A DNA stretch of 64,000 bases from Actinomycetota bacterium (GCA_003164955.1 PLRW01000247.1:81403-145402), one strand, 5' to 3'. Numbered from the stretch's first letter, positions 1 to 64,000 are shown. Notes: a model not told the origin generated them from the sequence alone. Program-made: numbers and translations.

Positions 1-515
1 TACAGCCAGAACGCGGGCGAGTCCGCGACCGTCGGGTACACCGTCTCCTCCGGCGGCCCGGCGGCGAGCGCGCCGAGCAGGTGCACCGGGACCGGCGCGG
101 CCGCCGGGGCCTGTTCCGCCAGGATCCCCACCAGCCCGGGGGCGGCCGCGGCGGCCTCGACGGCGGTGCCGGCGAAATCGTGCGTGCTGGCGAGGAACCG
201 GGCCCGCGAGTCGTTCAGCAGTTCCGCCACGCCGTCGGCGCGCAGCATCGTCGAGACCGGGACCGGGATCGCGCCCATCCGCATCGCGGCCAGGTAGACC
301 ACCGCGAACTGCGGCGAGTCGGCCATGAGCATCAGCACGCGCTGCTCGGGCTGCAGGCCCAGCGCCCGGAGGCCCGCGGCGGTCCGGCACACCTGGTCGT
401 ACAGCTGGGCGTAGGTCAGCTCCCCGGCGGCACCGGTCACCGCGACGCGCTGGCCATCCCCGCCGGACAGCCGCCAATCGAGCAGATATTCACATGCGTT
501 GAACAGCTGCGCCAT
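1..515 (-). CDS. benzoate-CoA ligase family AMP-dependent synthetase, N-terminal ~171 codons (gene runs off the window start)
   Basis: Absent from the ORF track because it is open at the window edge. My reverse-strand translation from ATG 515 gives MAQLFNACEYLLDWRLSGGDGQRVAVTGAAGELTYAQLYDQVCRTAAGLRALGLQPEQRVLMLMADSPQFAVVYLAAMRMGAIPVPVSTML..., a typical aryl-CoA ligase N-terminus. GGAG lies ~10 nt upstream. The gene sits directly downstream of boxB. Confidence 0.7.
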   Translation of the reverse strand, partial: MAQLFNACEYLLDWRLSGGDGQRVAVTGAAGELTYAQLYDQVCRTAAGLRALGLQPEQRVLMLMADSPQFAVVYLAAMRMGAIPVPVSTMLRADGVAELLNDSRARFLASTHDFAGTAVEAAAAAPGLVGILAEQAPAAAPVPVHLLGALAAGPPEETVYPTVADSPAFWL

Positions 516-573
516 GCTGCGACGCTCCGATCCTCGGCCAGGCTTCTTCGCTGGGGTTCTGCGCGGGAACGGT

Positions 574-2007
574 TCAGGCGAGGTGGACGTAGTCGTACTC
601 GAACGGCTTGCCGTTGATCCCGTTGCGGGGCGGCGCGATCCAGGCGGCGATCTTACCCCGCTCGTGCACGGGCTGCATGAGCGAGCGGACGTGCGTCTTG
701 TCCACGTCGGTGGGCAGCCACTGCCCCCGGCGCCGCTCCCACTCACCGGCGGGCAGCTTCTCCCCGTCGGGGGCGGCCTCGATCCCGGCGAACGCCCCCA
801 CCCGGCGGTTGAACGCGATGTGCGGCAGCTTGAGCCGCTGGGTCAGGCCCGCCTCGGCCAGGATCTTGTTCCAGCGGTTGACGCCGCTCCGGCAGTCGGA
901 GATGTACTCGCGGCGCAGGTCGGTGTTGAGGCCGACGAGCGCGGGCACCTCGGTCTGCCCGATGCTCTGCTCGCCATTTCCGGCGCCGGCCAGCGTGTCG
1001 ACCATGATCGAGTCGTCGGTCAGCCGGTGGTCGTCCGTGCGCCGCTCTTCCATCCACCGGCCCTTCAGGCCCGCGGTGTAGTAGTTCGCCACGTTCGTGG
1101 ACGTTTCCCCGCCGAACAGGTCCAGCGACACCGAGTAGTGGAAGTTCAGGTACTTCTGGATCACCGGCAGCGGGATGACCCCGAGCGCGGCCACGTCGTC
1201 GGTGTCGTTTTCCACCATCACCTGCGCGGTCCGGCCCACCACCCGGTCGACCCCGGTGGTGCCGACCATCATGTGGTGCGCCTCCTCCTTGAGCATGAAC
1301 TCACACGTCCGCGAGAGCGGGTCGAAGGCGCTCTCCTTCAGCGTGCCGAGCTGGTACTTGCCGTCCCGGTCGGTGAAGTAGGTGAACATGAAGAACGACA
1401 GCCAGTCCGGGGTCTCCTCGTTGAACGCGCCCAGGATCCGCGGGGAGTCCTCGCTGCCGGAGTTGCGGTGCAGCAGTTCCCCGGCCTCCTCGCGGCCCTC
1501 CCGGCCGAAGTAGGCGTGCAGCAGGTACACCATCGCCCACAGGTGCCGCCCCTCCTCCACGTTGACCTGGAACAGGTTGCGCAGGTCGTACAGGCTGGGC
1601 GCGGTGGCCCCGAGGTTGCGCTGCTGCTCGACGCTGGCCGGCTCGGTGTCGCCCTGGATGACGAGCAGCCGCTGCAGGTCGGCGCGGTACTCGCCGGGAA
1701 CCTTCTGCCAGGCCGGCTCGCCCTTGTGCTGGCCGAACGCGATCCGCCGGTCGCTGTCCCGCTCGGCCAGGAAGACGCCCCACCGGTAGTCCTTCATCGG
1801 CACGTGCCCGAAGTGCGCCCAGCCCTCGCGGCCGACGTTGACCGCGGTGCGCAGGTACACGTCCTTGGTGGGCAGCGCCGGGCCCATCGACTCCCACCAG
1901 TTCAGGAAGTCGGGCTGCCAGGATTCCAGGGCGCGCCGGAGCCGGCGGTCCTCGCGCAGGTTGACGTTGTTAGGGATCTTCTCGGTGTAGTCGGGCGCCG
2001 TGGTCAT
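574..2007 (-). CDS. boxB: benzoyl-CoA 2,3-epoxidase (benzoyl-CoA oxygenase) component B
   Basis: 477 aa. N-terminus KIPNNVNLREDRRLRRALESWQPDFLNWWESMGP...YLRTAVNVGREGWAHFGHVPMKDYRWGVFLA matches my recollection of the BoxB di-iron protein. Length fits (~475 aa). Confidence 0.9.
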   Translation of the reverse strand: MTTAPDYTEKIPNNVNLREDRRLRRALESWQPDFLNWWESMGPALPTKDVYLRTAVNVGREGWAHFGHVPMKDYRWGVFLAERDSDRRIAFGQHKGEPAWQKVPGEYRADLQRLLVIQGDTEPASVEQQRNLGATAPSLYDLRNLFQVNVEEGRHLWAMVYLLHAYFGREGREEAGELLHRNSGSEDSPRILGAFNEETPDWLSFFMFTYFTDRDGKYQLGTLKESAFDPLSRTCEFMLKEEAHHMMVGTTGVDRVVGRTAQVMVENDTDDVAALGVIPLPVIQKYLNFHYSVSLDLFGGETSTNVANYYTAGLKGRWMEERRTDDHRLTDDSIMVDTLAGAGNGEQSIGQTEVPALVGLNTDLRREYISDCRSGVNRWNKILAEAGLTQRLKLPHIAFNRRVGAFAGIEAAPDGEKLPAGEWERRRGQWLPTDVDKTHVRSLMQPVHERGKIAAWIAPPRNGINGKPFEYDYVHLA

Positions 2008-2012
2008 GGTGG

Positions 2013-3677
2013 TCAGACTCGCTTTCGATCGAAGTCAGCGCGCTGCCCGGTTCCGTAGCGGCGCAGCGCACCGTCGGGGCCCGAGGCGTTCGGCCGGTAG
2101 AAGATCCAGTTCTGCCAGGCGGTCAGCCGGCCGAAGATCTTGGTTTCCATGGTCTCCGGCCCGGCAAAGCGGTAGTTCGCCTCCAGGCCGGTGAGGGCGT
2201 CGGGGCTGAAGCTGGCCCGCTCCTCGATCGCGATGCGGACCTCCTCGTCCCAGTCGATGTCGTCGGGGGTGAAGGTCACCAGGCCGAGCGTCCCGGCGTC
2301 CTCGGCACCCAGCGGCTCACCGGCTTGCTTCTCCACCTCAGCCAGGCCCGCCTCGTCGCCGAGGTAGCGCGTCTGCAGCCGGGTCAGGCCGTTGCCCATC
2401 GGCAGCGGGCCGGTGTTCATCGGGCCCACCGTGATCGTGGCCGGGTCCGCGTCCGGGTCGACCTCCTCGAACACCCCGGAGAGCTGGTACGAGCGGTCCG
2501 CGGCCAGCGCCAGCTCCAGCAGCGAGCCGGCGAAGCAGCCGCCCGGCTCGATCAGCGCGAGGAGGCTGCGGCTGGTCACGTCCAGTCGCTTCAGCGTGCG
2601 CTTGAGGTAGTGGATGATCTCGCTGGCCAGCCAGTCGTCGCGGTGGTCCAGCAGCAGCCGGTCGTAGCCCAGCACCCGGGCCGCGTCTCCGGACGTGCGC
2701 AGCACCCAGGTGCCGGCCTCGAGCTCGTTGGTGCGCAGGTCGAGGATCAGGTCGTCCAGCTCGCGGGTGACGGCCAGGGTCCAGAAATCCGCGCCCTGCG
2801 CATGGATCCCGGCGGCGTCGGTGGGGGCGTCCCCGTCCGGGCCATGGACGGTGATCTCGGCGACCGCGCGAGCGGCGTCCAGCCGCGCGGTCACGTGGCG
2901 GTAGCAGATCTCGTCATCGGTGCGCGTCTTGTCCAGCGGGGTCAGCGTGATTCCGGTAGCGCCCGCGGGCCGGTGTGAGCGCTCCGCGAGCTCCGCGGCG
3001 CGGGCGGCGACCGTCTCGTCCCACTTGGCCCGGGGGACGGCCTCGTCGACCAGCCGCCACTGGACCGCCTTCTTGCCGCCCACCCCCTCGGCGCGGGTGG
3101 AGAAATAGTCGGCGAGGTCCCGGCGGACGTGCCGCTTGTCCACCACCCGGGTCAGCCCGCCGGTCCCGGGCAGCACCCCCAGCAACGGCAGCTCCGGCAG
3201 CGACACGGCCGAGGACCGGTCGTCGATGAGCATGAGGTGCTCGCACGCCAGCGCCAGCTCGTAGCCACCGCCCGACGCGGTCCCGTTCAGCGCGGCCAGG
3301 TAGGTCTGGCCGGATCTGGCGGTCGCGTCCTCGATCCCGTTGCGGGTCTCGTTGGTGAACTTGCAGAAATTGACCTTCCACGGGTGCGGGGAGGCGGCCA
3401 GCATGCGGATGTTCGCGCCCGCACAGAAGATCTTGTCCTTGCCGCTGGTCACCACGACCGCGCGCACCTCGGGGTGCTCGAACCGCAGCCGCTGCACCGC
3501 GTCATACAGCTCGATGTCCACGCCGAGGTCATAGGAGTTCAGCTTCAGCTCGTACCCGGGCACGAGGCCGCCGTGGGAGTCGACGTCCATGGTCAGGGTC
3601 GCGACCGGCCCATCACACGCCAATCGCCAGTGCCGGTAGCCAGCGGGCTCTACCTGGAAGTCGACCCTGGTCATCAT
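2013..3677 (-). CDS. boxC: 2,3-epoxybenzoyl-CoA dihydrolase (benzoyl-CoA-dihydrodiol lyase), crotonase superfamily
   Basis: 554 aa. Crotonase core (VVVTSGKDKIFCAGANI, GTASGGGYELALACEH) in a double-length protein typical of BoxC. Lies 5 nt upstream of boxB on the same strand. Confidence 0.9.
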   Translation of the reverse strand: MMTRVDFQVEPAGYRHWRLACDGPVATLTMDVDSHGGLVPGYELKLNSYDLGVDIELYDAVQRLRFEHPEVRAVVVTSGKDKIFCAGANIRMLAASPHPWKVNFCKFTNETRNGIEDATARSGQTYLAALNGTASGGGYELALACEHLMLIDDRSSAVSLPELPLLGVLPGTGGLTRVVDKRHVRRDLADYFSTRAEGVGGKKAVQWRLVDEAVPRAKWDETVAARAAELAERSHRPAGATGITLTPLDKTRTDDEICYRHVTARLDAARAVAEITVHGPDGDAPTDAAGIHAQGADFWTLAVTRELDDLILDLRTNELEAGTWVLRTSGDAARVLGYDRLLLDHRDDWLASEIIHYLKRTLKRLDVTSRSLLALIEPGGCFAGSLLELALAADRSYQLSGVFEEVDPDADPATITVGPMNTGPLPMGNGLTRLQTRYLGDEAGLAEVEKQAGEPLGAEDAGTLGLVTFTPDDIDWDEEVRIAIEERASFSPDALTGLEANYRFAGPETMETKIFGRLTAWQNWIFYRPNASGPDGALRRYGTGQRADFDRKRV

Positions 3678-3752
3678 CGTCCCTCCGTGTGGCCCGGCTC
3701 TCCTCCATGCTCTACGTTAAGCGGTAATTTCGTCAAGGTTCCGTAGCATATT

Positions 3753-3945
3753 GGTGTACGCGATGGCACCTCTACGTGCACTGGGGTACACGCGATGGCG
3801 CCTTTACGTGCAAAGGCGGGCCGGAGGGTGGCCCGTCCGGCTGGTTAACGGGAGCCTCCGGAGGACCGGACCGGTCCACGGCGGGAGCCCCGGAGGACCG
3901 GACCGGTCCGCGACGGGAGCCCCGGAGAAGCGCCCGGCTGGTTAA
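3753..3945. promoter_or_regulatory. repeat-rich boxC upstream region (candidate operators)
   Basis: Direct repeat GTACRCGATGGCRCCTYTACGTGCA at 3753-3780 and 3784-3812. Tandem CGGGAGCCYCCGGAGGACCGGACCGGTCC at 3849-3881 and 3882-3913, with a partial third copy; each contains the palindrome GGACCGGTCC. CCGGCTGGTTAA occurs at 3837-3848 and 3934-3945. Confidence 0.4.
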
Positions 3946-4874
3946 TCGGTGCGGTTCAGGCGTTTCCACTCCCGCTGCGCAGCAGCCGACCAGCACTGAT
4001 GCCGGTCCGCGAACAGCCGGGCGGCGGTCAGGCCGCTCCAGCGCGCGGGCAGCAGTTCCCGGGGCAGGGCCGGGTCGATAGCCGGGAACCGGCGCCAGGC
4101 GTGCACCAGCTCGACCTGCCGGGCCAGCACGTCCTCCGGAGCGCGGCCGCGGAACTCCTCGATGAACTGCTCATACTGTTCCTCGATCGCGGCCAGGTCC
4201 CAGGCCGCGGCCACCATGTCCCGCACGTCGGCCAGACCGGACCGGCGCGCCACGAACAGCTGGGCGCCGTCCGCGACACCGGCCGCCCGCAGCACCTGGG
4301 TGGCCTCGGCCTCGCGGTCCGGGTGCGGGCTGATCCACAGGCCGGGCCCCAGCGACCCGAATCCGGCCCAGCTGAGCCGGGTGCGCAGCACGTGCCGGGC
4401 CCGCCGGTCGCTGTCCGGGACGCGTGCGGACACCAGCAGCCAGCGGCCGTCCCAGTCCGGCGCCGGGCCGGTGAAGGAGTAGATCCGCTCCGCACCGTCG
4501 GTGAGCAGGCGGTGCGCGCTGACGGTAAGCCGCCACTGGGTCCGGCGGCCGGTTTTCTCGGCGTCCAGCCAGCCCGCGGCCGCCGTGCGCATCAGCGCCT
4601 GGCGGGTCGCCTTCTCCTCGATCCCGAGCCGGGTGAAGACCGCGAGAACCGCCGACGTCCAGGCCGTCCCGTCCCCGGTCAGCACGAACTCGCCGAGCAG
4701 CGTGAACAGCAGGCCGCGGGCACCCGGCGCCCCCGCCGCGTGCCGCCGGGACAGGGCCGGCGCGGGCGCGGCGGGAGCGCCCGGGCCAGTGCCAGCCGGG
4801 CCAGTGCCGCCCAGCTCAGCCGCGGGTGTAGCAGGCAACGCCGTCCGCCTCGGTTCGTGACAGCCGTCCCACAT
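3942..4874 (-). CDS. PaaX family transcriptional regulator
   Basis: 310-aa ORF. LLFTLLGEFVL...WTSAVLAVFTRLGIEEKATRQALMRTAAAGWL (wHTH) plus a PaaX C-terminal-type region (WDGRWLLV..., LSWAGFGSLGPGLWISP). The true start is probably internal, because the 4874 start overlaps the MBL gene by 59 nt. Confidence 0.8.
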   Translation of the reverse strand: MWDGCHEPRRTALPATPAAELGGTGPAGTGPGAPAAPAPALSRRHAAGAPGARGLLFTLLGEFVLTGDGTAWTSAVLAVFTRLGIEEKATRQALMRTAAAGWLDAEKTGRRTQWRLTVSAHRLLTDGAERIYSFTGPAPDWDGRWLLVSARVPDSDRRARHVLRTRLSWAGFGSLGPGLWISPHPDREAEATQVLRAAGVADGAQLFVARRSGLADVRDMVAAAWDLAAIEEQYEQFIEEFRGRAPEDVLARQVELVHAWRRFPAIDPALPRELLPARWSGLTAARLFADRHQCWSAAAQREWKRLNRTD

Positions 4875-5856
4875 GCACCAGGACGTCGAGATGCGCCATT
4901 GTCTCGGTCACCGCGAGGCAGCGGCCCAGCAGGTCCAGCTCGGCGAACGTGCGGCCCCACCGGGTCCACAGCATCCGCCGCGCGGCTTCGCTGGCCGTGT
5001 GCGCGCCCGCGTCGATCAGCTCGTCGATCTGGTGCAGCCGGATGTCGTGGTGCTCGATCAGCTCGTCGACCCGGGCGTGCACGCTCGGCGCGACCGGGCC
5101 GTGGGCGGGCAGCAGGCGCCGGTCGGGCAGCCCGCGGACCAGCTTCAGCGAGTCGAGGTAGTCGCGCAGCGGCAGCTCGGCGGGCTGCTGCTCGAACCCG
5201 ATCGACGGCGTGATCCGCGGCAGCACGTGATCGCCCGCGAACATGACGTCGCGGGCCGGGTCGACGAACACCACGTGACCGCGGGTGTGCCCCGGAGTCG
5301 GGTGCACCTGCCAGCTCCCGGTCCCGACCTGGATCTCTTCCGGCGCGTCGAACCAGTCGTCCGGGTCGTCCCAGTCGCTGACGTCGTACTGGACCGGTGC
5401 GCCCACCACTTCGCGGCACAGGTCATCGGCGCCGCCCCGGCGCAGCTGCGTCAGCATGCCGACCCAGGGCCCCGCGAGGCGGTCCCGCGCGGTCCGCAGC
5501 GTGGCCGCCTCGCCGCGGCCCAGGGTGATCCGCATGCCGAACTCGCGGCGCAGCGTCACGGCCAGCGTGTAGTGGTCCCGGTGGACGTGGGTGACCAGGA
5601 ACCGGCGGACGCCCGCCAGGCTCACGTCCAGCAGCTTGACCGCCTGCTCGAGCAGGTCGCGCGCCTCGGTGATGGCCCAGCCGGAGTCGACCAGGACCAG
5701 CTCGTCACCGTCGCGGACCGCGTAGACATTGACCGCCTGCAGGCCGTCCTGCGGCAAGGGCAGCGGAATCCGGTACACGCCGGCGCCCACGTCGTAAGCC
5801 CCGGGGATCGTCCAGTCCGCCTCCGGGTCATCCTGCCGTAGCTGCATCATCGTCAC
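4816..5856 (-). CDS. MBL-fold metallo-hydrolase
   Basis: 346 aa. HxHxDH motif (THVHRDHY), a later HTRGH, and FAGDHVL. Confidence 0.85.
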   Translation of the reverse strand: MTMMQLRQDDPEADWTIPGAYDVGAGVYRIPLPLPQDGLQAVNVYAVRDGDELVLVDSGWAITEARDLLEQAVKLLDVSLAGVRRFLVTHVHRDHYTLAVTLRREFGMRITLGRGEAATLRTARDRLAGPWVGMLTQLRRGGADDLCREVVGAPVQYDVSDWDDPDDWFDAPEEIQVGTGSWQVHPTPGHTRGHVVFVDPARDVMFAGDHVLPRITPSIGFEQQPAELPLRDYLDSLKLVRGLPDRRLLPAHGPVAPSVHARVDELIEHHDIRLHQIDELIDAGAHTASEAARRMLWTRWGRTFAELDLLGRCLAVTETMAHLDVLVHVGRLSRTEADGVACYTRG

Positions 5857-5884
5857 CGTTCATGCTTAGCACGGCGGCTATGCG

Positions 5885-5973
5885 TGGCCTGGCGGCGACC
5901 TGGGAGACATCGCTCACGGCCGCCCCGCCGCCGCTGCATGGCCTGGCGGCGACCGGGAGACATCGCTCACGGC
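5885..5973. repeat. 35-36 bp direct repeat x2 (period 54) immediately upstream of the MBL gene
   Basis: TGGCCTGGCGGCGACC(T)GGGAGACATCGCTCACGGC at 5885-5920 and 5939-5973. It is followed by the 9-bp-stem hairpin GGGCGCCCC/GGGGCGCCC at 6002-6029. Confidence 0.85.
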
Positions 5974-6116
5974 ACCCCCGCCACCCAGCCCCGCCCGGCC
6001 CGGGCGCCCCCGGAAACCCAGGGGCGCCCAGATCTCGTCCTGCCGCGCGGCCCACCCCAGTCCGCTACTGACAACAAACGCCCGGCAACAATTGAGAAAA
6101 TAACATCAGATAAGTT

Positions 6117-6166
6117 GACCCGAATGATTTCAGGTATGACCCGAATGATTTCAGGTATGACCCGAA
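6117..6166. repeat. 21-bp tandem repeat, about 2.4 copies, in an AT-richer non-coding stretch
   Basis: GACCCGAATGATTTCAGGTAT at 6117-6137 and 6138-6158, then GACCCGAA. Confidence 0.9.
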
Positions 6167-6920
6167 AGCGAAACAGGTGTAAATGCCAGCCCTTTGTGCA
6201 TGCGGATGAACGTTTCGCCGCATACGGGCATTTTTCGGGGCAGGCGCGGCCTGCCCGCGCCCCGCAACGGCCGGCCCCTTCGGGGTTTCTGGCCCAGCGC
6301 GGCACCTCCCGGCGGCCAGCGATAGGACCACAGAGATAGCCGGGAATAGGAATTGAATTACTTTAAGTAGTCAGTATCTTGCTGACAGTTGCTACGTTCG
6401 GGCCCGCATGCCAATGGGGCACGGCCCCTTTCTGGGCGCGCGGGCAGGTCCGGCTAATGCGAGGGCAGCGGAAAGTTTTATGCGCCGGCCCTTACCGCGC
6501 CCTATTGCCGCACAGATCCCTGCGGCCGTCGTTTCCGCAGGCTACTGTCGCACCGGCCGCCGGGCGCGATGCCACGGGGAGGCACTGTCCGGCGCCCCCT
6601 GCCGGGATCTGGCGGCCGCCCCAGCTGCGCGGGCATCGCTCGCACGGTCCGCCGGATAGATATTACGGTAGTCATTCAATGACGGAAAGTAACAGCACAG
6701 TGGCCACGTCACGCGATTAACCCGGCGGGCTAGGCCTTTGCGGCGCGGACCGGCGATTGCCGACAACGCCAGCTTTTTCTGACCTCTCATGAAAAGAGGC
6801 CAGGGATTATAACGAAACTATAACGAGAACGGCTTGACGCCATCCGGGACCGCCCCGCGAGCGTCTCTCTAACATCAGGCAGATGTTTGCGGGGTTCTCT
6901 GCGCACCTGGTGCTTGCAGA

Positions 6921-6932
6921 TATTACGTAATA
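6921..6932. promoter_or_regulatory. perfect 12-bp palindrome TATTACGTAATA upstream of the pelF-like operon
   Basis: Seen directly. The core ATTACGTAAT recurs at 22509-22518 upstream of the agd3-like gene. AGATATTACG also occurs at 6658-6667. Confidence 0.35.
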
Positions 6933-7047
6933 CGCATCACATTGGGCGGGGGCCGGGAGAAATGACGCGCGACTGGGGATACGACCATGCCCCGCGAACG
7001 TTCCGGAGCGGGCAACGTGTCCCCCGCAGGCGCAGTGAGCGGGCGGC

Positions 7048-8538
7048 ATGAAGATCGCGATGATGACCGAGGGTACCTACCCGTACAGCTTCGGCGGGGT
7101 GAGCGTATGGTGCGATCAGCTCATCCGCGGCCTGACCGGCTACGACTTCAGCCTGGTGGCGATCGTGGCGACCGGGGCCGAGCGCATGGTGTGGCCGCTG
7201 CCGGGCAACGTTGTCGCGGTCGACAGGGTGCCGCTGTGGAGCACCGCGCCGGCCGGCCCCACGGTGAGCCGCCGGAACGGGCTTCCGGTCGGCCTGCTGC
7301 GCGAGCTCATCGATTCGCTGCTCGATTCCTCCGCCGAGGCCCAGCCCCGGTTCACCGGTGTCCTGCGCGAGCTGTTCGAATTCGCCCAGCGCGGGAACCT
7401 CAGCGCCGCTCTGGGCAGCGACAAGGCCGTACGGCTGCTCAGCGAGGCCTGGATGGAACGGCCGCCGCCCGCCCACTGGCGGACCGCACCTACCCTGCAC
7501 GACGCGGTCAGCGCGATGCAGCTCCTGGACCACGCGCTCCGGCCGCTCTCCTGCCCGCCGCCGCAGGCGGACCTCGCGCACGCGGTGACCAACGGTCTGG
7601 CCGTGCTGCCGGCGCTGGCCGCCAAGTGGCGGTACGGCACGCCGGTGATCGTCACCGAGCATGGGGTGTATCTGCGCGAGCAGTACCTGCAGAACCGCAA
7701 GAGCCCGTACCGGTGGCCGGTCAAGGCGATCTATCTGAGTTTCATGCGCCGCCTCTGCGCGCTGGGCTACAGCGAGGCCGGGGCGATCACCCCGGGCAAC
7801 GTCTACAACCGGCGCTGGGAAGAGCGGCTGGGCGCGAAGCCGGGGCGCATCCGCACCGTGTACAACGGCGTGGACCCGGCGGACTTCCCGGCCCTTTCCG
7901 GCGAGCCCGACGCCCCGACGATCTCCTGGGTCGGGCGGATCGACCCGATCAAGGACGTGGAGACGCTGGTGCGCGCGTTCGCACTGGTGCGCCAGGAGAT
8001 GCCGGCGGCCCGGCTGCGCCTGTTCGGCTCACCGCCCAAGGGCCGGGAGTCTTACCTGGAGCGATGCCAGGCCCTGACCGCAGACCTGGGCATCACCGGG
8101 GCGGTGACGTTCGAGGGCCGGGTCGAGAACATCGCCGACGCCTACGCCGCCGGCCAGATCGTTGCGCTCTCCAGCGTCTCCGAAGGTTTCCCTTACAGCC
8201 TGATCGAGGCGATGACCTGCGGCCGGACCTGTGTCGCCACCGATGTCGGCGGGGTGACAGAGGCCGTAGGGGACACCGGCCTGGTGGTGCCCCCGCGCAA
8301 TCCGAAGCTGATGGCGCGGGCCTGTCTCACCCTGCTGCAGGACGACGATCTCCGGCACCGGCTGGGCACCGCCGCCCGGACCCGGGCGCTGCAGAACTTC
8401 ACCGTGGACGGCGCAATCAGCGCGTTCGACGAGGTCTACAGCCTCGTCAGCGCCGCCCGGCCCGGGCGGCCCGGATGGACCGAGCGGGCCATCGAGGACC
8501 CATCAGACGACCTGCTGCCCTGGAAGGCCGCCAAATGA
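7048..8538 (+). CDS. PelF-type GT4 glycosyltransferase (DUF3492-like N-terminus + GT1/GT4 C-terminal domain)
   Basis: 496 aa. N-terminus MMTEGTYPYSFGGVSVWCDQLIRGL resembles the PelF/DUF3492 signature EG.YPY..GGVS.W. C-terminal retaining-GT motifs are present (SVSEGFPYSLIEAMTCGRTCVATDVGG). Confidence 0.85.
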   Translation: MKIAMMTEGTYPYSFGGVSVWCDQLIRGLTGYDFSLVAIVATGAERMVWPLPGNVVAVDRVPLWSTAPAGPTVSRRNGLPVGLLRELIDSLLDSSAEAQPRFTGVLRELFEFAQRGNLSAALGSDKAVRLLSEAWMERPPPAHWRTAPTLHDAVSAMQLLDHALRPLSCPPPQADLAHAVTNGLAVLPALAAKWRYGTPVIVTEHGVYLREQYLQNRKSPYRWPVKAIYLSFMRRLCALGYSEAGAITPGNVYNRRWEERLGAKPGRIRTVYNGVDPADFPALSGEPDAPTISWVGRIDPIKDVETLVRAFALVRQEMPAARLRLFGSPPKGRESYLERCQALTADLGITGAVTFEGRVENIADAYAAGQIVALSSVSEGFPYSLIEAMTCGRTCVATDVGGVTEAVGDTGLVVPPRNPKLMARACLTLLQDDDLRHRLGTAARTRALQNFTVDGAISAFDEVYSLVSAARPGRPGWTERAIEDPSDDLLPWKAAK

Positions 8539-10028
8539 TCGCGAGAACCCTTGCGGCGCGTGAGCGTACCCGAGTGCCGCCCGGCGCGAACGAGGACCAG
8601 CGGCTCAGGGCCGTCCCCGCCGAGGATGACAAACCGCGTGACCTGGCGGAGCTGTGTGAACAGTTCGTCCTGGTGTGCGAGTCCGCGGTGGATCCCCTGG
8701 AGATATCCAGCGCGCTCGAGTTCGACGGCCTGAACGACCAGGCCGCGCGCGAACTGTACGGCTTCTCCGACGTTTTCGCGCTGGCCGAGGAGATGTACTG
8801 GCGCGTGCCGCGGCAGCCCGCCGAACCGGAGCCGGTGGCCGATCCGTGGCGGATCAGCAAGCTCCGGTCGGCGATGCACGGCCTGATCTATGGTTTGCCC
8901 GCGGTCTGCTTCCCCGCGGCCAGCGGGCTGCTGAACGGCCCCGGTGCGCTCCGTGCGCTGGTCGTCGCGCTGCTCAGCTCCTGGGCCCTGAGCCAGGGAC
9001 TCGCCTATCTCGGGTACGCACGGCTGGGCCGTTCGGACCCGGTTCAGGCCGCCCGGGTGATGCTGCCGGGAATGACCGCAGGCACGGGCGCGACCGCCCT
9101 GGTGATGGCGCTGACCGCGCTGACCGGGCACGTCCACCTGCCGGTGCTCGCGTTCGGCTTCGGGCTGGGGACGTACATGCTGGGCGCCACCGTGCTGATG
9201 GTGCTGGGCGCCGAGCGTCTTCTCCTCATCGTCCTGGCGCCAGCCGTGCTCGGCTCCGCCGCGTTCCTGGCCCTCGGGCGACCGCATTATCTGGAGTACG
9301 CGACCTGGGGAGCCCTGGCCGCCACCCCAGCGCTGGCCCTTGGCCTGGCCACGTGGCGGGCTCGCCGCAAGTCCGGCTTCTTCGGCCGGCGCCGCGGCGC
9401 GACCGCGAAGAAACGGGAGGCGGCCGGCCCGCTGATCACGGCGGCGGACCTGCGTGGCGCGCTGCCGAGCGTCGGGTTCGGGCTGGTCGTCGCCGGGCTG
9501 CTGGTGTTCCCGGTCGCGGCGGCCCTGCCCGGCCGTCCCGATACCGGTGCGCTGATCGCCTCGCTGCCGCTGGCCCTGAGCATGGGCGTGGCGGAGTGGA
9601 CGCTCGTCTGGTTCCGGCGGCGGACGCAACGCCTGCTGCGGGCGACCCGGGAAGTGCCGGTCTTCGCCCACCGGGCCCGGCTGACCTTGTTCACCGCGCT
9701 GCTGCATTATCTGACCGCCGCCGCGCTGCTGACCGCCACCGCGGCCGCGGTGATGATCACGGCGCATCTGATTCACCCGCACTGGACCCTGGCGCCGCAG
9801 ATCGCGGCCTACCTGGCGCTGGGCGGGGCGATGTTCGTCGCGCTGCTGCTGCAGGCCTTCGGCAGCCGCATATTCCCGCTGATCACGTGCGCGGCGGCGC
9901 TGGCCTTCGAGGTCCTCTGGCGCCGCCTGGGGGTGCTCGGGCAGCTCGCGGCCTGTACGGAGCTGCTCGTGACGCTGACTGCCTACGCGGCTCACGTGCT
10001 GGGCAAGGCGGTTCGGCATGCGCCCTAG
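8535..10028 (+). CDS. polytopic integral membrane protein, translationally coupled to the pelF-like gene (candidate PelG-type exporter; family not verified)
   Basis: Start overlaps the upstream stop as ATGA. About 110-aa soluble N-terminus, then roughly 10 or more hydrophobic helices. It is the in-frame C-terminal part of the 6987..10028 ORF, whose N-terminal half is out-of-frame read-through of the GT gene. Confidence 0.65.
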   Translation: MIARTLAARERTRVPPGANEDQRLRAVPAEDDKPRDLAELCEQFVLVCESAVDPLEISSALEFDGLNDQAARELYGFSDVFALAEEMYWRVPRQPAEPEPVADPWRISKLRSAMHGLIYGLPAVCFPAASGLLNGPGALRALVVALLSSWALSQGLAYLGYARLGRSDPVQAARVMLPGMTAGTGATALVMALTALTGHVHLPVLAFGFGLGTYMLGATVLMVLGAERLLLIVLAPAVLGSAAFLALGRPHYLEYATWGALAATPALALGLATWRARRKSGFFGRRRGATAKKREAAGPLITAADLRGALPSVGFGLVVAGLLVFPVAAALPGRPDTGALIASLPLALSMGVAEWTLVWFRRRTQRLLRATREVPVFAHRARLTLFTALLHYLTAAALLTATAAAVMITAHLIHPHWTLAPQIAAYLALGGAMFVALLLQAFGSRIFPLITCAAALAFEVLWRRLGVLGQLAACTELLVTLTAYAAHVLGKAVRHAP

Positions 10029-10170
10029 GCCGTCTACCGGGGGCAACCGGATGGGGTAAGGGGGCTGCTTCCGGGGGGCCGGATTCCTAGGGCACTGGCA
10101 GCGGGCACTCCGCCGCCAGACGTATCAAGCCATCTTTGAATCTTCAAGTTCAACAGGAGGGGAGGCTGCG

Positions 10171-11166
10171 ATGACAGACCAAGTCGCGGTAACGGGGGCC
10201 GAGGGTTTCATCGGCTCGCACCTGGTGGAGGCGCTGGTGCGCCGCGGTAACCGGGTAAAGGCGATGGTGCTCTACAACATGTACAGCTCACAAGGCTGGC
10301 TGGACACGCTCGAGCCCGGCATCAGGGACCAGGTGGACGTGGTCTTCGGGGACGTGCGCGACCCGGCCTCGGTGCGCGAGCTCGTCGAGGGCGCGACGGT
10401 CGTGTATCACCTCGCCGCCCTCGGATCGGTTCCCTACTCCTATAGCGCCCCGCGGTCCTTCGTGGACACGAACGTGATCGGCACGCTGCACGTACTCGAG
10501 GCGGTCCGTGCCTGCCAGACCCCGCGCCTGGTGCACACCTCGACCAGCGAGACGTACGGGACGGCCCGCACCGTCCCCATCAGCGAGGCGCACCAGCCTC
10601 AGGCGCAGTCACCGTACGCGGCATCCAAGATCGCGGCCGACGCGCTGGCCGAGTCTTATTACCTCAGCTTCGGCATGCCCGTGGTCACGCTGCGTCCGTT
10701 CAATACCTTCGGTCCCCGGCAGTCGGCCCGCGCGGTCATCCCGGCGATCATCACCCAGCTCGCGGCGGGAGCCCGGCAGCTCAAGCTGGGCGCGCTCGAC
10801 CCGACTCGCGACTTCTCCTACGTCACCGACACCGCCCAGGCGTTCGTGGACCTCGGTGAGGCGCCGGCCTCAGCGGTGCTCGGCGAGGTGTTCAACGTCG
10901 GCCCGGGAGAGGACGTCTCCATCGGGCAGCTGGCCCATGACATCGCCAGATTCATGGACGTGGACGCCGACATCGTCGAAGACACCCAGCGGCTTCGCCC
11001 CAAGGACTCCGAGGTGATGCGGCTGGTGTGCGACGCCTCCAGGCTGCGCGAGCGCACCGGGTGGCGGCCGCGCTACACCCGCGATGAGGGGCTGCGCGAA
11101 ACCATCGACTGGTTCCGGCAGCCCGGGAACCTGGCCCGCTACAACCCCAGCGAATACAACCGATAA
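10171..11166 (+). CDS. NAD-dependent nucleotide-sugar epimerase/dehydratase (extended SDR)
   Basis: 331 aa. VTGAEGFIGSHLVEAL Rossmann motif, YAASKIAAD catalytic YxxxK, strong RBS AGGAGGGGAGG upstream. Confidence 0.85.
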   Translation: MTDQVAVTGAEGFIGSHLVEALVRRGNRVKAMVLYNMYSSQGWLDTLEPGIRDQVDVVFGDVRDPASVRELVEGATVVYHLAALGSVPYSYSAPRSFVDTNVIGTLHVLEAVRACQTPRLVHTSTSETYGTARTVPISEAHQPQAQSPYAASKIAADALAESYYLSFGMPVVTLRPFNTFGPRQSARAVIPAIITQLAAGARQLKLGALDPTRDFSYVTDTAQAFVDLGEAPASAVLGEVFNVGPGEDVSIGQLAHDIARFMDVDADIVEDTQRLRPKDSEVMRLVCDASRLRERTGWRPRYTRDEGLRETIDWFRQPGNLARYNPSEYNR

Positions 11167-11179
11167 GCGCGGAGGCATC

Positions 11180-11893
11180 ATGCATGCAGTAATTCTCGCC
11201 GGGGGTAAGGGCATCAGGCTGCGGCCCTATACGACGCGGCTCCCCAAACCTCTCGTGCCCATCGGAGACGACCACTCGATCCTGGAGATCGCGCTCTCCC
11301 AGCTCGCCCGGTACGGCTTCGACCGGGTCACGCTGGCCATCGGCCACTTCGGCGAGCTGATCCGGTCCTACATCGGTGACGGCAGCCGGTGGGGCCTCAG
11401 CGTCGACTACACCGACCTGGAGGAGACGCCGCTGGGCACGATGGGACCGGTCCTGCAGATCCTCGACCGGCTGCCCGAGCAGTTCCTGGTCATGAACGGC
11501 GACATACTGACCGATCTTGACTTCTCGGACCTGATGCGGCGGCACGCGGCATCGGACGCGCCGCTCACGGTGGCGACGTACCAGCGCGAGGTACGCATCG
11601 AATACGGCGTGCTGACCACCAAAGACGATCACGTGGTGAAGTTCACCGAGAAGCCGACGATCGACTACCGGGTCAGCATGGGCGTTTATGCGTGCAACCG
11701 GCGAGCCCTGGCCAAGTACACACCCGGGCTGCCGTTCGGCTTCGACGAGTTCGTCCTGGACATGCTGGCCGGTGACACTCCCCCGCAGGAGTACGCGTTC
11801 AAGGGCTACTGGTTCGATATCGGCCGCCCGGAGGACTACGACCGGGTCAATGCCGAATTCGGGCTCCTCCGGGAAAGCCTGCTGGGGGCCTAG
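11180..11893 (+). CDS. sugar-1-phosphate nucleotidyltransferase
   Basis: MHAVILAGGKGIRLRPYTTRLPKPLVPI signature. Start chosen at the internal ATG 11180, which has GGAGG 5 nt upstream. The track ORF starts at 11084 and overlaps the previous gene. Confidence 0.85.
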   Translation: MHAVILAGGKGIRLRPYTTRLPKPLVPIGDDHSILEIALSQLARYGFDRVTLAIGHFGELIRSYIGDGSRWGLSVDYTDLEETPLGTMGPVLQILDRLPEQFLVMNGDILTDLDFSDLMRRHAASDAPLTVATYQREVRIEYGVLTTKDDHVVKFTEKPTIDYRVSMGVYACNRRALAKYTPGLPFGFDEFVLDMLAGDTPPQEYAFKGYWFDIGRPEDYDRVNAEFGLLRESLLGA

Positions 11894-11896
11894 GCG

Positions 11897-12799
11897 ATGC
11901 GTCTCATGGTTATCGGTGCGAGCGGGTTCCTCGGTGCGCACGTGCGGCGCCAGGCCTCGGCGGCCGGGGCGGAGGTGGTGACGGCCGGCCGCTCCAGGCT
12001 GGCCGATTCACCCCGCCACCGGTTCATCGACCTCGCCGAAGAGGATCCAGCCCAGCTCGCGGCGGTGATCACGGAGGTGGCTCCGGACGCCGTGGTGAAC
12101 TGCGCCGGAGCGACCTCCGGGCCGCCGGAGGCGCTGGCTGCGGCCAACGTCACCGGCGCCTACACGCTGACGAAGGCCATGCTCCTGACCCGGCGGCGGC
12201 CGCGGCTCGTGCATCTGGGATCCGCCGCCGAGTACGGGCGCGCCGAGCCCGGGGTCCCGGTGACCGAGCAGGTCACTCCCCGGCCCGGCGCGATCTACGG
12301 CGTCACCAAGCTAGCCGGTACCCGGCTGGTGGAGCTGGCCGCGGCGGCCGGGCTCGACGCCGTGGTGCTGCGGGTCTTCAACCCCGTAGGCCCGGGAGCA
12401 CAGCAGGCCAGCCTGCCGGGCCGGCTGATCGCCGAGCTGCGCCAGGCGTCCTGGCAGGGAACCGACGTGCGGCTCGGGTCGCTGGACGCCGTCCGCGACT
12501 TCGTCGACGTGCGGGATGTCGCCGACGCCGCGTTCGCCGCCGCGGCCGCGGCGGCGCTCCCGCACACTGTGCTCAACATCGGCAGCGGGCGGGGAGTGCC
12601 CGTCCGTGCGATGGTCAAGCAGCTTCTCGCGATCAGCGGATGCACGAGCACGGTGCACGAGGATACGCAGGGGCCGGCGCGATCACCCGACATCCCCTGG
12701 CAGCAAGCCGACATCAGCCGCGCCGTCGCCGACCTGGCCTGGACGCCGCGCCGTGACCTGGAGACTTCGCTGACCGACCTGTGGGAGGCGACCCCGTGA
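11897..12799 (+). CDS. NAD(P)-dependent nucleotide-sugar epimerase/reductase (SDR)
   Basis: 300 aa. MVIGASGFLGAHV Rossmann motif and YGVTKLAG YxxxK. Confidence 0.8.
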   Translation: MRLMVIGASGFLGAHVRRQASAAGAEVVTAGRSRLADSPRHRFIDLAEEDPAQLAAVITEVAPDAVVNCAGATSGPPEALAAANVTGAYTLTKAMLLTRRRPRLVHLGSAAEYGRAEPGVPVTEQVTPRPGAIYGVTKLAGTRLVELAAAAGLDAVVLRVFNPVGPGAQQASLPGRLIAELRQASWQGTDVRLGSLDAVRDFVDVRDVADAAFAAAAAAALPHTVLNIGSGRGVPVRAMVKQLLAISGCTSTVHEDTQGPARSPDIPWQQADISRAVADLAWTPRRDLETSLTDLWEATP

Positions 12800-13497
12800 C
12801 CCCGCGCGCCGCGGACGGCTCCGAGCTGGTCAGGCCGCAGTTGATCGTCCCGGCGTATTTTCACCCGGCGACCCATCCGGGCGAGTGGGCGTGGCTGGCC
12901 GCCCGCGCCGCACAGATCAGGATGATCGTGCTCAACCTGGCCGACGGGCCGGGCGCCCAGCCCGACGCCGCCCTGTTCCCGGTGCTGGACCGGCTGCGTT
13001 CCGCCGGGGTGACGGTGGCCGGGTACGTGGACACCGACTACGGCCACCGCCCGGTGTACGACGCCGTGGCCGATCTCACCCGGTTCGCGGGGTGGTACCA
13101 GGTCGACGGCGTGTTCTTCGACCGGGCCGCCGTGGCCGCCGGGGATGTCGGCTATTACGCGGACCTGGCCCGCCAGGCGCGGGATACGGGCGTGCGCCTG
13201 GTGGCGTTCAACCACGGTTCCCACCCGATCGAGGCGTACGCCGAGCACGCCGACCTGCTCGGCACGTTCGAGGGCCCCTGGACCGCTTACCTGGAGCTGA
13301 CGGTGCCGCGCTGGGTGCGGGCGCGGCCAGCCGGGCAGTTTTTTCACCTGCTGCACTCGGTGCCGGTCTCGTCGTTCGAGGACGCCACCTGGCTGGCGGC
13401 CCGGCGCAACGCCGGCTGTGCGTTCGTGACCGACCAGGGCGGGGAGAATCCCTGGGACCGGCTGCCGGACGGCGCTTTCGACCGGCAGCCACAGTAA
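12781..13497 (+). CDS. spherulation-specific family 4 (Sph3/GH135-like) protein, no signal peptide
   Basis: 238 aa. LIVPAYFHP...WAWL...MIVLNLADGPG...GYVDTDYGHRP...WYQVDGVFFDRAA. An alternative GTG start at 12796 gives a GTGA overlap with the upstream stop. Confidence 0.8.
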   Translation: MGGDPVTPRAADGSELVRPQLIVPAYFHPATHPGEWAWLAARAAQIRMIVLNLADGPGAQPDAALFPVLDRLRSAGVTVAGYVDTDYGHRPVYDAVADLTRFAGWYQVDGVFFDRAAVAAGDVGYYADLARQARDTGVRLVAFNHGSHPIEAYAEHADLLGTFEGPWTAYLELTVPRWVRARPAGQFFHLLHSVPVSSFEDATWLAARRNAGCAFVTDQGGENPWDRLPDGAFDRQPQ

Positions 13498-13600
13498 GCC
13501 CCGGCCTGCTGGCCGCGCATCGAGCAGCCCGCTGCCCAGCGTAGTCTTGCCATGACCAATGGCCTGACGTGCGCATACTTGATGTGAGGCTCGCCTGAGC

Positions 13601-14515
13601 ATGCACGGGAAACCGAACAGGCAGGCTCCCGGCGGACTCCCGGCTCTCACCCCCCGGCGGCTTGCCGTCGTCCTGTCCGCCGTCCTGGCCGTCGCGGCCG
13701 GTGCCGTCGCGGTATACGTGGCCACCGGGTCCCGGTCGGGCTGCCAGGAAGCGTTCGTGCCCGCCTACTTCTACCCGGGCGCCGGCTGGACGCAGGCGAT
13801 TACCAGCAAACCACCGCCCAGCGTCATGATTCTCGACGTCACCAGTTCGGGCGCGGGCAGTTCACCGAACCGGAATTACCAGGCCGCCGTCAAGCGCGCG
13901 CAGGGCGCCGGGATCACGGTCATGGGTTACGCCAGCACGGACTACGCGCGGCGTCCCGCCGCGGCGGTCGAGGCGGATGTCTCGCATTACCGGTCCTGGT
14001 ACCACGTGACCGACGTCTTCCTCGACGAGGCATCCAGCAACGGCGGCGCGGCCGCCTATTACCAGCGCCTGACCAGCTACATCCACGACGTAGACCCGGG
14101 CTCGAAGGTGATGCTGAACCCCGGCACCTATCCCGACCAGCGGTACATGTCGATCGGCGACATCGTTCTGGTGTACGAGAATACCTACGCCCGTTACGTC
14201 AAGCTCCGCGTGCCCGGCTGGGTCCGCAATTATCCCGCGGCCAAATTCGCGTATGCCATTTACGCCACCCCGGGCTCGGAGCTGGCCGGCGCGATCAGCC
14301 TGTCCCGGCAGCGGAACGCCGGCTACATCTACGTGACCAGCAATTCCGGTGCGAACCCGTACAGGTCACTGCCCGCCTACTGGCCGGGCGAGAATGCGAT
14401 CATCGCCGGATGCGCGCGCGCCAGCACGTCGTCCGCCGGCGCCCCGGGCCCAGCCGGAACCGGAGCGGGTCAATCTACCGGCAAGGATGGCGCGGCCCGG
14501 CGAGAGCCGACGTGA
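13601..14515 (+). CDS. spherulation-specific family 4 (Sph3/GH135-like) protein with N-terminal membrane anchor
   Basis: 304 aa. TM segment LAVVLSAVLAVAAGAVAVYVA, then FVPAYFYPGAGW...MILDVTSSGAGS...GYASTDYARRP...WYHVTDVFLDEAS. Confidence 0.8.
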   Translation: MHGKPNRQAPGGLPALTPRRLAVVLSAVLAVAAGAVAVYVATGSRSGCQEAFVPAYFYPGAGWTQAITSKPPPSVMILDVTSSGAGSSPNRNYQAAVKRAQGAGITVMGYASTDYARRPAAAVEADVSHYRSWYHVTDVFLDEASSNGGAAAYYQRLTSYIHDVDPGSKVMLNPGTYPDQRYMSIGDIVLVYENTYARYVKLRVPGWVRNYPAAKFAYAIYATPGSELAGAISLSRQRNAGYIYVTSNSGANPYRSLPAYWPGENAIIAGCARASTSSAGAPGPAGTGAGQSTGKDGAARREPT

Positions 14516-15551
14516 ACAGCGTCCCGTCAATGCGGCCCGAGGTGTCGGCCGGGCAGAAATGGCCGAGGTCCGCGGCGGCGTCGCGGCCCCAGTCATCGGT
14601 GTACTCCGCGTCCAGAACGAGCTTTCCGGCCCGGACGTACGGCGGCGTCACGATCCCGCACGTCTGGTAGTAGCCGCATTCCTCGGTCAGCAGGAAGTCG
14701 GTGGTGGGCTCGAGCGCCGCCGAGAACGCCGGGTCGTTATCCCCGTTCTTCTGCCCCCACGCCAGGCCGAGGTGGTGGGCGTAGGCGGCGAGGGTGCGGT
14801 CATACGCCTCGCTGCGCGCCTCGGTGATCGGGAAACCGGTGCTGTCGGTGTACGAATCGTCGATATCCGGCTCGACCGCGTCGAAATCCTTGCCCGCGCA
14901 TTGCTGCCGGATCATCGACTCGATGATCGCCGTCGTGGACGCCGCCGTGATGTTGAGGTATTTCTCCGGGTACCCCGGCACCGCGCGGCCCAGATCACCG
15001 GCGGCCTGCAGCTGGTCGTAGTAGGTGACCGCGCCGCCCTCGTCGGCGGCCGAATAGTAGTTCCCGGCCGAGCCGACCTCGATGTAACAGATCACTTTGC
15101 TCCCTCGCCGGTGCAGCGCGGCCACCACGGAAGCGGAGCTGAGGATGCCGTCGATGTCGTACAGGCCCACCCGGGGCGCCAGCCGACCGGCCGCGTTCAG
15201 CACCCCGTTGCCCATATCCAGTTCGCTGCCGGTGCTCAGTGGGTGGTCTAGTTCCCACTGGAATTCCGGCCCATTGTCCGGGCCGGCGTCCGAGGGATGC
15301 CACCAGGCGTGCGCCGTGGGCCCGTGCCCGGCGGGAGAGGTCGCGGGCCTGGTGGCGTGCCCCCCCGGCGGCGGCGGCGCCGTGGGGGCCGCCGTGGCCG
15401 CTGTCGCGGCTGCCGTTGCTCCTGCCGCCGCCGCGGCCGGGGTGGCATGGGCCGTGGCCGGGGCCGCCGACGGCGTCGGCCGGGAGGCCCCGCTGCCGCA
15501 TCCAGCCAGCAGCAGGCCCATCCCGGCCATGACGATCGCGGTCTTCCTCAT
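14475..15551 (-). CDS. GH114 endo-alpha-1,4-polygalactosaminidase-like lipoprotein (Ega3 / PelA-hydrolase-domain type)
   Basis: 358 aa. Lipobox LLLAGC. FQWELDHPL..., GLYDIDG..., KVICYIEVGSAG..., DAVEPDIDDSY... fit the Glyco_hydro_114 pattern as I remember it. Confidence 0.8.
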   Translation of the reverse strand: MRKTAIVMAGMGLLLAGCGSGASRPTPSAAPATAHATPAAAAAGATAAATAATAAPTAPPPPGGHATRPATSPAGHGPTAHAWWHPSDAGPDNGPEFQWELDHPLSTGSELDMGNGVLNAAGRLAPRVGLYDIDGILSSASVVAALHRRGSKVICYIEVGSAGNYYSAADEGGAVTYYDQLQAAGDLGRAVPGYPEKYLNITAASTTAIIESMIRQQCAGKDFDAVEPDIDDSYTDSTGFPITEARSEAYDRTLAAYAHHLGLAWGQKNGDNDPAFSAALEPTTDFLLTEECGYYQTCGIVTPPYVRAGKLVLDAEYTDDWGRDAAADLGHFCPADTSGRIDGTLFTSALAGPRHPCR

Positions 15552-15648
15552 GAACGTCGCGTCCCCGCCCGCGTGTGGAGAGCCGGCCAGCCCGGCCGTG
15601 GCCCTGCGATGATACGCGGGGCCACTCCCGCCGTCCCGCCGCGGGCCG

Positions 15649-16197
15649 CTACCCCTGTGGCTCGCTGACCTGCACCGGCGCGGGCGGGTTGGCCGCCGCG
15701 GTCACCTCGGTGATGTCGCCGTTGCCCGTGGCGAGCAGGGCGCCGGCCGGGCCGGGGTTCCCGCTGCTGATCTGCGTGCCGGCCTTCCCGACGTCATTCA
15801 GGCCGGCCCGGTAGATCGCCGCATCCACCGGGGGCATGGGGCCGCCGAGTGCGGTCCGCACGTCCGCCGCCAGCTGGGCGCCGGCACTCTTCGCCGCGCC
15901 GGACTGGCGGGCCCGCTGGGCGGCGCTGAGCTTGCCCAGGTCGACGTTGACGGCCGCGAGAAGCTGGCCGGCCGGCCCGGTGACCCATTTGGCCCCCTTG
16001 GTCACGGCGGGCAGCGCCGCGGCGGACGGCCGGCTCGCGGTCTTCCCCCCGCCGACGCCGGCCACGACGCCGGCCACCAGGGCGGCGAGCAGGACCGGGA
16101 TCAGCGTGGCCAGAACCTTGTTCCGGCGCACCCACGACCCGCCGGGCCACTGTCGCGTTCCGGGCCCGGTGGCCCATTGTTCCATCGACGTTGTCAC
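15649..16197 (-). CDS. hypothetical single-pass membrane-anchored protein
   Basis: 182 aa. One TM (VLATLIPVLLAALVAGVVAGV) and an Ala/Gly-rich ectodomain. Lies between the agd3-like and GH114 genes on the same strand. Confidence 0.5.
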   Translation of the reverse strand: MTTSMEQWATGPGTRQWPGGSWVRRNKVLATLIPVLLAALVAGVVAGVGGGKTASRPSAAALPAVTKGAKWVTGPAGQLLAAVNVDLGKLSAAQRARQSGAAKSAGAQLAADVRTALGGPMPPVDAAIYRAGLNDVGKAGTQISSGNPGPAGALLATGNGDITEVTAAANPPAPVQVSEPQG

Positions 16198-16287
16198 GAT
16201 CGTTTCCCCTTTTTTCTTCTGGCTGGCCGCCCAATGGGGTCCCGGCGCATTCGCCGGGACCCCACCGGGCCTCGTGAACTGGCTTGG

Positions 16288-19200
16288 TTAGCTGACCGTC
16301 AGGGTGAAGGTCTGCGTGGCCGAGCCGATCGAGTTCTTGGCCGTGATCGTGAGAACGTAGGTGCCGGCCTTGGTCGGAATCCCGATCAGGGTGGCCGTCC
16401 CGTTGACGAGGTTGAGGTAGACCAGCCCCGGCACGCTGCCGGTGTGCGTGACGCTCGCCGCGGGGTAACCGACGCTGGTGAACGTGAAGGCATAGAGCTT
16501 CCCGTGTGCCACCGTCGCCGTCGCGGCGCTGGTGATCGCCGGAGCCTGGTCCACCGTCAGCGTGAAGGCCTGGCTGGCCGTCCCGCCGCTGTTGGTCGCC
16601 GTGATCGTGAACTTGTAGACGCCGCCCTGGTCGACTCCGGGCGTCCCGGCCAGGGTGGCCGTGCCGTTGCCGTTGTCAGTCCAGGTCACGCCCTGCGGCA
16701 GCGAGCCCGCTTCGGCCAGGGCCGGGGCGGGTGCCCCGGTCGTATTGACCGTGAAGGAGAAGCCGGAGCCGTCGGTGGCCGTGGCGGTGGCCGCCGAGGT
16801 GATCGCCGGGGCGCCGGTGACGGTCAGGACGAACGACTGGGTGGTCGTTCCGCCCGTGTTCGCCGCGGTGAACGTGACCGGGTAGGTCCCGGCACTGGCC
16901 GCTGTCGGTGTCCCGGTCAGCGTGGCCGTCCCCTTGCCGCTGTTGGTGAAGGTGACACCGGCCGGCAAGGCCCCACTGTGGGTCACGTTGGTGGTGTAAC
17001 TGGTCGGGCTGCCCACCGTGGTGACCGTGAAGGAGAACGCCTTGCCCGTCGCCGCGGTCGCCGCCGCCGCGCTGGTGAACGTCGGCACCTTGACCGTGCC
17101 GGCCGCCTTGACGGTCAGGGTGATCGTCTGGCTGGCGGTGCCGCCGCTGTTGGTGGCGGTGACCGGCACGGAGTAGGTACCGGCCGTGATCGCGGTCGTG
17201 CCGGACAGCGATCCGGTCCCGTTGCCGTTGTCGGAGAAGCTCACCCCGCCCGGCAGGGTGCCGGCCTTGAGTGCCGCCGCCGGGTAGCCGGTCGTGGCCA
17301 CGGTGAAGGTGAACGCCGTGCCCGCCGTCTCGGTGACGGCCGCGGCGCTGCTGAAGGCCGGCGCGTTGGTGACCGTCAGGGTGAACGCCTGGCTGGCGGT
17401 ACCCGTGGCGTTCTTGGCCGTGATGGTCAGCGGGTAAGCGCCCTTGGCGGCCGCCGTCGGCGTACCGGCCAGGGTAGCTGTCCCGTTGGTGTTGGCGGTG
17501 AAGGTGATGCCCGGCGGCAGCGTCCCGACGTGGGTCAGGGCCGGCGCCGGGGTGCCCGTGGTGGTCATCGTGAAGCTGAACGCCGTCCCCGAGGTCGCCG
17601 TGGCCGTGGCCGCGCTGGTGATGGCCAGCCCGCTGTTGACGGTCAGGACGAAGGCCTGGGTGGCCGTCCCCGTCGCGTTCTTGGCCGTGAGGGTCACTCG
17701 GTAGGTACCCTGGCTGCCCGCTGGCGGCGTGCCGGCCAGGGTGGCCGTGCCGTTGCCGTTGTCCTTGAACGTGACCCCGGACGGCAGAGCCGGGCTGCTG
17801 GTGGCGGACAGCGCCGCCACCGGGATCCCCGTGGTCGTCACCGAGAACGTCCCCGCCGAGCCGGCCGCGAAGGTCGCCGCGCCGGCACTGGTGATCGTCG
17901 GGGCCACCGGCGCCGGGTTCACGGTGATCGTGAAGTTCTGCGTCGCGTTGGAGCCGACCCCGTTGGCCGCCGTGATCGTGATCGGGTAACTGCCCTTGCT
18001 GCCCGCCGCCGGGGTGCCGGCCAGGGTGGCCGTCCCGTTGGTGTTGTCGATCAGCGTGACGCCGGACGGCAGCGTACCGGACTCGGTGATCGCCGCAGTC
18101 GGGCTGCCGGTGGTGGTCACCGGGAACGTGCCCTGCGTGCCCTCGGTGAAGGTCGCCGAGCCGCCGCTGGTGATCGCCGGCGCCGTGGGGGCCGCGTTCA
18201 CGGTCAGCGTGAAGCTCTGCGTCGCGTTGGGGCTCCCCCCGTTCGCCGCCGTGATCGTGATCGGGTAACTGCCCTTGCTGCCCGTCGCCGGGGTGCCGGC
18301 CAGGGTGGCCGTCCCGTCGCCGTTATCGGTCAGCGTGACGCCGGACGGCAGCGTGCCGGACTCGGTGATGACGGCCGTGGGGCTGCCGGTGGTGGTCACC
18401 GTGGACGTGCCGGGCGTGCCCTCGGTGAAGGTCGCCGAGGCCGCGCTGGTGATCGCCGGGGCTTGCGCGACCGTGATGGTCAGGGTCTGCGACGCCGTGC
18501 CGTAGCCGTTGACCGCGCTCAGCGGGATGGCGTAAGTGCCCGGGGTGGTCGGCGTGCCGGAGAGCGTCGCCGTTCCGTCCTTGTTGTCGGTGAAGCTCAC
18601 GCCCGCCGGCAGGTTGGAATCACTCCAGCTGGGCGCGGGATAGCCACCCGCCGTGGCGGTGAAGGAGAACGCCGATCCGGCCGTGGCCGTCGCGGTGCTG
18701 GCGCTGGTGAAGGCCGGCGCGTCACCGACCACGACCGTGTAGGTCTGGGTCGCGTCCGGGCTTATCCCGTTGCTGGCCGTGATGGTCAGGGTGGCCGTAC
18801 CGGTGGCGGTGGCGGTGCCCGAGAGCAGGGCGGTGCCGGTGCCGTTGTCGGTGAAGGTCAGCCCGGCGGGCAGCGTGCCCGTCTCTGTGATCTTCGCCGT
18901 CGGTGATCCCGTCGCGGTGATCGCGGCGGCCCCCGCCGAATTCAGCGTGAAGTTGGCGGTCGACCCGCTGGTGATGGTGGGCGCGGTCGCGGTGTTCACC
19001 GTGATGGTGAGCGCCAGTGTCGCGGTACTGGCCGAGGAGTTGGTGGCCGAGATGGTCACCGGGTAGGTGCCCGCCGTCCCGGCGGTGCCGGCGATGGTGG
19101 CGGTGCCGTCCTTGTTGTCCGTGAACGTCAGCCCGCTGGGCAGCGTCCCGGATTCAGTGATGGTCGCCGCCGGGGACCCGGTGGTGGTGACGGTGTACGT

Positions 19201-22173
19201 CCCCGCCACTCCGGTGCTGAAGGAGGCTGTGCTCGGGCTGGTGATGCTCGGAGCCTCGCTGTTGGTCAAGGTGAAGCTCTGGCTCACGCCGCCGACGCTG
19301 TTGGCCGCCGTGATCGTGATCGGGAAGCTGCCGCCGCTGGCCGCCGCGGCCGTGCCGGCGATCGTGGCGGTGCCGTTGCCGTTGTCGGTGAACGTGATGC
19401 CCGCGGGCAGCGCACCGGTCTCGGTCAGCGCCGGAGCCGGGGCGCCGGTCGTGGTGACCGTGAAGCTGAACGGGGAGCCCGCGATCGAAGACGCGGACGC
19501 AGCGCTGGTGATGGTGGGCAGAACGTTCTCGGTGAGGGTCTCGGTGGACCCGGTGCCGAGGTTGACCCAGTCCGACAGCTCACCGCCGTAGGCCTGGCCG
19601 AACGCCGCGTTGTTGACGGTCGTGCCGGTCGGCACGGTCACCGGGACGTTGACGCCGGAGCCGCCGTTGGTGACGGTGACCACGCCGTTGGTCTCGGTCG
19701 CGCTGACCTTCCCGGCGGTGCTGGCCGTGGTCCAGGCGGCTTGCTTGGCCAGGACCTGCGCCTCGGTGGCATCGGTCATCTGGGTGATCGGGGCCGTGCT
19801 GGTGTACCAGCTGTTGTACTGGCTCAGCATGTTGTCGATCAGGCGCAGGATGGTGTAGCCCTCGTCCTGGCCGCTCGCGTCGGTGGCCGGGCCGATCAGG
19901 TTGGTCTGGTGGGCGTAGCCGACCCGGGGATCGTTGTCGAGCACGTGGCTCAGCATGATGTGCGACTCGGAGGCCAGCAGGTCAGCCTCGGTGGCCGGCG
20001 TGGTGCGGCAGGTGGTCGCCGAGGTGTCCGTGCAGTGGCCGGTCTCACTCGGGAATTGCGTGCTGCCGAGCGAGTCGCCCTGCGCCACGTAGAGCGAGTT
20101 GTACTCGTTCAGCTCGTCGGTGAAGTTGTCGGCGTTGTAGTAGATGTTGCTGGGGTACCGGGGCGCCCCGAGAGCGGCCCCGAGCGAGTACTGCTGGGGC
20201 TGGCGGGAGGCGTCCTGGGCGAAGGTGGTGACACCCACCCCGGCCAGGGCGGCCGGCATGTTCGGGTTCTCGATCCCGGAGTGCTCGCCGGTGACGACCA
20301 CGGCCGGGCTGTAGTTGGTGAGCTTGTTCGCCTGGGCGAAGGCCTGGTCCAGCCCGATCTCCTGCTCGATGGAGGAGTCGGCGGTGGTGCTGGTGGCGGG
20401 CAGCCAGCTACCGGCGGCGCTGGAGCAGTCGATGCCGGGGTTGGTGGCGGTGGGGAAGCCCGGGCCCGAGTTGGGCGCCGCACCCGCTGTGACCCCGTTG
20501 TCGGTGAAGCTGTAGGTGGTCGAGGCCGTCGCCGCCGTGTTCTCTGCTACCTGGCCGACCAGCCCGTAGGTGGTCGAGCCGGGGTCCTCGCGGTACACGT
20601 TGTAACCCCAGAAGCCGGTGCCGCCGGTGTGGCTGGCCTCTTCCTGAGCCAGGGTGGGTCCTGCGGTGCCGTCGGTGCCGGTGCCGTTCGTGGCCTCGGG
20701 CCAGGTCAGCGTGACCGACCCATTGGCCCCGACGGTGGCCGCCTGCGGTACCGAGGGCTCCGACTCCCCGTATGCGGTGGCCGCGGTCACCTCGTAGTTG
20801 TAACCACCCGCGGCAAAAGTCCCGCCCGACGAGTTGGCCACCACCGAGGTGACGGCCTGGGGCTGCCACACGGTACAGCCGAGGAACAGGTGCGACCAGG
20901 TATGGGTCATCCAGTTGAAGCTGCCCTGGTTGGCGAGGAGGGCGTTGACGAACGCCGTGTCGTTGGGGGCGCTGGGGTCCGCGACCACGCCGGGATCGGT
21001 GTACGTGGCCCCGTTCTCGGTGACGCTACCGGTGCAGTTGGCGTTCGACGCGGTGGTGCAGGCGCCGACCGCGTTGAAGGCGAGGTTCAGCGTGATTCCG
21101 GTCTGCTTCTCCCACGCGACCACGTAGGCCACGTCGGTCGCGCTCATCTGGACGTCGGCGGGCACGCCGGTCGCCGATCCCGGGGTCACGCCCTGGTCCG
21201 CGACCGGGCAGTTGTAGTCGGGCGGCTCGGTCGCCGCGGGCGTGCACTGGAACTGCGAGCTCCACTCGTTGTCGGCGATGAAGAGGTCGTCGATGTCCTG
21301 GCCGAAGTAGTTGCGGTACAAGCCCAGGTGGGTGTCGTTGGTGACCCAGTTGATGAGCCCGGGGGCCAGCAGCAGCCACTGTTCCTGGGTGGCGTTGTAG
21401 TCAAAGTTCAGCGCCAGCTCCGAGACCCCCGCCTGGGGATCCGTGCTCGGGTGCTGATACACGCCCGCCATGGTGTCACCGGCCGAGTTGTTCAGGAACG
21501 ACGTGTACGGAGCCCCGGCGGTGACCGTGCCCGTGTAGCCGTAGCTGCCGGTGTCGAACGGGATCGGGCCCTTGAGCTCGGGGAAGGCGGCCAGGCCGGC
21601 GCTGGTCAGCGTGCCGGTGGTGCCGTCCAGGGGCCCGCCGGTCAGGTCGGTCACGCCCAGGGCGGGGGCGGGGTACATGTAGCCGTCCACCTGGCGCACG
21701 CCGAAGGTGGACTCGTAGGTGTCCAGCGCGCTCAGCTGGCCCGCGGCGAAGCCGTCGGGCGAGTCGGCGATGACGGCGCCGTTGTAGTTGCCCGTGGTGC
21801 CGCTGGACAGCGCGGGCAGCGTGACGGTCTCGCTCCCGTAGGCCCCGGTGGCCGTGACCTCGTCGTAGGCGACGCCCTCGCTCTTCAGGGCCGCCTCCCA
21901 GGCCGCCGTGGTGACGTCGGCCGATCCGCTGCCGATCAGCAAGATCTTCAGGTTCAGCGTCGGCGAAGTGGCCGCCGCGGCCACAGCGGCGATGGAGGCG
22001 GTCACCCCCGTCGCCGCCAGCCCGGACGCAGTCAGAACCGTCACCAGGAACGCGGCCAGCCATGCTGCCGCCCTGCTCCTATATCTGCTCAACGAACTTC
22101 CCCCCACGAAATCCGGGGAAATGCCCCCGGCCGCAGCACAGCCCCGAAGGCAGTGCAGTACTAAAAAGTGCAT
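16288..22173 (-). CDS. giant secreted protein: Agd3/CE18-like polysaccharide deacetylase module (with FN3-like insert) + 12 Ig-like (He_PIG-type) repeats
   Basis: 1961 aa. Signal/anchor segment AAWLAAFLVTVLTASGLAATG; the start may be GTG at 22107. Metal-deacetylase-like motifs GQDIDDLF (D293-D296) and MTHTWSHL (H424, H428). From residue ~886, 12 repeats of 86-93 aa with consensus APAITSA..A.F..G....F.V.TTG.P.....E.G.LP.GVTFTDNGNGTATLAGTP....G.Y..TITA.N..G.A.Q.FTLTV. No LPXTG motif. Confidence 0.8.
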   Translation of the reverse strand: MHFLVLHCLRGCAAAGGISPDFVGGSSLSRYRSRAAAWLAAFLVTVLTASGLAATGVTASIAAVAAAATSPTLNLKILLIGSGSADVTTAAWEAALKSEGVAYDEVTATGAYGSETVTLPALSSGTTGNYNGAVIADSPDGFAAGQLSALDTYESTFGVRQVDGYMYPAPALGVTDLTGGPLDGTTGTLTSAGLAAFPELKGPIPFDTGSYGYTGTVTAGAPYTSFLNNSAGDTMAGVYQHPSTDPQAGVSELALNFDYNATQEQWLLLAPGLINWVTNDTHLGLYRNYFGQDIDDLFIADNEWSSQFQCTPAATEPPDYNCPVADQGVTPGSATGVPADVQMSATDVAYVVAWEKQTGITLNLAFNAVGACTTASNANCTGSVTENGATYTDPGVVADPSAPNDTAFVNALLANQGSFNWMTHTWSHLFLGCTVWQPQAVTSVVANSSGGTFAAGGYNYEVTAATAYGESEPSVPQAATVGANGSVTLTWPEATNGTGTDGTAGPTLAQEEASHTGGTGFWGYNVYREDPGSTTYGLVGQVAENTAATASTTYSFTDNGVTAGAAPNSGPGFPTATNPGIDCSSAAGSWLPATSTTADSSIEQEIGLDQAFAQANKLTNYSPAVVVTGEHSGIENPNMPAALAGVGVTTFAQDASRQPQQYSLGAALGAPRYPSNIYYNADNFTDELNEYNSLYVAQGDSLGSTQFPSETGHCTDTSATTCRTTPATEADLLASESHIMLSHVLDNDPRVGYAHQTNLIGPATDASGQDEGYTILRLIDNMLSQYNSWYTSTAPITQMTDATEAQVLAKQAAWTTASTAGKVSATETNGVVTVTNGGSGVNVPVTVPTGTTVNNAAFGQAYGGELSDWVNLGTGSTETLTENVLPTITSAASASSIAGSPFSFTVTTTGAPAPALTETGALPAGITFTDNGNGTATIAGTAAAASGGSFPITITAANSVGGVSQSFTLTNSEAPSITSPSTASFSTGVAGTYTVTTTGSPAATITESGTLPSGLTFTDNKDGTATIAGTAGTAGTYPVTISATNSSASTATLALTITVNTATAPTITSGSTANFTLNSAGAAAITATGSPTAKITETGTLPAGLTFTDNGTGTALLSGTATATGTATLTITASNGISPDATQTYTVVVGDAPAFTSASTATATAGSAFSFTATAGGYPAPSWSDSNLPAGVSFTDNKDGTATLSGTPTTPGTYAIPLSAVNGYGTASQTLTITVAQAPAITSAASATFTEGTPGTSTVTTTGSPTAVITESGTLPSGVTLTDNGDGTATLAGTPATGSKGSYPITITAANGGSPNATQSFTLTVNAAPTAPAITSGGSATFTEGTQGTFPVTTTGSPTAAITESGTLPSGVTLIDNTNGTATLAGTPAAGSKGSYPITITAANGVGSNATQNFTITVNPAPVAPTITSAGAATFAAGSAGTFSVTTTGIPVAALSATSSPALPSGVTFKDNGNGTATLAGTPPAGSQGTYRVTLTAKNATGTATQAFVLTVNSGLAITSAATATATSGTAFSFTMTTTGTPAPALTHVGTLPPGITFTANTNGTATLAGTPTAAAKGAYPLTITAKNATGTASQAFTLTVTNAPAFSSAAAVTETAGTAFTFTVATTGYPAAALKAGTLPGGVSFSDNGNGTGSLSGTTAITAGTYSVPVTATNSGGTASQTITLTVKAAGTVKVPTFTSAAAATAATGKAFSFTVTTVGSPTSYTTNVTHSGALPAGVTFTNSGKGTATLTGTPTAASAGTYPVTFTAANTGGTTTQSFVLTVTGAPAITSAATATATDGSGFSFTVNTTGAPAPALAEAGSLPQGVTWTDNGNGTATLAGTPGVDQGGVYKFTITATNSGGTASQAFTLTVDQAPAITSAATATVAHGKLYAFTFTSVGYPAASVTHTGSVPGLVYLNLVNGTATLIGIPTKAGTYVLTITAKNSIGSATQTFTLTVS
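16291..19518. repeat. coding tandem repeat array (12 units of 258-279 nt) inside the giant gene
   Basis: Repeat boundaries counted on the protein (residues 886-1961). Units 5 and 6 (17905-18462) are near-identical. Confidence 0.85.
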
Positions 22174-22489
22174 AGTTTTACTAACGGGCAGATCGCCCGT
22201 ACCTATGGCTTACATCAGAAGAGACGCCTACCCGGTCATGCCGGGTTACGGCGTTAGCCAAGATAGTTTTTCCCATTGATATGCCGACCTGTCTCCACCG
22301 TCCCGGAAAACCCGGCTGCTACGGGAAAAAATTACCGGCCGCCAGCATTAGCCGCTTTCTAATTGTTACCGAGATCACAGCGCCGGCACCGCCCCGCGCC
22401 CGCGGCCCAGGTGGTGGCGGGCGACCCGGAAATCGCGCCGGAATGGGTGGCGGTTTCACGGACGCCGAGCTGGATTCGTGACAACCTGC

Positions 22490-22690
22490 ACGCGATTGAT
22501 TACGTAATGCAACATGACCTGCCGCGCCTCTCGCGGACACTGGGCTGCATCAATGACAATCAGCACACAATCAATTACCTAGCGCAACATGACGCAGCGC
22601 GCCTTTCGCGGACACTGAACTGTATTAATAACAATACGCATGTGATTGATTACCTAATGCAACATGGCCTAACGTGCCCACGGCCCTGTC
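22490..22690. repeat. 75-bp tandem repeat, about 2.7 copies, in low-GC DNA upstream of the giant gene
   Basis: The ATTAC[GC]T core recurs at 22509, 22584 and 22659 (period 75). Each unit has GATTGATTACSTAATGCAACATG and CGCGCCTYTCGCGGACACTG. Confidence 0.9.
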
Positions 22691-22871
22691 GTGCGGACGG
22701 CTGGCGCGGGTAGACCGCCACTGCGGTGTGATCACCGGGCCCGGGCGGCCATCCGGGCACCGCGCCACGAGTACGCCTGCCCGGCACACCCGGGGCCGAT
22801 TCGTTACGTGAAATCGGCACTAACTAGTAACTGTCATGGTATTAGGGGACAGTGCCATCTCCCGCTTTACT

Positions 22872-22912
22872 GGGCGCATAAAAGCCTGCGATCGGGCGCA
22901 TAAAAGCCTGCG
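22872..22912. repeat. 19-bp direct repeat x2 (period 22) just 3' of dprE1
   Basis: GGGCGCATAAAAGCCTGCG at 22872-22890 and 22894-22912. Confidence 0.85.
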
Positions 22913-22938
22913 GTTAAAGGAAAACCCGCCGGCCGCGG

Positions 22939-24300
22939 TCACAGTCCCAGGCGGCGGGACAGATCAGAGGCGAGCCTTCCTTCCGGGTCGAGCCCGGCGC
23001 GGAACTGCCGGAATTCCGGCAGCCGCGGATACATCTGGGCCAGCACATCGGGCGGCACGCGCGAGTCCTTCGCCAGGTAGACACGGCCGCCGGCGTCCAC
23101 GACGAGCCGGTCGAGCCGGTCCAGCAGGCCGGCCAGCGCCGGGGTGCGGGCGGGGAAGTCGAGCGCGAGCGTCCAGCCGGCCAGCGGAAACGACAGCAGA
23201 CCCGGGTCTGCTGCCCCGAAGCGTTTGAGCACGGTCACGAACGACGGCGCCCTCGCCGCGCTGACCAGCTCGAACGAGCGGCGCACGGCGGCCTCCTGGC
23301 CGAACGGGACCACGTACTGGTATTGCCGGAACCCGCCCGGCCCGTAGACGCGGTTCCAGTTCCTGATGCCGTCGAGCGGGTGGAAAAACGTCCCGATGGT
23401 CTGCAGCTCCCCGGTACGGTGCCGCGGCGCCTTGCGGTACCACGCCTCGTTGGCCAGGGCCACCGTGTAGCGGTTGATCAGCCCGGGCGGGAACGGGGAC
23501 GGCACCCCGAGGCGGGCGCCGGGACGGAACGCGAACGGGTCCGCCTTCTCCGCGGCCGGGAGATCGGCCAGCTCGGCGAAGTCGCCGCTGGTGATCACCG
23601 AGCGGCCGAGGCCCGCGCCCCGGGCCATGCTGTCCGACCAGGCCACCGTGTAGCCGTAACTGCGGTCGTGCTCGGTCAGCACGGCCATGGTCTCGTCGAT
23701 GTCAGCGGTGCGTACGGTGTCCACCCGGACCCGGGACGTGGCCACCCGCTTCAGCTGCACCGTGGCCCGCAGGATGAGGCCGGTCAGGCCCATGCCACCC
23801 GCGGTCGCCCAGAACAGGGCAGGATCGCCCTCGCTGGTCACCGTGCGCAGCTCGCCGCCGGGCAGCATCAGGTCGAAGGAACGTACGTGCCTGGCGAAAC
23901 TGCCCGCCACGTGATGGTTCTTGCCGTGCACGTCCGCCGCGATGGCGCCGCCGATGGTGACCTGCCGGGTACCGGGAGACACCGGGACGAACCAGCCGGC
24001 CGGCAGCCCGGCCACCATGAGCTGCTCCAGGCTGACGCCGGCTTCGCAGGTCGCCAGCCCGCTGACCGGATCGAGCTCGGTGATCCGGCTGAGCCGGGCG
24101 GTGGAAACGACCACCCCGCCGCCGCATTGGGCCGCATTGTTGTAGCTGCGGCCCAGGCCCCGCGCGATCAGGCCGCGCGCCGGTCCCGCCGCCTCGAGCA
24201 GCGTTTCCGCATCGCCAGGGCCGGACGGCTCGGCCAGCTCGGCGGAGGATGGCGCGATCCGGCCCCAGCCGGTCAGTGTGACGGTTTGGCCCATGGGCAC
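22939..24300 (-). CDS. dprE1: decaprenylphosphoryl-beta-D-ribose 2'-oxidase (DprE1) orthologue, FAD-dependent
   Basis: 453 aa, collinear with my recollection of M. tuberculosis DprE1: LTGWGR.APS, ARGLGRSY.N.AQ.GGG, PGTRQVT.GGAIA.D.HGKNHH.AGSF, LFWAT.GG.GLTG.I.RAT, YQ..VP, SFP..GW...DFP, LY.AKDSR. Confidence 0.85.
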   Translation of the reverse strand: MPMGQTVTLTGWGRIAPSSAELAEPSGPGDAETLLEAAGPARGLIARGLGRSYNNAAQCGGGVVVSTARLSRITELDPVSGLATCEAGVSLEQLMVAGLPAGWFVPVSPGTRQVTIGGAIAADVHGKNHHVAGSFARHVRSFDLMLPGGELRTVTSEGDPALFWATAGGMGLTGLILRATVQLKRVATSRVRVDTVRTADIDETMAVLTEHDRSYGYTVAWSDSMARGAGLGRSVITSGDFAELADLPAAEKADPFAFRPGARLGVPSPFPPGLINRYTVALANEAWYRKAPRHRTGELQTIGTFFHPLDGIRNWNRVYGPGGFRQYQYVVPFGQEAAVRRSFELVSAARAPSFVTVLKRFGAADPGLLSFPLAGWTLALDFPARTPALAGLLDRLDRLVVDAGGRVYLAKDSRVPPDVLAQMYPRLPEFRQFRAGLDPEGRLASDLSRRLGL

Positions 24301-24414
24301 CGGATACTATCCGTGTCCCGCGCCCCGTCCCGGCTCGCGGGTGGGAAATGACCGCTCAGGCGGGACCGATTTCGTTCGGCAAATCACGTGATGTCCGGAG
24401 CGTAATCTTCCGTC

Positions 24415-24831
24415 GTGATGGCACGCGCGGCGATCGCCCGCACGCGGCCGGTGCCCGCCGGGGCCACGGTGGCGGTGCTCGCCTCGCCGGCCGCGGCCGC
24501 CGGTCTCATCATGCTGCTCACCATCCTCACCACGGCGGCCCTTGGCCTGGGCACCCTGGTCATCGGGCTGGCGCTGGGGTCGGCCGAGCGGGAGCTGACG
24601 CTGGCGCGGCTGACCACCATGGGCCACGAGAAACCCCTCCGGCTCCTCGTCGCCGAGACCCTCCCGGCCGTCCTCGCGGCGGCCGTGGCCGGGCTGGCGT
24701 GCGCGCTGGCGCTGCCGGCCCTGACCGGGCCGGCCCTCGACCTGTCCGTGTTCACCGGGGCCGGCAGCGTGGACGCGATCATCAGGCAGTACGGGTTCGA
24801 CGGCATCGACATCGACCTGACCGGCACCTGA
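24415..24831 (+). pseudogene. chimeric gene remnant: C-terminal FtsX-like ABC permease fragment fused to a GH18 chitinase active-site fragment
   Basis: 138-aa ORF. ...GSAERELTLARLTTMGHEKPLRLLVAETLPAVLAAAVAGLACALALPAL is the last FtsX helices. This runs straight into VDAIIRQYGFDGIDIDL, the GH18 DGxDxDxE region, with the catalytic Glu position lost. Confidence 0.5.
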
Positions 24832-24929
24832 ACGGCGGACTGGCCTCGACGGCCTGCCCTACGCCGGCGTACCTTCATTAGGTTACTGGCGCGTACGGGC
24901 GGGCTCCGCCCGCCCGGGAAGGAGATCCG

Positions 24930-25829
24930 ATGCCCCGACAACGCCGGACCATCAACGGCCGTCCCGTGGTGATCACCGGCGCCGCCTCGGGTATCGGCCG
25001 GGGGCTCGCCCAGCGGCTGTCCCGGTCCGGCTCCCCGGTGGCGATCGCCGACATCGACCAGAACGGCCTGAAAGAGACGGCACGGTCACTGCCGGGACCG
25101 GCGCTGACCCGGGTTCTCGACGTCGCCGACCCTGGGGACGTGCTCCGCTTCGCGGCGGAGGTGCGCGAGTGGCTGACGGCGCCGCTGGCCGCCGTGTTCA
25201 ACAACGCCGGTGTCGCGGTCACGTCCTCCGTGCTCGGCGCCGACCCCAATGACGACGAGTGGCTGCGGCGGATCAACTTCGGCGGGGTGGTCAACGGCAC
25301 CCGCGCCTTCCTGCCGATCCTCACCGAGCAGGACGAGGGCGTCATCGTGAACACGTCCAGCGTCTTCGGCCTGCTGGGCATGCCCTACCAGAGCGCCTAC
25401 TGCGCCTCGAAGTTCGCCGTCCGCGGCTTCACCGAGGCGCTGCGGCAGGAACTGCGCGGGACCGGTGTCTCCGCGGTCACCGTCCACCCGGGCGGTATCC
25501 GCACGAACATCGCCCGCAACGCCCGGATACGCAGTGACCCCGCGGGCCGCGGGCGCAGCCACGACCAGATGGCGGCCGAGTTCGAGGCGATCACCATGAC
25601 CTCCCCCGAGAAGGCGGCGGAGATCATCTGCCGCGGGGTAGAGCGGGGCAAGGCCCGCATCCTCGTCGGGCCCGACGCCTATGCCTTCGACGCCCTGGCC
25701 CGTCTCGCGCCGGTGCACTACTTCGACATCATCGCGCAGGCGGAGAAGCGGCTGCGGTCGCGGCAGGCCGGAGCACCGCAGGAGCGGGCACGGCAGGCAG
25801 CGGCACCGGACGCGGCGGTGCAGCGGTGA
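24930..25829 (+). CDS. SDR family oxidoreductase
   Basis: 299 aa. ITGAASGIGRG, NNAG, YCASKFAV. 4-nt overlap with the monooxygenase gene. Confidence 0.85.
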   Translation: MPRQRRTINGRPVVITGAASGIGRGLAQRLSRSGSPVAIADIDQNGLKETARSLPGPALTRVLDVADPGDVLRFAAEVREWLTAPLAAVFNNAGVAVTSSVLGADPNDDEWLRRINFGGVVNGTRAFLPILTEQDEGVIVNTSSVFGLLGMPYQSAYCASKFAVRGFTEALRQELRGTGVSAVTVHPGGIRTNIARNARIRSDPAGRGRSHDQMAAEFEAITMTSPEKAAEIICRGVERGKARILVGPDAYAFDALARLAPVHYFDIIAQAEKRLRSRQAGAPQERARQAAAPDAAVQR

Positions 25830-27523
25830 GCGAGCACGTTGACGTTCTGATCGTCGGGGCGGGACTATCCGGGATCGGGGCCGCGCACCACATCCAGACC
25901 GCGTTCCCGGGCAAGACCTACGCCATCCTCGAAGCCCGCGACGCCATGGGCGGTACCTGGGACCTGTTCCGGTACCCGGGCGTGCGCTCCGACTCGGACA
26001 TGCAGACGCTCGGCTACCGGTTCCGCCCGTGGACGGAGGCCAAGGCCATCGCGGACGGCCCGTCGATCCTCCGCTACGTCCGCGACACCGCCACCGAGGC
26101 GGGGATCGACCAGCATATCCGCTACCACCATCGGGTGACCCGGGCATCGTGGTCCAGCACGGACGCGCGATGGACGGTGGAGGCCACCCACGGCACCGAA
26201 ACCGCGGTGCTGACGAGCAGCTTCCTGCTGGTATGCAGCGGCTACTACCGCTACGACCACGGCTACCAGGCGGAGCTGCCGGGGATCGGGAACTTCCGCG
26301 GCCAGGTGGTTCATCCCCAGCAGTGGCCGGAGAACCTGGATTACGCGGGCAAGCGGGTCGTCGTGGTCGGCAGCGGTGCGACCGCCGTCACGCTCGTGCC
26401 GGCCATGGCCGGCACCGCGGGGCACGTGACGATGCTGCAGCGCTCCCCGACCTACATCATCAGCCTGCCCACCGAGGACCCGATCGACGCCCGGTTCCGC
26501 AAGCTGTTCGGCACGAGGCGCGCCTACACCCTCACACGATGGAAGAACGTGCTGGTCAGCACGCTGATCTATCAGCTCAGCCAGCACCGTCCGCGGATGA
26601 TGCGCAACTGGATCCGCAATATGACGATCAGGCAGCTACCGGCCGGGTACGACGTCGACACGCACTTCAAGCCGGTCTACAACCCGTGGGACCAGCGGCT
26701 GTGCCTGGTACCCGACGGCGACCTGTTCCGCGCCATCCGCCACCGGCAGGCCTCGGTGGCGACCGGCCGGATCGAGACCTTCACCGAGCATGGAGTGCGG
26801 CTGGAGTCGGGCGAGGTGCTGGCGGCCGACATCGTGGTGACCGCGACCGGCCTGCAACTGCTCGCCCTGGGCGGCATCGAGCTGGCCGTTGACGGCCACG
26901 ACATCAGCCTTCCCGGCACGATGGCCTACAAGGGCATGATGCTCAGCGGCGTGCCGAACTTCGCGTTCACCATCGGCTACACCAACGCGTCGTGGACGCT
27001 CAAGGCGGACCTGGTGAGCGAGTACGTCTGCCGGCTGCTCGGCTACATGGATTCCCGCGGCTACGACCAGTGCGTCCCGGTCAACGACGATCCGCGCGTC
27101 ACCGAGCGGCCGCTGCTCGATTTCGCGGCCGGATACGTGCTCCGGGCCATCGATCAGTTCCCGCGGGCGGGCTCGCGGGCCCCGTGGCGGCTCGGCATGA
27201 GCTACCTGAATGACCTGATCACTCTCCGGCACGGCAAGATTGACGACGGCACCATGCGCTTCTCCCGGCTCGCGAAGGTGCGCAGACCGGCCCGGGCCGT
27301 TCCGCCCCGGTTAACCGCCAATCCCGGTGGAGATCACCAGCTCGGCGGGGCCATCGGCCTCGCCGAGCTCACCACCGTCGCCGCCACCGCAACTACCCGC
27401 GCCGCCCGCCACGCCCCTTACCTGGCCGCCCTCGTCCACGGCTACCACGTCGCATTCCTCGCCGACGCGGCCGTCATGCTCGCCGCCTCCCTGACGGCCC
27501 TGGTCCTGCCCGCCGTGAGCTGA
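25826..27523 (+). CDS. flavin-containing (Baeyer-Villiger/EthA-type) monooxygenase with a foreign C-terminal tail
   Basis: 565 aa. VLIVGAGLSGIGAA, GGTWDLFRYPGVRSDSD, VVVVGSGATAV. The EthA-like end ...RHGKIDDGTMRFSR falls near residue 490. The remaining ~75 aa look like the last helix of an MFS transporter. Confidence 0.85.
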   Translation: MSEHVDVLIVGAGLSGIGAAHHIQTAFPGKTYAILEARDAMGGTWDLFRYPGVRSDSDMQTLGYRFRPWTEAKAIADGPSILRYVRDTATEAGIDQHIRYHHRVTRASWSSTDARWTVEATHGTETAVLTSSFLLVCSGYYRYDHGYQAELPGIGNFRGQVVHPQQWPENLDYAGKRVVVVGSGATAVTLVPAMAGTAGHVTMLQRSPTYIISLPTEDPIDARFRKLFGTRRAYTLTRWKNVLVSTLIYQLSQHRPRMMRNWIRNMTIRQLPAGYDVDTHFKPVYNPWDQRLCLVPDGDLFRAIRHRQASVATGRIETFTEHGVRLESGEVLAADIVVTATGLQLLALGGIELAVDGHDISLPGTMAYKGMMLSGVPNFAFTIGYTNASWTLKADLVSEYVCRLLGYMDSRGYDQCVPVNDDPRVTERPLLDFAAGYVLRAIDQFPRAGSRAPWRLGMSYLNDLITLRHGKIDDGTMRFSRLAKVRRPARAVPPRLTANPGGDHQLGGAIGLAELTTVAATATTRAARHAPYLAALVHGYHVAFLADAAVMLAASLTALVLPAVS

Positions 27524-27552
27524 CTGCGCATACAACGAGGTATACTTATTGT

Positions 27553-27867
27553 ATGAGCGAAACGACGATCCGGCTGGACAGTACGGTGCGCGATAAGCTC
27601 CGCGCGCTTGCCGACGAGGACCATGTCACGCTCGGGGATCTGCTCGGCCGACTGGCGGAACGCGAGCAGTACCAGCGTGACATGCGGCGCGCCAACGAAG
27701 TCATGGACCGGATGCAGCGCGAGGATTCTGCGGCGTGGCATGAGTACGTGTCCGAGCTGCACGCATTCGAAGCCGGTACGGCCCGCGACGGGCTGACGGA
27801 GGCGGCAGCCGACTGGCCGGAGTACAACGACGCCGGAAGTGTGACGCGTGCCCTACCAGGCCGGTGA
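27553..27867 (+). CDS. type II antitoxin (RHH/MazE-like)
   Basis: 104 aa. N-terminal TIRLDSTVRDKLRALADEDHVTLGDLL is ribbon-helix-helix-like. Overlaps the toxin gene by 20 nt. Inverted repeat CATACAA/TTGTATG at 27529-27555 spans the start. Confidence 0.7.
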   Translation: MSETTIRLDSTVRDKLRALADEDHVTLGDLLGRLAEREQYQRDMRRANEVMDRMQREDSAAWHEYVSELHAFEAGTARDGLTEAAADWPEYNDAGSVTRALPGR

Positions 27868-28186
27868 CGTGCTGCTGGCCGACCTGGATCCGGTGGCGGG
27901 TCACGAGCAGGGAGGCCGGCGTCCCGTCCTGGTACTGTCCGGGCTCTCCTATAACGATCTGCGCAACGAGCAGCTCATCGTGGCCGCGATTACCAGCCGC
28001 CAGCGCGGGCTGCCCTTCCACATCCCGGTGGGCACCGATTCCGGGCTGCGCGCGCCAAGCTGGGTTCAGCCCGAATCGGTCCGGGCGATCTCGGCGCAGC
28101 GGGTGATCAGGCCGCTAGGCCGGGCCTGCCCGCAGACAGTAGCTGACGTGCGTAACCGGGTCATCAACTTCCTCCGCGACTGGTAA
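27848..28186 (+). CDS. mazF: MazF/PemK family endoribonuclease toxin
   Basis: 112 aa. GDVLLADLDPVAGHEQGGRRPVLVLS...VAAITS...P.HIPV...S.VQPE.VRAIS pattern. Confidence 0.85.
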   Translation: MPYQAGDVLLADLDPVAGHEQGGRRPVLVLSGLSYNDLRNEQLIVAAITSRQRGLPFHIPVGTDSGLRAPSWVQPESVRAISAQRVIRPLGRACPQTVADVRNRVINFLRDW

Positions 28187-28230
28187 GTCGTGGCGAACGG
28201 CCACGGCCGAACCTCCTGCTCGACCCGAGG

Positions 28231-29010
28231 TCAGTCTGCCCGCGCGGGCCGGGCCGCCGCCAGCTGGGACCGCAACACGGACCGGGCGGTGACAAGGGAC
28301 GGTCCGTACCAGGTCAGGCTGCGCCCTTCGACCAGGGCGACACGCTGCCGGGGAAACATCTCCGGCCCGTCACCCTCGCGGAAGGGATACGGCTCGTCGG
28401 GCAGCACGATGATGTCCGGCTCGCGGGAGGCCAGGTCGTCCAGGTCGATGTGCGGGTAACGGCCGGGATCGTCGCCGTAGACGTTCGCCAGCCCGAGCCG
28501 GGCGGCGACATCGCCGGTGAACGTGGCGGAGCCGACGGCCATCCACGGATCCCGCCAGATGGGAATGGCCGCGCGGGCCCGGGCGCTGGGCGGCGGCTCG
28601 GTCCATTCGCGTTCGGCGGCCTCGAGCCACTCCGGCACCGGCCAGCCGAGGGCACCGAACATGCGCCGCAGTGAGGCCATCGCCTGATCCACGGTCTGGA
28701 TGACCGTCACCCACACGGGCACCCCAGCCGTGCGGAGACGCTCGACATCGATCCGCCGGTTCTCCTCCTGGTTCACCAGGACCACGTCGGGTTCCAGGGC
28801 CCGGATGGCGGCCAGATCGGGGTTCTTGGTGCCGCGCACCCGCGGCACATCCAGGTCCGCCGGGTGAGTGCACCAGTCGGTCGCGCCGGCCAGCGCCTCC
28901 GGGCGGGTCGCGGCCACCGACTCGGTCAGCGACGGCACCAGGGAGACCACCCGCCGGGCGGGCCGCGTCAGCGGCACCGGATGCCCGAGATCATCGCGCG
29001 CGCTTTCCAT
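28231..29010 (-). CDS. helical-backbone metal receptor / cobalamin-binding (BtuF/TroA-like) protein, no signal peptide
   Basis: 259 aa. RVVSLVPSLTE...ATDWC..P....V.GTKNPDLAAIRALEPDVVLVNQEEN. No permease or ATPase partner nearby. Confidence 0.65.
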   Translation of the reverse strand: MESARDDLGHPVPLTRPARRVVSLVPSLTESVAATRPEALAGATDWCTHPADLDVPRVRGTKNPDLAAIRALEPDVVLVNQEENRRIDVERLRTAGVPVWVTVIQTVDQAMASLRRMFGALGWPVPEWLEAAEREWTEPPPSARARAAIPIWRDPWMAVGSATFTGDVAARLGLANVYGDDPGRYPHIDLDDLASREPDIIVLPDEPYPFREGDGPEMFPRQRVALVEGRSLTWYGPSLVTARSVLRSQLAAARPARAD

Positions 29011-29134
29011 GGTCTCCGCTGGGGTCTCCTCCGGCCGAATCGTGGCTGGCGGCTGTGATCAGCACCAGCCCCGGACACCACGATAGGCCAGAGTAGTCTT
29101 ACCACCCGGGCCGCGCACGCGACGTCCGGCCGAC

Positions 29135-29527
29135 ATGAGGAGCGCGAAGGCCATGGCCGGAGAGCACTGGAAAGCGGCGCCGGAAGCGCAGGACTTCCCG
29201 GCGGCTGAGTCTTACCTTTCCCTGCTGGTCGGCCACGTCAAGGCGGCCAGGCTGGCCAAGGCCCTGCGCAAAGAAGACACGCTGCAGCACTACGCGGCCA
29301 AGGACATCCTGCGGGCCGCCCGACTGCCCTTGCTGGGGCCTGACGACCCGGAGGTCGCCAATGACCTCGACAAGGTCAAGGCCGGCCAGAAACTGTCCCC
29401 CGTGCTGCTGGCGCAGGGAATCCCGCTATGGGTGGCGGACGGTTATCACCGGATCTGCGCCAGCTACCACATCGATGAGAAGGCCCTGGTGCCGTGCCGG
29501 ATGGTCGCCCGTCAGCCCGAGAGCTGA
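29135..29527 (+). CDS. hypothetical protein (possible ParB/Srx-fold DGYHR motif)
   Basis: 130 aa. PVLLAQGIPLWVADGYHRICASY. No family assigned. Confidence 0.4.
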   Translation: MRSAKAMAGEHWKAAPEAQDFPAAESYLSLLVGHVKAARLAKALRKEDTLQHYAAKDILRAARLPLLGPDDPEVANDLDKVKAGQKLSPVLLAQGIPLWVADGYHRICASYHIDEKALVPCRMVARQPES

Positions 29528-29580
29528 CCCACGGCCGGCCATGACGTCAGGATCAGCCGCCGGGGGCATCGCCGCCGCCG

Positions 29581-29648
29581 GATGAGGTGTACCGCCGGAT
29601 CAGGTGTACCGGCGGATCAGGTGTACCGGCGGATCAGGTGTACCGGCG
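29581..29648. repeat. 17-bp tandem repeat x4 spanning and following the stop codon of the acyl-CoA dehydrogenase gene
   Basis: GATSAGGTGTACCGSCG at 29581, 29598, 29615 and 29632. Each unit carries a TCA (a stop on the minus strand). Confidence 0.9.
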
Positions 29649-30716
29649 GGCCAGCCGCCGGCGGTGAGCGGCCGGTGAGCCGAACAACGAGCGGTTCAGT
29701 GTGGCGCGCTTGAGATAGACGTGGATGCCGCTCTCCCACGTGTAACCCATCCCGCCGTGCAGCTGCATCGCCGTGCCGGCGGCCTGCACCGCAGCGGCGC
29801 AGGCGTACGACTTCGCCATCGACGCCGCGACCCCCGCCTCGGGGTCGTCCTCGGCCATCCGGCGCACCGCCTCGCGGACCAGCTGCCGGGACACGGCGGC
29901 CTGCACCAGCAGGTCCGCGCACGCGTGCTTCACGGCCTGGAACGACCCGATCGGCCGCCCGAACTGCTCGCGCACCCGGGCGTGGGCGACGGTCGCCTCC
30001 AGCATGGCCTCGGCCAGGCCCAGGCTGTCGCACGCCATCGCGACGGCCGCCCGGTCGAGCAGCCGGTGCACGGCGGCCCGCGGATCGCCGCCGAAGCGCA
30101 GCACGGCCACCCCGTCCAGAGTCACCGCCTCGGCACGCACCAGCCCGAAGCGCCGAGTGGCGTCCACCACCGGCTGCGGGATCACCGTCAGGCCGGCGGC
30201 CTCCGCGCCCAGGGGGACGACGACCGGTGTACCGGCTGGGTCGAGCGCCAGCAGCAGCAGAAGGCCGGCCTCGGCGGCGTCGGGAACGAAGCCCGCGTGG
30301 CCGCGCAACCGGGGCCCCGCCGGACGGTCTTCGAGCCGGAAGGGGACGGCGCCGCCCAGGCCGTCGTCGGTGCCGTCGACCAGGGCGGCGGTCAGGACCT
30401 GCGTCCCGCTCGCGGTCCGGCGCAGCAATTCGTCCCGCTCGCCGTCCGGCTCCAGCGCGGCCAGCGTCCCGGCGGCCAGCACGGCCGCCCCGAGGTAGCC
30501 GGTGCTGGCGGCCGCGCGGCCGAGTTCCTCCAGCACCACCGCCGTCTCCGCGAAGGTCACGCCCGCACCGTCCAGCTCCTCGGGCACCTCCAGACCGAGC
30601 CACCCGGAGTCGGCCAGCTGCCGCCAGGGCACCCCATCGGATGCCTGGCCCCTGGCCAGCAGGTCGCGGGCCACCGCGCGCAGTTCGTCGCGGACGTCGG
30701 CGGTGCCGGCCGGCAT
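29634..30716 (-). CDS. acyl-CoA dehydrogenase family protein (candidate beta-type subunit)
   Basis: Start set at MPAGTADVRDEL (ATG 30716), which shares one base with the upstream TGA. ACAD C-terminal domain (REQFGRPIGSFQAVKH..., LHGGMGYTWE). Confidence 0.8.
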   Translation of the reverse strand: MPAGTADVRDELRAVARDLLARGQASDGVPWRQLADSGWLGLEVPEELDGAGVTFAETAVVLEELGRAAASTGYLGAAVLAAGTLAALEPDGERDELLRRTASGTQVLTAALVDGTDDGLGGAVPFRLEDRPAGPRLRGHAGFVPDAAEAGLLLLLALDPAGTPVVVPLGAEAAGLTVIPQPVVDATRRFGLVRAEAVTLDGVAVLRFGGDPRAAVHRLLDRAAVAMACDSLGLAEAMLEATVAHARVREQFGRPIGSFQAVKHACADLLVQAAVSRQLVREAVRRMAEDDPEAGVAASMAKSYACAAAVQAAGTAMQLHGGMGYTWESGIHVYLKRATLNRSLFGSPAAHRRRLARRYT

Positions 30717-32008
30717 CAGTCCCCCATCGGCTCTCGGGGCAGCCCGAGACCGCGCTCGCCGATGATGGTGCGCTGGATCTCGCTGGTACCACCCGGAATG
30801 GTCCACTCCCACGAGCCGATGAAGTCGAGCACCCAGGCACCCGACTCCCATCCGCTCGAGGCCGGCTTCTCCAGCACCGTCTGCCCGCCGGGCCCGGCGA
30901 TCTCGACGCCGAAGTCCATCGTGCGCTGGAGCAGTTCGCTGTAGTAGAGCTTGACGATCGAGGCGTCGGCGGGCCCCACACGGCCGGCGGCGTGCCGCTC
31001 GACCAGGTCCCGGCAGAGCGCCCGCAGGCCGGTGATCTCGGTCTCCAGGGACGCCAGCCGATCCTGCACCAGCGCATCCTCGATGGGGCGCCGCCCGCCC
31101 GGGCCGGGTCTCGCGCACGCCTCGGCCAGCCACCGGAAGCCGACATGGCCCAGCCGCTCGGCCAGCTCCAGCATCGTCATGCCGCGCTCCGCGCCCAGTG
31201 TCTCCTGCGCCACCCGCCAGCCCTGGTCCTGCGGGCCGACCAGATTGGCCGCCGGGATGAGGACGTCGTCGAGGAAGATCTCGCAGAAGTGCGAGCTGCC
31301 GGTAGCCTGCCGGATCGGCCGCACCTCGATCCCTGGGGTGCGCATATCGAGCAGGAAGTATGAGATGCCGCGCCGCTTCGGGGCGTGCGGATCGGTCCGT
31401 GCGAGGAGCAGGCACCAGTCGGCGTGCACGGCACCGCTCGCCCACAGCTTCTGCCCGTTGACCAGGTAGCCGTCGCCCTCCCGGCGGGCGGTCGCCCGGA
31501 GAGCGGCCAGATCGGACCCGGCCCCGGGCTCGGAGAATCCCTGGACCCAGATCTCACCGTCCAGGATCGCCGGGAGGTGCCGGCGGCGCTGCTCGCCGGT
31601 TCCCGCGACCAGCAGCGTCGAGGCGGCGTGGTGGATGGCGACGAAGGCCAGCACCAGCCGGGGCGCATCGCGCGCCGCGAGCTCCTGGTACAGCACGATC
31701 TGCTGAGCGACCGACATCCCGCCGCCCCACTCCCGCGGCCAGTGCGGGACGGCCAGGCCGACCCGGCGCAACTGCTGGAACCAGTCCTTCTGGAAGGCGG
31801 CGAACTCCTCCTCGCTCGCGCCGGTCTGGGCGCGCCGCCACTCCGCGGGGACGTGCCCGCCGCACCAGTCCCGCACGGCGGCCCGGAATTCCGCCGGGTC
31901 CTCCGGCCAGGCCGGGGCGGCCACGGGCGCCCCGGCCACGGGCGCCGCGGGCTCGGGCGCCGCGGGCTCGGAGGGCGCGGCGCCGGTCGCTGCGGGACGG
32001 GGCGCCAT
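30716..32008 (-). CDS. acyl-CoA dehydrogenase (candidate alpha-type subunit) with Pro/Ala-rich N-terminal extension
   Basis: 430 aa. WVQGFSEPGAGSDLAAL, GYLVNGQKLWASGA, FLLDMRTPGIEVRPI. Confidence 0.85.
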   Translation of the reverse strand: MAPRPAATGAAPSEPAAPEPAAPVAGAPVAAPAWPEDPAEFRAAVRDWCGGHVPAEWRRAQTGASEEEFAAFQKDWFQQLRRVGLAVPHWPREWGGGMSVAQQIVLYQELAARDAPRLVLAFVAIHHAASTLLVAGTGEQRRRHLPAILDGEIWVQGFSEPGAGSDLAALRATARREGDGYLVNGQKLWASGAVHADWCLLLARTDPHAPKRRGISYFLLDMRTPGIEVRPIRQATGSSHFCEIFLDDVLIPAANLVGPQDQGWRVAQETLGAERGMTMLELAERLGHVGFRWLAEACARPGPGGRRPIEDALVQDRLASLETEITGLRALCRDLVERHAAGRVGPADASIVKLYYSELLQRTMDFGVEIAGPGGQTVLEKPASSGWESGAWVLDFIGSWEWTIPGGTSEIQRTIIGERGLGLPREPMGD

Positions 32009-32010
32009 CG

Positions 32011-32949
32011 TCAGCGGGCCTCACTGAACAGCCCGGTCAGGCCGCGCCGGCCCAGCTGGCGGCCCAGCTGCTCACGGGTGGCGGACAGGCCGAGTGGCAG
32101 CCGGCGCAACGGCTGGCTGTACCGCGAGAGCCAGGACAGGAACGTCTCGTCGCAGAAGCCGGTGGCGCCATGCAGCTGATGGGCGACCCGGAACACCGTC
32201 TGGGCCGCCTCCAGCGCCGCCAGCCGGAGCGCCAGCGCGTCGGCCAGCGCGTCGGCGGGGCTGGCCAGCAGGCTCCACAGCGCGTACCGGGCGAGCATCT
32301 CGACGCCGCTGCGCTCGACCTCCGCGTCGGTGAGCTGGAACTGGACCCCCTGGAAGGCGGCGAGCGGCTGGCCGAACTGGGTGCGGACCGTCACGTGCGC
32401 CCGGGTCAGGTCGATGGCCCGGTCGAGCATGCCGAGCAGCGTCCAGCACGGCAGCACCAGCCCCAGCGCGGCATCAGCCGCCCCGTCGCCATCGACGGGG
32501 GACAGCTCCAGCTCGGCCACGAACGCCGAGTGGCGGGGCGGCGAGGTCTGCGGCAGCGTGACGGCGCGGCTGCGCTCGCCGGACACGGTCACCGCTACCC
32601 AGCGCAGGTCCAGATCGGCCACCGGGGCGGACGGCGCCGGCGCGGCGACCACGAGCAGGCCGTCGGCATCGAGGCCGGCCGGCCGGGACAGCCGCTCGGC
32701 CACCGGGTAGGGCAGCGCCCAGTAGCCGGCGCTGCGGCAGAGCGCCGCGGCCGCCTCCAGCTCGCCGGCATCGCCGCACGGGTTCAGCTCCCAGGCACCG
32801 AGCCCGGCCAGTACCGGCGCCACGACCTTCTCGCGCCGCTCGGGCTCCTCCTCGGCCAGCTGGACGAGCCGGTCGCCGCCGGCCGCCTCGAGCGCCCGCC
32901 GCGCCTGCCGGCCATACTCGGTGGCCTCCCGGCTCAGCTCGATGTTCAC
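32011..32949 (-). CDS. acyl-CoA dehydrogenase family protein, short (candidate beta-type subunit)
   Basis: Start at GTG 32949 (VNIELSRE...), overlapping the upstream stop as GTGA. C-terminal ACAD domain (TRAHVTVRTQFGQPLAAFQGVQFQL, LHGATGF). Confidence 0.75.
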   Translation of the reverse strand: MNIELSREATEYGRQARRALEAAGGDRLVQLAEEEPERREKVVAPVLAGLGAWELNPCGDAGELEAAAALCRSAGYWALPYPVAERLSRPAGLDADGLLVVAAPAPSAPVADLDLRWVAVTVSGERSRAVTLPQTSPPRHSAFVAELELSPVDGDGAADAALGLVLPCWTLLGMLDRAIDLTRAHVTVRTQFGQPLAAFQGVQFQLTDAEVERSGVEMLARYALWSLLASPADALADALALRLAALEAAQTVFRVAHQLHGATGFCDETFLSWLSRYSQPLRRLPLGLSATREQLGRQLGRRGLTGLFSEAR

Positions 32950-34145
32950 GAGGCCGCCAGCAGGGCCCGGGCGAGCAGGATGCGCTGCATCTCGATGCTG
33001 CCGGACGCGACGGTGGACGCCTGCGCGTACCGCCAGTGGTCCTGCACCGCGCGGCTGAACCTGCGACCGCCCGCGCCGGCGAGCCGGGCCAGCCCGGCCA
33101 TCTCCATGAGCACCTCGGCACTGTCCTGGTCGAGCTTGGTGACCGCGATCCGGTAGGCGGCCGTGTCCACGGGGCTCACCCGGCCCTGGCTCTGGAGCGC
33201 GAGCACGCGGTAGGCCAGCAACCGGGCCCGGCGGCAGTGCACGAGCATCCCGGCCCACCGGCCCCGCAGCTCCGCGGGAAGGTCGTCCCACCGGTCCCCG
33301 AGCGCCGACGGCGCGGCCTGCAGCAGGCGCTCGCACCGGGCGTACCGGGCGATGCCCACCCGCTCGAACGCCAGCACCTCCTGCACCACCTTCCAGCCGT
33401 CGTCCACCGTGCCGAGGACGTCGGCCGGGCCGACCCGGACCTCGTCGAGGAAGACCTCGTTGAGGTGGTGCGGGCCAATCATGCACCGGATCGGCCGCAC
33501 CTCGATGCCCGCGCGCGACATCGGCACCAGGAAGATCGTCAGCCCTTGCTGCTTCCTGGCGCCCCGTGAGGTCCGGGCGAGCAGGAAGCACCACTGCGCC
33601 ATCGTGGCGTAGGAGGTCCAGATCTTCTGGCCGGAGACCAGCCATCCCCCATCCCCCGCCTGCCTCGCCGTTCCTCCTTCGCCATCCGGCTGCACATCCG
33701 CCTCCACTGGGCGGGCCGCCGTCCGCAGCGACGCCAGGTCGGACCCGGCGTCCGGTTCGCTGAAGCCCTGGCACCAGATCACCTCGCCGCGGGTGATCGG
33801 CGGCAGGTGCCGGCGCTGCTGCTCCGGCGTCCCGTGCCGCATGATGGCCGGCCCCACCCAGTTGATGCCCATGTACTGCGCCCCCCGGGGTTCGTGGTGC
33901 GCCCACATTTCCTCGCGGACGACGGTCTGTTCCCACACCGAGGCGCTCCGGCCGCCGAACTCCTCCGGCCAGGCCAGGCACAGCAGGCCGCGGTCGGCTA
34001 GCAGGCCGCAAAATCGCTGCGCGATTTCAAGATCGGCCGGGTCCTCGGTGAACGCGCCCAGGAAGTCGGCGGGGATGTGCTCGCCCACCATGGTGCGCAA
34101 CTGCCCGCGCAGCGCGGTGGCGCCCTCGCCCATCCGGAAGTCCAT
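32946..34145 (-). CDS. acyl-CoA dehydrogenase (candidate alpha-type subunit)
   Basis: 399 aa from MDFRMGEG (ATG 34145, frame checked against the track). IWCQGFSEPDAGSDLASL, WLVSGQKIWTSYA, FLVPMSRAGIEVRPI. Confidence 0.85.
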   Translation of the reverse strand: MDFRMGEGATALRGQLRTMVGEHIPADFLGAFTEDPADLEIAQRFCGLLADRGLLCLAWPEEFGGRSASVWEQTVVREEMWAHHEPRGAQYMGINWVGPAIMRHGTPEQQRRHLPPITRGEVIWCQGFSEPDAGSDLASLRTAARPVEADVQPDGEGGTARQAGDGGWLVSGQKIWTSYATMAQWCFLLARTSRGARKQQGLTIFLVPMSRAGIEVRPIRCMIGPHHLNEVFLDEVRVGPADVLGTVDDGWKVVQEVLAFERVGIARYARCERLLQAAPSALGDRWDDLPAELRGRWAGMLVHCRRARLLAYRVLALQSQGRVSPVDTAAYRIAVTKLDQDSAEVLMEMAGLARLAGAGGRRFSRAVQDHWRYAQASTVASGSIEMQRILLARALLAAS

Positions 34146-34152
34146 GTTCGAC

Positions 34153-34188
34153 ACAATATGGCAATCATTTAAAGGATTGCTATATTGT
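34153..34188. promoter_or_regulatory. 36-bp near-perfect palindrome (candidate GntR/FadR operator) between the divergent ACAD operon and the regulator gene
   Basis: ACAATATGGCAATC-ATTTAAAG-GATTGCTATATTGT, arms matching 13/14. It begins 8 nt from the ACAD start codon. Confidence 0.5.
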
Positions 34189-34250
34189 CGGTACGTGAAC
34201 GTCCGGGCCGCCCGGCGGCTGGCTAGGCTCTGGCCCATGGCCCCGAAACC

Positions 34251-35072
34251 GTGCGCGAAAGGGTGGGCGTGACCCCGCGAAGCAGCCGTGTCCCGCAGCA
34301 CCGGGTCGCGGAGACGGTGGCCGCGGAGCTGCGGGCCCGCATCCTGGACAGCGGCGAGGATTTCGAGCTGTCCCCCCAGGAACAGCTCACCCGGGAGTTC
34401 GGCGTCAGCCCCCCGTCGATCCGGGAAGCGCTGCGGATCCTGGAGACCGAGGGGCTGGTGACCGTGCGGCGCGGCAGCGTCGGCGGTGCCGACGCGCACC
34501 GCCCGGACGAGGCGTCGGCCGCCTACCACCTGGGGCTCGCCCTTCAGGGCGCCCGCGTCACGCTCGGCGATCTGGCCTCCGGCCTGCAACTGCTGGAGCC
34601 GATGTGCGCCGCCGAGTGCGCCAGGCGGCCGGACCGTCTCGAGGCCGTCGTGCCCGCCCTGGAAGCCAATCTCGAGGCGGCCGCCGGCCTGATCGGGGAC
34701 GGGGTGGGGTTCACCGGGATGGCCCGGGACTTCCACGATCTCATCGTCGGGTTCACCCCGAACGCGACCGTCCGGCACATCGTCGGGAGCCTGGTGGCGC
34801 TCTGGTCCGCGCAGGAGCAGACCTGGGCGCAGGCGCGCGACGAACGCGGCGAGTACCCCTCGGAGGACGACGCCCGCCAGGCGCTGCGGGCCCATCGGCG
34901 GCTGGCCGAGGAGATCGCGGCGGGCCGTCCCGCGGAGGCGGAGCGGATCGCCCGGGCGCACCTCGCGGCCACCCAGGCGGTGGTACTCGCGCGATTCGAC
35001 GACGGCGTGGTGAAGGTGGCCTCCGCCCGCGCGCGCCCGGCCGTGAACGGGAGCCGCGGCACCCGGATCTGA
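34251..35072 (+). CDS. GntR family (FadR/FCD subfamily) transcriptional regulator
   Basis: 273 aa. LSPQEQLTREFGVSPPSIREALRILETEGLVTVRRGSVGG wHTH plus an all-helical C-terminal domain. Confidence 0.85.
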   Translation: MRERVGVTPRSSRVPQHRVAETVAAELRARILDSGEDFELSPQEQLTREFGVSPPSIREALRILETEGLVTVRRGSVGGADAHRPDEASAAYHLGLALQGARVTLGDLASGLQLLEPMCAAECARRPDRLEAVVPALEANLEAAAGLIGDGVGFTGMARDFHDLIVGFTPNATVRHIVGSLVALWSAQEQTWAQARDERGEYPSEDDARQALRAHRRLAEEIAAGRPAEAERIARAHLAATQAVVLARFDDGVVKVASARARPAVNGSRGTRI

Positions 35073-35155
35073 CGGGTCCGGCCGGCCGGTCCGCAGATCC
35101 CATCGGCCCGCCGATCCCGCCCTGGAGGCGGACCGATACGGGCCGGCGCGAGCGG

Positions 35156-35953
35156 TCAGCGTGCGGTCCAGCCCCCGTCGACGACGACCGTCTGCCCGGT
35201 GACGTAGCTTCCGGCGTCGCCGGCGAGCCACACAATGGCGCCGACGATGTCGCCGGCGGTCCCCTCCTTGGGCAGCACTGTGTTGCGGCGCAGGTACTCG
35301 GCGCCGCGCTCGCTCTCGTAGAGCGGGCCGGTGATCTCGCTGCGGAAGAAACCCGGGGCCACCGTATTCACCCGGATCGAGTGCCGTGCCCACTGCACGG
35401 CAAGCTCGGCGGTCAGGCCGGACAGGCCGGCCTTGCTCGCCGCGTAGGACGCCTGCGGGATCCCGGGGATGCCGACCCGGCCGCTGATGGACGAGACGTT
35501 GACGATCGTGCCCCGGCCGGCGGCGCGCATGTGGGGGAAGACGGCCTGCGCGAGCAGGAACGGGGCCAGCAGGTTGAGGTCCATGGTCCGGCGGACGGCG
35601 TCGAGCGGCTCGGACTCGGCGCGCTCGGCCGTGAACATCTTCCCTGCCGCGCTGACGAGGATCTCCGGCGGCCCCAGGCCCTCGACCACGGCCGGTACGA
35701 CGGAGCCGACCCGGTCGAGGTCGGACAGGTCGCAGGCGACGGCGAGGCCGCCGATCCCCGCCGCCAGCTCGGCCAGCCGGTCGCGGCGGCGGGCCACCAC
35801 GGCGACCCGGGCTCCGAGCGAGGCCAGGGCCCGGGCTACCGAGGCGCCGAGACCGGACGAGGCGCCGGTCACGATCGCCACCCGGCCGTCGAGGCCGAAC
35901 ATCCGTGCGGCGGCATCGCGGTCCGGCTCGGGACGGGGAGGCGTCGTCATCAC
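35156..35953 (-). CDS. SDR family oxidoreductase (FabG-like)
   Basis: 265 aa. VTGASSGLG, YAASKAGL, VVVDGGW. Confidence 0.9.
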   Translation of the reverse strand: MMTTPPRPEPDRDAAARMFGLDGRVAIVTGASSGLGASVARALASLGARVAVVARRRDRLAELAAGIGGLAVACDLSDLDRVGSVVPAVVEGLGPPEILVSAAGKMFTAERAESEPLDAVRRTMDLNLLAPFLLAQAVFPHMRAAGRGTIVNVSSISGRVGIPGIPQASYAASKAGLSGLTAELAVQWARHSIRVNTVAPGFFRSEITGPLYESERGAEYLRRNTVLPKEGTAGDIVGAIVWLAGDAGSYVTGQTVVVDGGWTAR

Positions 35954-37459
35954 TCAGGCCGTTCCGGGAGGCCGCTGCGGGTCGACGAGCTCGGGCAGCC
36001 GGGCGCGCTGCACCTTGCCCATAGCATTCACCGGCAGGGCGTCGACCTGGGACCAGATCTCCGGGACCTTGTACGGCGAGAGCTCGCGCCGGCAGAGCCC
36101 GGCGAGCGCCTCAAGGTCGAGCGCAGGACCGGCGCTCTCGACCACGGCGGCCACCCTTTGCCCGAGACGGTCGTCGGGTACGGCGCACACGGCGACCCTG
36201 GCGACGTCCGGATGCGCCGCGATGACCCGTTCCACCTCGAGCGGGTAGACGTTCGCCCCGCCCCGGATGATGACCAGCTTCTTGCGGTCCAGCACGGTCA
36301 GCCACCCGTCGCCGTCGACGGTCCCGACGTCACCCGTGCGGACCGGGCCGGGCTCCGGCGGCCGGACGCCGCCGGGCTCCCAGAACCCGAGCATCGGCCT
36401 CCATGTGCCCGCCCACGGGCCGGCCGCGGTCCCGCTCAGCCACAGCTCGCCCGGATCGCCGGCCGGGAGCCGGCGGCCCTCGTCGTCGTACGCCGCGACG
36501 TCATAGTGCGGCAGCACCTGCCCGCTCGTGCCCGGGCGCCACTCGCTCCCCGGCGGGTCGATCGACACGACGGTCGGAGCCTCGGTCAGGCCGTACGTGA
36601 CCCGCGGAACCAGCCCGTGCGCCCCGGCGAACGCCCGGCGCAACGTGTCCGGGGTGTCACTGCCCCCGCTCCACACCTCCTGGAGCGAGCCGAGGTCGAG
36701 GCACGGGCGGCCGGCGAGGTCGTAGAGCTGCGCCGGGGCACCGTTCCATACCGTGACGCGCCGCGCGGAGATCCAGTCGGCGACGCCGTCGGCGTCGCGC
36801 CGGTTCATCACGACGCAGCACCCGCCGGCCTGCGCGGTGAGCAGGGTGGACAGGACCATAAGGTTGAGGATCGTCAGCGGGAAGCTGTCGCCCTTCCGCA
36901 GCCCGGGTCCCCAGCCTCGGGTAGCCACCAGGACCGCTCCCGGGAGGAGCAGGTTGCGCTGGCTGTGCGCGACCGCCTTGGGCCGTCCCGACGTCCCGCT
37001 GGTGAACGCGATCCCGGCCGGCGCCCCGGCGTCCAGTTCGACTCGGGGGGCCGCCTCGTCGCGGGCCACAAGCTCTGCCCACCGATCGGGGTCGACGCAG
37101 TCCGGCGAGCTCAGCCGGCAGCGCGGTCCGGCCAGCACGACCGTCGGGTCGCAGAGGTCGTGCAGCTCCTGCTGCTCACTCACGGCCAGCGCCTCACCGA
37201 TACCCGCCCAGACGGCCCCGATCCGCTGGGCACCGTGGAAGGCCGCCACGATGTCCAGGTCGTTGGGCAGGCAGGCCGCGACGCGGTGGCCAGGGCGCAC
37301 GCCGAGCGACCACAGCGCTCCGGCGGCCCGCCGCGCCTGGTGGTCAAGCTCGGCGTACGACCATGCGCCGGAGACCGCTTCGATCGCCGTGGCGCGCGGG
37401 CGGGACGCGAGCGCGGCGTCCAGCACCCCGACGATCACGTCCGGAACGGTCACGTCCAT
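35954..37459 (-). CDS. AMP-dependent acyl-CoA synthetase/ligase
   Basis: 501 aa. FTSGTSGRPKAV, YGLTE, GDVG..D.DGWL...DRKK..I..GG.N..P.E.E, YKVP. Confidence 0.9.
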   Translation of the reverse strand: MDVTVPDVIVGVLDAALASRPRATAIEAVSGAWSYAELDHQARRAAGALWSLGVRPGHRVAACLPNDLDIVAAFHGAQRIGAVWAGIGEALAVSEQQELHDLCDPTVVLAGPRCRLSSPDCVDPDRWAELVARDEAAPRVELDAGAPAGIAFTSGTSGRPKAVAHSQRNLLLPGAVLVATRGWGPGLRKGDSFPLTILNLMVLSTLLTAQAGGCCVVMNRRDADGVADWISARRVTVWNGAPAQLYDLAGRPCLDLGSLQEVWSGGSDTPDTLRRAFAGAHGLVPRVTYGLTEAPTVVSIDPPGSEWRPGTSGQVLPHYDVAAYDDEGRRLPAGDPGELWLSGTAAGPWAGTWRPMLGFWEPGGVRPPEPGPVRTGDVGTVDGDGWLTVLDRKKLVIIRGGANVYPLEVERVIAAHPDVARVAVCAVPDDRLGQRVAAVVESAGPALDLEALAGLCRRELSPYKVPEIWSQVDALPVNAMGKVQRARLPELVDPQRPPGTA

Positions 37460-37467
37460 CTTGATAT

Positions 37468-37498
37468 CACCATCCTTGCAAGGATTGATAGGATGGTG
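37468..37498. promoter_or_regulatory. nested palindromes directly upstream of the acyl-CoA synthetase start
   Basis: CACCATCCT (37468-76) pairs with AGGATGGTG (37490-98). Inner perfect 14-bp palindrome ATCCTTGCAAGGAT at 37472-85. Shares AAGGATTG.TA with the 34153 palindrome. Confidence 0.45.
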
Positions 37499-37600
37499 TC
37501 ACATTGGCACCGTCCCCGAGTGACCGTTCGCGCCCGGGTTCGGCTCATGCCGGGGACCACTGCGGCGGCACACCGGCGCGCGAGTCGGCAGGAGACGGCG

Positions 37601-38794
37601 ATGAAGCACACAGGTCCGCTGTCCGAAGTGCGCGTGGTCGACCTGACGGCGATGGTCATGGGCCCGTACTGCACCCAGATCATGGCCGATATGGGCGCCG
37701 ACGTGATCAAGATCGAGCCCCCCGCCGGCGACAACACCCGCCATATCTCGGTGGGACCGGAACCGGGCATGGCCGGTGTCTTCGTCAACGTAAACCGCGG
37801 TAAGCGCAGCGTGCTGCTGGACCTGCGCTCCGGCGAAGCCAAAGCCGTATTGCGCGGGCTCATTAAACAGGGCGATGTGTTCATCCACTCGATGCGGGCG
37901 AAGGCGATCGCCAAACTCGGCTTCAACTATGCAGAAGTGGCCGCCATTAACCCATCGATCGTCTACACCAACTGTTATGGCTACGGCCGCCGCGGCCCGA
38001 ACGCGGATCTCACCGCTTACGACGATACTATCCAGGCGGAATGCGGCCTGCCGTTTGCGCAGGAGCAGCTGACCGGCGAGGCCAGCTATGTCGGCACCAT
38101 CATGGCCGACAAGATAGCCGGGCTGACGGCGCTGTACGCCACCATGATGGCGCTGTTTCACCGCGAGCGGACCGGCGAGGGCCAGGAGGTCGAGGTCGGC
38201 ATGTTCGAAACCATGGCCTCGTTTATGCTGGTCGAGCACGCCAACGGCGCGATGTTCAGCCCTCCCCTGGGTTCTGCGGTGTACCCCCGCGCGGTGGCAC
38301 CCAACCGGAAGCCTTATCGCACCAAAGATGGCTACATATCCGCGCTGGTGTACAACGACAAGCAGTGGTCCGCATTCATCAGCGCCGTACAGCCGGCCTG
38401 GGCCACCGAGCACTTCGCCACCCTTGAGCAACGAGCACGCCACATTGACACCGTCTATTCGCTTCTGGGCGAAACCTTCTTGGCGCGCACGACGAAGGAC
38501 TGGCTTGACCTGCTCCGGTCCCTTGACATTCCCGCTGCACCGGTCCGCACGCTCGACGAGCTATTCGACAATCCGCATCTGGGCGCGGCAGGATTCTTCG
38601 AGACGGTGGATACCCCGAACGGCCCCGTGCGGTTTCCCGGCATACCGGCCTGGTTCTCGCAAACTCCCGGCCGTATCGCCGGCCCGGCCCCCAGGCTCGG
38701 CGCCCATACACAGGAAATAATGCGCAAGCTTGGTAGGGCCGCAGCAGGGGAAGACCCCCTGCGGGACGATTCACAGCCGGACGACCTCGGCTGA
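37601..38794 (+). CDS. family III CoA-transferase (CaiB/BaiF)
   Basis: 397 aa from ATG 37601 (AGGAGA RBS). VRVVDLT..VMGPYCTQIMADMGADVIKIEPP.GD..R. Frame matches the long 34604..38794 track ORF. Confidence 0.9.
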   Translation: MKHTGPLSEVRVVDLTAMVMGPYCTQIMADMGADVIKIEPPAGDNTRHISVGPEPGMAGVFVNVNRGKRSVLLDLRSGEAKAVLRGLIKQGDVFIHSMRAKAIAKLGFNYAEVAAINPSIVYTNCYGYGRRGPNADLTAYDDTIQAECGLPFAQEQLTGEASYVGTIMADKIAGLTALYATMMALFHRERTGEGQEVEVGMFETMASFMLVEHANGAMFSPPLGSAVYPRAVAPNRKPYRTKDGYISALVYNDKQWSAFISAVQPAWATEHFATLEQRARHIDTVYSLLGETFLARTTKDWLDLLRSLDIPAAPVRTLDELFDNPHLGAAGFFETVDTPNGPVRFPGIPAWFSQTPGRIAGPAPRLGAHTQEIMRKLGRAAAGEDPLRDDSQPDDLG

Positions 38795-38825
38795 CGGTCC
38801 CGGACATAGTTGAAGGATCGGTGTC

Positions 38826-39992
38826 GTGGATTTCTCCCTCACGGAAGACCAGCAGAGCATCCGGGATGCGGTTCTCAGCCACTGCTCCCAGTTCTCCGAC
38901 GAGTACTGGCTCGAACGTGACCACGAAGGTGTCTTCCCGCACGACTTCCACAAATCCATGGCCGACTCCGGCTGGCTCGGCGTGGCCATGCCCGAGACAG
39001 TCGGCGGCGGGGGCCTCGGTATCACCGAAGCCGCGATCATGATGCAAGCCGTCGCCGAGTCAGGTGGCGGGATGACCGCCGCTTCCAGCATCCACGGCCC
39101 AGTGTTCAGCATGCAGCCGGTGGCACTGTTCGGCACCGAAGAGCAGCGGCAGCGCATGATCCCGCCCGTACTCAGCGGGGACGATCGCATCTGCTTTGCC
39201 GTCACCGAGCCCGACGCCGGCCTCGACACCACGAAGCTGAGGACCCGTGCGGAAAGGCGCGACGGCGGCTATCTGGTCAATGGGGAGAAGATCTGGATCT
39301 CCGTCGCCCAGGTGGCGAACAAGATGATGCTGCTGGCCCGCACCACGCCCCTGGAACAGGTGAAACGCAAGACGGAGGGTCTGTCGCTCTTTTTCACCGA
39401 GCTCGACCGGTCCACCATCGACGTTCGCCTGATTCATAAGATGGGCCGGCACGCCGTCGATTCAAACCTGCTGTTCATCTCCGACCTGTGGATTCCCGAG
39501 GAAGACCGGATCGGGACTGAAGGAGAGGGCTTTAAGATCATTCTCCATGGCCTCAATCCCGAGCGCATATTGCTCGGCGCCGAAGCCATTGGGCTCGGAC
39601 GGGTGGCGATCAAGCGTGCGGCCCGCTACGCCCGGGAACGCATCGTCTTCGACCGGCCCATCGGCATGAATCAGGGTATCCAGCATCCGCTGGCGAAGTG
39701 CTGGGCTCAGCTGGAAGCGGCCAATCTGATGGTCATGAAGGCAGCGACGCTATTTGACCGGGGCCTCGACTGCGGCGTTGAAGCCAATGCCGGCAAATAC
39801 CTGGCCGCGGAGGCCGGATTTGAAGCGTGCCACACCGCGATGCTGACCTTGGGCGGCATGGGCTACGCCCAGGAGTACCACGTCGAACGCTACCTGCGTG
39901 AAGTACTTATCCCGCGCACCGCGCCGGTAAGCCCTCACATGATCCTGAATTTCCTGGCCGAAAAGGTGCTGGGCCTGCCCAAGTCCTACTGA
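38826..39992 (+). CDS. acyl-CoA dehydrogenase
   Basis: 388 aa. FAVTEPDAGLDTT, GYLVNGEKIWIS, R.ARYARERIVFDRPIG.NQGIQH, GGMGYA.EY.VERY.RE. Confidence 0.9.
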   Translation: MDFSLTEDQQSIRDAVLSHCSQFSDEYWLERDHEGVFPHDFHKSMADSGWLGVAMPETVGGGGLGITEAAIMMQAVAESGGGMTAASSIHGPVFSMQPVALFGTEEQRQRMIPPVLSGDDRICFAVTEPDAGLDTTKLRTRAERRDGGYLVNGEKIWISVAQVANKMMLLARTTPLEQVKRKTEGLSLFFTELDRSTIDVRLIHKMGRHAVDSNLLFISDLWIPEEDRIGTEGEGFKIILHGLNPERILLGAEAIGLGRVAIKRAARYARERIVFDRPIGMNQGIQHPLAKCWAQLEAANLMVMKAATLFDRGLDCGVEANAGKYLAAEAGFEACHTAMLTLGGMGYAQEYHVERYLREVLIPRTAPVSPHMILNFLAEKVLGLPKSY

Positions 39993-40090
39993 CACACGGA
40001 AAGACGCCGGCCGGGGAGACACGAAACCGGGAAAGACACGGAACCGGAAAGACACGGAACGCAAAGACACGGAACCGGGAAATCAGGGAA
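39991..40090. repeat. purine-rich 15-16-nt tandem repeat, about 5 copies, in the ACAD / citE-like intergenic region
   Basis: GGAAAGACACGGAAC(C) at 40031, 40046 and 40061, with degenerate copies at 39991 and 40013. Ends 4 nt before ATG 40094. Confidence 0.85.
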
Positions 40091-40093
40091 GCG

Positions 40094-40987
40094 ATGACCA
40101 GCACCGCAGCAACCTTCAGGGCCCGCTCCTGGCTGTTCGCGCCGGGCGACAGCGAAAGAAAGATGGAAAAGGCCGCCGCCGGACCGGCCGACATCGTGGT
40201 CCTCGATCTGGAGGACGCGGTGGCCGAGGACGGAAAGCCCAGATCCCGGGCGATGATCTCAGCCTTCCTCATGGCTCAGCCGGAAGCGGACAGGAGCCGA
40301 TTGTGGGTGCGGGTCAACCCTCTGGACGGCCCCCATGCGCTGGCTGATCTGGCCGCGGTGATCCCGGCCGGGCCCGGGGGCATCATGCTGCCCAAATCAC
40401 GCGGCCGTGCGGATGTGGAGCTTCTCGACCACTACCTCTCGGCGCTGGAGGTCTCCGCCGGCATTGGGCAGCGTTCGACCAAGGTCATCGTCCTCGTCAC
40501 CGAGACCGCCGGGGCCATGTTCACCACCGGCACCTACCAGGGGGCACCGAGGCTCGTGGCCATGACCTGGGGCGCAGAGGATCTCGCCGATGCTGTCGGG
40601 GGCAGCGAGAATCGCAACCCGGACGGAAGCTATGGCTTTACCTATGAGCTGGCGAGAAGTCTGTGCCTCCTGGGTGCGGCTGCGGCCGGTGTCGCGCCTG
40701 TTGACACCATCCATGGCGATTTCCGCGATCGGGAAGGACTGCGCGCGCGAGCGGAGAAGGTACGCCGTGACGGCTTCCGGGGCATGCTGGCTATCCACCC
40801 GGAGCAGGTCGATGTGATCAACGCGGCCTTTGCGCCCACGGAGGAGGAGCTGGCGGCGGCCCAGGAAATCGTCGACCTCTTCGCCGCCCATCCCGGCGTG
40901 GGCGCCATCGGCTACCAGGGCGCCATGCTCGATCGTCCCCACCTGGCCCGCGCCCAGGCCCTGCTGGCGTCCGGGGGACGCGCGTGA
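40094..40987 (+). CDS. HpcH/HpaI aldolase - citrate lyase beta subunit-like (CitE-type acyl-CoA lyase)
   Basis: 297 aa. RSWLFAPGD..RK.EKA....ADIVVLDLEDAV, ...VRVN, M.PK, TE.A, WGAEDL, ..IHP.QV. Confidence 0.85.
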   Translation: MTSTAATFRARSWLFAPGDSERKMEKAAAGPADIVVLDLEDAVAEDGKPRSRAMISAFLMAQPEADRSRLWVRVNPLDGPHALADLAAVIPAGPGGIMLPKSRGRADVELLDHYLSALEVSAGIGQRSTKVIVLVTETAGAMFTTGTYQGAPRLVAMTWGAEDLADAVGGSENRNPDGSYGFTYELARSLCLLGAAAAGVAPVDTIHGDFRDREGLRARAEKVRRDGFRGMLAIHPEQVDVINAAFAPTEEELAAAQEIVDLFAAHPGVGAIGYQGAMLDRPHLARAQALLASGGRA

Positions 40988-42255
40988 CGGTCATTTCCGA
41001 GCCCGGCGACCTGGACCTCAGCCAGATCCTGCGCCCCGGCGACCGCATCGTCATGGGCCAGGCGTGCGGCGAGCCGGCCACGCTGGTGGAGGCGCTGATC
41101 GAGCAGGGCGGCGGTATCGGCGGGCTGTCGGCCTTTATCGCGACCAGCTTCTCCGGCCTGTTTACCCCGGAGGCGACGGATGGCTTTTCGCTGTCCAGCA
41201 TGGGAGCGATCGGGGCGCTCCGCTCGCTGGCCAGGGCAAACCGGCTCAGCGTGATCCCCTGTCATGTCAGCCAGATCGGCCCGATGATCGAGGCCGGGAT
41301 CATCGGGTGCGATGTTGCCTTCGTCCAGGTCAGCCCGGCCGATGCGGACGGGAACCACAGCTTTGGCCTGATCAGCGATTATGTGCAGGCCGCCGTCGCG
41401 AGGGCGCGCGTCGTCATCGCGGAGGTCAACGAGCAGGTCCCCTTCACCTACGGTGAGCTGCTGCCCGCCGCAAAGATCGACTGCGCGGTGCATGTCTCGC
41501 GCCCGCCGGTGCAGGTACCGCCGGCGGCCATTGGCGAGACGGACGAGGCGATTGCGAAATACGCGGCCGCCTATATCGAGGATGGCTCGGTCATCCAGAC
41601 CGGGGTCGGCTCCGTGCCGGATGCCATCCTCCGGCTGCTGCATGACCGCAAGGATCTGGGTGTGCACTCCGGCATGCTGGGCGACGGCCTGGTGGAGCTG
41701 GCCGAGGCAGGCGTCGTCACCAACGCGCGCAAGCGTATCGACAAGGGGGTCTCGATCAGCGGTGCCCTGATCGGCACCACGCGCCTGTTTGAATTCGCGC
41801 ACCGTAACCCGCAGGTCCGCATGTGCGCCACGTCCCACACCCATGATGCGGCCGTGCTCGCGCAGCTGGACCGGCTGGTCACCATCAATTCAGCGATCGA
41901 GGTCGACCTGACCGGCCAGGTGAACGCGGAGCAGAGCGGCCCGGCCTACCTTGGCGGCACCGGCGGACAGGTGGACTTCGTTCGCGCCGGCGCGCGCTCG
42001 CCGGGTGGCCACGCCCTCATCGCCCTGCCCGCCACCGCGAAGGGCGGCACGATCAGCAGGATTACCGTCAACCTGTCCGGGCCGGTCACCACGGCGCGCA
42101 GTGAGGTGGACGTGATCGTCACCGAGTTCGGAGCGGCCGAGCTCAAGGGCCAGACCCTGGCCGAGCGCGCCCGCCGCCTGATCGCCGTCGCGCACCCTGA
42201 TTTCCGGGAGGACCTGGCGCGAGCCGCCCGCACGATTCAGCAGAGGGGTTTCTAG
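40984..42255 (+). CDS. acetyl-CoA hydrolase/transferase family protein
   Basis: 423 aa. GGTGGQVDFVRAGARSPGGHALIALPAT signature. 4-nt overlap with the upstream gene. Confidence 0.85.
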   Translation: MTVISEPGDLDLSQILRPGDRIVMGQACGEPATLVEALIEQGGGIGGLSAFIATSFSGLFTPEATDGFSLSSMGAIGALRSLARANRLSVIPCHVSQIGPMIEAGIIGCDVAFVQVSPADADGNHSFGLISDYVQAAVARARVVIAEVNEQVPFTYGELLPAAKIDCAVHVSRPPVQVPPAAIGETDEAIAKYAAAYIEDGSVIQTGVGSVPDAILRLLHDRKDLGVHSGMLGDGLVELAEAGVVTNARKRIDKGVSISGALIGTTRLFEFAHRNPQVRMCATSHTHDAAVLAQLDRLVTINSAIEVDLTGQVNAEQSGPAYLGGTGGQVDFVRAGARSPGGHALIALPATAKGGTISRITVNLSGPVTTARSEVDVIVTEFGAAELKGQTLAERARRLIAVAHPDFREDLARAARTIQQRGF

Positions 42256-42460
42256 TGAGTGACGCGGTGCTCTTCGATGCCCGGGACGACGGGATCGGTC
42301 ACCACCCTGAACCGGCCGCAGACCCGTAATTGCCTGGCTCCGGACGTCCGCGAGGGTCTGTTCGCCACCTGGGACCGCTTTGAGCGGGACCCCCCTGCGC
42401 GTCGCCATCCTCACCGCTGCGGGGGAGCATGCCTTCTGCGCCGGCGGACTTTCCAGGTGC
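42255..42460 (+). pseudogene. enoyl-CoA hydratase (crotonase) 5' fragment with at least 2 frameshifts
   Basis: Three frames carry consecutive pieces: VSDAVLFDARDDGI / VTTLNRPQTRNCLAPDVREGLFATWDRFERDP / LRVAILTAAGEHAFCAGG. The remaining ~200 codons of a crotonase are absent. Confidence 0.6.
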
Positions 42461-42647
42461 CGCAAGGGTGGGCGTGTCCCGGGTGCTGTGGCAGCCGGGG
42501 GGTTCGGCCGGTCGGCCACGTGGAACGTCGGATCATAAGCCCGGAATGTGGCGCCGGTTATCTAATTCGCAGACGTCGCGGCGGGGACAGGAAGCTGGCC
42601 TTGACGCAATTGCGTGATACATTTTCCAAAGAGGGAATATTACCCAA

Positions 42648-42674
42648 GATCGTACTGATCGTACTGATCGTACC
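42648..42674. repeat. 9-bp tandem repeat x3 inside a strongly AT-rich junction (about 42615-42760)
   Basis: GATCGTACT GATCGTACT GATCGTACC. The 12-bp palindrome ACGCAATTGCGT lies at 42604-42615. Confidence 0.9.
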
Positions 42675-42911
42675 TATTAATACTAAATAGTTTAATTGTC
42701 ACGATATGATGCATTCTTTTACTTTATCGTATGTTTACAATGTTCGTACCCGATAAGTCATATCTGGCGAACCCGTGAATAGGGCGCTGCTGTTGATCTA
42801 TGCTGCCCATGAGTGCGGGGTGGGAGTTTGGGGCGGGTTCCGCCTACCCGGAAATGTTCGGCGTGTGCCGCTTGCAACCTTCCTCTCGCCCGTGAAGAGG
42901 GGGGCAACGAT

Positions 42912-43904
42912 ATGGGAATCAGGCGTATGCGCGGTACGGCGCTGCTTCTTGCGGTCGTGACATTGGGGTTCGCCGCGGCATGCTCGAGCACCGGAAGCAG
43001 GGCAGAGGCCTCTCGGGTGGAAAAGCCGGACCTGACCGTCGCCGTCGTTCCGGCCGTGGACTCCGCGGGCTTCTTCGTCGCGCTCTACGAGGGCCTGTTC
43101 AAGGCTCAAGGGCTGAACGTGAAGTTCGTCCCTGCCATCAGCAGCGAGACAGCGATCGCCAACCAGGTAAGCGGCCAATACGACATTACCTGCGGCAATT
43201 ACGTTTCCTACATCCAGGCTCAGCAAAGCCACCAGGCCGACCTGTACATCCTCGCCGAGGGATCGACGCTGCAGCCCGGAGTTGTCAGCATCTACACCAG
43301 GCCGGGCTCGCCGATCAGGACCGTCGAGGAACTGAAGGGCCGTACGATCGCCATCAACGCCCCGAAGAACATCCTGTACTTGCTGGCCGCATCCACTCTC
43401 GCCGAGCACGGGGTCTCCCTCGCGGACGTGCATTTCACCGTCGCGAAGAATGGGTTCCCCGCGATGCCCGCCGAACTCACTGCCGACGCGTTCGACGCGG
43501 CTGTCATCGCCGAGCCGTTCGGCAGCGTCGCGGAAGAGGCCGCTGGCGCCGTGCCGCTGGCCGACCTCAACGAGGGCGCGACCGCGGGCTTCCCGATCGA
43601 GGGTTACGCCGTGACCAAGCAGTGGGCACGGAAGTACCCGCGCACGCTGGCGGCGTTCTACAAGGCGCTGGAAGAGGGCCAGGAGATCGCGGGCACCAAC
43701 CGGGCCGTGCTCGAGACGTCCCTGGAGCACCTGCTCGGTTTGTCCAGGCAGACGACGGCGATCATGTCGGCGTCGGCCTTCCCCGTGGGCTCGGGTCCGG
43801 TCGGCACCGTGGATAAGATACGCCTGCAGCGCGTAGTCAACCTCATGCAGCAGTTCATCGGGTTCCCGGCGTTCAACATCGATTCGATGCTGATGCGTGG
43901 CTGA
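42912..43904 (+). CDS. ABC transporter substrate-binding lipoprotein (NitT/TauT/SsuA-like), orphan
   Basis: Start at ATG 42912 (MGIRRMRGTALLLAVVTLGFAAAC lipobox). LTVAVVPAVDSAGFFVA..., GQYDI.CGNY. No permease or ATPase genes adjacent. Confidence 0.8.
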   Translation: MGIRRMRGTALLLAVVTLGFAAACSSTGSRAEASRVEKPDLTVAVVPAVDSAGFFVALYEGLFKAQGLNVKFVPAISSETAIANQVSGQYDITCGNYVSYIQAQQSHQADLYILAEGSTLQPGVVSIYTRPGSPIRTVEELKGRTIAINAPKNILYLLAASTLAEHGVSLADVHFTVAKNGFPAMPAELTADAFDAAVIAEPFGSVAEEAAGAVPLADLNEGATAGFPIEGYAVTKQWARKYPRTLAAFYKALEEGQEIAGTNRAVLETSLEHLLGLSRQTTAIMSASAFPVGSGPVGTVDKIRLQRVVNLMQQFIGFPAFNIDSMLMRG

Positions 43905-43989
43905 CCAGCTTTTACGGTTTCCGGCGAAGTGCTGCTGCCCCATGCGGGAATGTAGGGCTTCCGCTGGTTGGTGAGCGGCCGCCGGCTTC

Positions 43990-44409
43990 TTCAGTCCGGC
44001 GCGTAGCCGAGGATGCCCTTGATCTCCAGGTAGTCGTGGAAGCCGAACTCGCCCCACTCGCGCCCGTCGCCGTGGTCAGATGGCCGGCCCCGAGCCCCAC
44101 CTGGAAGCCGCCGGCCAGCGCGGCCGGGGCGCCCATCTCCTCGGTCAGCGCTGCGGCGAGGTCACCGGAACGCTTCTGGTACACGTCGAGGACGTTCTGG
44201 AGGACCTCGATCCGGTCCTTGCTGCTGGTGGCCGACCAGGCGGCGAAGGCTTCCCGGGCGGCCGCGACCGCCCGGTCCACGTCCGCGGCCGAGCCAACCG
44301 CGACCGTGCCGCACACCTGCTCAGTCGCGGGATTGACGACATCCATGGTCCGCGGCTCGGCCGGAGCGGCCCACCGGCCGCCGATGTAGAACGTCAGGTA
44401 CTCACGCAT
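43990..44409 (-). pseudogene. aldehyde dehydrogenase with a large internal deletion
   Basis: The first ~115 codons are ALDH-like (MREYLTFYIGGRWAAP...VVNPATEQV...AFAAW...LTEEMGAPAALAGGFQVGLGAGHL). In another frame the last 24 codons, REWGEFGFHDYLEIKGILGYAPD-stop, are the canonical ALDH C-terminus. About 350 codons are missing. Confidence 0.7.
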
Positions 44410-44472
44410 GACTCGTCCATTCCTCTCCCGGCGGGCCCGGCGGATTCCCTCGCGCGCAGGCCGGCCTTCCGG

Positions 44473-45591
44473 TCACTGCATTCCTTCCGCGTACCACGTG
44501 CGGAACTCGGCGTACTGCGGCATCTCCTCGGAATTGGCCTTCGGGTCGACCGTCACGTGGATGACTCCCGGCCGGCCGCTGGCCCAGGCCCGCTTGATGG
44601 CGGGGACGATGTCCTCGTCGCGTTCGACGTATTCGCCGTAACAGCCGAAACCCTCGGCGACCTTGTCCAGGCGGGTGCTCGTGCTCCAGTGCACGCCCGG
44701 CTTCGACGACTCCTGGCCGAAGGTGCGCTTGTAGACGCCCACCTCCAGGCCCCAGGCGTAGTCCACGCCCACGACGCAGACGAGCGGCAGGTTCAGCCGC
44801 GCCGCGGTCTCCAGCTCCTCGACGTGGAAGAGGAACGACGAGTCCCCGGTGATCAGCATCACCGGCCGCTTCCCGCCGTCTGCCACCGAGGCGCCGATGG
44901 CGTAGGGGAGCCCGGTGCCGAGGTGGCCGAAGTTCTGGTTCCACAGCACGTCATGCGGCTTCGCCTGTGAATAGGTCCAGCCGAAGATGGTGGTGGCTCC
45001 GCCGTCGCGGGCCATGATGCCGTCCGCCGGGAAGACCTTGGTCGCCTCCACGATCAGGCGCGCGGGATGCACGGGTGACATCCCGGCCGGGGCCGTCTCC
45101 GCCAGTTCGGCGAGCTGCGCCGCATCCTGGGCGATCCAGGCGTCAAGCCGCGGGGACGGGGTGCGCGGTGTGTCCTTCAGCGCGCCGGTGAGCTGCGGGA
45201 CGACCGCCCGCAGGTCACCGGCCAAGGGCACGTCGATCGGCCGGTTCACGCCGATGGCCGCGGGGTCCTGCTCGATGAGGATCCAGGTGCGGTTGGCCTC
45301 GCCTCCGGCCCAGTGACGGCCCCGGCCGTAGTGCACCGGCTCGCCGAGTTCGGTGCCGATGGCCAGGCACAGGTCGGATGTGACCACCGCGTCGACCGCC
45401 GCCGCGGAGAAGCCGTAGGGGAAGGTGCGGTCTTCGAGCCCCTTGATGTAGGAGGTGCCGCCGGACGTCTGGATGACCGGGCAGGCCATCACGTCGGCGA
45501 GCGCCTTGACCTGTTCCCCGGCCCGGGCCGTGTGGACGCCGTGCCCGGCGAGCAGCGCCGCCGCGCTGCCGGTCACGGCGGGCGGCCACAA
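44473..45591 (-). pseudogene. thiamine-diphosphate enzyme (acetolactate synthase-like), 5'-truncated: the PYR domain is missing
   Basis: 372 aa with only the middle and PP domains (GTGLPYAIGA..., ITGDSSFLF). Homology starts at ...AALLAGHGV, right at the junction with the GH54 fragment. Confidence 0.65.
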
Positions 45592-46603
45592 GGTGTACGG
45601 CCTCTACATCGCCGGGCAGACCGGCTACCGGGACAACAGCACGCACGGCGTCGCGGTCAACGGTCAGGCCGAGGGCATGTACATGGTGGCCAGCGGCACC
45701 CACGTCAACTCCGGCTGCTGCTTCGACTTCGGCAACGCCGAGACCAACACCCACGACAACGGCAACGGGCACATGGACGCCGTCAACCTCGGCACGGAGT
45801 GCTACTTCGCGCCGTGCACGGGGAGCGGCCCCTGGGTCGAGGCCGACATGGAAAACGGCCTGTTCTCCGGCGGGAACGGCCCCAACACCGCCAACGACGG
45901 GAACAACAGCGACTTCGTCACCGCGCTGCTGAAGAACAATGGGCAGACGACTTACGCGCTCAAGGGCGGCAACGCCCAATCCGGCGGCCTGACGACCTGG
46001 TGGAACGGGGCCCTTCCCGACCTCGGCGGCTACACGCCGATGCACCAGGAGGGCGCCATCGTGCTGGGCACCGGCGGGGACAATAGCAATGCCTCCGTCG
46101 GCACCTTCTTCGAGGGCGTGATGACCGCGGGCTACCCGACCGACGCCGCCGACAACGCCGTCCAGGCGAATATCACCTCCGTCGGCTACTCCGGCGCGTC
46201 CAACGGCGGGACGCCGCCCGCGGGCACGATCACCGGCCCGGGCGGGCAGTGCGCCGACGTCCTCGGCGACGACACCGGGACCGACGGGGCGATTGCGGAC
46301 CTGTGGAACTGCCAGTCCTCTGCCATCGACCAGCATTGGACCCATAACTCCGACGACTCGCTCGGCACGCTCGGCCGCTGCCTGGACATCGACGGGGACG
46401 GCACCGCGGTCGGCACCAAGGTCGAGATCTGGGACTGCAACGGCGTCGGCGGCCAGAAGTGGGTCCAGCAGTCCAACGGTTCGCTGCTCAATCCGCAGTC
46501 GGGGCTGTGCCTCGATGACCCGAGCGGCAACACCGCGAACGGCACGCAGCTGCAGATCTACACCTGCAACGGCACCGCCGCTCAGCAGTTCGCGCTGAGC
46601 TAG
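45581..46603 (+). pseudogene. GH54 alpha-L-arabinofuranosidase B catalytic domain + ricin-type (CBM13) lectin, 5'-truncated
   Basis: GGHKVYGLYIAGQTGYRDN...AEGMYMVASGTHVNSGCCFDFGNAE...GPWVEADMENGLFSG...EGAIVLGTGGDNSN matches the ArabFuran-catal domain from about residue 130. C-terminal QHW/QKW/QQF beta-trefoil repeats. No signal peptide or start upstream. Confidence 0.65.
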
Positions 46604-46797
46604 ATCCCGCCCGGGTCACTGACGTCCGGCCCCGGCCGGCATAATGGCGTTCAGCACCGACAGTCCCAGGGCCAGGACCAGCGGATCCCGGCAAACCACT
46701 GCTCCCGCGACCCGCGCCCGAAGATGTGGCTGGTGCAGCCGAGGTACAGCGTCAGAGGGTCGGAGCTGCTGACCCGGTACCCGCTGGAGGACCGGTA

Positions 46798-47742
46798 GTG
46801 GAGCTCACGGTCGCCCGGCCCGACCAGCGGTCCCGGCTGGACCGGCTCGCCGATGCTCTGGACCGGTTTTTGCTGCCCCTGGTCCTGATCGCGGCGGCCC
46901 TGGGACTCGGCTTCCCCGGTCCCGGGCGCCGCGCCGATGCCGCGGGCGCCATCCTGGTCGCGCTCGCGGTCCTGGTGTTCTGCACCGGCGCCGGGATGAC
47001 CTTCAGCGAGATGGGCGCCATCCGGGCCGCGGGCCGCCGGCTGGCCGTCGTGCTGCCGGTCACTACCGTTGTTTTGCCCATCCTCGCCTGGCTGGCCAGC
47101 CGCCTCGTCAGCGGCGCCGCCCTGCGCGGGGGCATCCTCTCGGCTGGCGTCGCGCCCGCCGAGGTCGCCTCGGTCGCCCTGACCGGTCTCGCGGGCGGGG
47201 AACCGGTCCTGGCGGCCGGGCTCCTCACCACGTCCACGGCTGCGACCGTGCTGCTGGCCGGGCCCATCCTCGGCATTGCCGGCGCGCACTCCTCAGCCTC
47301 GCAGCTCGGGCTGCTGGTCACCCTGGCCCTGGTGGTAGCTCTCCCGCTGATCGCCGGATCCGGGATGCGGTCCCTCGATCCATTCCGCGGGCGCGATCGG
47401 CCGGTCATCCGGGTGCTGGGCACGGCCAGCCTGCTGGTACTGCTGTGGGAGGTGGCGAGCCAGATCCAGCTGAGCGCCAGCGACCTCCACGTCCTCCTGG
47501 CTCTCCTGGCTTATCTCGCCGGTGGCGTGATCCTGGGCTGGCTCCTGGCGATCGGCGCGCCACCGGGACAGCGGACCGCCATCGTGCTGCCGACCGCGAT
47601 GCGGGACTTCGCCGTCGCCGCAGGCATCGCTACCAGCGCGTTCGGGGCCGCGGCGGCAGCTCCGCCGGGCATCTACGGGCTTCTGGTGCTGATCTTCGGC
47701 ACCGTAGCGGTCTACGTGGCGCGCCGGCGTGAGTCAGGTTGA
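46798..47742 (+). CDS. bile acid:Na+ symporter (SBF/ACR3-like) family transporter
   Basis: Multi-TM protein (LDRFLLPLVLIAAALGLGFP..., AGVAPAEVASVALT...). Start uncertain: the track ORF begins at 46726, and I prefer GTG 46798. Confidence 0.65.
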   Translation: MELTVARPDQRSRLDRLADALDRFLLPLVLIAAALGLGFPGPGRRADAAGAILVALAVLVFCTGAGMTFSEMGAIRAAGRRLAVVLPVTTVVLPILAWLASRLVSGAALRGGILSAGVAPAEVASVALTGLAGGEPVLAAGLLTTSTAATVLLAGPILGIAGAHSSASQLGLLVTLALVVALPLIAGSGMRSLDPFRGRDRPVIRVLGTASLLVLLWEVASQIQLSASDLHVLLALLAYLAGGVILGWLLAIGAPPGQRTAIVLPTAMRDFAVAAGIATSAFGAAAAAPPGIYGLLVLIFGTVAVYVARRRESG

Positions 47743-47979
47743 CGGAGGCTCGTCCGGGTCGGCTTCGCCCCCCAGCCAGGCCAGGGTGCGCTGGGCATCT
47801 TCCTCGTCAATTCGCGCGAGGGCAAAACCGACATGAACCAGGACCCAGTCCCCGGCGACGACTTCATCAGGAAGCAGGGCCAGGATGACGGAACGCCTGA
47901 CCCCTGAAACCTCGACGGTCCCGACCCGGAAATCTTCGTCGATGATCTCGATGAGCTGCCCGGGGATACCTAGGCACAT
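47734..47979 (-). CDS. hypC: hydrogenase assembly chaperone HypC/HupF
   Basis: 81 aa, with the MCLGIPGQ N-terminal signature. Confidence 0.9.
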   Translation of the reverse strand: MCLGIPGQLIEIIDEDFRVGTVEVSGVRRSVILALLPDEVVAGDWVLVHVGFALARIDEEDAQRTLAWLGGEADPDEPPST

Positions 47980-47994
47980 CGTCGTACCTCGTTT

Positions 47995-48348
47995 TCATGT
48001 TCCGGCCCGCGGTCCGGCCGCCGTCCATGTGCCCACGCTGAGGTCGGCGGCCGCGGCCCTGATGAGCCCATCACCGCCGCACTCTGGGCACGGGCTGGGA
48101 AGCCGGCCCGGATACTCGTGCTCACAGTCCAGGCACTGCAGGCGGTGCTCCTCGCGCACGATGACCAGCGCGGCCCCGCTGAGCGGTCCGCCCGAGGTGA
48201 CCCGGTCCCATGCCGTGCGTACCGTGACGCTGCGCGCGCCCGGTCCCAGCCGCAGCGTGACTGACTGCACCGTTGTTCCGTGGCTGCGACGTTCCACTTC
48301 GCGCACGGCCTGAGCAACGAGGCCCCATTCATGCAATGCCGACGACAC
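47995..48348 (-). CDS. hypA: hydrogenase nickel-insertion protein HypA
   Basis: 117 aa. LHEWGL near the N-terminus and CLDC...CPEC zinc motif. Confidence 0.8.
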   Translation of the reverse strand: MSSALHEWGLVAQAVREVERRSHGTTVQSVTLRLGPGARSVTVRTAWDRVTSGGPLSGAALVIVREEHRLQCLDCEHEYPGRLPSPCPECGGDGLIRAAAADLSVGTWTAAGPRAGT

Positions 48349-48829
48349 CCCAGTCCGTCAGAACGCCGATCCCCCGCGCCACCATGTCGCCGAGGGCGCC
48401 GGCCGCCACTGCGGTGAGCCCCAGACCCAGCTCCAGCGATGCCGGGACCATCGTGACGGCCAGCACCCGCTGCGGTGCGCGGCCGGCGAGTGCCGCGGTG
48501 GCGAGCAGCTCCGGGACACCTAGCTGATGAGCAGACAAGCACAACCGCAGGCCCTTGCATGTAACTTCGGGACCGAACACGAGGACCGTGCCGGGCGGCT
48601 CTCCGGTGCCGGCCACGGCGTCGAAGAGGAGGAGGCTGTCGCGTCCTTCCACCTCCGCGAAGAGCGAAAGACCCAGGGTCCCGCCGTCGAGGACGTCGAT
48701 GCCGGGAAGCTTTCTCGCCGCCAGTGCCGTCGCCGCGGCCACACCGACGCCCTCGTCCCGGTAAAGGGTGTTGCCCACGCCGAGCACCAGGGTGCCGGCG
48801 CGCCCGGGCCGGTCGTCAGCGGCCAGCAC
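48329..48829 (-). CDS. hydrogenase maturation endopeptidase (HyaD/HybD/HupD family)
   Basis: 166 aa. LVLGVGNTLYRDEGVGV, FDAV, SAHQLG. Confidence 0.85.
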   Translation of the reverse strand: MLAADDRPGRAGTLVLGVGNTLYRDEGVGVAAATALAARKLPGIDVLDGGTLGLSLFAEVEGRDSLLLFDAVAGTGEPPGTVLVFGPEVTCKGLRLCLSAHQLGVPELLATAALAGRAPQRVLAVTMVPASLELGLGLTAVAAGALGDMVARGIGVLTDWGVVGIA

Positions 48830-49607
48830 GTGCCGTCCCTTCGCCGTCGTCCGTGGCGCTGCCGGTGCGGGGAGACCGGCGTCGCAGGCGGACCGCTTCG
48901 CCGTTCTCCGCCAGCCGGCTCCGCGGGAGGGTTTTCCAGCCGGTGATCATCGAGGAGATCTCGCCGGATCGTTCCTCCCTATCGAACATCCAGGCCGAGT
49001 AGACGTGATGGATAACGAAGGCGATGGTCAGCCACATGACGATGTCGTGCAGGAGCCTTACCTCGGGGATCGGGAGCACCGTATAAACCCAGCCCGTCGC
49101 GGCCCACATCACGCCGTGGGTATTGGCCAGGGCTTCCAGCGCGAACCCGGTGAGAGCCTGCAGGGCGAACATCATGAAGAGCACGACGTAGGTCGCTCCG
49201 GCCAGGGGGTTGTGGCCGACCGCCGGGGGGCCTTCCAGCCGGCGGAACAGGTAGTACTCGAGGGTCGGCCGGATCTGCCGCCGCCGTTCCCGGCTGATGG
49301 GCAGGAGCTCGTCCCAGCGGGCCCACCGGTTCCCGGCGAAGGCCCAGTAAACCCGGGCGACGAGGACGGCCGCGAAAATCCAGCCGGTCGTGATGTGGAT
49401 GGTGCGGACGACCCCCATCGTGAACCCCGACGCGCTGGATGACCCGAACAGTGGATCAGCGATGTAGAAGCCGGTGACCGCCAGCACGATGATGCTGGCC
49501 ACCAGCATCCAGTGCAGGATGCGAACGGGAAGGTCCCATACCTTGACCCGGGCGATGTCACTGCCGTCGCCGGCCGTCACCGGGTGCTTCTCCTCGATGG
49601 CGGTCAC
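48816..49607 (-). CDS. Ni/Fe-hydrogenase b-type cytochrome subunit
   Basis: Start set at GTG 49607 (GTGA overlap with the large-subunit stop). VWDLPVRILHW..., four TM helices, conserved His residues. Unusually long Arg-rich C-terminal tail. Confidence 0.8.
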   Translation of the reverse strand: MTAIEEKHPVTAGDGSDIARVKVWDLPVRILHWMLVASIIVLAVTGFYIADPLFGSSSASGFTMGVVRTIHITTGWIFAAVLVARVYWAFAGNRWARWDELLPISRERRRQIRPTLEYYLFRRLEGPPAVGHNPLAGATYVVLFMMFALQALTGFALEALANTHGVMWAATGWVYTVLPIPEVRLLHDIVMWLTIAFVIHHVYSAWMFDREERSGEISSMITGWKTLPRSRLAENGEAVRLRRRSPRTGSATDDGEGTARAGR

Positions 49608-51334
49608 TGGACCTCGACCCTCAGCAGCTCGGTGCCGTCGGCGTCGAGAATGTGCGCGGCGCAGGCCATGCACGGGTCGAAGGAGTGGAGCGTGCGGAGA
49701 ATCTCCAGCGGCTGGGCCGGATTGTGGACCGGCGTTCCCACCAGCGCCGCCTCATAGGGGCCTCGCTGCCCGGAAGCGTCGCGGGGCCCCGCGTTCCAGG
49801 TCGTCGGGGCCACCACCTGGTAATTCGACACCTTGCCGTTGCTGATCTCCACCCAGTGCGACAGCGCCCCCCGTGGTCCCGCGTGCAGCCCGAAACCACG
49901 GGCGGCCGACGGCCAGGTGGCGGGATCCCACTTGCTGTCATCGAACGTCTGGGTGTCGCCCGACGCGATCCGCTCACGCAGCTGGGCCAGCACGGCCAGG
50001 GCTTGCTGAGCGACGACCACTGTCTCCACGCCACGGGCCAGCTGCCTGCCGAGCGTGGAGAACAGGGCGTCAGTCCCGAGATGGAGCTGGCTGAGAGTGC
50101 TGTCGATCAGGGTCTTCACCTGCGGACGCCCGTCCGCATAGCTGATGAGCATGCGAGCCAGCGGGCCTGTTTCCATCACCGCCCCGCCGTAGCGGGGAGA
50201 CTTCAGCCACGAGTAGCGCGAGCCGACGTCGAGGTGATCATACGGCGGGGCCGGCCCGGTATAGTTCGGATGCGTCTCGCCCTTATAGGGCTGGAGCGCC
50301 TGATCGTCCCCGCCGGAGTAGCTGTACCACGAGCGGGCCACCTCCTCGGTGAGCCGCATCGGGTCCAGCGACTCGACCCGGGTCAGGTCGCGATTGCGGA
50401 TCACCCCGGACGGGAAGAAGAGAGTTTCGTTGTTGAGCGCGCCGCCTCGCGGTGGATCACCGGTCGAGGAGAAGTCGCCGAAATCGAGGTAGTTGCCCGT
50501 CCCGCCGCCGATCTTGGCCCATTCCGGATAGTAGGAGGAAATGGCTACGAGGTCCGGCAGCAGTGCCTGGGTGACAAAGTCCAGGCCAGCCTGGAAGAGA
50601 TCCTGGAGCTGGGTGAGCCCTTCGTCGTTCAGGGCGTCGGCGCTGTTCAGGTCGATCGGCCGCGCGATCCCGCCGACCAGGTAAGTCTGGGGGTGCGGGT
50701 TCTTCCCGCCCAGGTAGGCCTGGACACGGATGAAATTCCGCTGGAACTGCAGGGCGTCCAGGTAGTGACTGACGGCCAGCAGGTCGACCTCGGGCGGGAG
50801 TTTGTAGGCGGGATGTCCCCAGTACCCGTTGGCGAAGGGGCCCAGGTTCCCGCCCTTGACGAAGGCCTGGAGCTTGCCCTGAACCCCCCGGAAATAGCTG
50901 GCCCCGGCGACCGGGTAATCCGAGATCGATGCCTGAATCGCGGCGGTCTTTACCGGGTCGGCGCGGAGCGCGGCGAGCACATCTACCCAGTCGAATGCCT
51001 GCAGTTGGTAAAAGTGGATCGTGTGGTCGTGGATGGTCTGACTGAGCGCGATCAGGTCGCGGATCAGCGACGCCGCGAGCGGCGGTGTGATCCCGAGTGC
51101 ATCCTCCACGGCCCGTACCGATGCCAGGGCGTGCACCGTGGTGCATACACCGCAGACTCGCTGGGCGAACAGCCATGCCTCGCGCGGGTCCCGCCCGAGG
51201 ATCACGTTCTCGATCCCCCGCCACATGGTGCCCGACGACCACGCATCGGTCACCCGGCCGCCCTCAACCTGCGCCTCCACCCGCAGGTGGCCCTCAATTC
51301 GCGTGACAGGATCCACGACAATCCGCTGGCTCAC
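49604..51334 (-). CDS. [NiFe] hydrogenase large subunit (group 1 / uptake type)
   Basis: 576 aa. DPVTRIEGH, QRVCGVCTTVH (N-terminal CxxC), C-terminal DPCMACAAH followed by a 15-aa cleavable extension. Confidence 0.95.
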   Translation of the reverse strand: MSQRIVVDPVTRIEGHLRVEAQVEGGRVTDAWSSGTMWRGIENVILGRDPREAWLFAQRVCGVCTTVHALASVRAVEDALGITPPLAASLIRDLIALSQTIHDHTIHFYQLQAFDWVDVLAALRADPVKTAAIQASISDYPVAGASYFRGVQGKLQAFVKGGNLGPFANGYWGHPAYKLPPEVDLLAVSHYLDALQFQRNFIRVQAYLGGKNPHPQTYLVGGIARPIDLNSADALNDEGLTQLQDLFQAGLDFVTQALLPDLVAISSYYPEWAKIGGGTGNYLDFGDFSSTGDPPRGGALNNETLFFPSGVIRNRDLTRVESLDPMRLTEEVARSWYSYSGGDDQALQPYKGETHPNYTGPAPPYDHLDVGSRYSWLKSPRYGGAVMETGPLARMLISYADGRPQVKTLIDSTLSQLHLGTDALFSTLGRQLARGVETVVVAQQALAVLAQLRERIASGDTQTFDDSKWDPATWPSAARGFGLHAGPRGALSHWVEISNGKVSNYQVVAPTTWNAGPRDASGQRGPYEAALVGTPVHNPAQPLEILRTLHSFDPCMACAAHILDADGTELLRVEVQ

Positions 51335-52491
51335 GTCCCCGCCTCACCGTCTGGCTGGTCGATCGTGCCGCCGGCCGGGGGATCGTCGATCGTGCCGTCG
51401 GCCGGGGTATCGCCGTTATCCGGCGGGGCCTGCCCGGCGGCCCGGCCGGCCAGGCGGTGCTGCACCGCCTTACCCACGCCGTGGACAGCGAAGAGGGCCG
51501 CCGTCCCGGCCACCACGGTGAGCCCGATGTCGTTAGCCGTGGCCTCGACCCCGAAACCGTGCACGTCCGTGAGCGTCGAATAGAACGGCGTCATGGTGTC
51601 CCAGAAGTCCGGCTCCGCACAGCCGACACAGCCATGGCCCGCCTGAACCGGCCAGCTCGTCCCGGAGTTCCATCGCGTCGTCGGGCAGCTGTTGAACGTG
51701 TCCGGCCCCTTGCAGCCCAGCCGGTACAGGCACCAGCCATTAACGTGCCCCTCGTCACCGAACGCGAGCGCGAACTCGCCCGCGTCGTAGTGCGCCCGGC
51801 GTTCGCAGGCGTCGTGGATGCGGTTGCCGTAGGCGAACAGCGGCCGGCCGAGCCCGTCTGCGGCGGGCAGCGAACCGAAGCTCAGGAAGTGCACGATCGT
51901 CGCCGCGATGTTGTCCGCCACCGGCGGGCAGCCGGAGACGTTCACGAGCGGCTTCCCGGCGATGACATCGCCCACACTGGCCGCGGACGTGGGATTGGGC
52001 CGGGCCTTGGGAATCCCGCCGAAGGTAGCGCACGTTCCGACCGCGAGAATAGCCGCGCAGCCGCGCGCGGCCTCGGTCAGTATGTCGGTGGCGGACCGGC
52101 CGCCGATCGTGCAGGCGCCGACATCACTCGGGATCGATCCCTCGACCACGAGCAGATAGCCCGGTTCCGCCATGGCGGACGACAGTGCCGCCTCGGCCTG
52201 GGTCCCGGCCGCTGCCATCACCGTCTCCTGGTAGTCGAGCGAGACCAGGTCCAGAATCAGCCGGCCGACGTCCGGGTCGCTCGAGCGCAGGAACGACTCT
52301 GTGCAGCCGGTGCAGCCCTGGAACTCCAGCCACACCACCCGCGGCTTGCCCGGCGCGGCCAGCGCTCTGGCGACGGTCGGCGTGAGGGACGGCGGGAGCG
52401 CCAGAGCGGCGGTGAGGGTCCCGCAGTAGACCAGGAACCGTCGCCGGCTCACCTTGTGCGCGCGAAGCGTCCCGAGAAACTCCTCGGACAT
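51331..52491 (-). CDS. [NiFe] hydrogenase small subunit, Tat-exported, C-terminal membrane anchor
   Basis: Start at MSEEF (ATG 52491). Tat motif SRRRFLVY. GCTGCTES, GTCA.FGG, GCPP, and distal-cluster Cys/His motifs. TM segment IGLTVVAGTAALFAVHGVG. Confidence 0.9.
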   Translation of the reverse strand: MSEEFLGTLRAHKVSRRRFLVYCGTLTAALALPPSLTPTVARALAAPGKPRVVWLEFQGCTGCTESFLRSSDPDVGRLILDLVSLDYQETVMAAAGTQAEAALSSAMAEPGYLLVVEGSIPSDVGACTIGGRSATDILTEAARGCAAILAVGTCATFGGIPKARPNPTSAASVGDVIAGKPLVNVSGCPPVADNIAATIVHFLSFGSLPAADGLGRPLFAYGNRIHDACERRAHYDAGEFALAFGDEGHVNGWCLYRLGCKGPDTFNSCPTTRWNSGTSWPVQAGHGCVGCAEPDFWDTMTPFYSTLTDVHGFGVEATANDIGLTVVAGTAALFAVHGVGKAVQHRLAGRAAGQAPPDNGDTPADGTIDDPPAGGTIDQPDGEAGT

Positions 52492-52821
52492 GTCGATATC
52501 GCACGGCTCAGAATCAGTATTTGCCTGGCCCTCGTCCTGCGGGGCAGGTAATGCGCCCGGCTTCCGGACGAATGGGAACCCGAGTGATACGACTCGCTGC
52601 GCCATCGCGCTCTCCCGTCAGGGGACGTCCTTGAACTAGGCCCCCCACCAAGGTCCGGAGCAACAGATGCCGTCGCCACAAGCGTCAGCAGGACGCCAGA
52701 AACGGGACATTTTTACGTTACGGTCACGTTACGCCAGCCCGGATATTCACACCAGGCCTGCACGACGAGCTTCCCGGTGCATGCGCGTGAGCGGTGCCGA
52801 TGGCGGCCGGCCGGTAGCCGG

Positions 52822-55341
52822 TCAGTGCGCCGGCAGGTAGACGCTGAACGTGGTCCCCTGGCCGAGGGTGCTTTCCACCGTGACGTGACCGCCGTGCAGT
52901 TCGGTGATCGCCTTCACGATGGACAGGCCCAGGCCGGTCCCCGGGAGCCCCGCGGTCCGTGCGTTGGAGGCCCGGACGAAGCGCCCGAAGAGCTGGCCGA
53001 TCTCTTCGGGCGGGATGCCGATACCGTTGTCGGCTACGTCGATCCGCCAGCCGCCACCGTCGTTGCCGCCGTCCCAGATCGCATCGACCCGGACCAGGCC
53101 GTTGGACCCGGAGAACTTGACCGCATTGACGATCAGGTTGTCGATGACCTGAGCCAGCCGCGCGCGGTCGGCCTGGATCAGCGGTCCCTCATCGGCGGAG
53201 AAGTGGACGGTGACCCCGTGCTTCGTCGCCCGGGCCGAGGCGGCGCGAGCCGCCTCGCCTGCCACCTCGGGGACGGACACCGGCTCAAGCTCCAGCGGAA
53301 CGGCCCCCGACTCGAGCTTGCTCAGCAGCAGCAGATCGCCGACCAGACGGAGCAGCCGGTGCGCGTTCCGCTCGATGATGTCGAGGAACTGGGCGCCGTC
53401 GGCGGTGAGCGCCTGGGTTTCCGCCCGCATCAGCTCGCTGAAGGACACGATCGACGTGAGCGGTGTGCGCAGCTCGTGCGACACGGTAGCGATGAAGACG
53501 GTTTTAGCGTGGTCGAGCTCGCGCAGCTTCTCGTTCTGCAACTCCAGCTGCCGTCGGCCCATCTCCGCCGCGTGGCGCCCGACGAGCTCGGCCTCGAGCA
53601 ATCGCTCGCGCTGCTCCTCCAGCTGCTTGCGCTCCGTTATGTCCCCGACCATCCAGAGATCACCGCGGTAGCGGCCGCCGACCGCCACCGGCCAGTAGGT
53701 ACATTCCAGGGTGCGGCCGTCCGCGCATGCGATCTGCTCACCCGCCACCGGCTGACGTGCGCTGAAAGCCTTGGCCGTGCGGCGGACGTATTCGTCCGGA
53801 TCGGCGAACATCTGCTTGATCCGGAGCACCAGGTCTCTGGCGGCCGTCCCCACGAGATGGTCCGGTGATTCCATCCCGTGCATGGTGGCGAAACTCTGGT
53901 TGACGTGGGTGATCCGGCCCTCCTCGTTGGTGAAGAGCACGCCGGGGATCGCGTTCGTGATCAGGCAGTTGAGGCGCTCGGTCTGGTCGGCTAGACCAAG
54001 GCGGGCGGCCTGTTCGGCCGCCAGCAGCCGTTCCCGCTCGGCTGCCGTCCGCTTGACATCGGAGATGTCGGTGAGGGTCACCAGGAATCCCAGCGGGGCC
54101 GCGTCGGCGGCACCAAGCGCCATCGCGGAGGCCTGGACCCAGATGTCGCCGCCGTCCGCCGAGCGCAGCCGGAATTCGGTTCGCGTCTCCGACTTCCCGG
54201 CGCGCATATCACGCGCCACCCGTGCACGGTCATCGGGAAGGACGAGATCCAGCCAGTCCATCACAGGAGCATCGTCCGGCCGGACCCCGGTGATCGCGCA
54301 CCAGCGATCGTTGACGAAGACGGTCCGTCCGTCGGCACCGGCTTGCATGATACCGACCGGCGCCAGCTGGGCGAGCAGCCGGAAGCGTTCTTTGGTCTCG
54401 GCGACGGCCGCCTCGGAATGCTCGAGCTCGGCGAGGTCCCGGAAGAACCCGCAGAAATAAGTCTCGCCGTCCCGGGTCAGTTCCGCGGCCATCAGCTCGA
54501 CGCTGCGTTCCGTGCCGTCGGCGCACAGCAGCGGCACCCGCACCCGGCCGGCGTACTTACCCCGGTCACCCGTCGCCAGGTGCTGTTCGGTGAACGCCAC
54601 GAACGCGGCACGTTCCCGTTCGGGGATCAGGAGACCCGTCATCTCCTCGCCCAGCACGTCGTCGCGCCGGTAGCCGGACAGTTCCTCGGCCGCGGGGTTG
54701 AACGCCACGAGCCGCCGGCCGGAGTCCATGGCGATGATCGCATCGGGCGAGCCGGCGATCAGCGTCTGGGCCAGCGCCTGCTGATCGGCGAGGCCGGCTG
54801 TATCGTTGGCGTGGCGGATCTGGGCCGCGACGGCGGCGGCCACGGCGTTCAGCACGGCCCGGGTTTCGGTGTCCCACTCCGGAGTGTCCCCGACGAGGGC
54901 GATCGCGCACAGGCACTGACCGCCGACCGGCGCGGAATATGCCACCAGGGCGCTCGGGCCGGGGCCCCCCGGTCCCAGCGGCGCCTGGACGGAGCCGTCG
55001 CCCGCCACGCCGTCAGGGGATGTGCTCAGCGCGCCGACCCGGCTGAGCAGCGTCCGGTCACCGGCGGCATCGGCCGGATGGGCCGCCAGCACCACCGGTG
55101 GCGGCCCGGTCCCCGGCTGAAAGGCCAGTGCGCAGCGGCCGGAAAAGGCCGTGACGAGCCGGGCGAGAACCACCGGCAGGGCGTCGAGCGAGTCGTTCTG
55201 CAGGACCTGCTCAATCGCGAACGCCACGACAGCGACCGGTGCGTCCGGCCGGCTCTGATGGTTCACGGCCAGATCCGGGGCCGGCCTGGATCGAGATGCC
55301 CCCATGGCGTCGCGCTGTCCCCCACCCCTGTTACTGCCCAT
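52822..55341 (-). CDS. multi-sensor (GAF + 3 PAS) histidine kinase
   Basis: 839 aa. Three PAS cores (DAIIAMD..., PVGIMQA..., IPGVLFTN...). HisKA VSHELRTPLTSI. HATPase GTGLGLSIVK. No response regulator adjacent. Confidence 0.85.
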   Translation of the reverse strand: MGSNRGGGQRDAMGASRSRPAPDLAVNHQSRPDAPVAVVAFAIEQVLQNDSLDALPVVLARLVTAFSGRCALAFQPGTGPPPVVLAAHPADAAGDRTLLSRVGALSTSPDGVAGDGSVQAPLGPGGPGPSALVAYSAPVGGQCLCAIALVGDTPEWDTETRAVLNAVAAAVAAQIRHANDTAGLADQQALAQTLIAGSPDAIIAMDSGRRLVAFNPAAEELSGYRRDDVLGEEMTGLLIPERERAAFVAFTEQHLATGDRGKYAGRVRVPLLCADGTERSVELMAAELTRDGETYFCGFFRDLAELEHSEAAVAETKERFRLLAQLAPVGIMQAGADGRTVFVNDRWCAITGVRPDDAPVMDWLDLVLPDDRARVARDMRAGKSETRTEFRLRSADGGDIWVQASAMALGAADAAPLGFLVTLTDISDVKRTAAERERLLAAEQAARLGLADQTERLNCLITNAIPGVLFTNEEGRITHVNQSFATMHGMESPDHLVGTAARDLVLRIKQMFADPDEYVRRTAKAFSARQPVAGEQIACADGRTLECTYWPVAVGGRYRGDLWMVGDITERKQLEEQRERLLEAELVGRHAAEMGRRQLELQNEKLRELDHAKTVFIATVSHELRTPLTSIVSFSELMRAETQALTADGAQFLDIIERNAHRLLRLVGDLLLLSKLESGAVPLELEPVSVPEVAGEAARAASARATKHGVTVHFSADEGPLIQADRARLAQVIDNLIVNAVKFSGSNGLVRVDAIWDGGNDGGGWRIDVADNGIGIPPEEIGQLFGRFVRASNARTAGLPGTGLGLSIVKAITELHGGHVTVESTLGQGTTFSVYLPAH

Positions 55342-55483
55342 TCCGCGGCATCGTCGCGCCGACCGGACGCGGCTCCCCCCGCCGCACTAAACCGTTACTA
55401 CCCGATTACGGATCGTTAAACCAGCCCAGCCGTCGATGAGCGGCCGCCGACGGGCCCGCACGGGTGCGTTGGCCCTGGCCGGA

Positions 55484-55750
55484 GTTCAGATATACGTCAA
55501 CTGACGGATGTTTTGCTCTGCAACTTGCATGACACTTTCTTTGCAAGTGACGGCGACAGCGCAGGGAGGCCCGGACGTTGGACGCTGGCCGGCTGCGGGA
55601 AAGCTTCGCCCAGGTCGCGGCCCAGGGTGACGAGCTACCCCTGTTCTTCTACTCCGACCTGTTCCTCAAGCATCCGGAGGTGCGGGGCATGTTCCCCGTC
55701 TCGGGGGCGGCGCAGCGCAGCCACCTCGTCCACGCGCTGGCGAAGATCGT
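55484..55750 (+). repeat. copy A of an inverted duplication: flavohaemoglobin promoter region + first ~58 codons (globin fragment from TTG 55578)
   Basis: Aligns by eye to the reverse complement of 63601-63261. One 63-nt stretch has a single mismatch, and about 74 nt are present only in copy B. Encodes LDAGRLRESFAQVAAQGDELPLFFYSDLFLKHPEVRGMFPVSGAAQRSHLVHALAKIV. Confidence 0.85.
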
Positions 55751-57071
55751 GGAAGCTGGGCCATGTCCGCTCGCCCAGCGGCGGGTGGCGGTAGAAGTTC
55801 GGCGTTTGGTCGAAATCCTCGTAGGTGCGGTGGAAGACCGGGGTCGCGGAGGATGCGGCAGGCGGCACGATCCAGGTCCAGTCGGCCGGGCACGCCCGGC
55901 CGTGCCGTTCCTCCCGCTCTATGTGCTGGAGAAAGCGGACCGACTCGGTGTGATGGTCGGTGATCGTGACGCCGGCGGTGCTGAACGAATCAAGGACCGC
56001 AACGTTGAGCTCGGTCATTGCCCTGTCTTTCCACAGGTTCCGGTCGCTGGTCACCGAAAGGCCCATATGCGCGGCGATCACCGCCAGCTGGTCGTAACGG
56101 CCACTGTCGCCGAGGTCACGCGATCCGATCTCGGTGCCCATGTACCAGCCGTTGAACGGCGCGGCGGGGTAACAGATGCCGCCGATCTCCAGGTACATGT
56201 CGCTGATGACCGGCACGGCGTACCATCGCAGCCCGAGGTTGGCGAACCAGCGAAACTCCGGATGCTCGATCGGTATCTCGAGTACCGCGTCGGCGGGTAT
56301 CTCGTGCACCGTGACGGGCGCGCCCGCCTCCTGCACGAGCAACGGAAGTACGTCGAACCGGCCGGCTGGCCGCCTGCCCGGCCAGCCGAGATCGTAGGCA
56401 AGCCGGGTGAGGCCGGTATTCGCCGGGTCCCCGATGACGGCGCCGTAGCCTGTCTCGTAGCCCGCGTACCGAACGAGCTGGGAGTTGAGGATCCGCGGTC
56501 CTGGCCGATCCGGCGCGTCCGGGGCGAACACGGTGATCACCGGCCGGATCCGGCCACCGTTAGTCGCCTCGCGCAGGTGCGTGACCGACTCGGCGGCGAT
56601 GTCCGGTGCCGCGGTGACCTCGCGGCAGTCTCGCACCCGGAGGCTCCGCCAGTAGAGCCGCCCGATACATCGCGAACTGTTCCGCCAGGCAACACGCGCG
56701 CCAAATTCCAGCTCAGCCGGGGTGTGCCAGTACGTGCCCGACGTCTCGATCCGGCGGCGAACGTGCCAGAGCCGCCGGTCGGGGGCCCCGAGGCGGTTCT
56801 CGCGGTAGAACAGCGTGATGAACTGCTCGGCGCTGGCCAGCAGGCTGTCGAGGGCGGACGGGCCATAGCCTGCCGAGGACCACTCAGCGGGCATCGGGGC
56901 CACGTCAGCGGCGAAGCCGGTCCCAGCTTCGCCCCCAGCCACCGGGCAGGCACTCGGGGGCGGGAACGCCGGCGACCGATCGCCCGGCTCCGGACCGAGG
57001 GCGCGGTCCCGCGGCCGGCCCCGGCCAGGAATACGCCAGCGCGAATCCGAAGGAACTTGGTTCAGGTCCAC
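55635..57071 (-). CDS. nos: bacterial nitric-oxide synthase oxygenase domain protein, with ~65-aa N-terminal and chimeric C-terminal extensions
   Basis: 478 aa. Haem-thiolate motif WRNSSRCIGRLYW, plus ...RPVITVF..., FNGWYMGTEIGSRD, ITDHHT, CPADWTWIVPP.S.S.TPVFH. GTG start has GGGAGG 5 nt upstream. Confidence 0.9.
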   Translation of the reverse strand: MDLNQVPSDSRWRIPGRGRPRDRALGPEPGDRSPAFPPPSACPVAGGEAGTGFAADVAPMPAEWSSAGYGPSALDSLLASAEQFITLFYRENRLGAPDRRLWHVRRRIETSGTYWHTPAELEFGARVAWRNSSRCIGRLYWRSLRVRDCREVTAAPDIAAESVTHLREATNGGRIRPVITVFAPDAPDRPGPRILNSQLVRYAGYETGYGAVIGDPANTGLTRLAYDLGWPGRRPAGRFDVLPLLVQEAGAPVTVHEIPADAVLEIPIEHPEFRWFANLGLRWYAVPVISDMYLEIGGICYPAAPFNGWYMGTEIGSRDLGDSGRYDQLAVIAAHMGLSVTSDRNLWKDRAMTELNVAVLDSFSTAGVTITDHHTESVRFLQHIEREERHGRACPADWTWIVPPAASSATPVFHRTYEDFDQTPNFYRHPPLGERTWPSFHDLRQRVDEVAALRRPRDGEHAPHLRMLEEQVGVEEQG

Positions 57072-57212
57072 GGAGACCTCCCCGGTAGCCCCGAGGTGCT
57101 GCGCCCCTCAATAGCGGGCAGCCAGCGACTTGCGGCTACCTCCGATGGCAGCACGATCGTGTACTACCAGCCTGGGTGGTCATCCTGCCCTTGCCTTGAC
57201 GTCTACCTTGCA

Positions 57213-57323
57213 CCCCAGGTCACGGCACCCCAGGTCGCGGCGCAAGCGGGCACGGCAGGTCGCGGCGCAAGCGGGGGCCAGCGGCGGCCGGCAGATCGCA
57301 GCGCAAGCGGGGGCCAGCGGCGG
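57213..57323. repeat. nested direct repeats between the SARP stop and the NOS start
   Basis: CCCCAGGTCRCGGC x2 (57213, 57228). CAGGTCGCGGCGCAAGCGGG x2 (57231, 57256). GCGCAAGCGGGGGCCAGCGGCGG x2 (57265, 57301). Confidence 0.85.
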
Positions 57324-57332
57324 TACGCCGGA

Positions 57333-60300
57333 CTAGGAAACGCGGATGGCGAAGGCGGGGTCGATGGTCTCCATGCGTATCCGCACTGACGCTGCCTCTG
57401 GCAGGCCGAGCCGTTCGAAGATGTCCAGCGCCTGCCTGAAGACAATCCGCGCCGTATCGGACCCCTGGGTGCTGAGTGTGGATTCCGCGATTCCCTCGAG
57501 AATCTTGCCTTCTTCGTACGGGTCGCCGATCTCCCTGGCCAGCCGGAGGGCGGCGTTGCAATGATCAAGTGCCTCGCCGAACCGGCCCGATCCGCGATAT
57601 ATGTCGGCAATCAGGCGCAGCGCGATCAGCTGCTGGGACAGGTTGCCGACATCCTCGGCGATCTCCCGCGCCTTCTGGTGATGAATAAGCGCCTCGTCGT
57701 CGCGTGCCGCGCTCTGGTAGATGGCACCGATGTCATTCAGCACCTCGGCTTCATCCGGAAGGTCTCCGATGTCACGGTATATCGCAAGCGCCTGCCGGAA
57801 GGCGGCAAGCGCTTCCTCGCAGCTGCCCTTGTAACGGTAGACGCTGCCGATGTTCTGGTGCAGGATCGCCTCGTTCTGCGCTCCGCCTATCTCGCGGAAT
57901 ATCTCCAGGGACTTCTGGTAGGCGTCGAGCGCGTCCCGATGGTAACCGTTGTACAGATGCACCCGGCCCAGGTTGTTGAGCACCTTCGCCTCCCCGCGCC
58001 GGTCGCCGGTCTCACGGTAGAGCGAAAGCGCGTCATGCATGTGGGTATTCGCCTCGGGGTAACGCCCCAGCTGCCAGCAGGCGACCCCGGAATGGCTCAG
58101 GGTGTCGGCCACTCCGCGCTGGTCCGCGGCGGCACCGTAAAGAATCTGTGCCTCGGAGAAATAGGCGAGTGCCTCACGGGCACGGGCTGTGCGCAGGTGA
58201 GCCATGCCTATCTGGTCGAGAGACCGGGCCTCGCCTCTCCGGTCGGACCGCGACCGGTAGATCGCTGCGGCCTCCTCAGCCAGGGAAATCGCCGGCTCGT
58301 GCTGCCCGGTCTGCTGCTGCACCGCGCTGAGCGCCAGCGCCGCCCGCGCGATCCTGGCCGGATCAGCGATATCGCGGCTGGCCTGCAGGGCAACGGTATG
58401 AGCTGTGGTCGCCTCATCCCAGTACGCGCTGATCTCCATGAAGTCAGCCAGCAGGTAGATGAGGTCGGCGCACTTCTGCTTCCATTCGTGCCGGCCCGCA
58501 TAGCGCGCGGCCTGCAGGATGTTGCGCCACTCCGATTCCAGCCAGCCGGCTGCGTCTTCCTGCGTACCGAGGGCCGGGCTGCCGGCCGGCATCTCGCCAG
58601 CCTCCTCGGCCACCCGGAGCGGGAACGGGTGCAGGACCCGGTCGGCCAGGCCGGCTGTGTGCAGGTAGTAATCAAGGAGCCTGCTCACGGCCTGCCTCTG
58701 CTCCGCCTCGGAATCATCACGCGCGGCGCGAGTGGCCGCATAGCCGCGGATCAGGTCGTGGAAGCGGAACTGATCGCCGGGGGCCGGCGCGAGCAGGTGA
58801 TGATCGAGCAGGGCAACGAGCGCCTTCTCCGCCTCGGCGAGGGTACAGCCGCCCAGAGCGGCCGCGGTGGGCAGGCTGAGGTAAGCGCACGGACTGACGC
58901 CCAGCCGCCGGAAGAACCTCTGATGGTCGGGCTCCAGCGCCCGGTAGGACAGATCGAAGGCGGCTATCACCTCCGGGTCCGCCGCGCCGGTGTCAGCCGG
59001 CCACGCCCGGGACTGCGACAGTTCGTCGATCAGGGCACCGAGACCGGGCGGGCCGTCCCGCGCGACCCGGCGGGCGGTGAGCTGGATCGCGAGCGGCAGC
59101 CGCCCGCACAGTCTTACGGCCGCCGCGATCTGATCCGCGTCAGCGGCCCGGCTCTCGCCGGCCAGCCGCCGGAACAACGTGATGGCCTCGCCGACGGACA
59201 GCACGTCGAGGGTCAGCGAACGGGCGCTGCCGAAGTCGGGAAGCCTCCGCCGGGTGGTGATCAAGATCAGGCACTGGCCCGCCACCGGCAGGAGCGGGCC
59301 GATCTGGTCATGCCCGGCCGCGTCGTCCAGGATCACGACGGCGCGGCGACGGCTCAGGTGAGCCCGCCACAGCGCGGTGCGCTCGCCGATGGTTTCCGGT
59401 ATCTGCGCGGCCGGCACGGACAGCATCTGGAGCAGGCGGTGCAGTGCCTCGGCCGGGTCGAGCGAAGGGCTCCCGGGATCATGGGAATGAAGGTTGAGGT
59501 AGAGCATCCCGTCCGGGTACTGCCCCGAGACCAGGCGAGCCGCGCGGACGGCCAGCGTGGTCTTTCCCACGCCCGGCATGCCCTCGATAATGGCGATCCC
59601 GGGGATGCTGCCGTGCTCCCCGGTGAGCAGCCCGAGTTCTTCGTCGCGGCCCACGAACTCCGCCGTCTCGGGCGGAAGGGTGTCCGGCGATGCCGCCCGG
59701 GCCGAGCGCCGGCCGGAGGACCTGACGGCGAGCCCCGGGTCGTGGTCGAGGATGCGCTGATGCAGACCGGACAGCATCGCCCCCGGTTCTGTGCCCTGCT
59801 CCTCGATCAGGCGGCTGCGGGTTTGCCGGTAAAGGCTCAGTGCGTCGGCCGGCCTACCGCTCCGGAAAAGAGCGGTCATCTGGTGGGCGGCGAGCGTTTC
59901 ATCCAATGGGTACTGAACCAGCAGATAGTTGAGTTCACCCACCAGATCGGCGTGCCGGCCAAGCTCCAGCTCGCACGCGACTCGCTCGAGAATGGCCGCC
60001 CGGCGCTCCTCCTCGAGAGCGTCCCGCATTCGCGCTACCCAGTCGCCGCGGATCCCGCCCAGCGCCTGGCCCCGCCAGAGCCCGTCCGCCTCGCGCAGCA
60101 GCCCGGCTGCCTGTTCGTAGTCGCCGCTTGCGGCGACGGCATCCGCCTGCCGGCGCAGCCGGCGGAACTGATGCACGTCGACCGCCTCGGGATCGACTTC
60201 CAGCATGTAGCCCTGCGCACGCCCCACCAGATGGACGCTGTCTGCCACGGCCTGCCGGAGTGACGCCCGGAGCCTGGCCACGTAAACCGTAAGGCTATCC

Positions 60301-60476
60301 CTCGCCTTTGGCGGGGGCCGCGTATCCCACAGCCGGTCGATGAGAGTCTCGGCCGGGACTATCGCGTGCGGCGTCAGCAGGAGCATGGCCAGGATGGAGC
60401 GCGCCCTGGCGCGCCCAAGATCCTGCCGCCGTCCAGCCGACCAGAGCTCAATCGGTCCGAGGACCCGGAATTCCAT
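57333..60476 (-). CDS. AfsR/SARP family regulator (OmpR-type wHTH + BTAD + NB-ARC + TPR)
   Basis: Start at MEFRVLGPIELW (ATG 60476). BTAD (YPLDETLAAHQMTALFRSGRPADAL). P-loop GMPGVGKTTLA. Long C-terminal TPR array. Confidence 0.9.
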   Translation of the reverse strand: MEFRVLGPIELWSAGRRQDLGRARARSILAMLLLTPHAIVPAETLIDRLWDTRPPPKARDSLTVYVARLRASLRQAVADSVHLVGRAQGYMLEVDPEAVDVHQFRRLRRQADAVAASGDYEQAAGLLREADGLWRGQALGGIRGDWVARMRDALEEERRAAILERVACELELGRHADLVGELNYLLVQYPLDETLAAHQMTALFRSGRPADALSLYRQTRSRLIEEQGTEPGAMLSGLHQRILDHDPGLAVRSSGRRSARAASPDTLPPETAEFVGRDEELGLLTGEHGSIPGIAIIEGMPGVGKTTLAVRAARLVSGQYPDGMLYLNLHSHDPGSPSLDPAEALHRLLQMLSVPAAQIPETIGERTALWRAHLSRRRAVVILDDAAGHDQIGPLLPVAGQCLILITTRRRLPDFGSARSLTLDVLSVGEAITLFRRLAGESRAADADQIAAAVRLCGRLPLAIQLTARRVARDGPPGLGALIDELSQSRAWPADTGAADPEVIAAFDLSYRALEPDHQRFFRRLGVSPCAYLSLPTAAALGGCTLAEAEKALVALLDHHLLAPAPGDQFRFHDLIRGYAATRAARDDSEAEQRQAVSRLLDYYLHTAGLADRVLHPFPLRVAEEAGEMPAGSPALGTQEDAAGWLESEWRNILQAARYAGRHEWKQKCADLIYLLADFMEISAYWDEATTAHTVALQASRDIADPARIARAALALSAVQQQTGQHEPAISLAEEAAAIYRSRSDRRGEARSLDQIGMAHLRTARAREALAYFSEAQILYGAAADQRGVADTLSHSGVACWQLGRYPEANTHMHDALSLYRETGDRRGEAKVLNNLGRVHLYNGYHRDALDAYQKSLEIFREIGGAQNEAILHQNIGSVYRYKGSCEEALAAFRQALAIYRDIGDLPDEAEVLNDIGAIYQSAARDDEALIHHQKAREIAEDVGNLSQQLIALRLIADIYRGSGRFGEALDHCNAALRLAREIGDPYEEGKILEGIAESTLSTQGSDTARIVFRQALDIFERLGLPEAASVRIRMETIDPAFAIRVS

Positions 60477-60689
60477 GATCGCCTTGCATCTACTACCGCC
60501 GTCGATAGATTGCAGCTGATATCCGAACGGGATTGCGTCGACGCATCCCGCTGCGCTAATACCCAGTGTCGGCATTTCTCACCCGCATCCAGAGAGAATT
60601 AGCGGAGCAACAAAGTTACCACGCCTCTGCCGTTGGCTTGCGACGCAACTTTCACGGCAATCCCCACGCCCATCGGCAGGCGGTCCGCC

Positions 60690-60761
60690 TGCCCGCGTGT
60701 TTGCCCGCGTGTTTGCCTGCGCGCCTGCCCAGAAACTTTGTCCGCGCGTCTGCCCAGAAAC
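60690..60761. promoter_or_regulatory. six direct TGCC-headed repeats with 12-13 nt periodicity in the SARP / small-ORF divergent region
   Basis: TGCCCGCGTGTT TGCCCGCGTGTT TGCCTGCGCGCC TGCCCAGAAACT TTGTCCGCGCGTC TGCCCAGAAAC. Confidence 0.45.
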
Positions 60762-61009
60762 CTATCTCCGGACGAGAGAAAGCTAGCTGCCCGAACTTAT
60801 TTCTGCCGGGATCACCTTAGCGATCAATTTAGTACGGCGTGAGCACGTACGGCCATGTCCGGACTCCGGGACGTCACCAAGGCCGCCGGGCAAAAAATTG
60901 CCACTCGAATTAATCCGAATGGCGCATCGCAGCGCGAATAATGCGATAGCTTTTCTTTTGAGACATTCTGCGCGCAGACCTCGTTATCAACCGATAAGGG
61001 ATCACCCCA

Positions 61010-61279
61010 ATGAAAACTCATCAGTGGATACTGCCTGTCGTCATGCAGACGGGAATCGGCCCGGCCGAGAGCCCAGCGAGAACAGTGGGAACCAATCCGC
61101 GGGGCCGCAGGGCGAGCGGGATTCTCATTCTGGCTCTCGCGCTCGGCGGCTTCGGCGCCGGGGCCGCGGCAACATCAGGCCAGGTGAGTGCCCATCACAC
61201 GGCGGGCAATGCTCGCCCCGGAGCCAGCGCTCACCTGACGAGCGCCGGTCACGTTATCAGCAATCCCTGGATGCTCTGA
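61010..61279 (+). CDS. candidate small secreted peptide (very uncertain)
   Basis: 89-aa ORF in lower-GC DNA. GRRASGILILALALGGFGAGAAATSGQVSA looks like a signal peptide and leaves a 28-aa His-rich tail, HHTAGNARPGASAHLTSAGHVISNPWML. Weak RBS (AAGGGA). Confidence 0.3.
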   Translation: MKTHQWILPVVMQTGIGPAESPARTVGTNPRGRRASGILILALALGGFGAGAAATSGQVSAHHTAGNARPGASAHLTSAGHVISNPWML

Positions 61280-61538
61280 CTCAATATCACGTTCCGGAGC
61301 TATACGTTTTCGATCTCGGTATGCAATATGGCCATACCTGGCTGCTCTTATGCCTTTCAAGGGGCTAGCGGCCGACTCGAAAGCGCGGGCAGGAGCGGCA
61401 TCAATTGCGCCGCGAACCGGTCCCTGGGCCCGGTAATGCGCAGCGGCATCATGCGCGTTACCGGGCCCACCTGCGAGCAATAGATAGCGCAGGACAGATA
61501 GCCAGGACGGATAACGCAGGACGGATAACGCAGAAGAA

Positions 61539-61580
61539 CGGCAGCCGACCGGGCGTTCCCGGTCGGCTGCCGTCTTTATC
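61539..61580. terminator. bidirectional intrinsic terminator-like hairpin
   Basis: Perfect 16-bp stem ACGGCAGCCGACCGGG / CCCGGTCGGCTGCCGT with a 4-nt loop, followed by CTTTAT on the plus strand and TTCTTCTG on the minus strand. Lies 7 nt downstream of the DivIVA-domain gene stop. Confidence 0.6.
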
Positions 61581-61586
61581 GTGCCG

Positions 61587-62285
61587 CTACCCGCGTCCTC
61601 TCAACGGTGCAGATGCGTCGCCATTAATCGCCCGCGGCCCGCCAGGTGGCACAGCTTGCGCTGCGTGCGCTGCTTGCGCTGCTTCCTGTAGTGAGGCTGC
61701 TTCCTTACGCTCCCACTCCTCGATACCGCGCAGGATTCCCTCGGTGTAAGCGCGCAAGTGCGCCCGGTAGACGTCGCTGTAGGTGCGCAGATAGGCCAGT
61801 TCCGCCTGCGCGGCCTGCTGCTTTTCGTCGGACTGTGGCGCCGCCGCCACGTTCAGCGCCGAAACCGCTGCCTCGCGGGCCTTGGTGTGCGCGTCTTCCA
61901 GCAGCATGTCCGAGTACTGCTGGGCCTCCTGCATGATCTCATCGCGGCGCCGCTTGGCCTCCAGGGTGAGCCGGCTGCTGTAATCCTGCGCATCCGCCAC
62001 GTACTGGTCGGCGGTGACCTGCGCGGTTGACAGTATCCGCACCGCGTGTACGTGCGCGTCTGCCTCACCGAACAGCACCGCCTGTGGCTCACCATCGCTC
62101 TCTCCGGCGATGATCCGGCGGCGGAGTCGCTGAACTTCCTGCCACAGCGACGTCCGTTCGTTCATCAGATGCACGAACTCGGCGTGCACCGCGCTCAGGA
62201 ACCCCCGGACGGCCTCTTCTTCGTAGCCACGCCGCCCCAGCCGCGACGTGGGAAACGTCACGGTCTGCAACTCTTCGGGGGTCAT
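61587..62285 (-). CDS. DivIVA domain-containing coiled-coil protein
   Basis: Start at MTPEELQTVTFPTSRLGRRGYEEEAVRGFL (ATG 62285), the canonical DivIVA N-terminal motif. 29 nt downstream of the flavohaemoglobin stop. Confidence 0.75.
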   Translation of the reverse strand: MTPEELQTVTFPTSRLGRRGYEEEAVRGFLSAVHAEFVHLMNERTSLWQEVQRLRRRIIAGESDGEPQAVLFGEADAHVHAVRILSTAQVTADQYVADAQDYSSRLTLEAKRRRDEIMQEAQQYSDMLLEDAHTKAREAAVSALNVAAAPQSDEKQQAAQAELAYLRTYSDVYRAHLRAYTEGILRGIEEWERKEAASLQEAAQAAHAAQAVPPGGPRAINGDASAPLRGRG

Positions 62286-62314
62286 CCTGCTCTTGTCGTC
62301 GAACCATGCTGTGC

Positions 62315-63433
62315 TCAAGGCTCGCTCCAGCCGAAATCCTCGATATGTATCTGATCCTGCGGCACGCCGGCTGAGGCCAGCCGAGCGGCAGCGTCCCGGA
62401 CCATCTTGGTCGGGCCGGCCAGGTAGGCGTCGTGCCCTGACCAATCGCCGTGCCGGGCCACCACATCCGGGAGACTGCCGGTCTCGCCGGCGAACTTGGG
62501 ATCGGCCGACACGGCTGGCGTAATGGTCAGCCACGAGTACTGGGCGCCCATCTTCTCCAGGCTTTCCAGGTCATAGAGTCCGTCTGCGGTCCGCGCGCCA
62601 AAGAACAGGTGTACCTTCGGCGGCCGCGGCAGCGAGGCCACCTGGTCGAGAATGGCTTTCAGGGGGGCCAGTCCGGTACTTCCCGCCACGAGCAAGAGGT
62701 CCCGGCCGGAGACGGGCTGACTCAGCGTAAGGACCCCGACGGGAGGTCCCAGCCTGAGCTCGGTGCCAGCGACCGTGCTGCTGGTAAGCGCCATGCTTAC
62801 CGCACCGCCATCGATCAGCCGGATATGGAACTCCAGCAGCCCGTCCTGACGCGGCGCGTTCGCTATCGAGTAGTAGCGCCACAGCCTTGGGCGGCTGGAG
62901 GATTCGATCGCCACGGACTGCCCCGGCAGATAGTCCATTCGCGGCTCCGGCTGAACAAACAGCACGGAAACGTCGAAAGACCTCGCCTCGTGAGCCACGA
63001 CCGTACCCCGCCACCAGGGCGGCCGCAGTCGCTCGTCCGCGCTTGCCGCCGCGGTCATGACGGAGCCGATGAGCGCGTAGGCCGCCTTCCAGTCGGCGGC
63101 CAGCTCCGGCGTCCAGGCCGGTCCGGAGAAATGTTCCAAGGTCGCCAGCAGACTGGCGCCTACGGCGTCATAATGCCCGGCGACAGCGCCGAACTTCCGG
63201 TGATCACGGCCCAGTCCCTCAAGGAACACGGTCAGATCATCAACGCTGTCTACCTGCGAAACGATCTTCACCAGCGCGTCGACGAGGTGGCTGCGCTGTG
63301 CCGCCATCGAGACGGGGAACATGCCCCGCACCTCTGGATGCTTGAGGAACAGGTCGGAGTAGAAGAACAGTGGTAGCTCGTCACCGTGTACCGCGACATG
63401 GGCGAAGCTTTCCCGTAGCCGGGCAACGTCCAA
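62315..63433 (-). CDS. flavohaemoglobin-like protein (globin + FNR-type FAD/NAD(P) reductase; candidate NO dioxygenase)
   Basis: Globin features FFYSDLF (Tyr B10), AAQRSHL (Gln E7), GRDHRKFGV (proximal His). Reductase features RYYSIAN (RxYS) and VAGSTGLAP. Start uncertain: TTG 63433 corresponds to the start in copy A, and the track ORF extends to 63577. Confidence 0.85.
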   Translation of the reverse strand: MDVARLRESFAHVAVHGDELPLFFYSDLFLKHPEVRGMFPVSMAAQRSHLVDALVKIVSQVDSVDDLTVFLEGLGRDHRKFGAVAGHYDAVGASLLATLEHFSGPAWTPELAADWKAAYALIGSVMTAAASADERLRPPWWRGTVVAHEARSFDVSVLFVQPEPRMDYLPGQSVAIESSSRPRLWRYYSIANAPRQDGLLEFHIRLIDGGAVSMALTSSTVAGTELRLGPPVGVLTLSQPVSGRDLLLVAGSTGLAPLKAILDQVASLPRPPKVHLFFGARTADGLYDLESLEKMGAQYSWLTITPAVSADPKFAGETGSLPDVVARHGDWSGHDAYLAGPTKMVRDAAARLASAGVPQDQIHIEDFGWSEP

Positions 63434-63601
63434 CGGGTCCCGCCTCTCTGTGCCATCGCCACCAGCTGGCGGATCCGGCGACGCTGGCCCGCGGCCTGAG
63501 GATCCGCTCACCGGTCGCATGCCGGATCGCACCATCACTTGCAGGGCAAGTCTCATGCAAGTTGCAGAGCAAGACATCCGTCAGCTGACGGATATCTGAA
63601 C
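63261..63601 (-). repeat. copy B (functional locus) of the inverted duplication
   Basis: Reverse complement aligns with 55484-55750. The palindrome ACTTGCA-N12-TGCAAGT is conserved in both copies (55523-55548 and 63537-63562). Confidence 0.85.
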
Positions 63602-63831
63602 CCGGGCCACGGCCGGCGCGGCTTCGCCGGGCTGTCGATGGCGCACCGGCTGTGGTGATCCAGTCAGCGCCGCCAAGGCGCCCGGCGCTTTCGCCGTCAC
63701 ATCATCAACCGCCGCCAATGGTCACGTGGAGGTGATCGCCGCGGCTCACATAGCAGCAGATTTTTGGCAGCCCGCACCCGGCTGGTGGCGGCCGGAGTGG
63801 TACCAGAAAGCGGTCCAGGTGATACCAGAAA

Positions 63832-63862
63832 GCGGAGAGCCCCGCTGAACGGGGCTCTCCGC
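63832..63862. terminator. intrinsic terminator-like hairpin downstream of the DUF397 gene
   Basis: GCGGAGAGCCCCG-CTGAA-CGGGGCTCTCCGC, a 13-bp perfect stem. The minus strand continues CTTTCTGG. Confidence 0.55.
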
Positions 63863-63905
63863 CTCTTCTGATCGACAGCTACTACGAGCAGGATGCTACA
63901 GCGCT

Positions 63906-64000
63906 TTATTTCCTGCCGAAGCTATCGAATTCTCCCTTTTGTGCGCCTCCGAGAAATGCATGCCATTCGTCCGGTGTAAATCGGAGAACTGGCCCTCCGG
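63906..64000 (-). CDS. DUF397 (BldB-like) domain protein, C-terminal fragment at the window edge
   Basis: My reverse translation gives ...GGPVLRFTPDEWHAFLGGAQKGEFDSFGRK-stop. W.AFL...K.GEFD is the typical DUF397 C-terminus. Confidence 0.6.
   Translation of the reverse strand, partial: GGPVLRFTPDEWHAFLGGAQKGEFDSFGRK

Follow-up and report, generated by a model that had tools for sequence, protein, structure and literature searches.

The nitric oxide synthase (NOS) gene nos in the 64,000-nt stretch of actinomycete DNA analyzed here (the window) runs into an inverted copy of the control region and first 58 codons of hmp, the flavohemoglobin gene of the same locus. This orphan copy (copy A) arose long ago as an inverted segmental duplication that took in the hmp promoter/operator, the leader and 58 codons, and it lies tail-to-tail with nos. 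Sequence comparisons across approximately 25 genomes indicate that purifying selection constrains its 63-nt promoter/operator core. We regard the structural and evolutionary part of this explanation as very likely to be correct. The full explanation, which unites the ancient inverted duplicate, flips of the interior, decay, a by-product tail of NOS, a retained core and an antisense function, is given a slightly better than even chance.

The Inverted Duplicate

The first-pass annotation had read positions 55484–55750 as a diverged inverted duplicate of the hmp 5′ region, and this was borne out by a repeat search and a pairwise alignment. The features concerned are:

55470–55750, plus strand: copy A, orphan inverted copy of the hmp upstream region and the 58 first codons (repeat search, alignment, metagenome assembly L081)
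63261–63614, minus strand: copy B, functional hmp upstream region (element, 73-nt leader, RBS) and codons 1–58
62315–63433, minus strand: hmp, intact flavohemoglobin gene (Globin, FAD_binding_6 and NAD_binding_1; Pfam), TTG start at 63433
55564–55580, plus strand: RBS-like GGGAGG (55564–55569) and TTG start of the globin remnant (55578)
55578–55751, plus strand: remnant of the globin N-terminus (58 codons), a pseudogene fragment that runs on as a 603-aa shadow ORF antisense to nos
63462–63534, minus strand: leader segment, shared by copy B with the complete A copies of L082 and L083 and deleted from the window copy A
55635–57071, minus strand: nos ORF, 478 aa, oxygenase domain at residues 75–429 (Pfam)

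In the pairwise alignment the two copies are approximately 89% identical in opposite orientation; copy A points into the 3′ end of nos and is devoid of the 73-nt leader segment of copy B. Two pairs of inverted arms were recovered by the repeat search, one of 175 nt with 92% complementarity (55576–55750 and 63261–63435) and one of 111 nt with 79% (55443–55553 and 63532–63642). The element of copy A (55484–55556) aligns with copy B at 65 of 73 identical positions, and the RBS together with the coding part (55557–55750) at 172 of 194. The longest perfect runs shared by the copies, 35 and 27 nt, lie inside the 89%-identical arms and account for the 63-nt stretch with a single mismatch reported earlier, which maps to 55641–55703. 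The other components ascribed to the duplicate, namely ACTTGCA-N12-TGCAAGT, GGGAGG, the TTG start and 58 globin codons, were all found. Two details required adjustment: homology at the proposed left end (55484) holds, with the outer limit likely to lie slightly further left at ~55470, and the extra segment of copy B, previously put at about 74 nt, is present between element and RBS and counts 73 nt (63462–63534).

The junction is not an assembly artefact, because the independent metagenome assembly L081 carries the same structure and is 99.8% identical to window positions 59093–55281, which extend from the SARP gene through nos and copy A to the start of the next gene. Insertion of nos into an hmp paralog was ruled out, since the repeat search found no similarity to the rest of a second hmp past nos.

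Neighboring Genes

Further genes of the locus are:

61587–62330, minus strand: DivIVA-domain gene (Pfam), in the interior between the copies, overlapping the hmp stop codon
57333–60575, minus strand: AfsR/SARP-type regulator, 1080 aa (Trans_reg_C, BTAD, NB-ARC, TPR; Pfam), in the invertible interior
52822–55341, minus strand: PAS histidine kinase, 839 aa (Pfam), divergent from copy A and lineage-specific, with unrelated genes at this place in relatives

The domain architecture identifies the hmp product as a flavohemoglobin, for which NO dioxygenase activity is predicted. Beyond copy A, a triple-PAS histidine kinase gene and then the genes for the small and large subunits of a [NiFe]-hydrogenase occupy 49604–55341 on the minus strand. 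Among the related loci examined this kinase–hydrogenase neighborhood recurs in L081 only, and the kinase was rejected as a conserved partner of nos because no homolog lies beside nos in any relative. A Mycobacterium-like synteny (clpB, Rv0385 flavohemoglobin, Rv0386) was likewise rejected, the 839-aa protein being a PAS histidine kinase and the 1080-aa protein a SARP. The presumed small regulator “f3,” divergent from hmp, was discarded as its translation looks non-coding and gene callers call nothing there.

Three small features were recorded in addition. An ORF of 89–94 aa on the opposite strand between divIVA and the SARP gene (61010–61279, plus strand) is annotated as a gene in both L082 and L083; for want of any Pfam match, it was rejected as a recombination factor. 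Starting from the TTG of the globin remnant, a 603-aa ORF (55578–57389, plus strand) extends antisense through all of nos. This ORF is probably not a gene, because it has no Pfam match and constitutes the stop-poor shadow frame of a high-GC gene. Finally, in the SARP–nos intergenic region, just upstream of nos (57228–57323), a 35-nt unit (CGGCAGGTCGCGGCGCAAGCGGGGGCCAGCGGCGG) is repeated three times in tandem with partial overlap; these repeats could be direct-repeat binding sites for the adjacent SARP.

Distribution and Decay

The closest relatives of the window are MAGs of uncultured Streptosporangiaceae, and all relatives are MAGs or metagenome contigs. The same junction recurs in 11 or more related genomes or contigs of Streptosporangiaceae, and an orphan element follows nos in ~30 contigs. 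L082 and L083 retain full-length A copies of 355–372 nt with element, leader, RBS, start codon and 58 codons, so the ancestral duplicate was complete. Losses differ by lineage and comprise the 73-nt leader in the window, the leader to codon 20 in L001, L002, L003 and L005, all sequence past codon 12 in L007, and the entire coding part in L016. In an outgroup-rooted neighbor-joining tree of NOS, all A-bearing types form one clade with L011/L012 as sister. The trees were built by neighbor joining from one or two proteins of MAGs and metagenome contigs, so how many events took place, and in which sequence, can be stated only provisionally. On this comparative basis, the duplicate is old and common to a clade of soil actinomycetes.

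Two loci, L131 (position 3114) and L136 (position 4437), have a degenerate element directly after nos, yet in the tree their place is among convergent (type IV) genomes. Independent deletions of hmp–divIVA, rather than membership of the A-copy clade, seem to explain them. In L017–L029, which represent more distant Streptosporangiaceae and other actinomycetes, nos and an hmp of ~40% identity are immediate convergent neighbors, and the linkage of nos and hmp is therefore old. One MAG (L003 and L030) has two nos loci.

Arrangement Types and Inversion

The ~60 informative loci (REARRANGEMENTS) are put together from element–hmp–divIVA, SARP–nos, and element–g–f1–f2 as three separate modules; the genes of the last are described below. 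One further feature anchors the window in this scheme:

63829–64000, unstranded: conserved flank F, intergenic between the WhiJ-like gene f2 and hmp, which places the window in type I

In type I (window, L001, L003, L005, L082–L084, L101, L109), f1 and f2 adjoin element–hmp, and nos at the other end of the block is followed by the A copy and unrelated genes. In type III-A (L009, L015, L133, L140) it is the truncated copy, not the intact one, that adjoins f2, and the same contrast exists on the g side between L016 and type II (L007, L087, L103, L114). Both interior orientations are thus present among sister genomes relative to conserved flanks, and flipping the interior between the inverted copies converts one member of each pair into the other. 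Past the A copy, nearly every genome has its own set of genes. L011/L012 possess a co-directional block without an A copy, and here flank F lies beside the 3′ end of nos.

Most likely, a co-directional hmp–divIVA–SARP–nos block would have been inverted beside the flank, with duplication of one breakpoint region by staggered breaks. The ancestor would resemble L011/L012, and a single staggered-break inversion around the hmp 5′ region would yield type I directly; duplication followed by deletion or flips is an alternative route to the same end state. The staggered-break model comes from Drosophila, where inverted duplications of unique sequence flank the inversions (Ranz et al., 2007; PMC1885836). 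As in that model, non-repetitive breakpoint sequence (promoter and 5′ coding region) is found inverted at both segment ends, one copy being functional and the other a fragment, and the segment is inverted relative to the sister arrangement. The duplicate is unique and non-mobile, and the sister L011/L012 in the neighbor-joining tree is single-copy with the segment opposite relative to the flank. Unlike the Drosophila cases, the event is bacterial, spans 7.5 kb instead of a chromosomal scale and duplicated one breakpoint only, and its mechanism is deduced from the L011/L012 arrangement.

Once established, the inverted copies would have served as substrates of homologous recombination, by which the interior flipped at least twice in the clade, giving the other types, with occasional gene conversion. 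Inversions mediated by inverted repeats similarly involve repeats a few hundred bp long, segments that related genomes carry in either orientation, and signs of gene conversion. Here, however, a gene's own control region takes the place of mobile elements or rRNA operons, and in contrast to inversion within populations the flips separate species-level genomes.

The earlier suggestion that the copies could invert the 7.5-kb segment is thus supported by genome comparison on the evolutionary scale, where both orientations occur, but not as switching within populations, since the two assemblies of the window organism (window and L081) share one orientation and no recombinase is present. Pfam searches of the block and of L082 and L083 revealed no recombinase or invertase gene in the block, the only candidate being an rve_3 fragment ~10 kb away in L083, and no transposase lies between the copies. 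Inversion would therefore depend on general recombination. A programmed switch, in which the cassette flips appreciably within populations and, with crossovers located in the shared coding arm, swaps the hmp upstream copy with or without the 73-nt leader, would agree with the two orientations among sister genomes, with a perfect 35-nt run as a possible recombination substrate and with hmp and nos being, by the structure, intact in either state. Known invertons and shufflons likewise have inverted repeats flanking invertible DNA, with gene products intact in both states. Unlike those systems, this locus has no recombinase gene in or beside the block, its repeats are long and 8–20% diverged, unlike invertase sites, and orientation is fixed within subclades. 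We consider such a switch extremely improbable.

The Chimeric NOS Tail

The nos product contains a complete NO_synthase oxygenase domain (PF02898, E = 3.7e-145, profile positions 3–357 of 362). Its C-terminus is encoded within copy A:

55635–55750, minus strand: chimeric NOS tail, residues 441–478 and stop codon, antisense of globin codons 20–58

It had been claimed that nos no longer stops where bacterial NOSs normally end, reads through the antisense of the globin fragment, and acquires residues ~441–478 as a by-product. The read-through is correct, and the tail peptide does recur in the shadow (antisense) frame over copy B. The notion of a normal end, however, was not upheld: in 17 related genomes the conserved part of NOS ends with “...PNFYRHP” at approximately residue 430 (the Pfam domain end is ~429), and the tails past this motif differ in every lineage (11–100 aa), so there is no single normal end.

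The same tail occurs in L001, L002, L003, L005, L082, L083 and several metagenome contigs, and every ortholog that has it also carries the duplication with the same junction (GTGGAAGCTGG), in line with the first-pass interpretation. In L013, nos reaches the remnant via a 57-aa linker, and in the clade-II genomes L009, L015 and L016 the duplicate is present and nos stops ahead of the remnant. The fusion is therefore attributed to a secondary deletion inside an older duplication, which would have joined nos to the decaying coding remnant and produced the near-neutral 38-aa tail.

The globin codon-position pattern is lost in the A-copy remnants, which have 18/17/6 substitutions at codon positions 1/2/3 versus 35/27/61 in functional copies. 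In the NOS frame, the tail shows 12 synonymous and 29 non-synonymous changes, with ~23% synonymous expected by chance; at this omega of ~0.74, no purifying selection was detected in the NOS frame. Pairwise, the remnants have diverged by 5.5–16.5%, ~0.75-fold the 11–25% seen at the 4-fold degenerate sites of these genomes. Because the tail evolves near-neutrally and NOS tails are hypervariable in the family, it appears to be a tolerated near-neutral by-product. As in stop-codon loss or overprinting, NOS has gained 38 residues from the antisense strand of another gene's codons; it differs in that the new peptide is without detectable purifying selection.

That the antisense-globin tail was instead kept as a useful C-terminal peptide of NOS is very unlikely. 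Such a function would fit a nos frame that runs on across the remnant in every clade-I genome, as it also does in L013 notwithstanding the linker, as well as a core “(A/V)PHLRMLE.QV” conserved across A copies (HVPHLRMLE.QV in all but the window). However, the shadow frame opposite codons is naturally stop-poor in high-GC genes, as is the case here, and the conserved core is the stretch most similar to copy B. Moreover, the ORF ends vary among genomes (with a TAG inside the remnant, a TGA inside the palindrome, or an earlier stop), clade-II genomes have the duplicate yet terminate nos ahead of it, and omega is indistinguishable from neutral. No selection on the tail was detected.

The Regulatory Element

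Both copies of the element combine a palindrome with an oriented, promoter-like half:

55488–55513, unstranded: palindrome 1 of copy A, AGATATACGTCAACTGACGGATGTTT, a degenerate match to the 26-bp consensus AGACATCCGTCAG/CTGACGGATGTCT
63572–63597, unstranded: palindrome 1 of copy B, AGATATCCGTCAGCTGACGGATGTCT
55519–55548, plus strand: promoter-like half of copy A, TGCAAC (ECF-type −35-like)-N16-TTTGCAAG, containing ACTTGCA-N12-TGCAAGT (55523–55548)
63537–63566, minus strand: promoter-like half of copy B, TGCAAC-N16-CCTGCAAG, including ACTTGCA-N12-TGCAAGT
L004 11400, L007 11827, L015 14717, L016 3447 and many L08x–L14x loci: modules upstream of gene g

ACTTGCA-N12-TGCAAGT occurs exactly twice in the 64 kb (55523–55548 and 63537–63562) versus 0.07 times expected by chance, and the second palindrome, ATCCGTCAGCTGACGGAT, is likewise found at the two copies only (0.05 expected). 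The invariant core of 15 functional hmp upstream regions reads CGTCAnCTGACnGATGTCT ... TGnAAnTTGCA ... GCAA. Its first part belongs to the G+C-rich 26-bp palindrome (13+13), in which copy A has a C>T change at a site invariant in 15/15 functional copies; its second part is oriented and consists of TG(C/A)AAC, 16 nt and C(G)TGCA. ECF-sigma promoters have AAC at −35 and CGT at −10 (PMC5758882, PMC6767563), and the oriented half resembles them, a resemblance that may serve as a lead: TG(C/A)AAC is conserved, and the −10 “CGT” is found in part of the copies only (CGTGC in clade III and the g copies, CCTGC or TTTGC in the window). A consensus scan detected no sigma-70 promoter in copy A or copy B. 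No known RNA family was found over either copy, Rfam giving only a chance snoRNA match elsewhere (E = 0.46). A role of copy A as terminator or 3′ hairpin was rejected, because nos-sense RNA over it folds no better than shuffled sequence (z = −0.32) and the terminator scan yielded only a weak 5-bp stem on the wrong strand.

In 1.6 Mb the element was found solely at the hmp, nos-3′ and g positions, and a dispersed regulon motif was therefore rejected. In L004, L007, L015, L016 and many metagenome contigs, the module precedes gene g in the same orientation. This gene encodes an anti-sigma-like HATPase_c_2 protein and adjoins f1, a LAL regulator, and f2, a WhiJ-like regulator (HTH_31 and DUF5753); the grouping resembles the whiJ-type clusters of complex actinomycetes (PMC4255298). 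Since the palindrome-plus-promoter module also precedes g, the element defines a small regulon.

Three observations concern the surroundings of the element. Its copies mark nearly all rearrangement breakpoints of the region, and the 26-bp palindrome might be a candidate fragile site. Extra palindrome-only copies lie 100–250 nt beyond the A copy in L005 (10629–10647) and L013 (7940–7958); they carry the ATATACG...GTTT variant also seen in the window copy A, a hint that the past of that end was more complicated. In the aligned hmp 5′ leaders, GATCCGG...CCGGATC inverted repeats are conserved across distant genomes, which suggests a structured leader. This leader seems dispensable, as neither the functional hmp of L007 nor the window copy A contains it.

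The first-pass annotation reasoned that a promoter in copy A, if still active and NO-responsive, would repress NO synthesis through NO-dependent antisense transcription; NO-responsiveness is not supported by the sequence. The NsrR operator of Streptomyces coelicolor has 23 bp with two 11-bp inverted repeats around one base and terminal AA/TT (PMC4432287). Compared with this described architecture, no NsrR-type operator was found at the 26-bp element, the block contains no Rrf2 gene, and there is no sigma-70-like promoter. NO-responsiveness is therefore an assumption, indicated by none of the features examined, and assignments of the promoter class and regulator are guesses. The locus shares with the NsrR–hmpA circuit of S. 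coelicolor (PMC4432287) a flavohemoglobin gene preceded by a long palindromic operator; it differs in the 13+13 G+C-rich architecture versus 11-1-11 with AA/TT ends, in having no Rrf2 gene nearby, and in its neighboring regulators, which are of SARP, WhiJ-like XRE and LAL types.

Constraint on the Orphan Core and a Possible Antisense Promoter

In nine A copies, sites that are invariant in functional copies of clades I and II had changed at 16 of 396 site-copies versus 49 of 171 at variable sites (Fisher p = 1e-15, counting copies as independent though they are related), and sites invariant in all 15 functional copies at 3 of 270. In five A copies, changes affected 4 of 220 element-invariant sites (1.8%) versus 56 of 545 in the adjacent globin remnant (p = 2e-5, under the same counting), where ~10–12% of sites have changed. 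Across 25 unique A and 31 unique B copies, 3.3% of conserved sites changed versus 34% of variable ones, and both halves of the element are conserved. The RBS, start codon and globin codons next to the A core decay or are deleted. As the A copies were found by motif search, fully decayed copies would be missed; this ascertainment bias is limited, because 18 of 20 co-directional loci keep a recognizable A element. The 63-nt core, composed of the 26-bp palindromic operator followed by the ECF-like TG(C/A)AAC-N16-C(G)TGCA, would thus have stayed under purifying selection. The window copy is among the more eroded: besides the lost leader, 7 of 57 core positions differ from copy B, two of them at sites invariant in clade I and II functional copies. 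These differences include GATGTCT>GATGTTT and GAGACT>GACACT; TGCAAC and the spacing are kept.

Copy A could alternatively be a pure relic, that is, a functionless, decaying pseudo-promoter reset by gene conversion from copy B and by crossovers during flips. In the window, L001 and L016 the A copy does match its own B copy best at variable sites, with 6 of 109 sites differing between the two window copies and 14–16 of 109 between the window copy A and other A copies, and gene conversion could contribute to the apparent constraint. The lineage-specific deletions of RBS, start codon, leader and codons, together with the two altered invariant sites of the window copy, also suit a relic. However, conversion should restore element and coding part alike and does not readily account for a preserved element beside a decaying globin part that is contiguous with it (1.8% versus 10–12% change at B-constrained sites; p = 2e-5). 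In five of eight genomes the A copy is not most similar to its own B copy, and both element halves are conserved in 25 A copies. On balance we consider a relic unlikely, although it has to be taken seriously.

An operator without antisense RNA would also explain conservation. In this case, copy A would be a protein-binding site only, acting as a roadblock or 3′ boundary for nos, as a decoy, as a loop anchor with copy B, or as an operator co-opted by the gene beyond, here the PAS histidine kinase. The 26-bp palindrome is the most conserved part, its sequence being conserved beyond mere complementarity, and in the window it lies 147–172 nt upstream of the divergent kinase gene. On the other hand, the oriented, non-palindromic promoter-like half is conserved in the A copies as well, unrelated genes, often in convergent orientation, follow copy A in different genomes, and nos-sense RNA over copy A shows no special structure. 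A binding site of this sort is quite improbable.

The interpretation we favor is that copy A acts as an antisense promoter, as the first-pass annotation had suggested for the case of retained promoter activity; the constraint on its core supports this indirectly. The orphan copy would still bind the regulator and RNA polymerase of the hmp promoter and would fire convergently into nos, which would be damped whenever hmp is induced. That copy A is indeed a functional antisense promoter into nos is a serious possibility, if one that falls somewhat short of an even chance. The more specific proposal of a selected, hard-wired feedback is put forward tentatively and is more probably wrong than right in some part. 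According to this proposal, the signal inducing hmp would launch nos antisense transcription and throttle NO synthesis, the promoter having been duplicated in the inversion and kept across a Streptosporangiaceae clade, in a cassette invertible without a recombinase. Like known cis-antisense or convergent promoters, which act by transcriptional interference or antisense RNA, copy A is a promoter-like module at the 3′ end of a gene that points into it. Because it duplicates the promoter of a gene with a linked function, co-regulation would be built in. Unlike those, it is predicted from sequence. In the literature searched, no description was found of an antisense promoter that arose by duplication of a partner gene's promoter.

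Implications for NO Metabolism

Bacteria that produce NO endogenously with a NOS must keep this production under tight control, and to our knowledge little is known about how actinomycetes control NOS-derived NO. The ingredients of the locus are already known singly, namely inversion scars with inverted duplications, flips mediated by repeats, promoters in antisense orientation and extensions through stop loss. Their combination in a bacterial NO-metabolism locus, with a captured promoter copy apparently kept by selection, is unusual. The locus constitutes a clear bacterial inversion scar of unique sequence that later became a recombination substrate. Many genomes date it, and display side by side the neutral decay of a coding remnant, the de novo extension of a protein by antisense codons, and the selective retention of an operator/promoter. 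The value of the finding depends on antisense transcription being real; if the orphan copy is inactive, the locus would still usefully illustrate how modules are shuffled at a palindromic regulatory element. If the proposal is true, a natural promoter copied from the NO-consuming partner gene would lie antisense to the NO-producing gene and form a concrete circuit.
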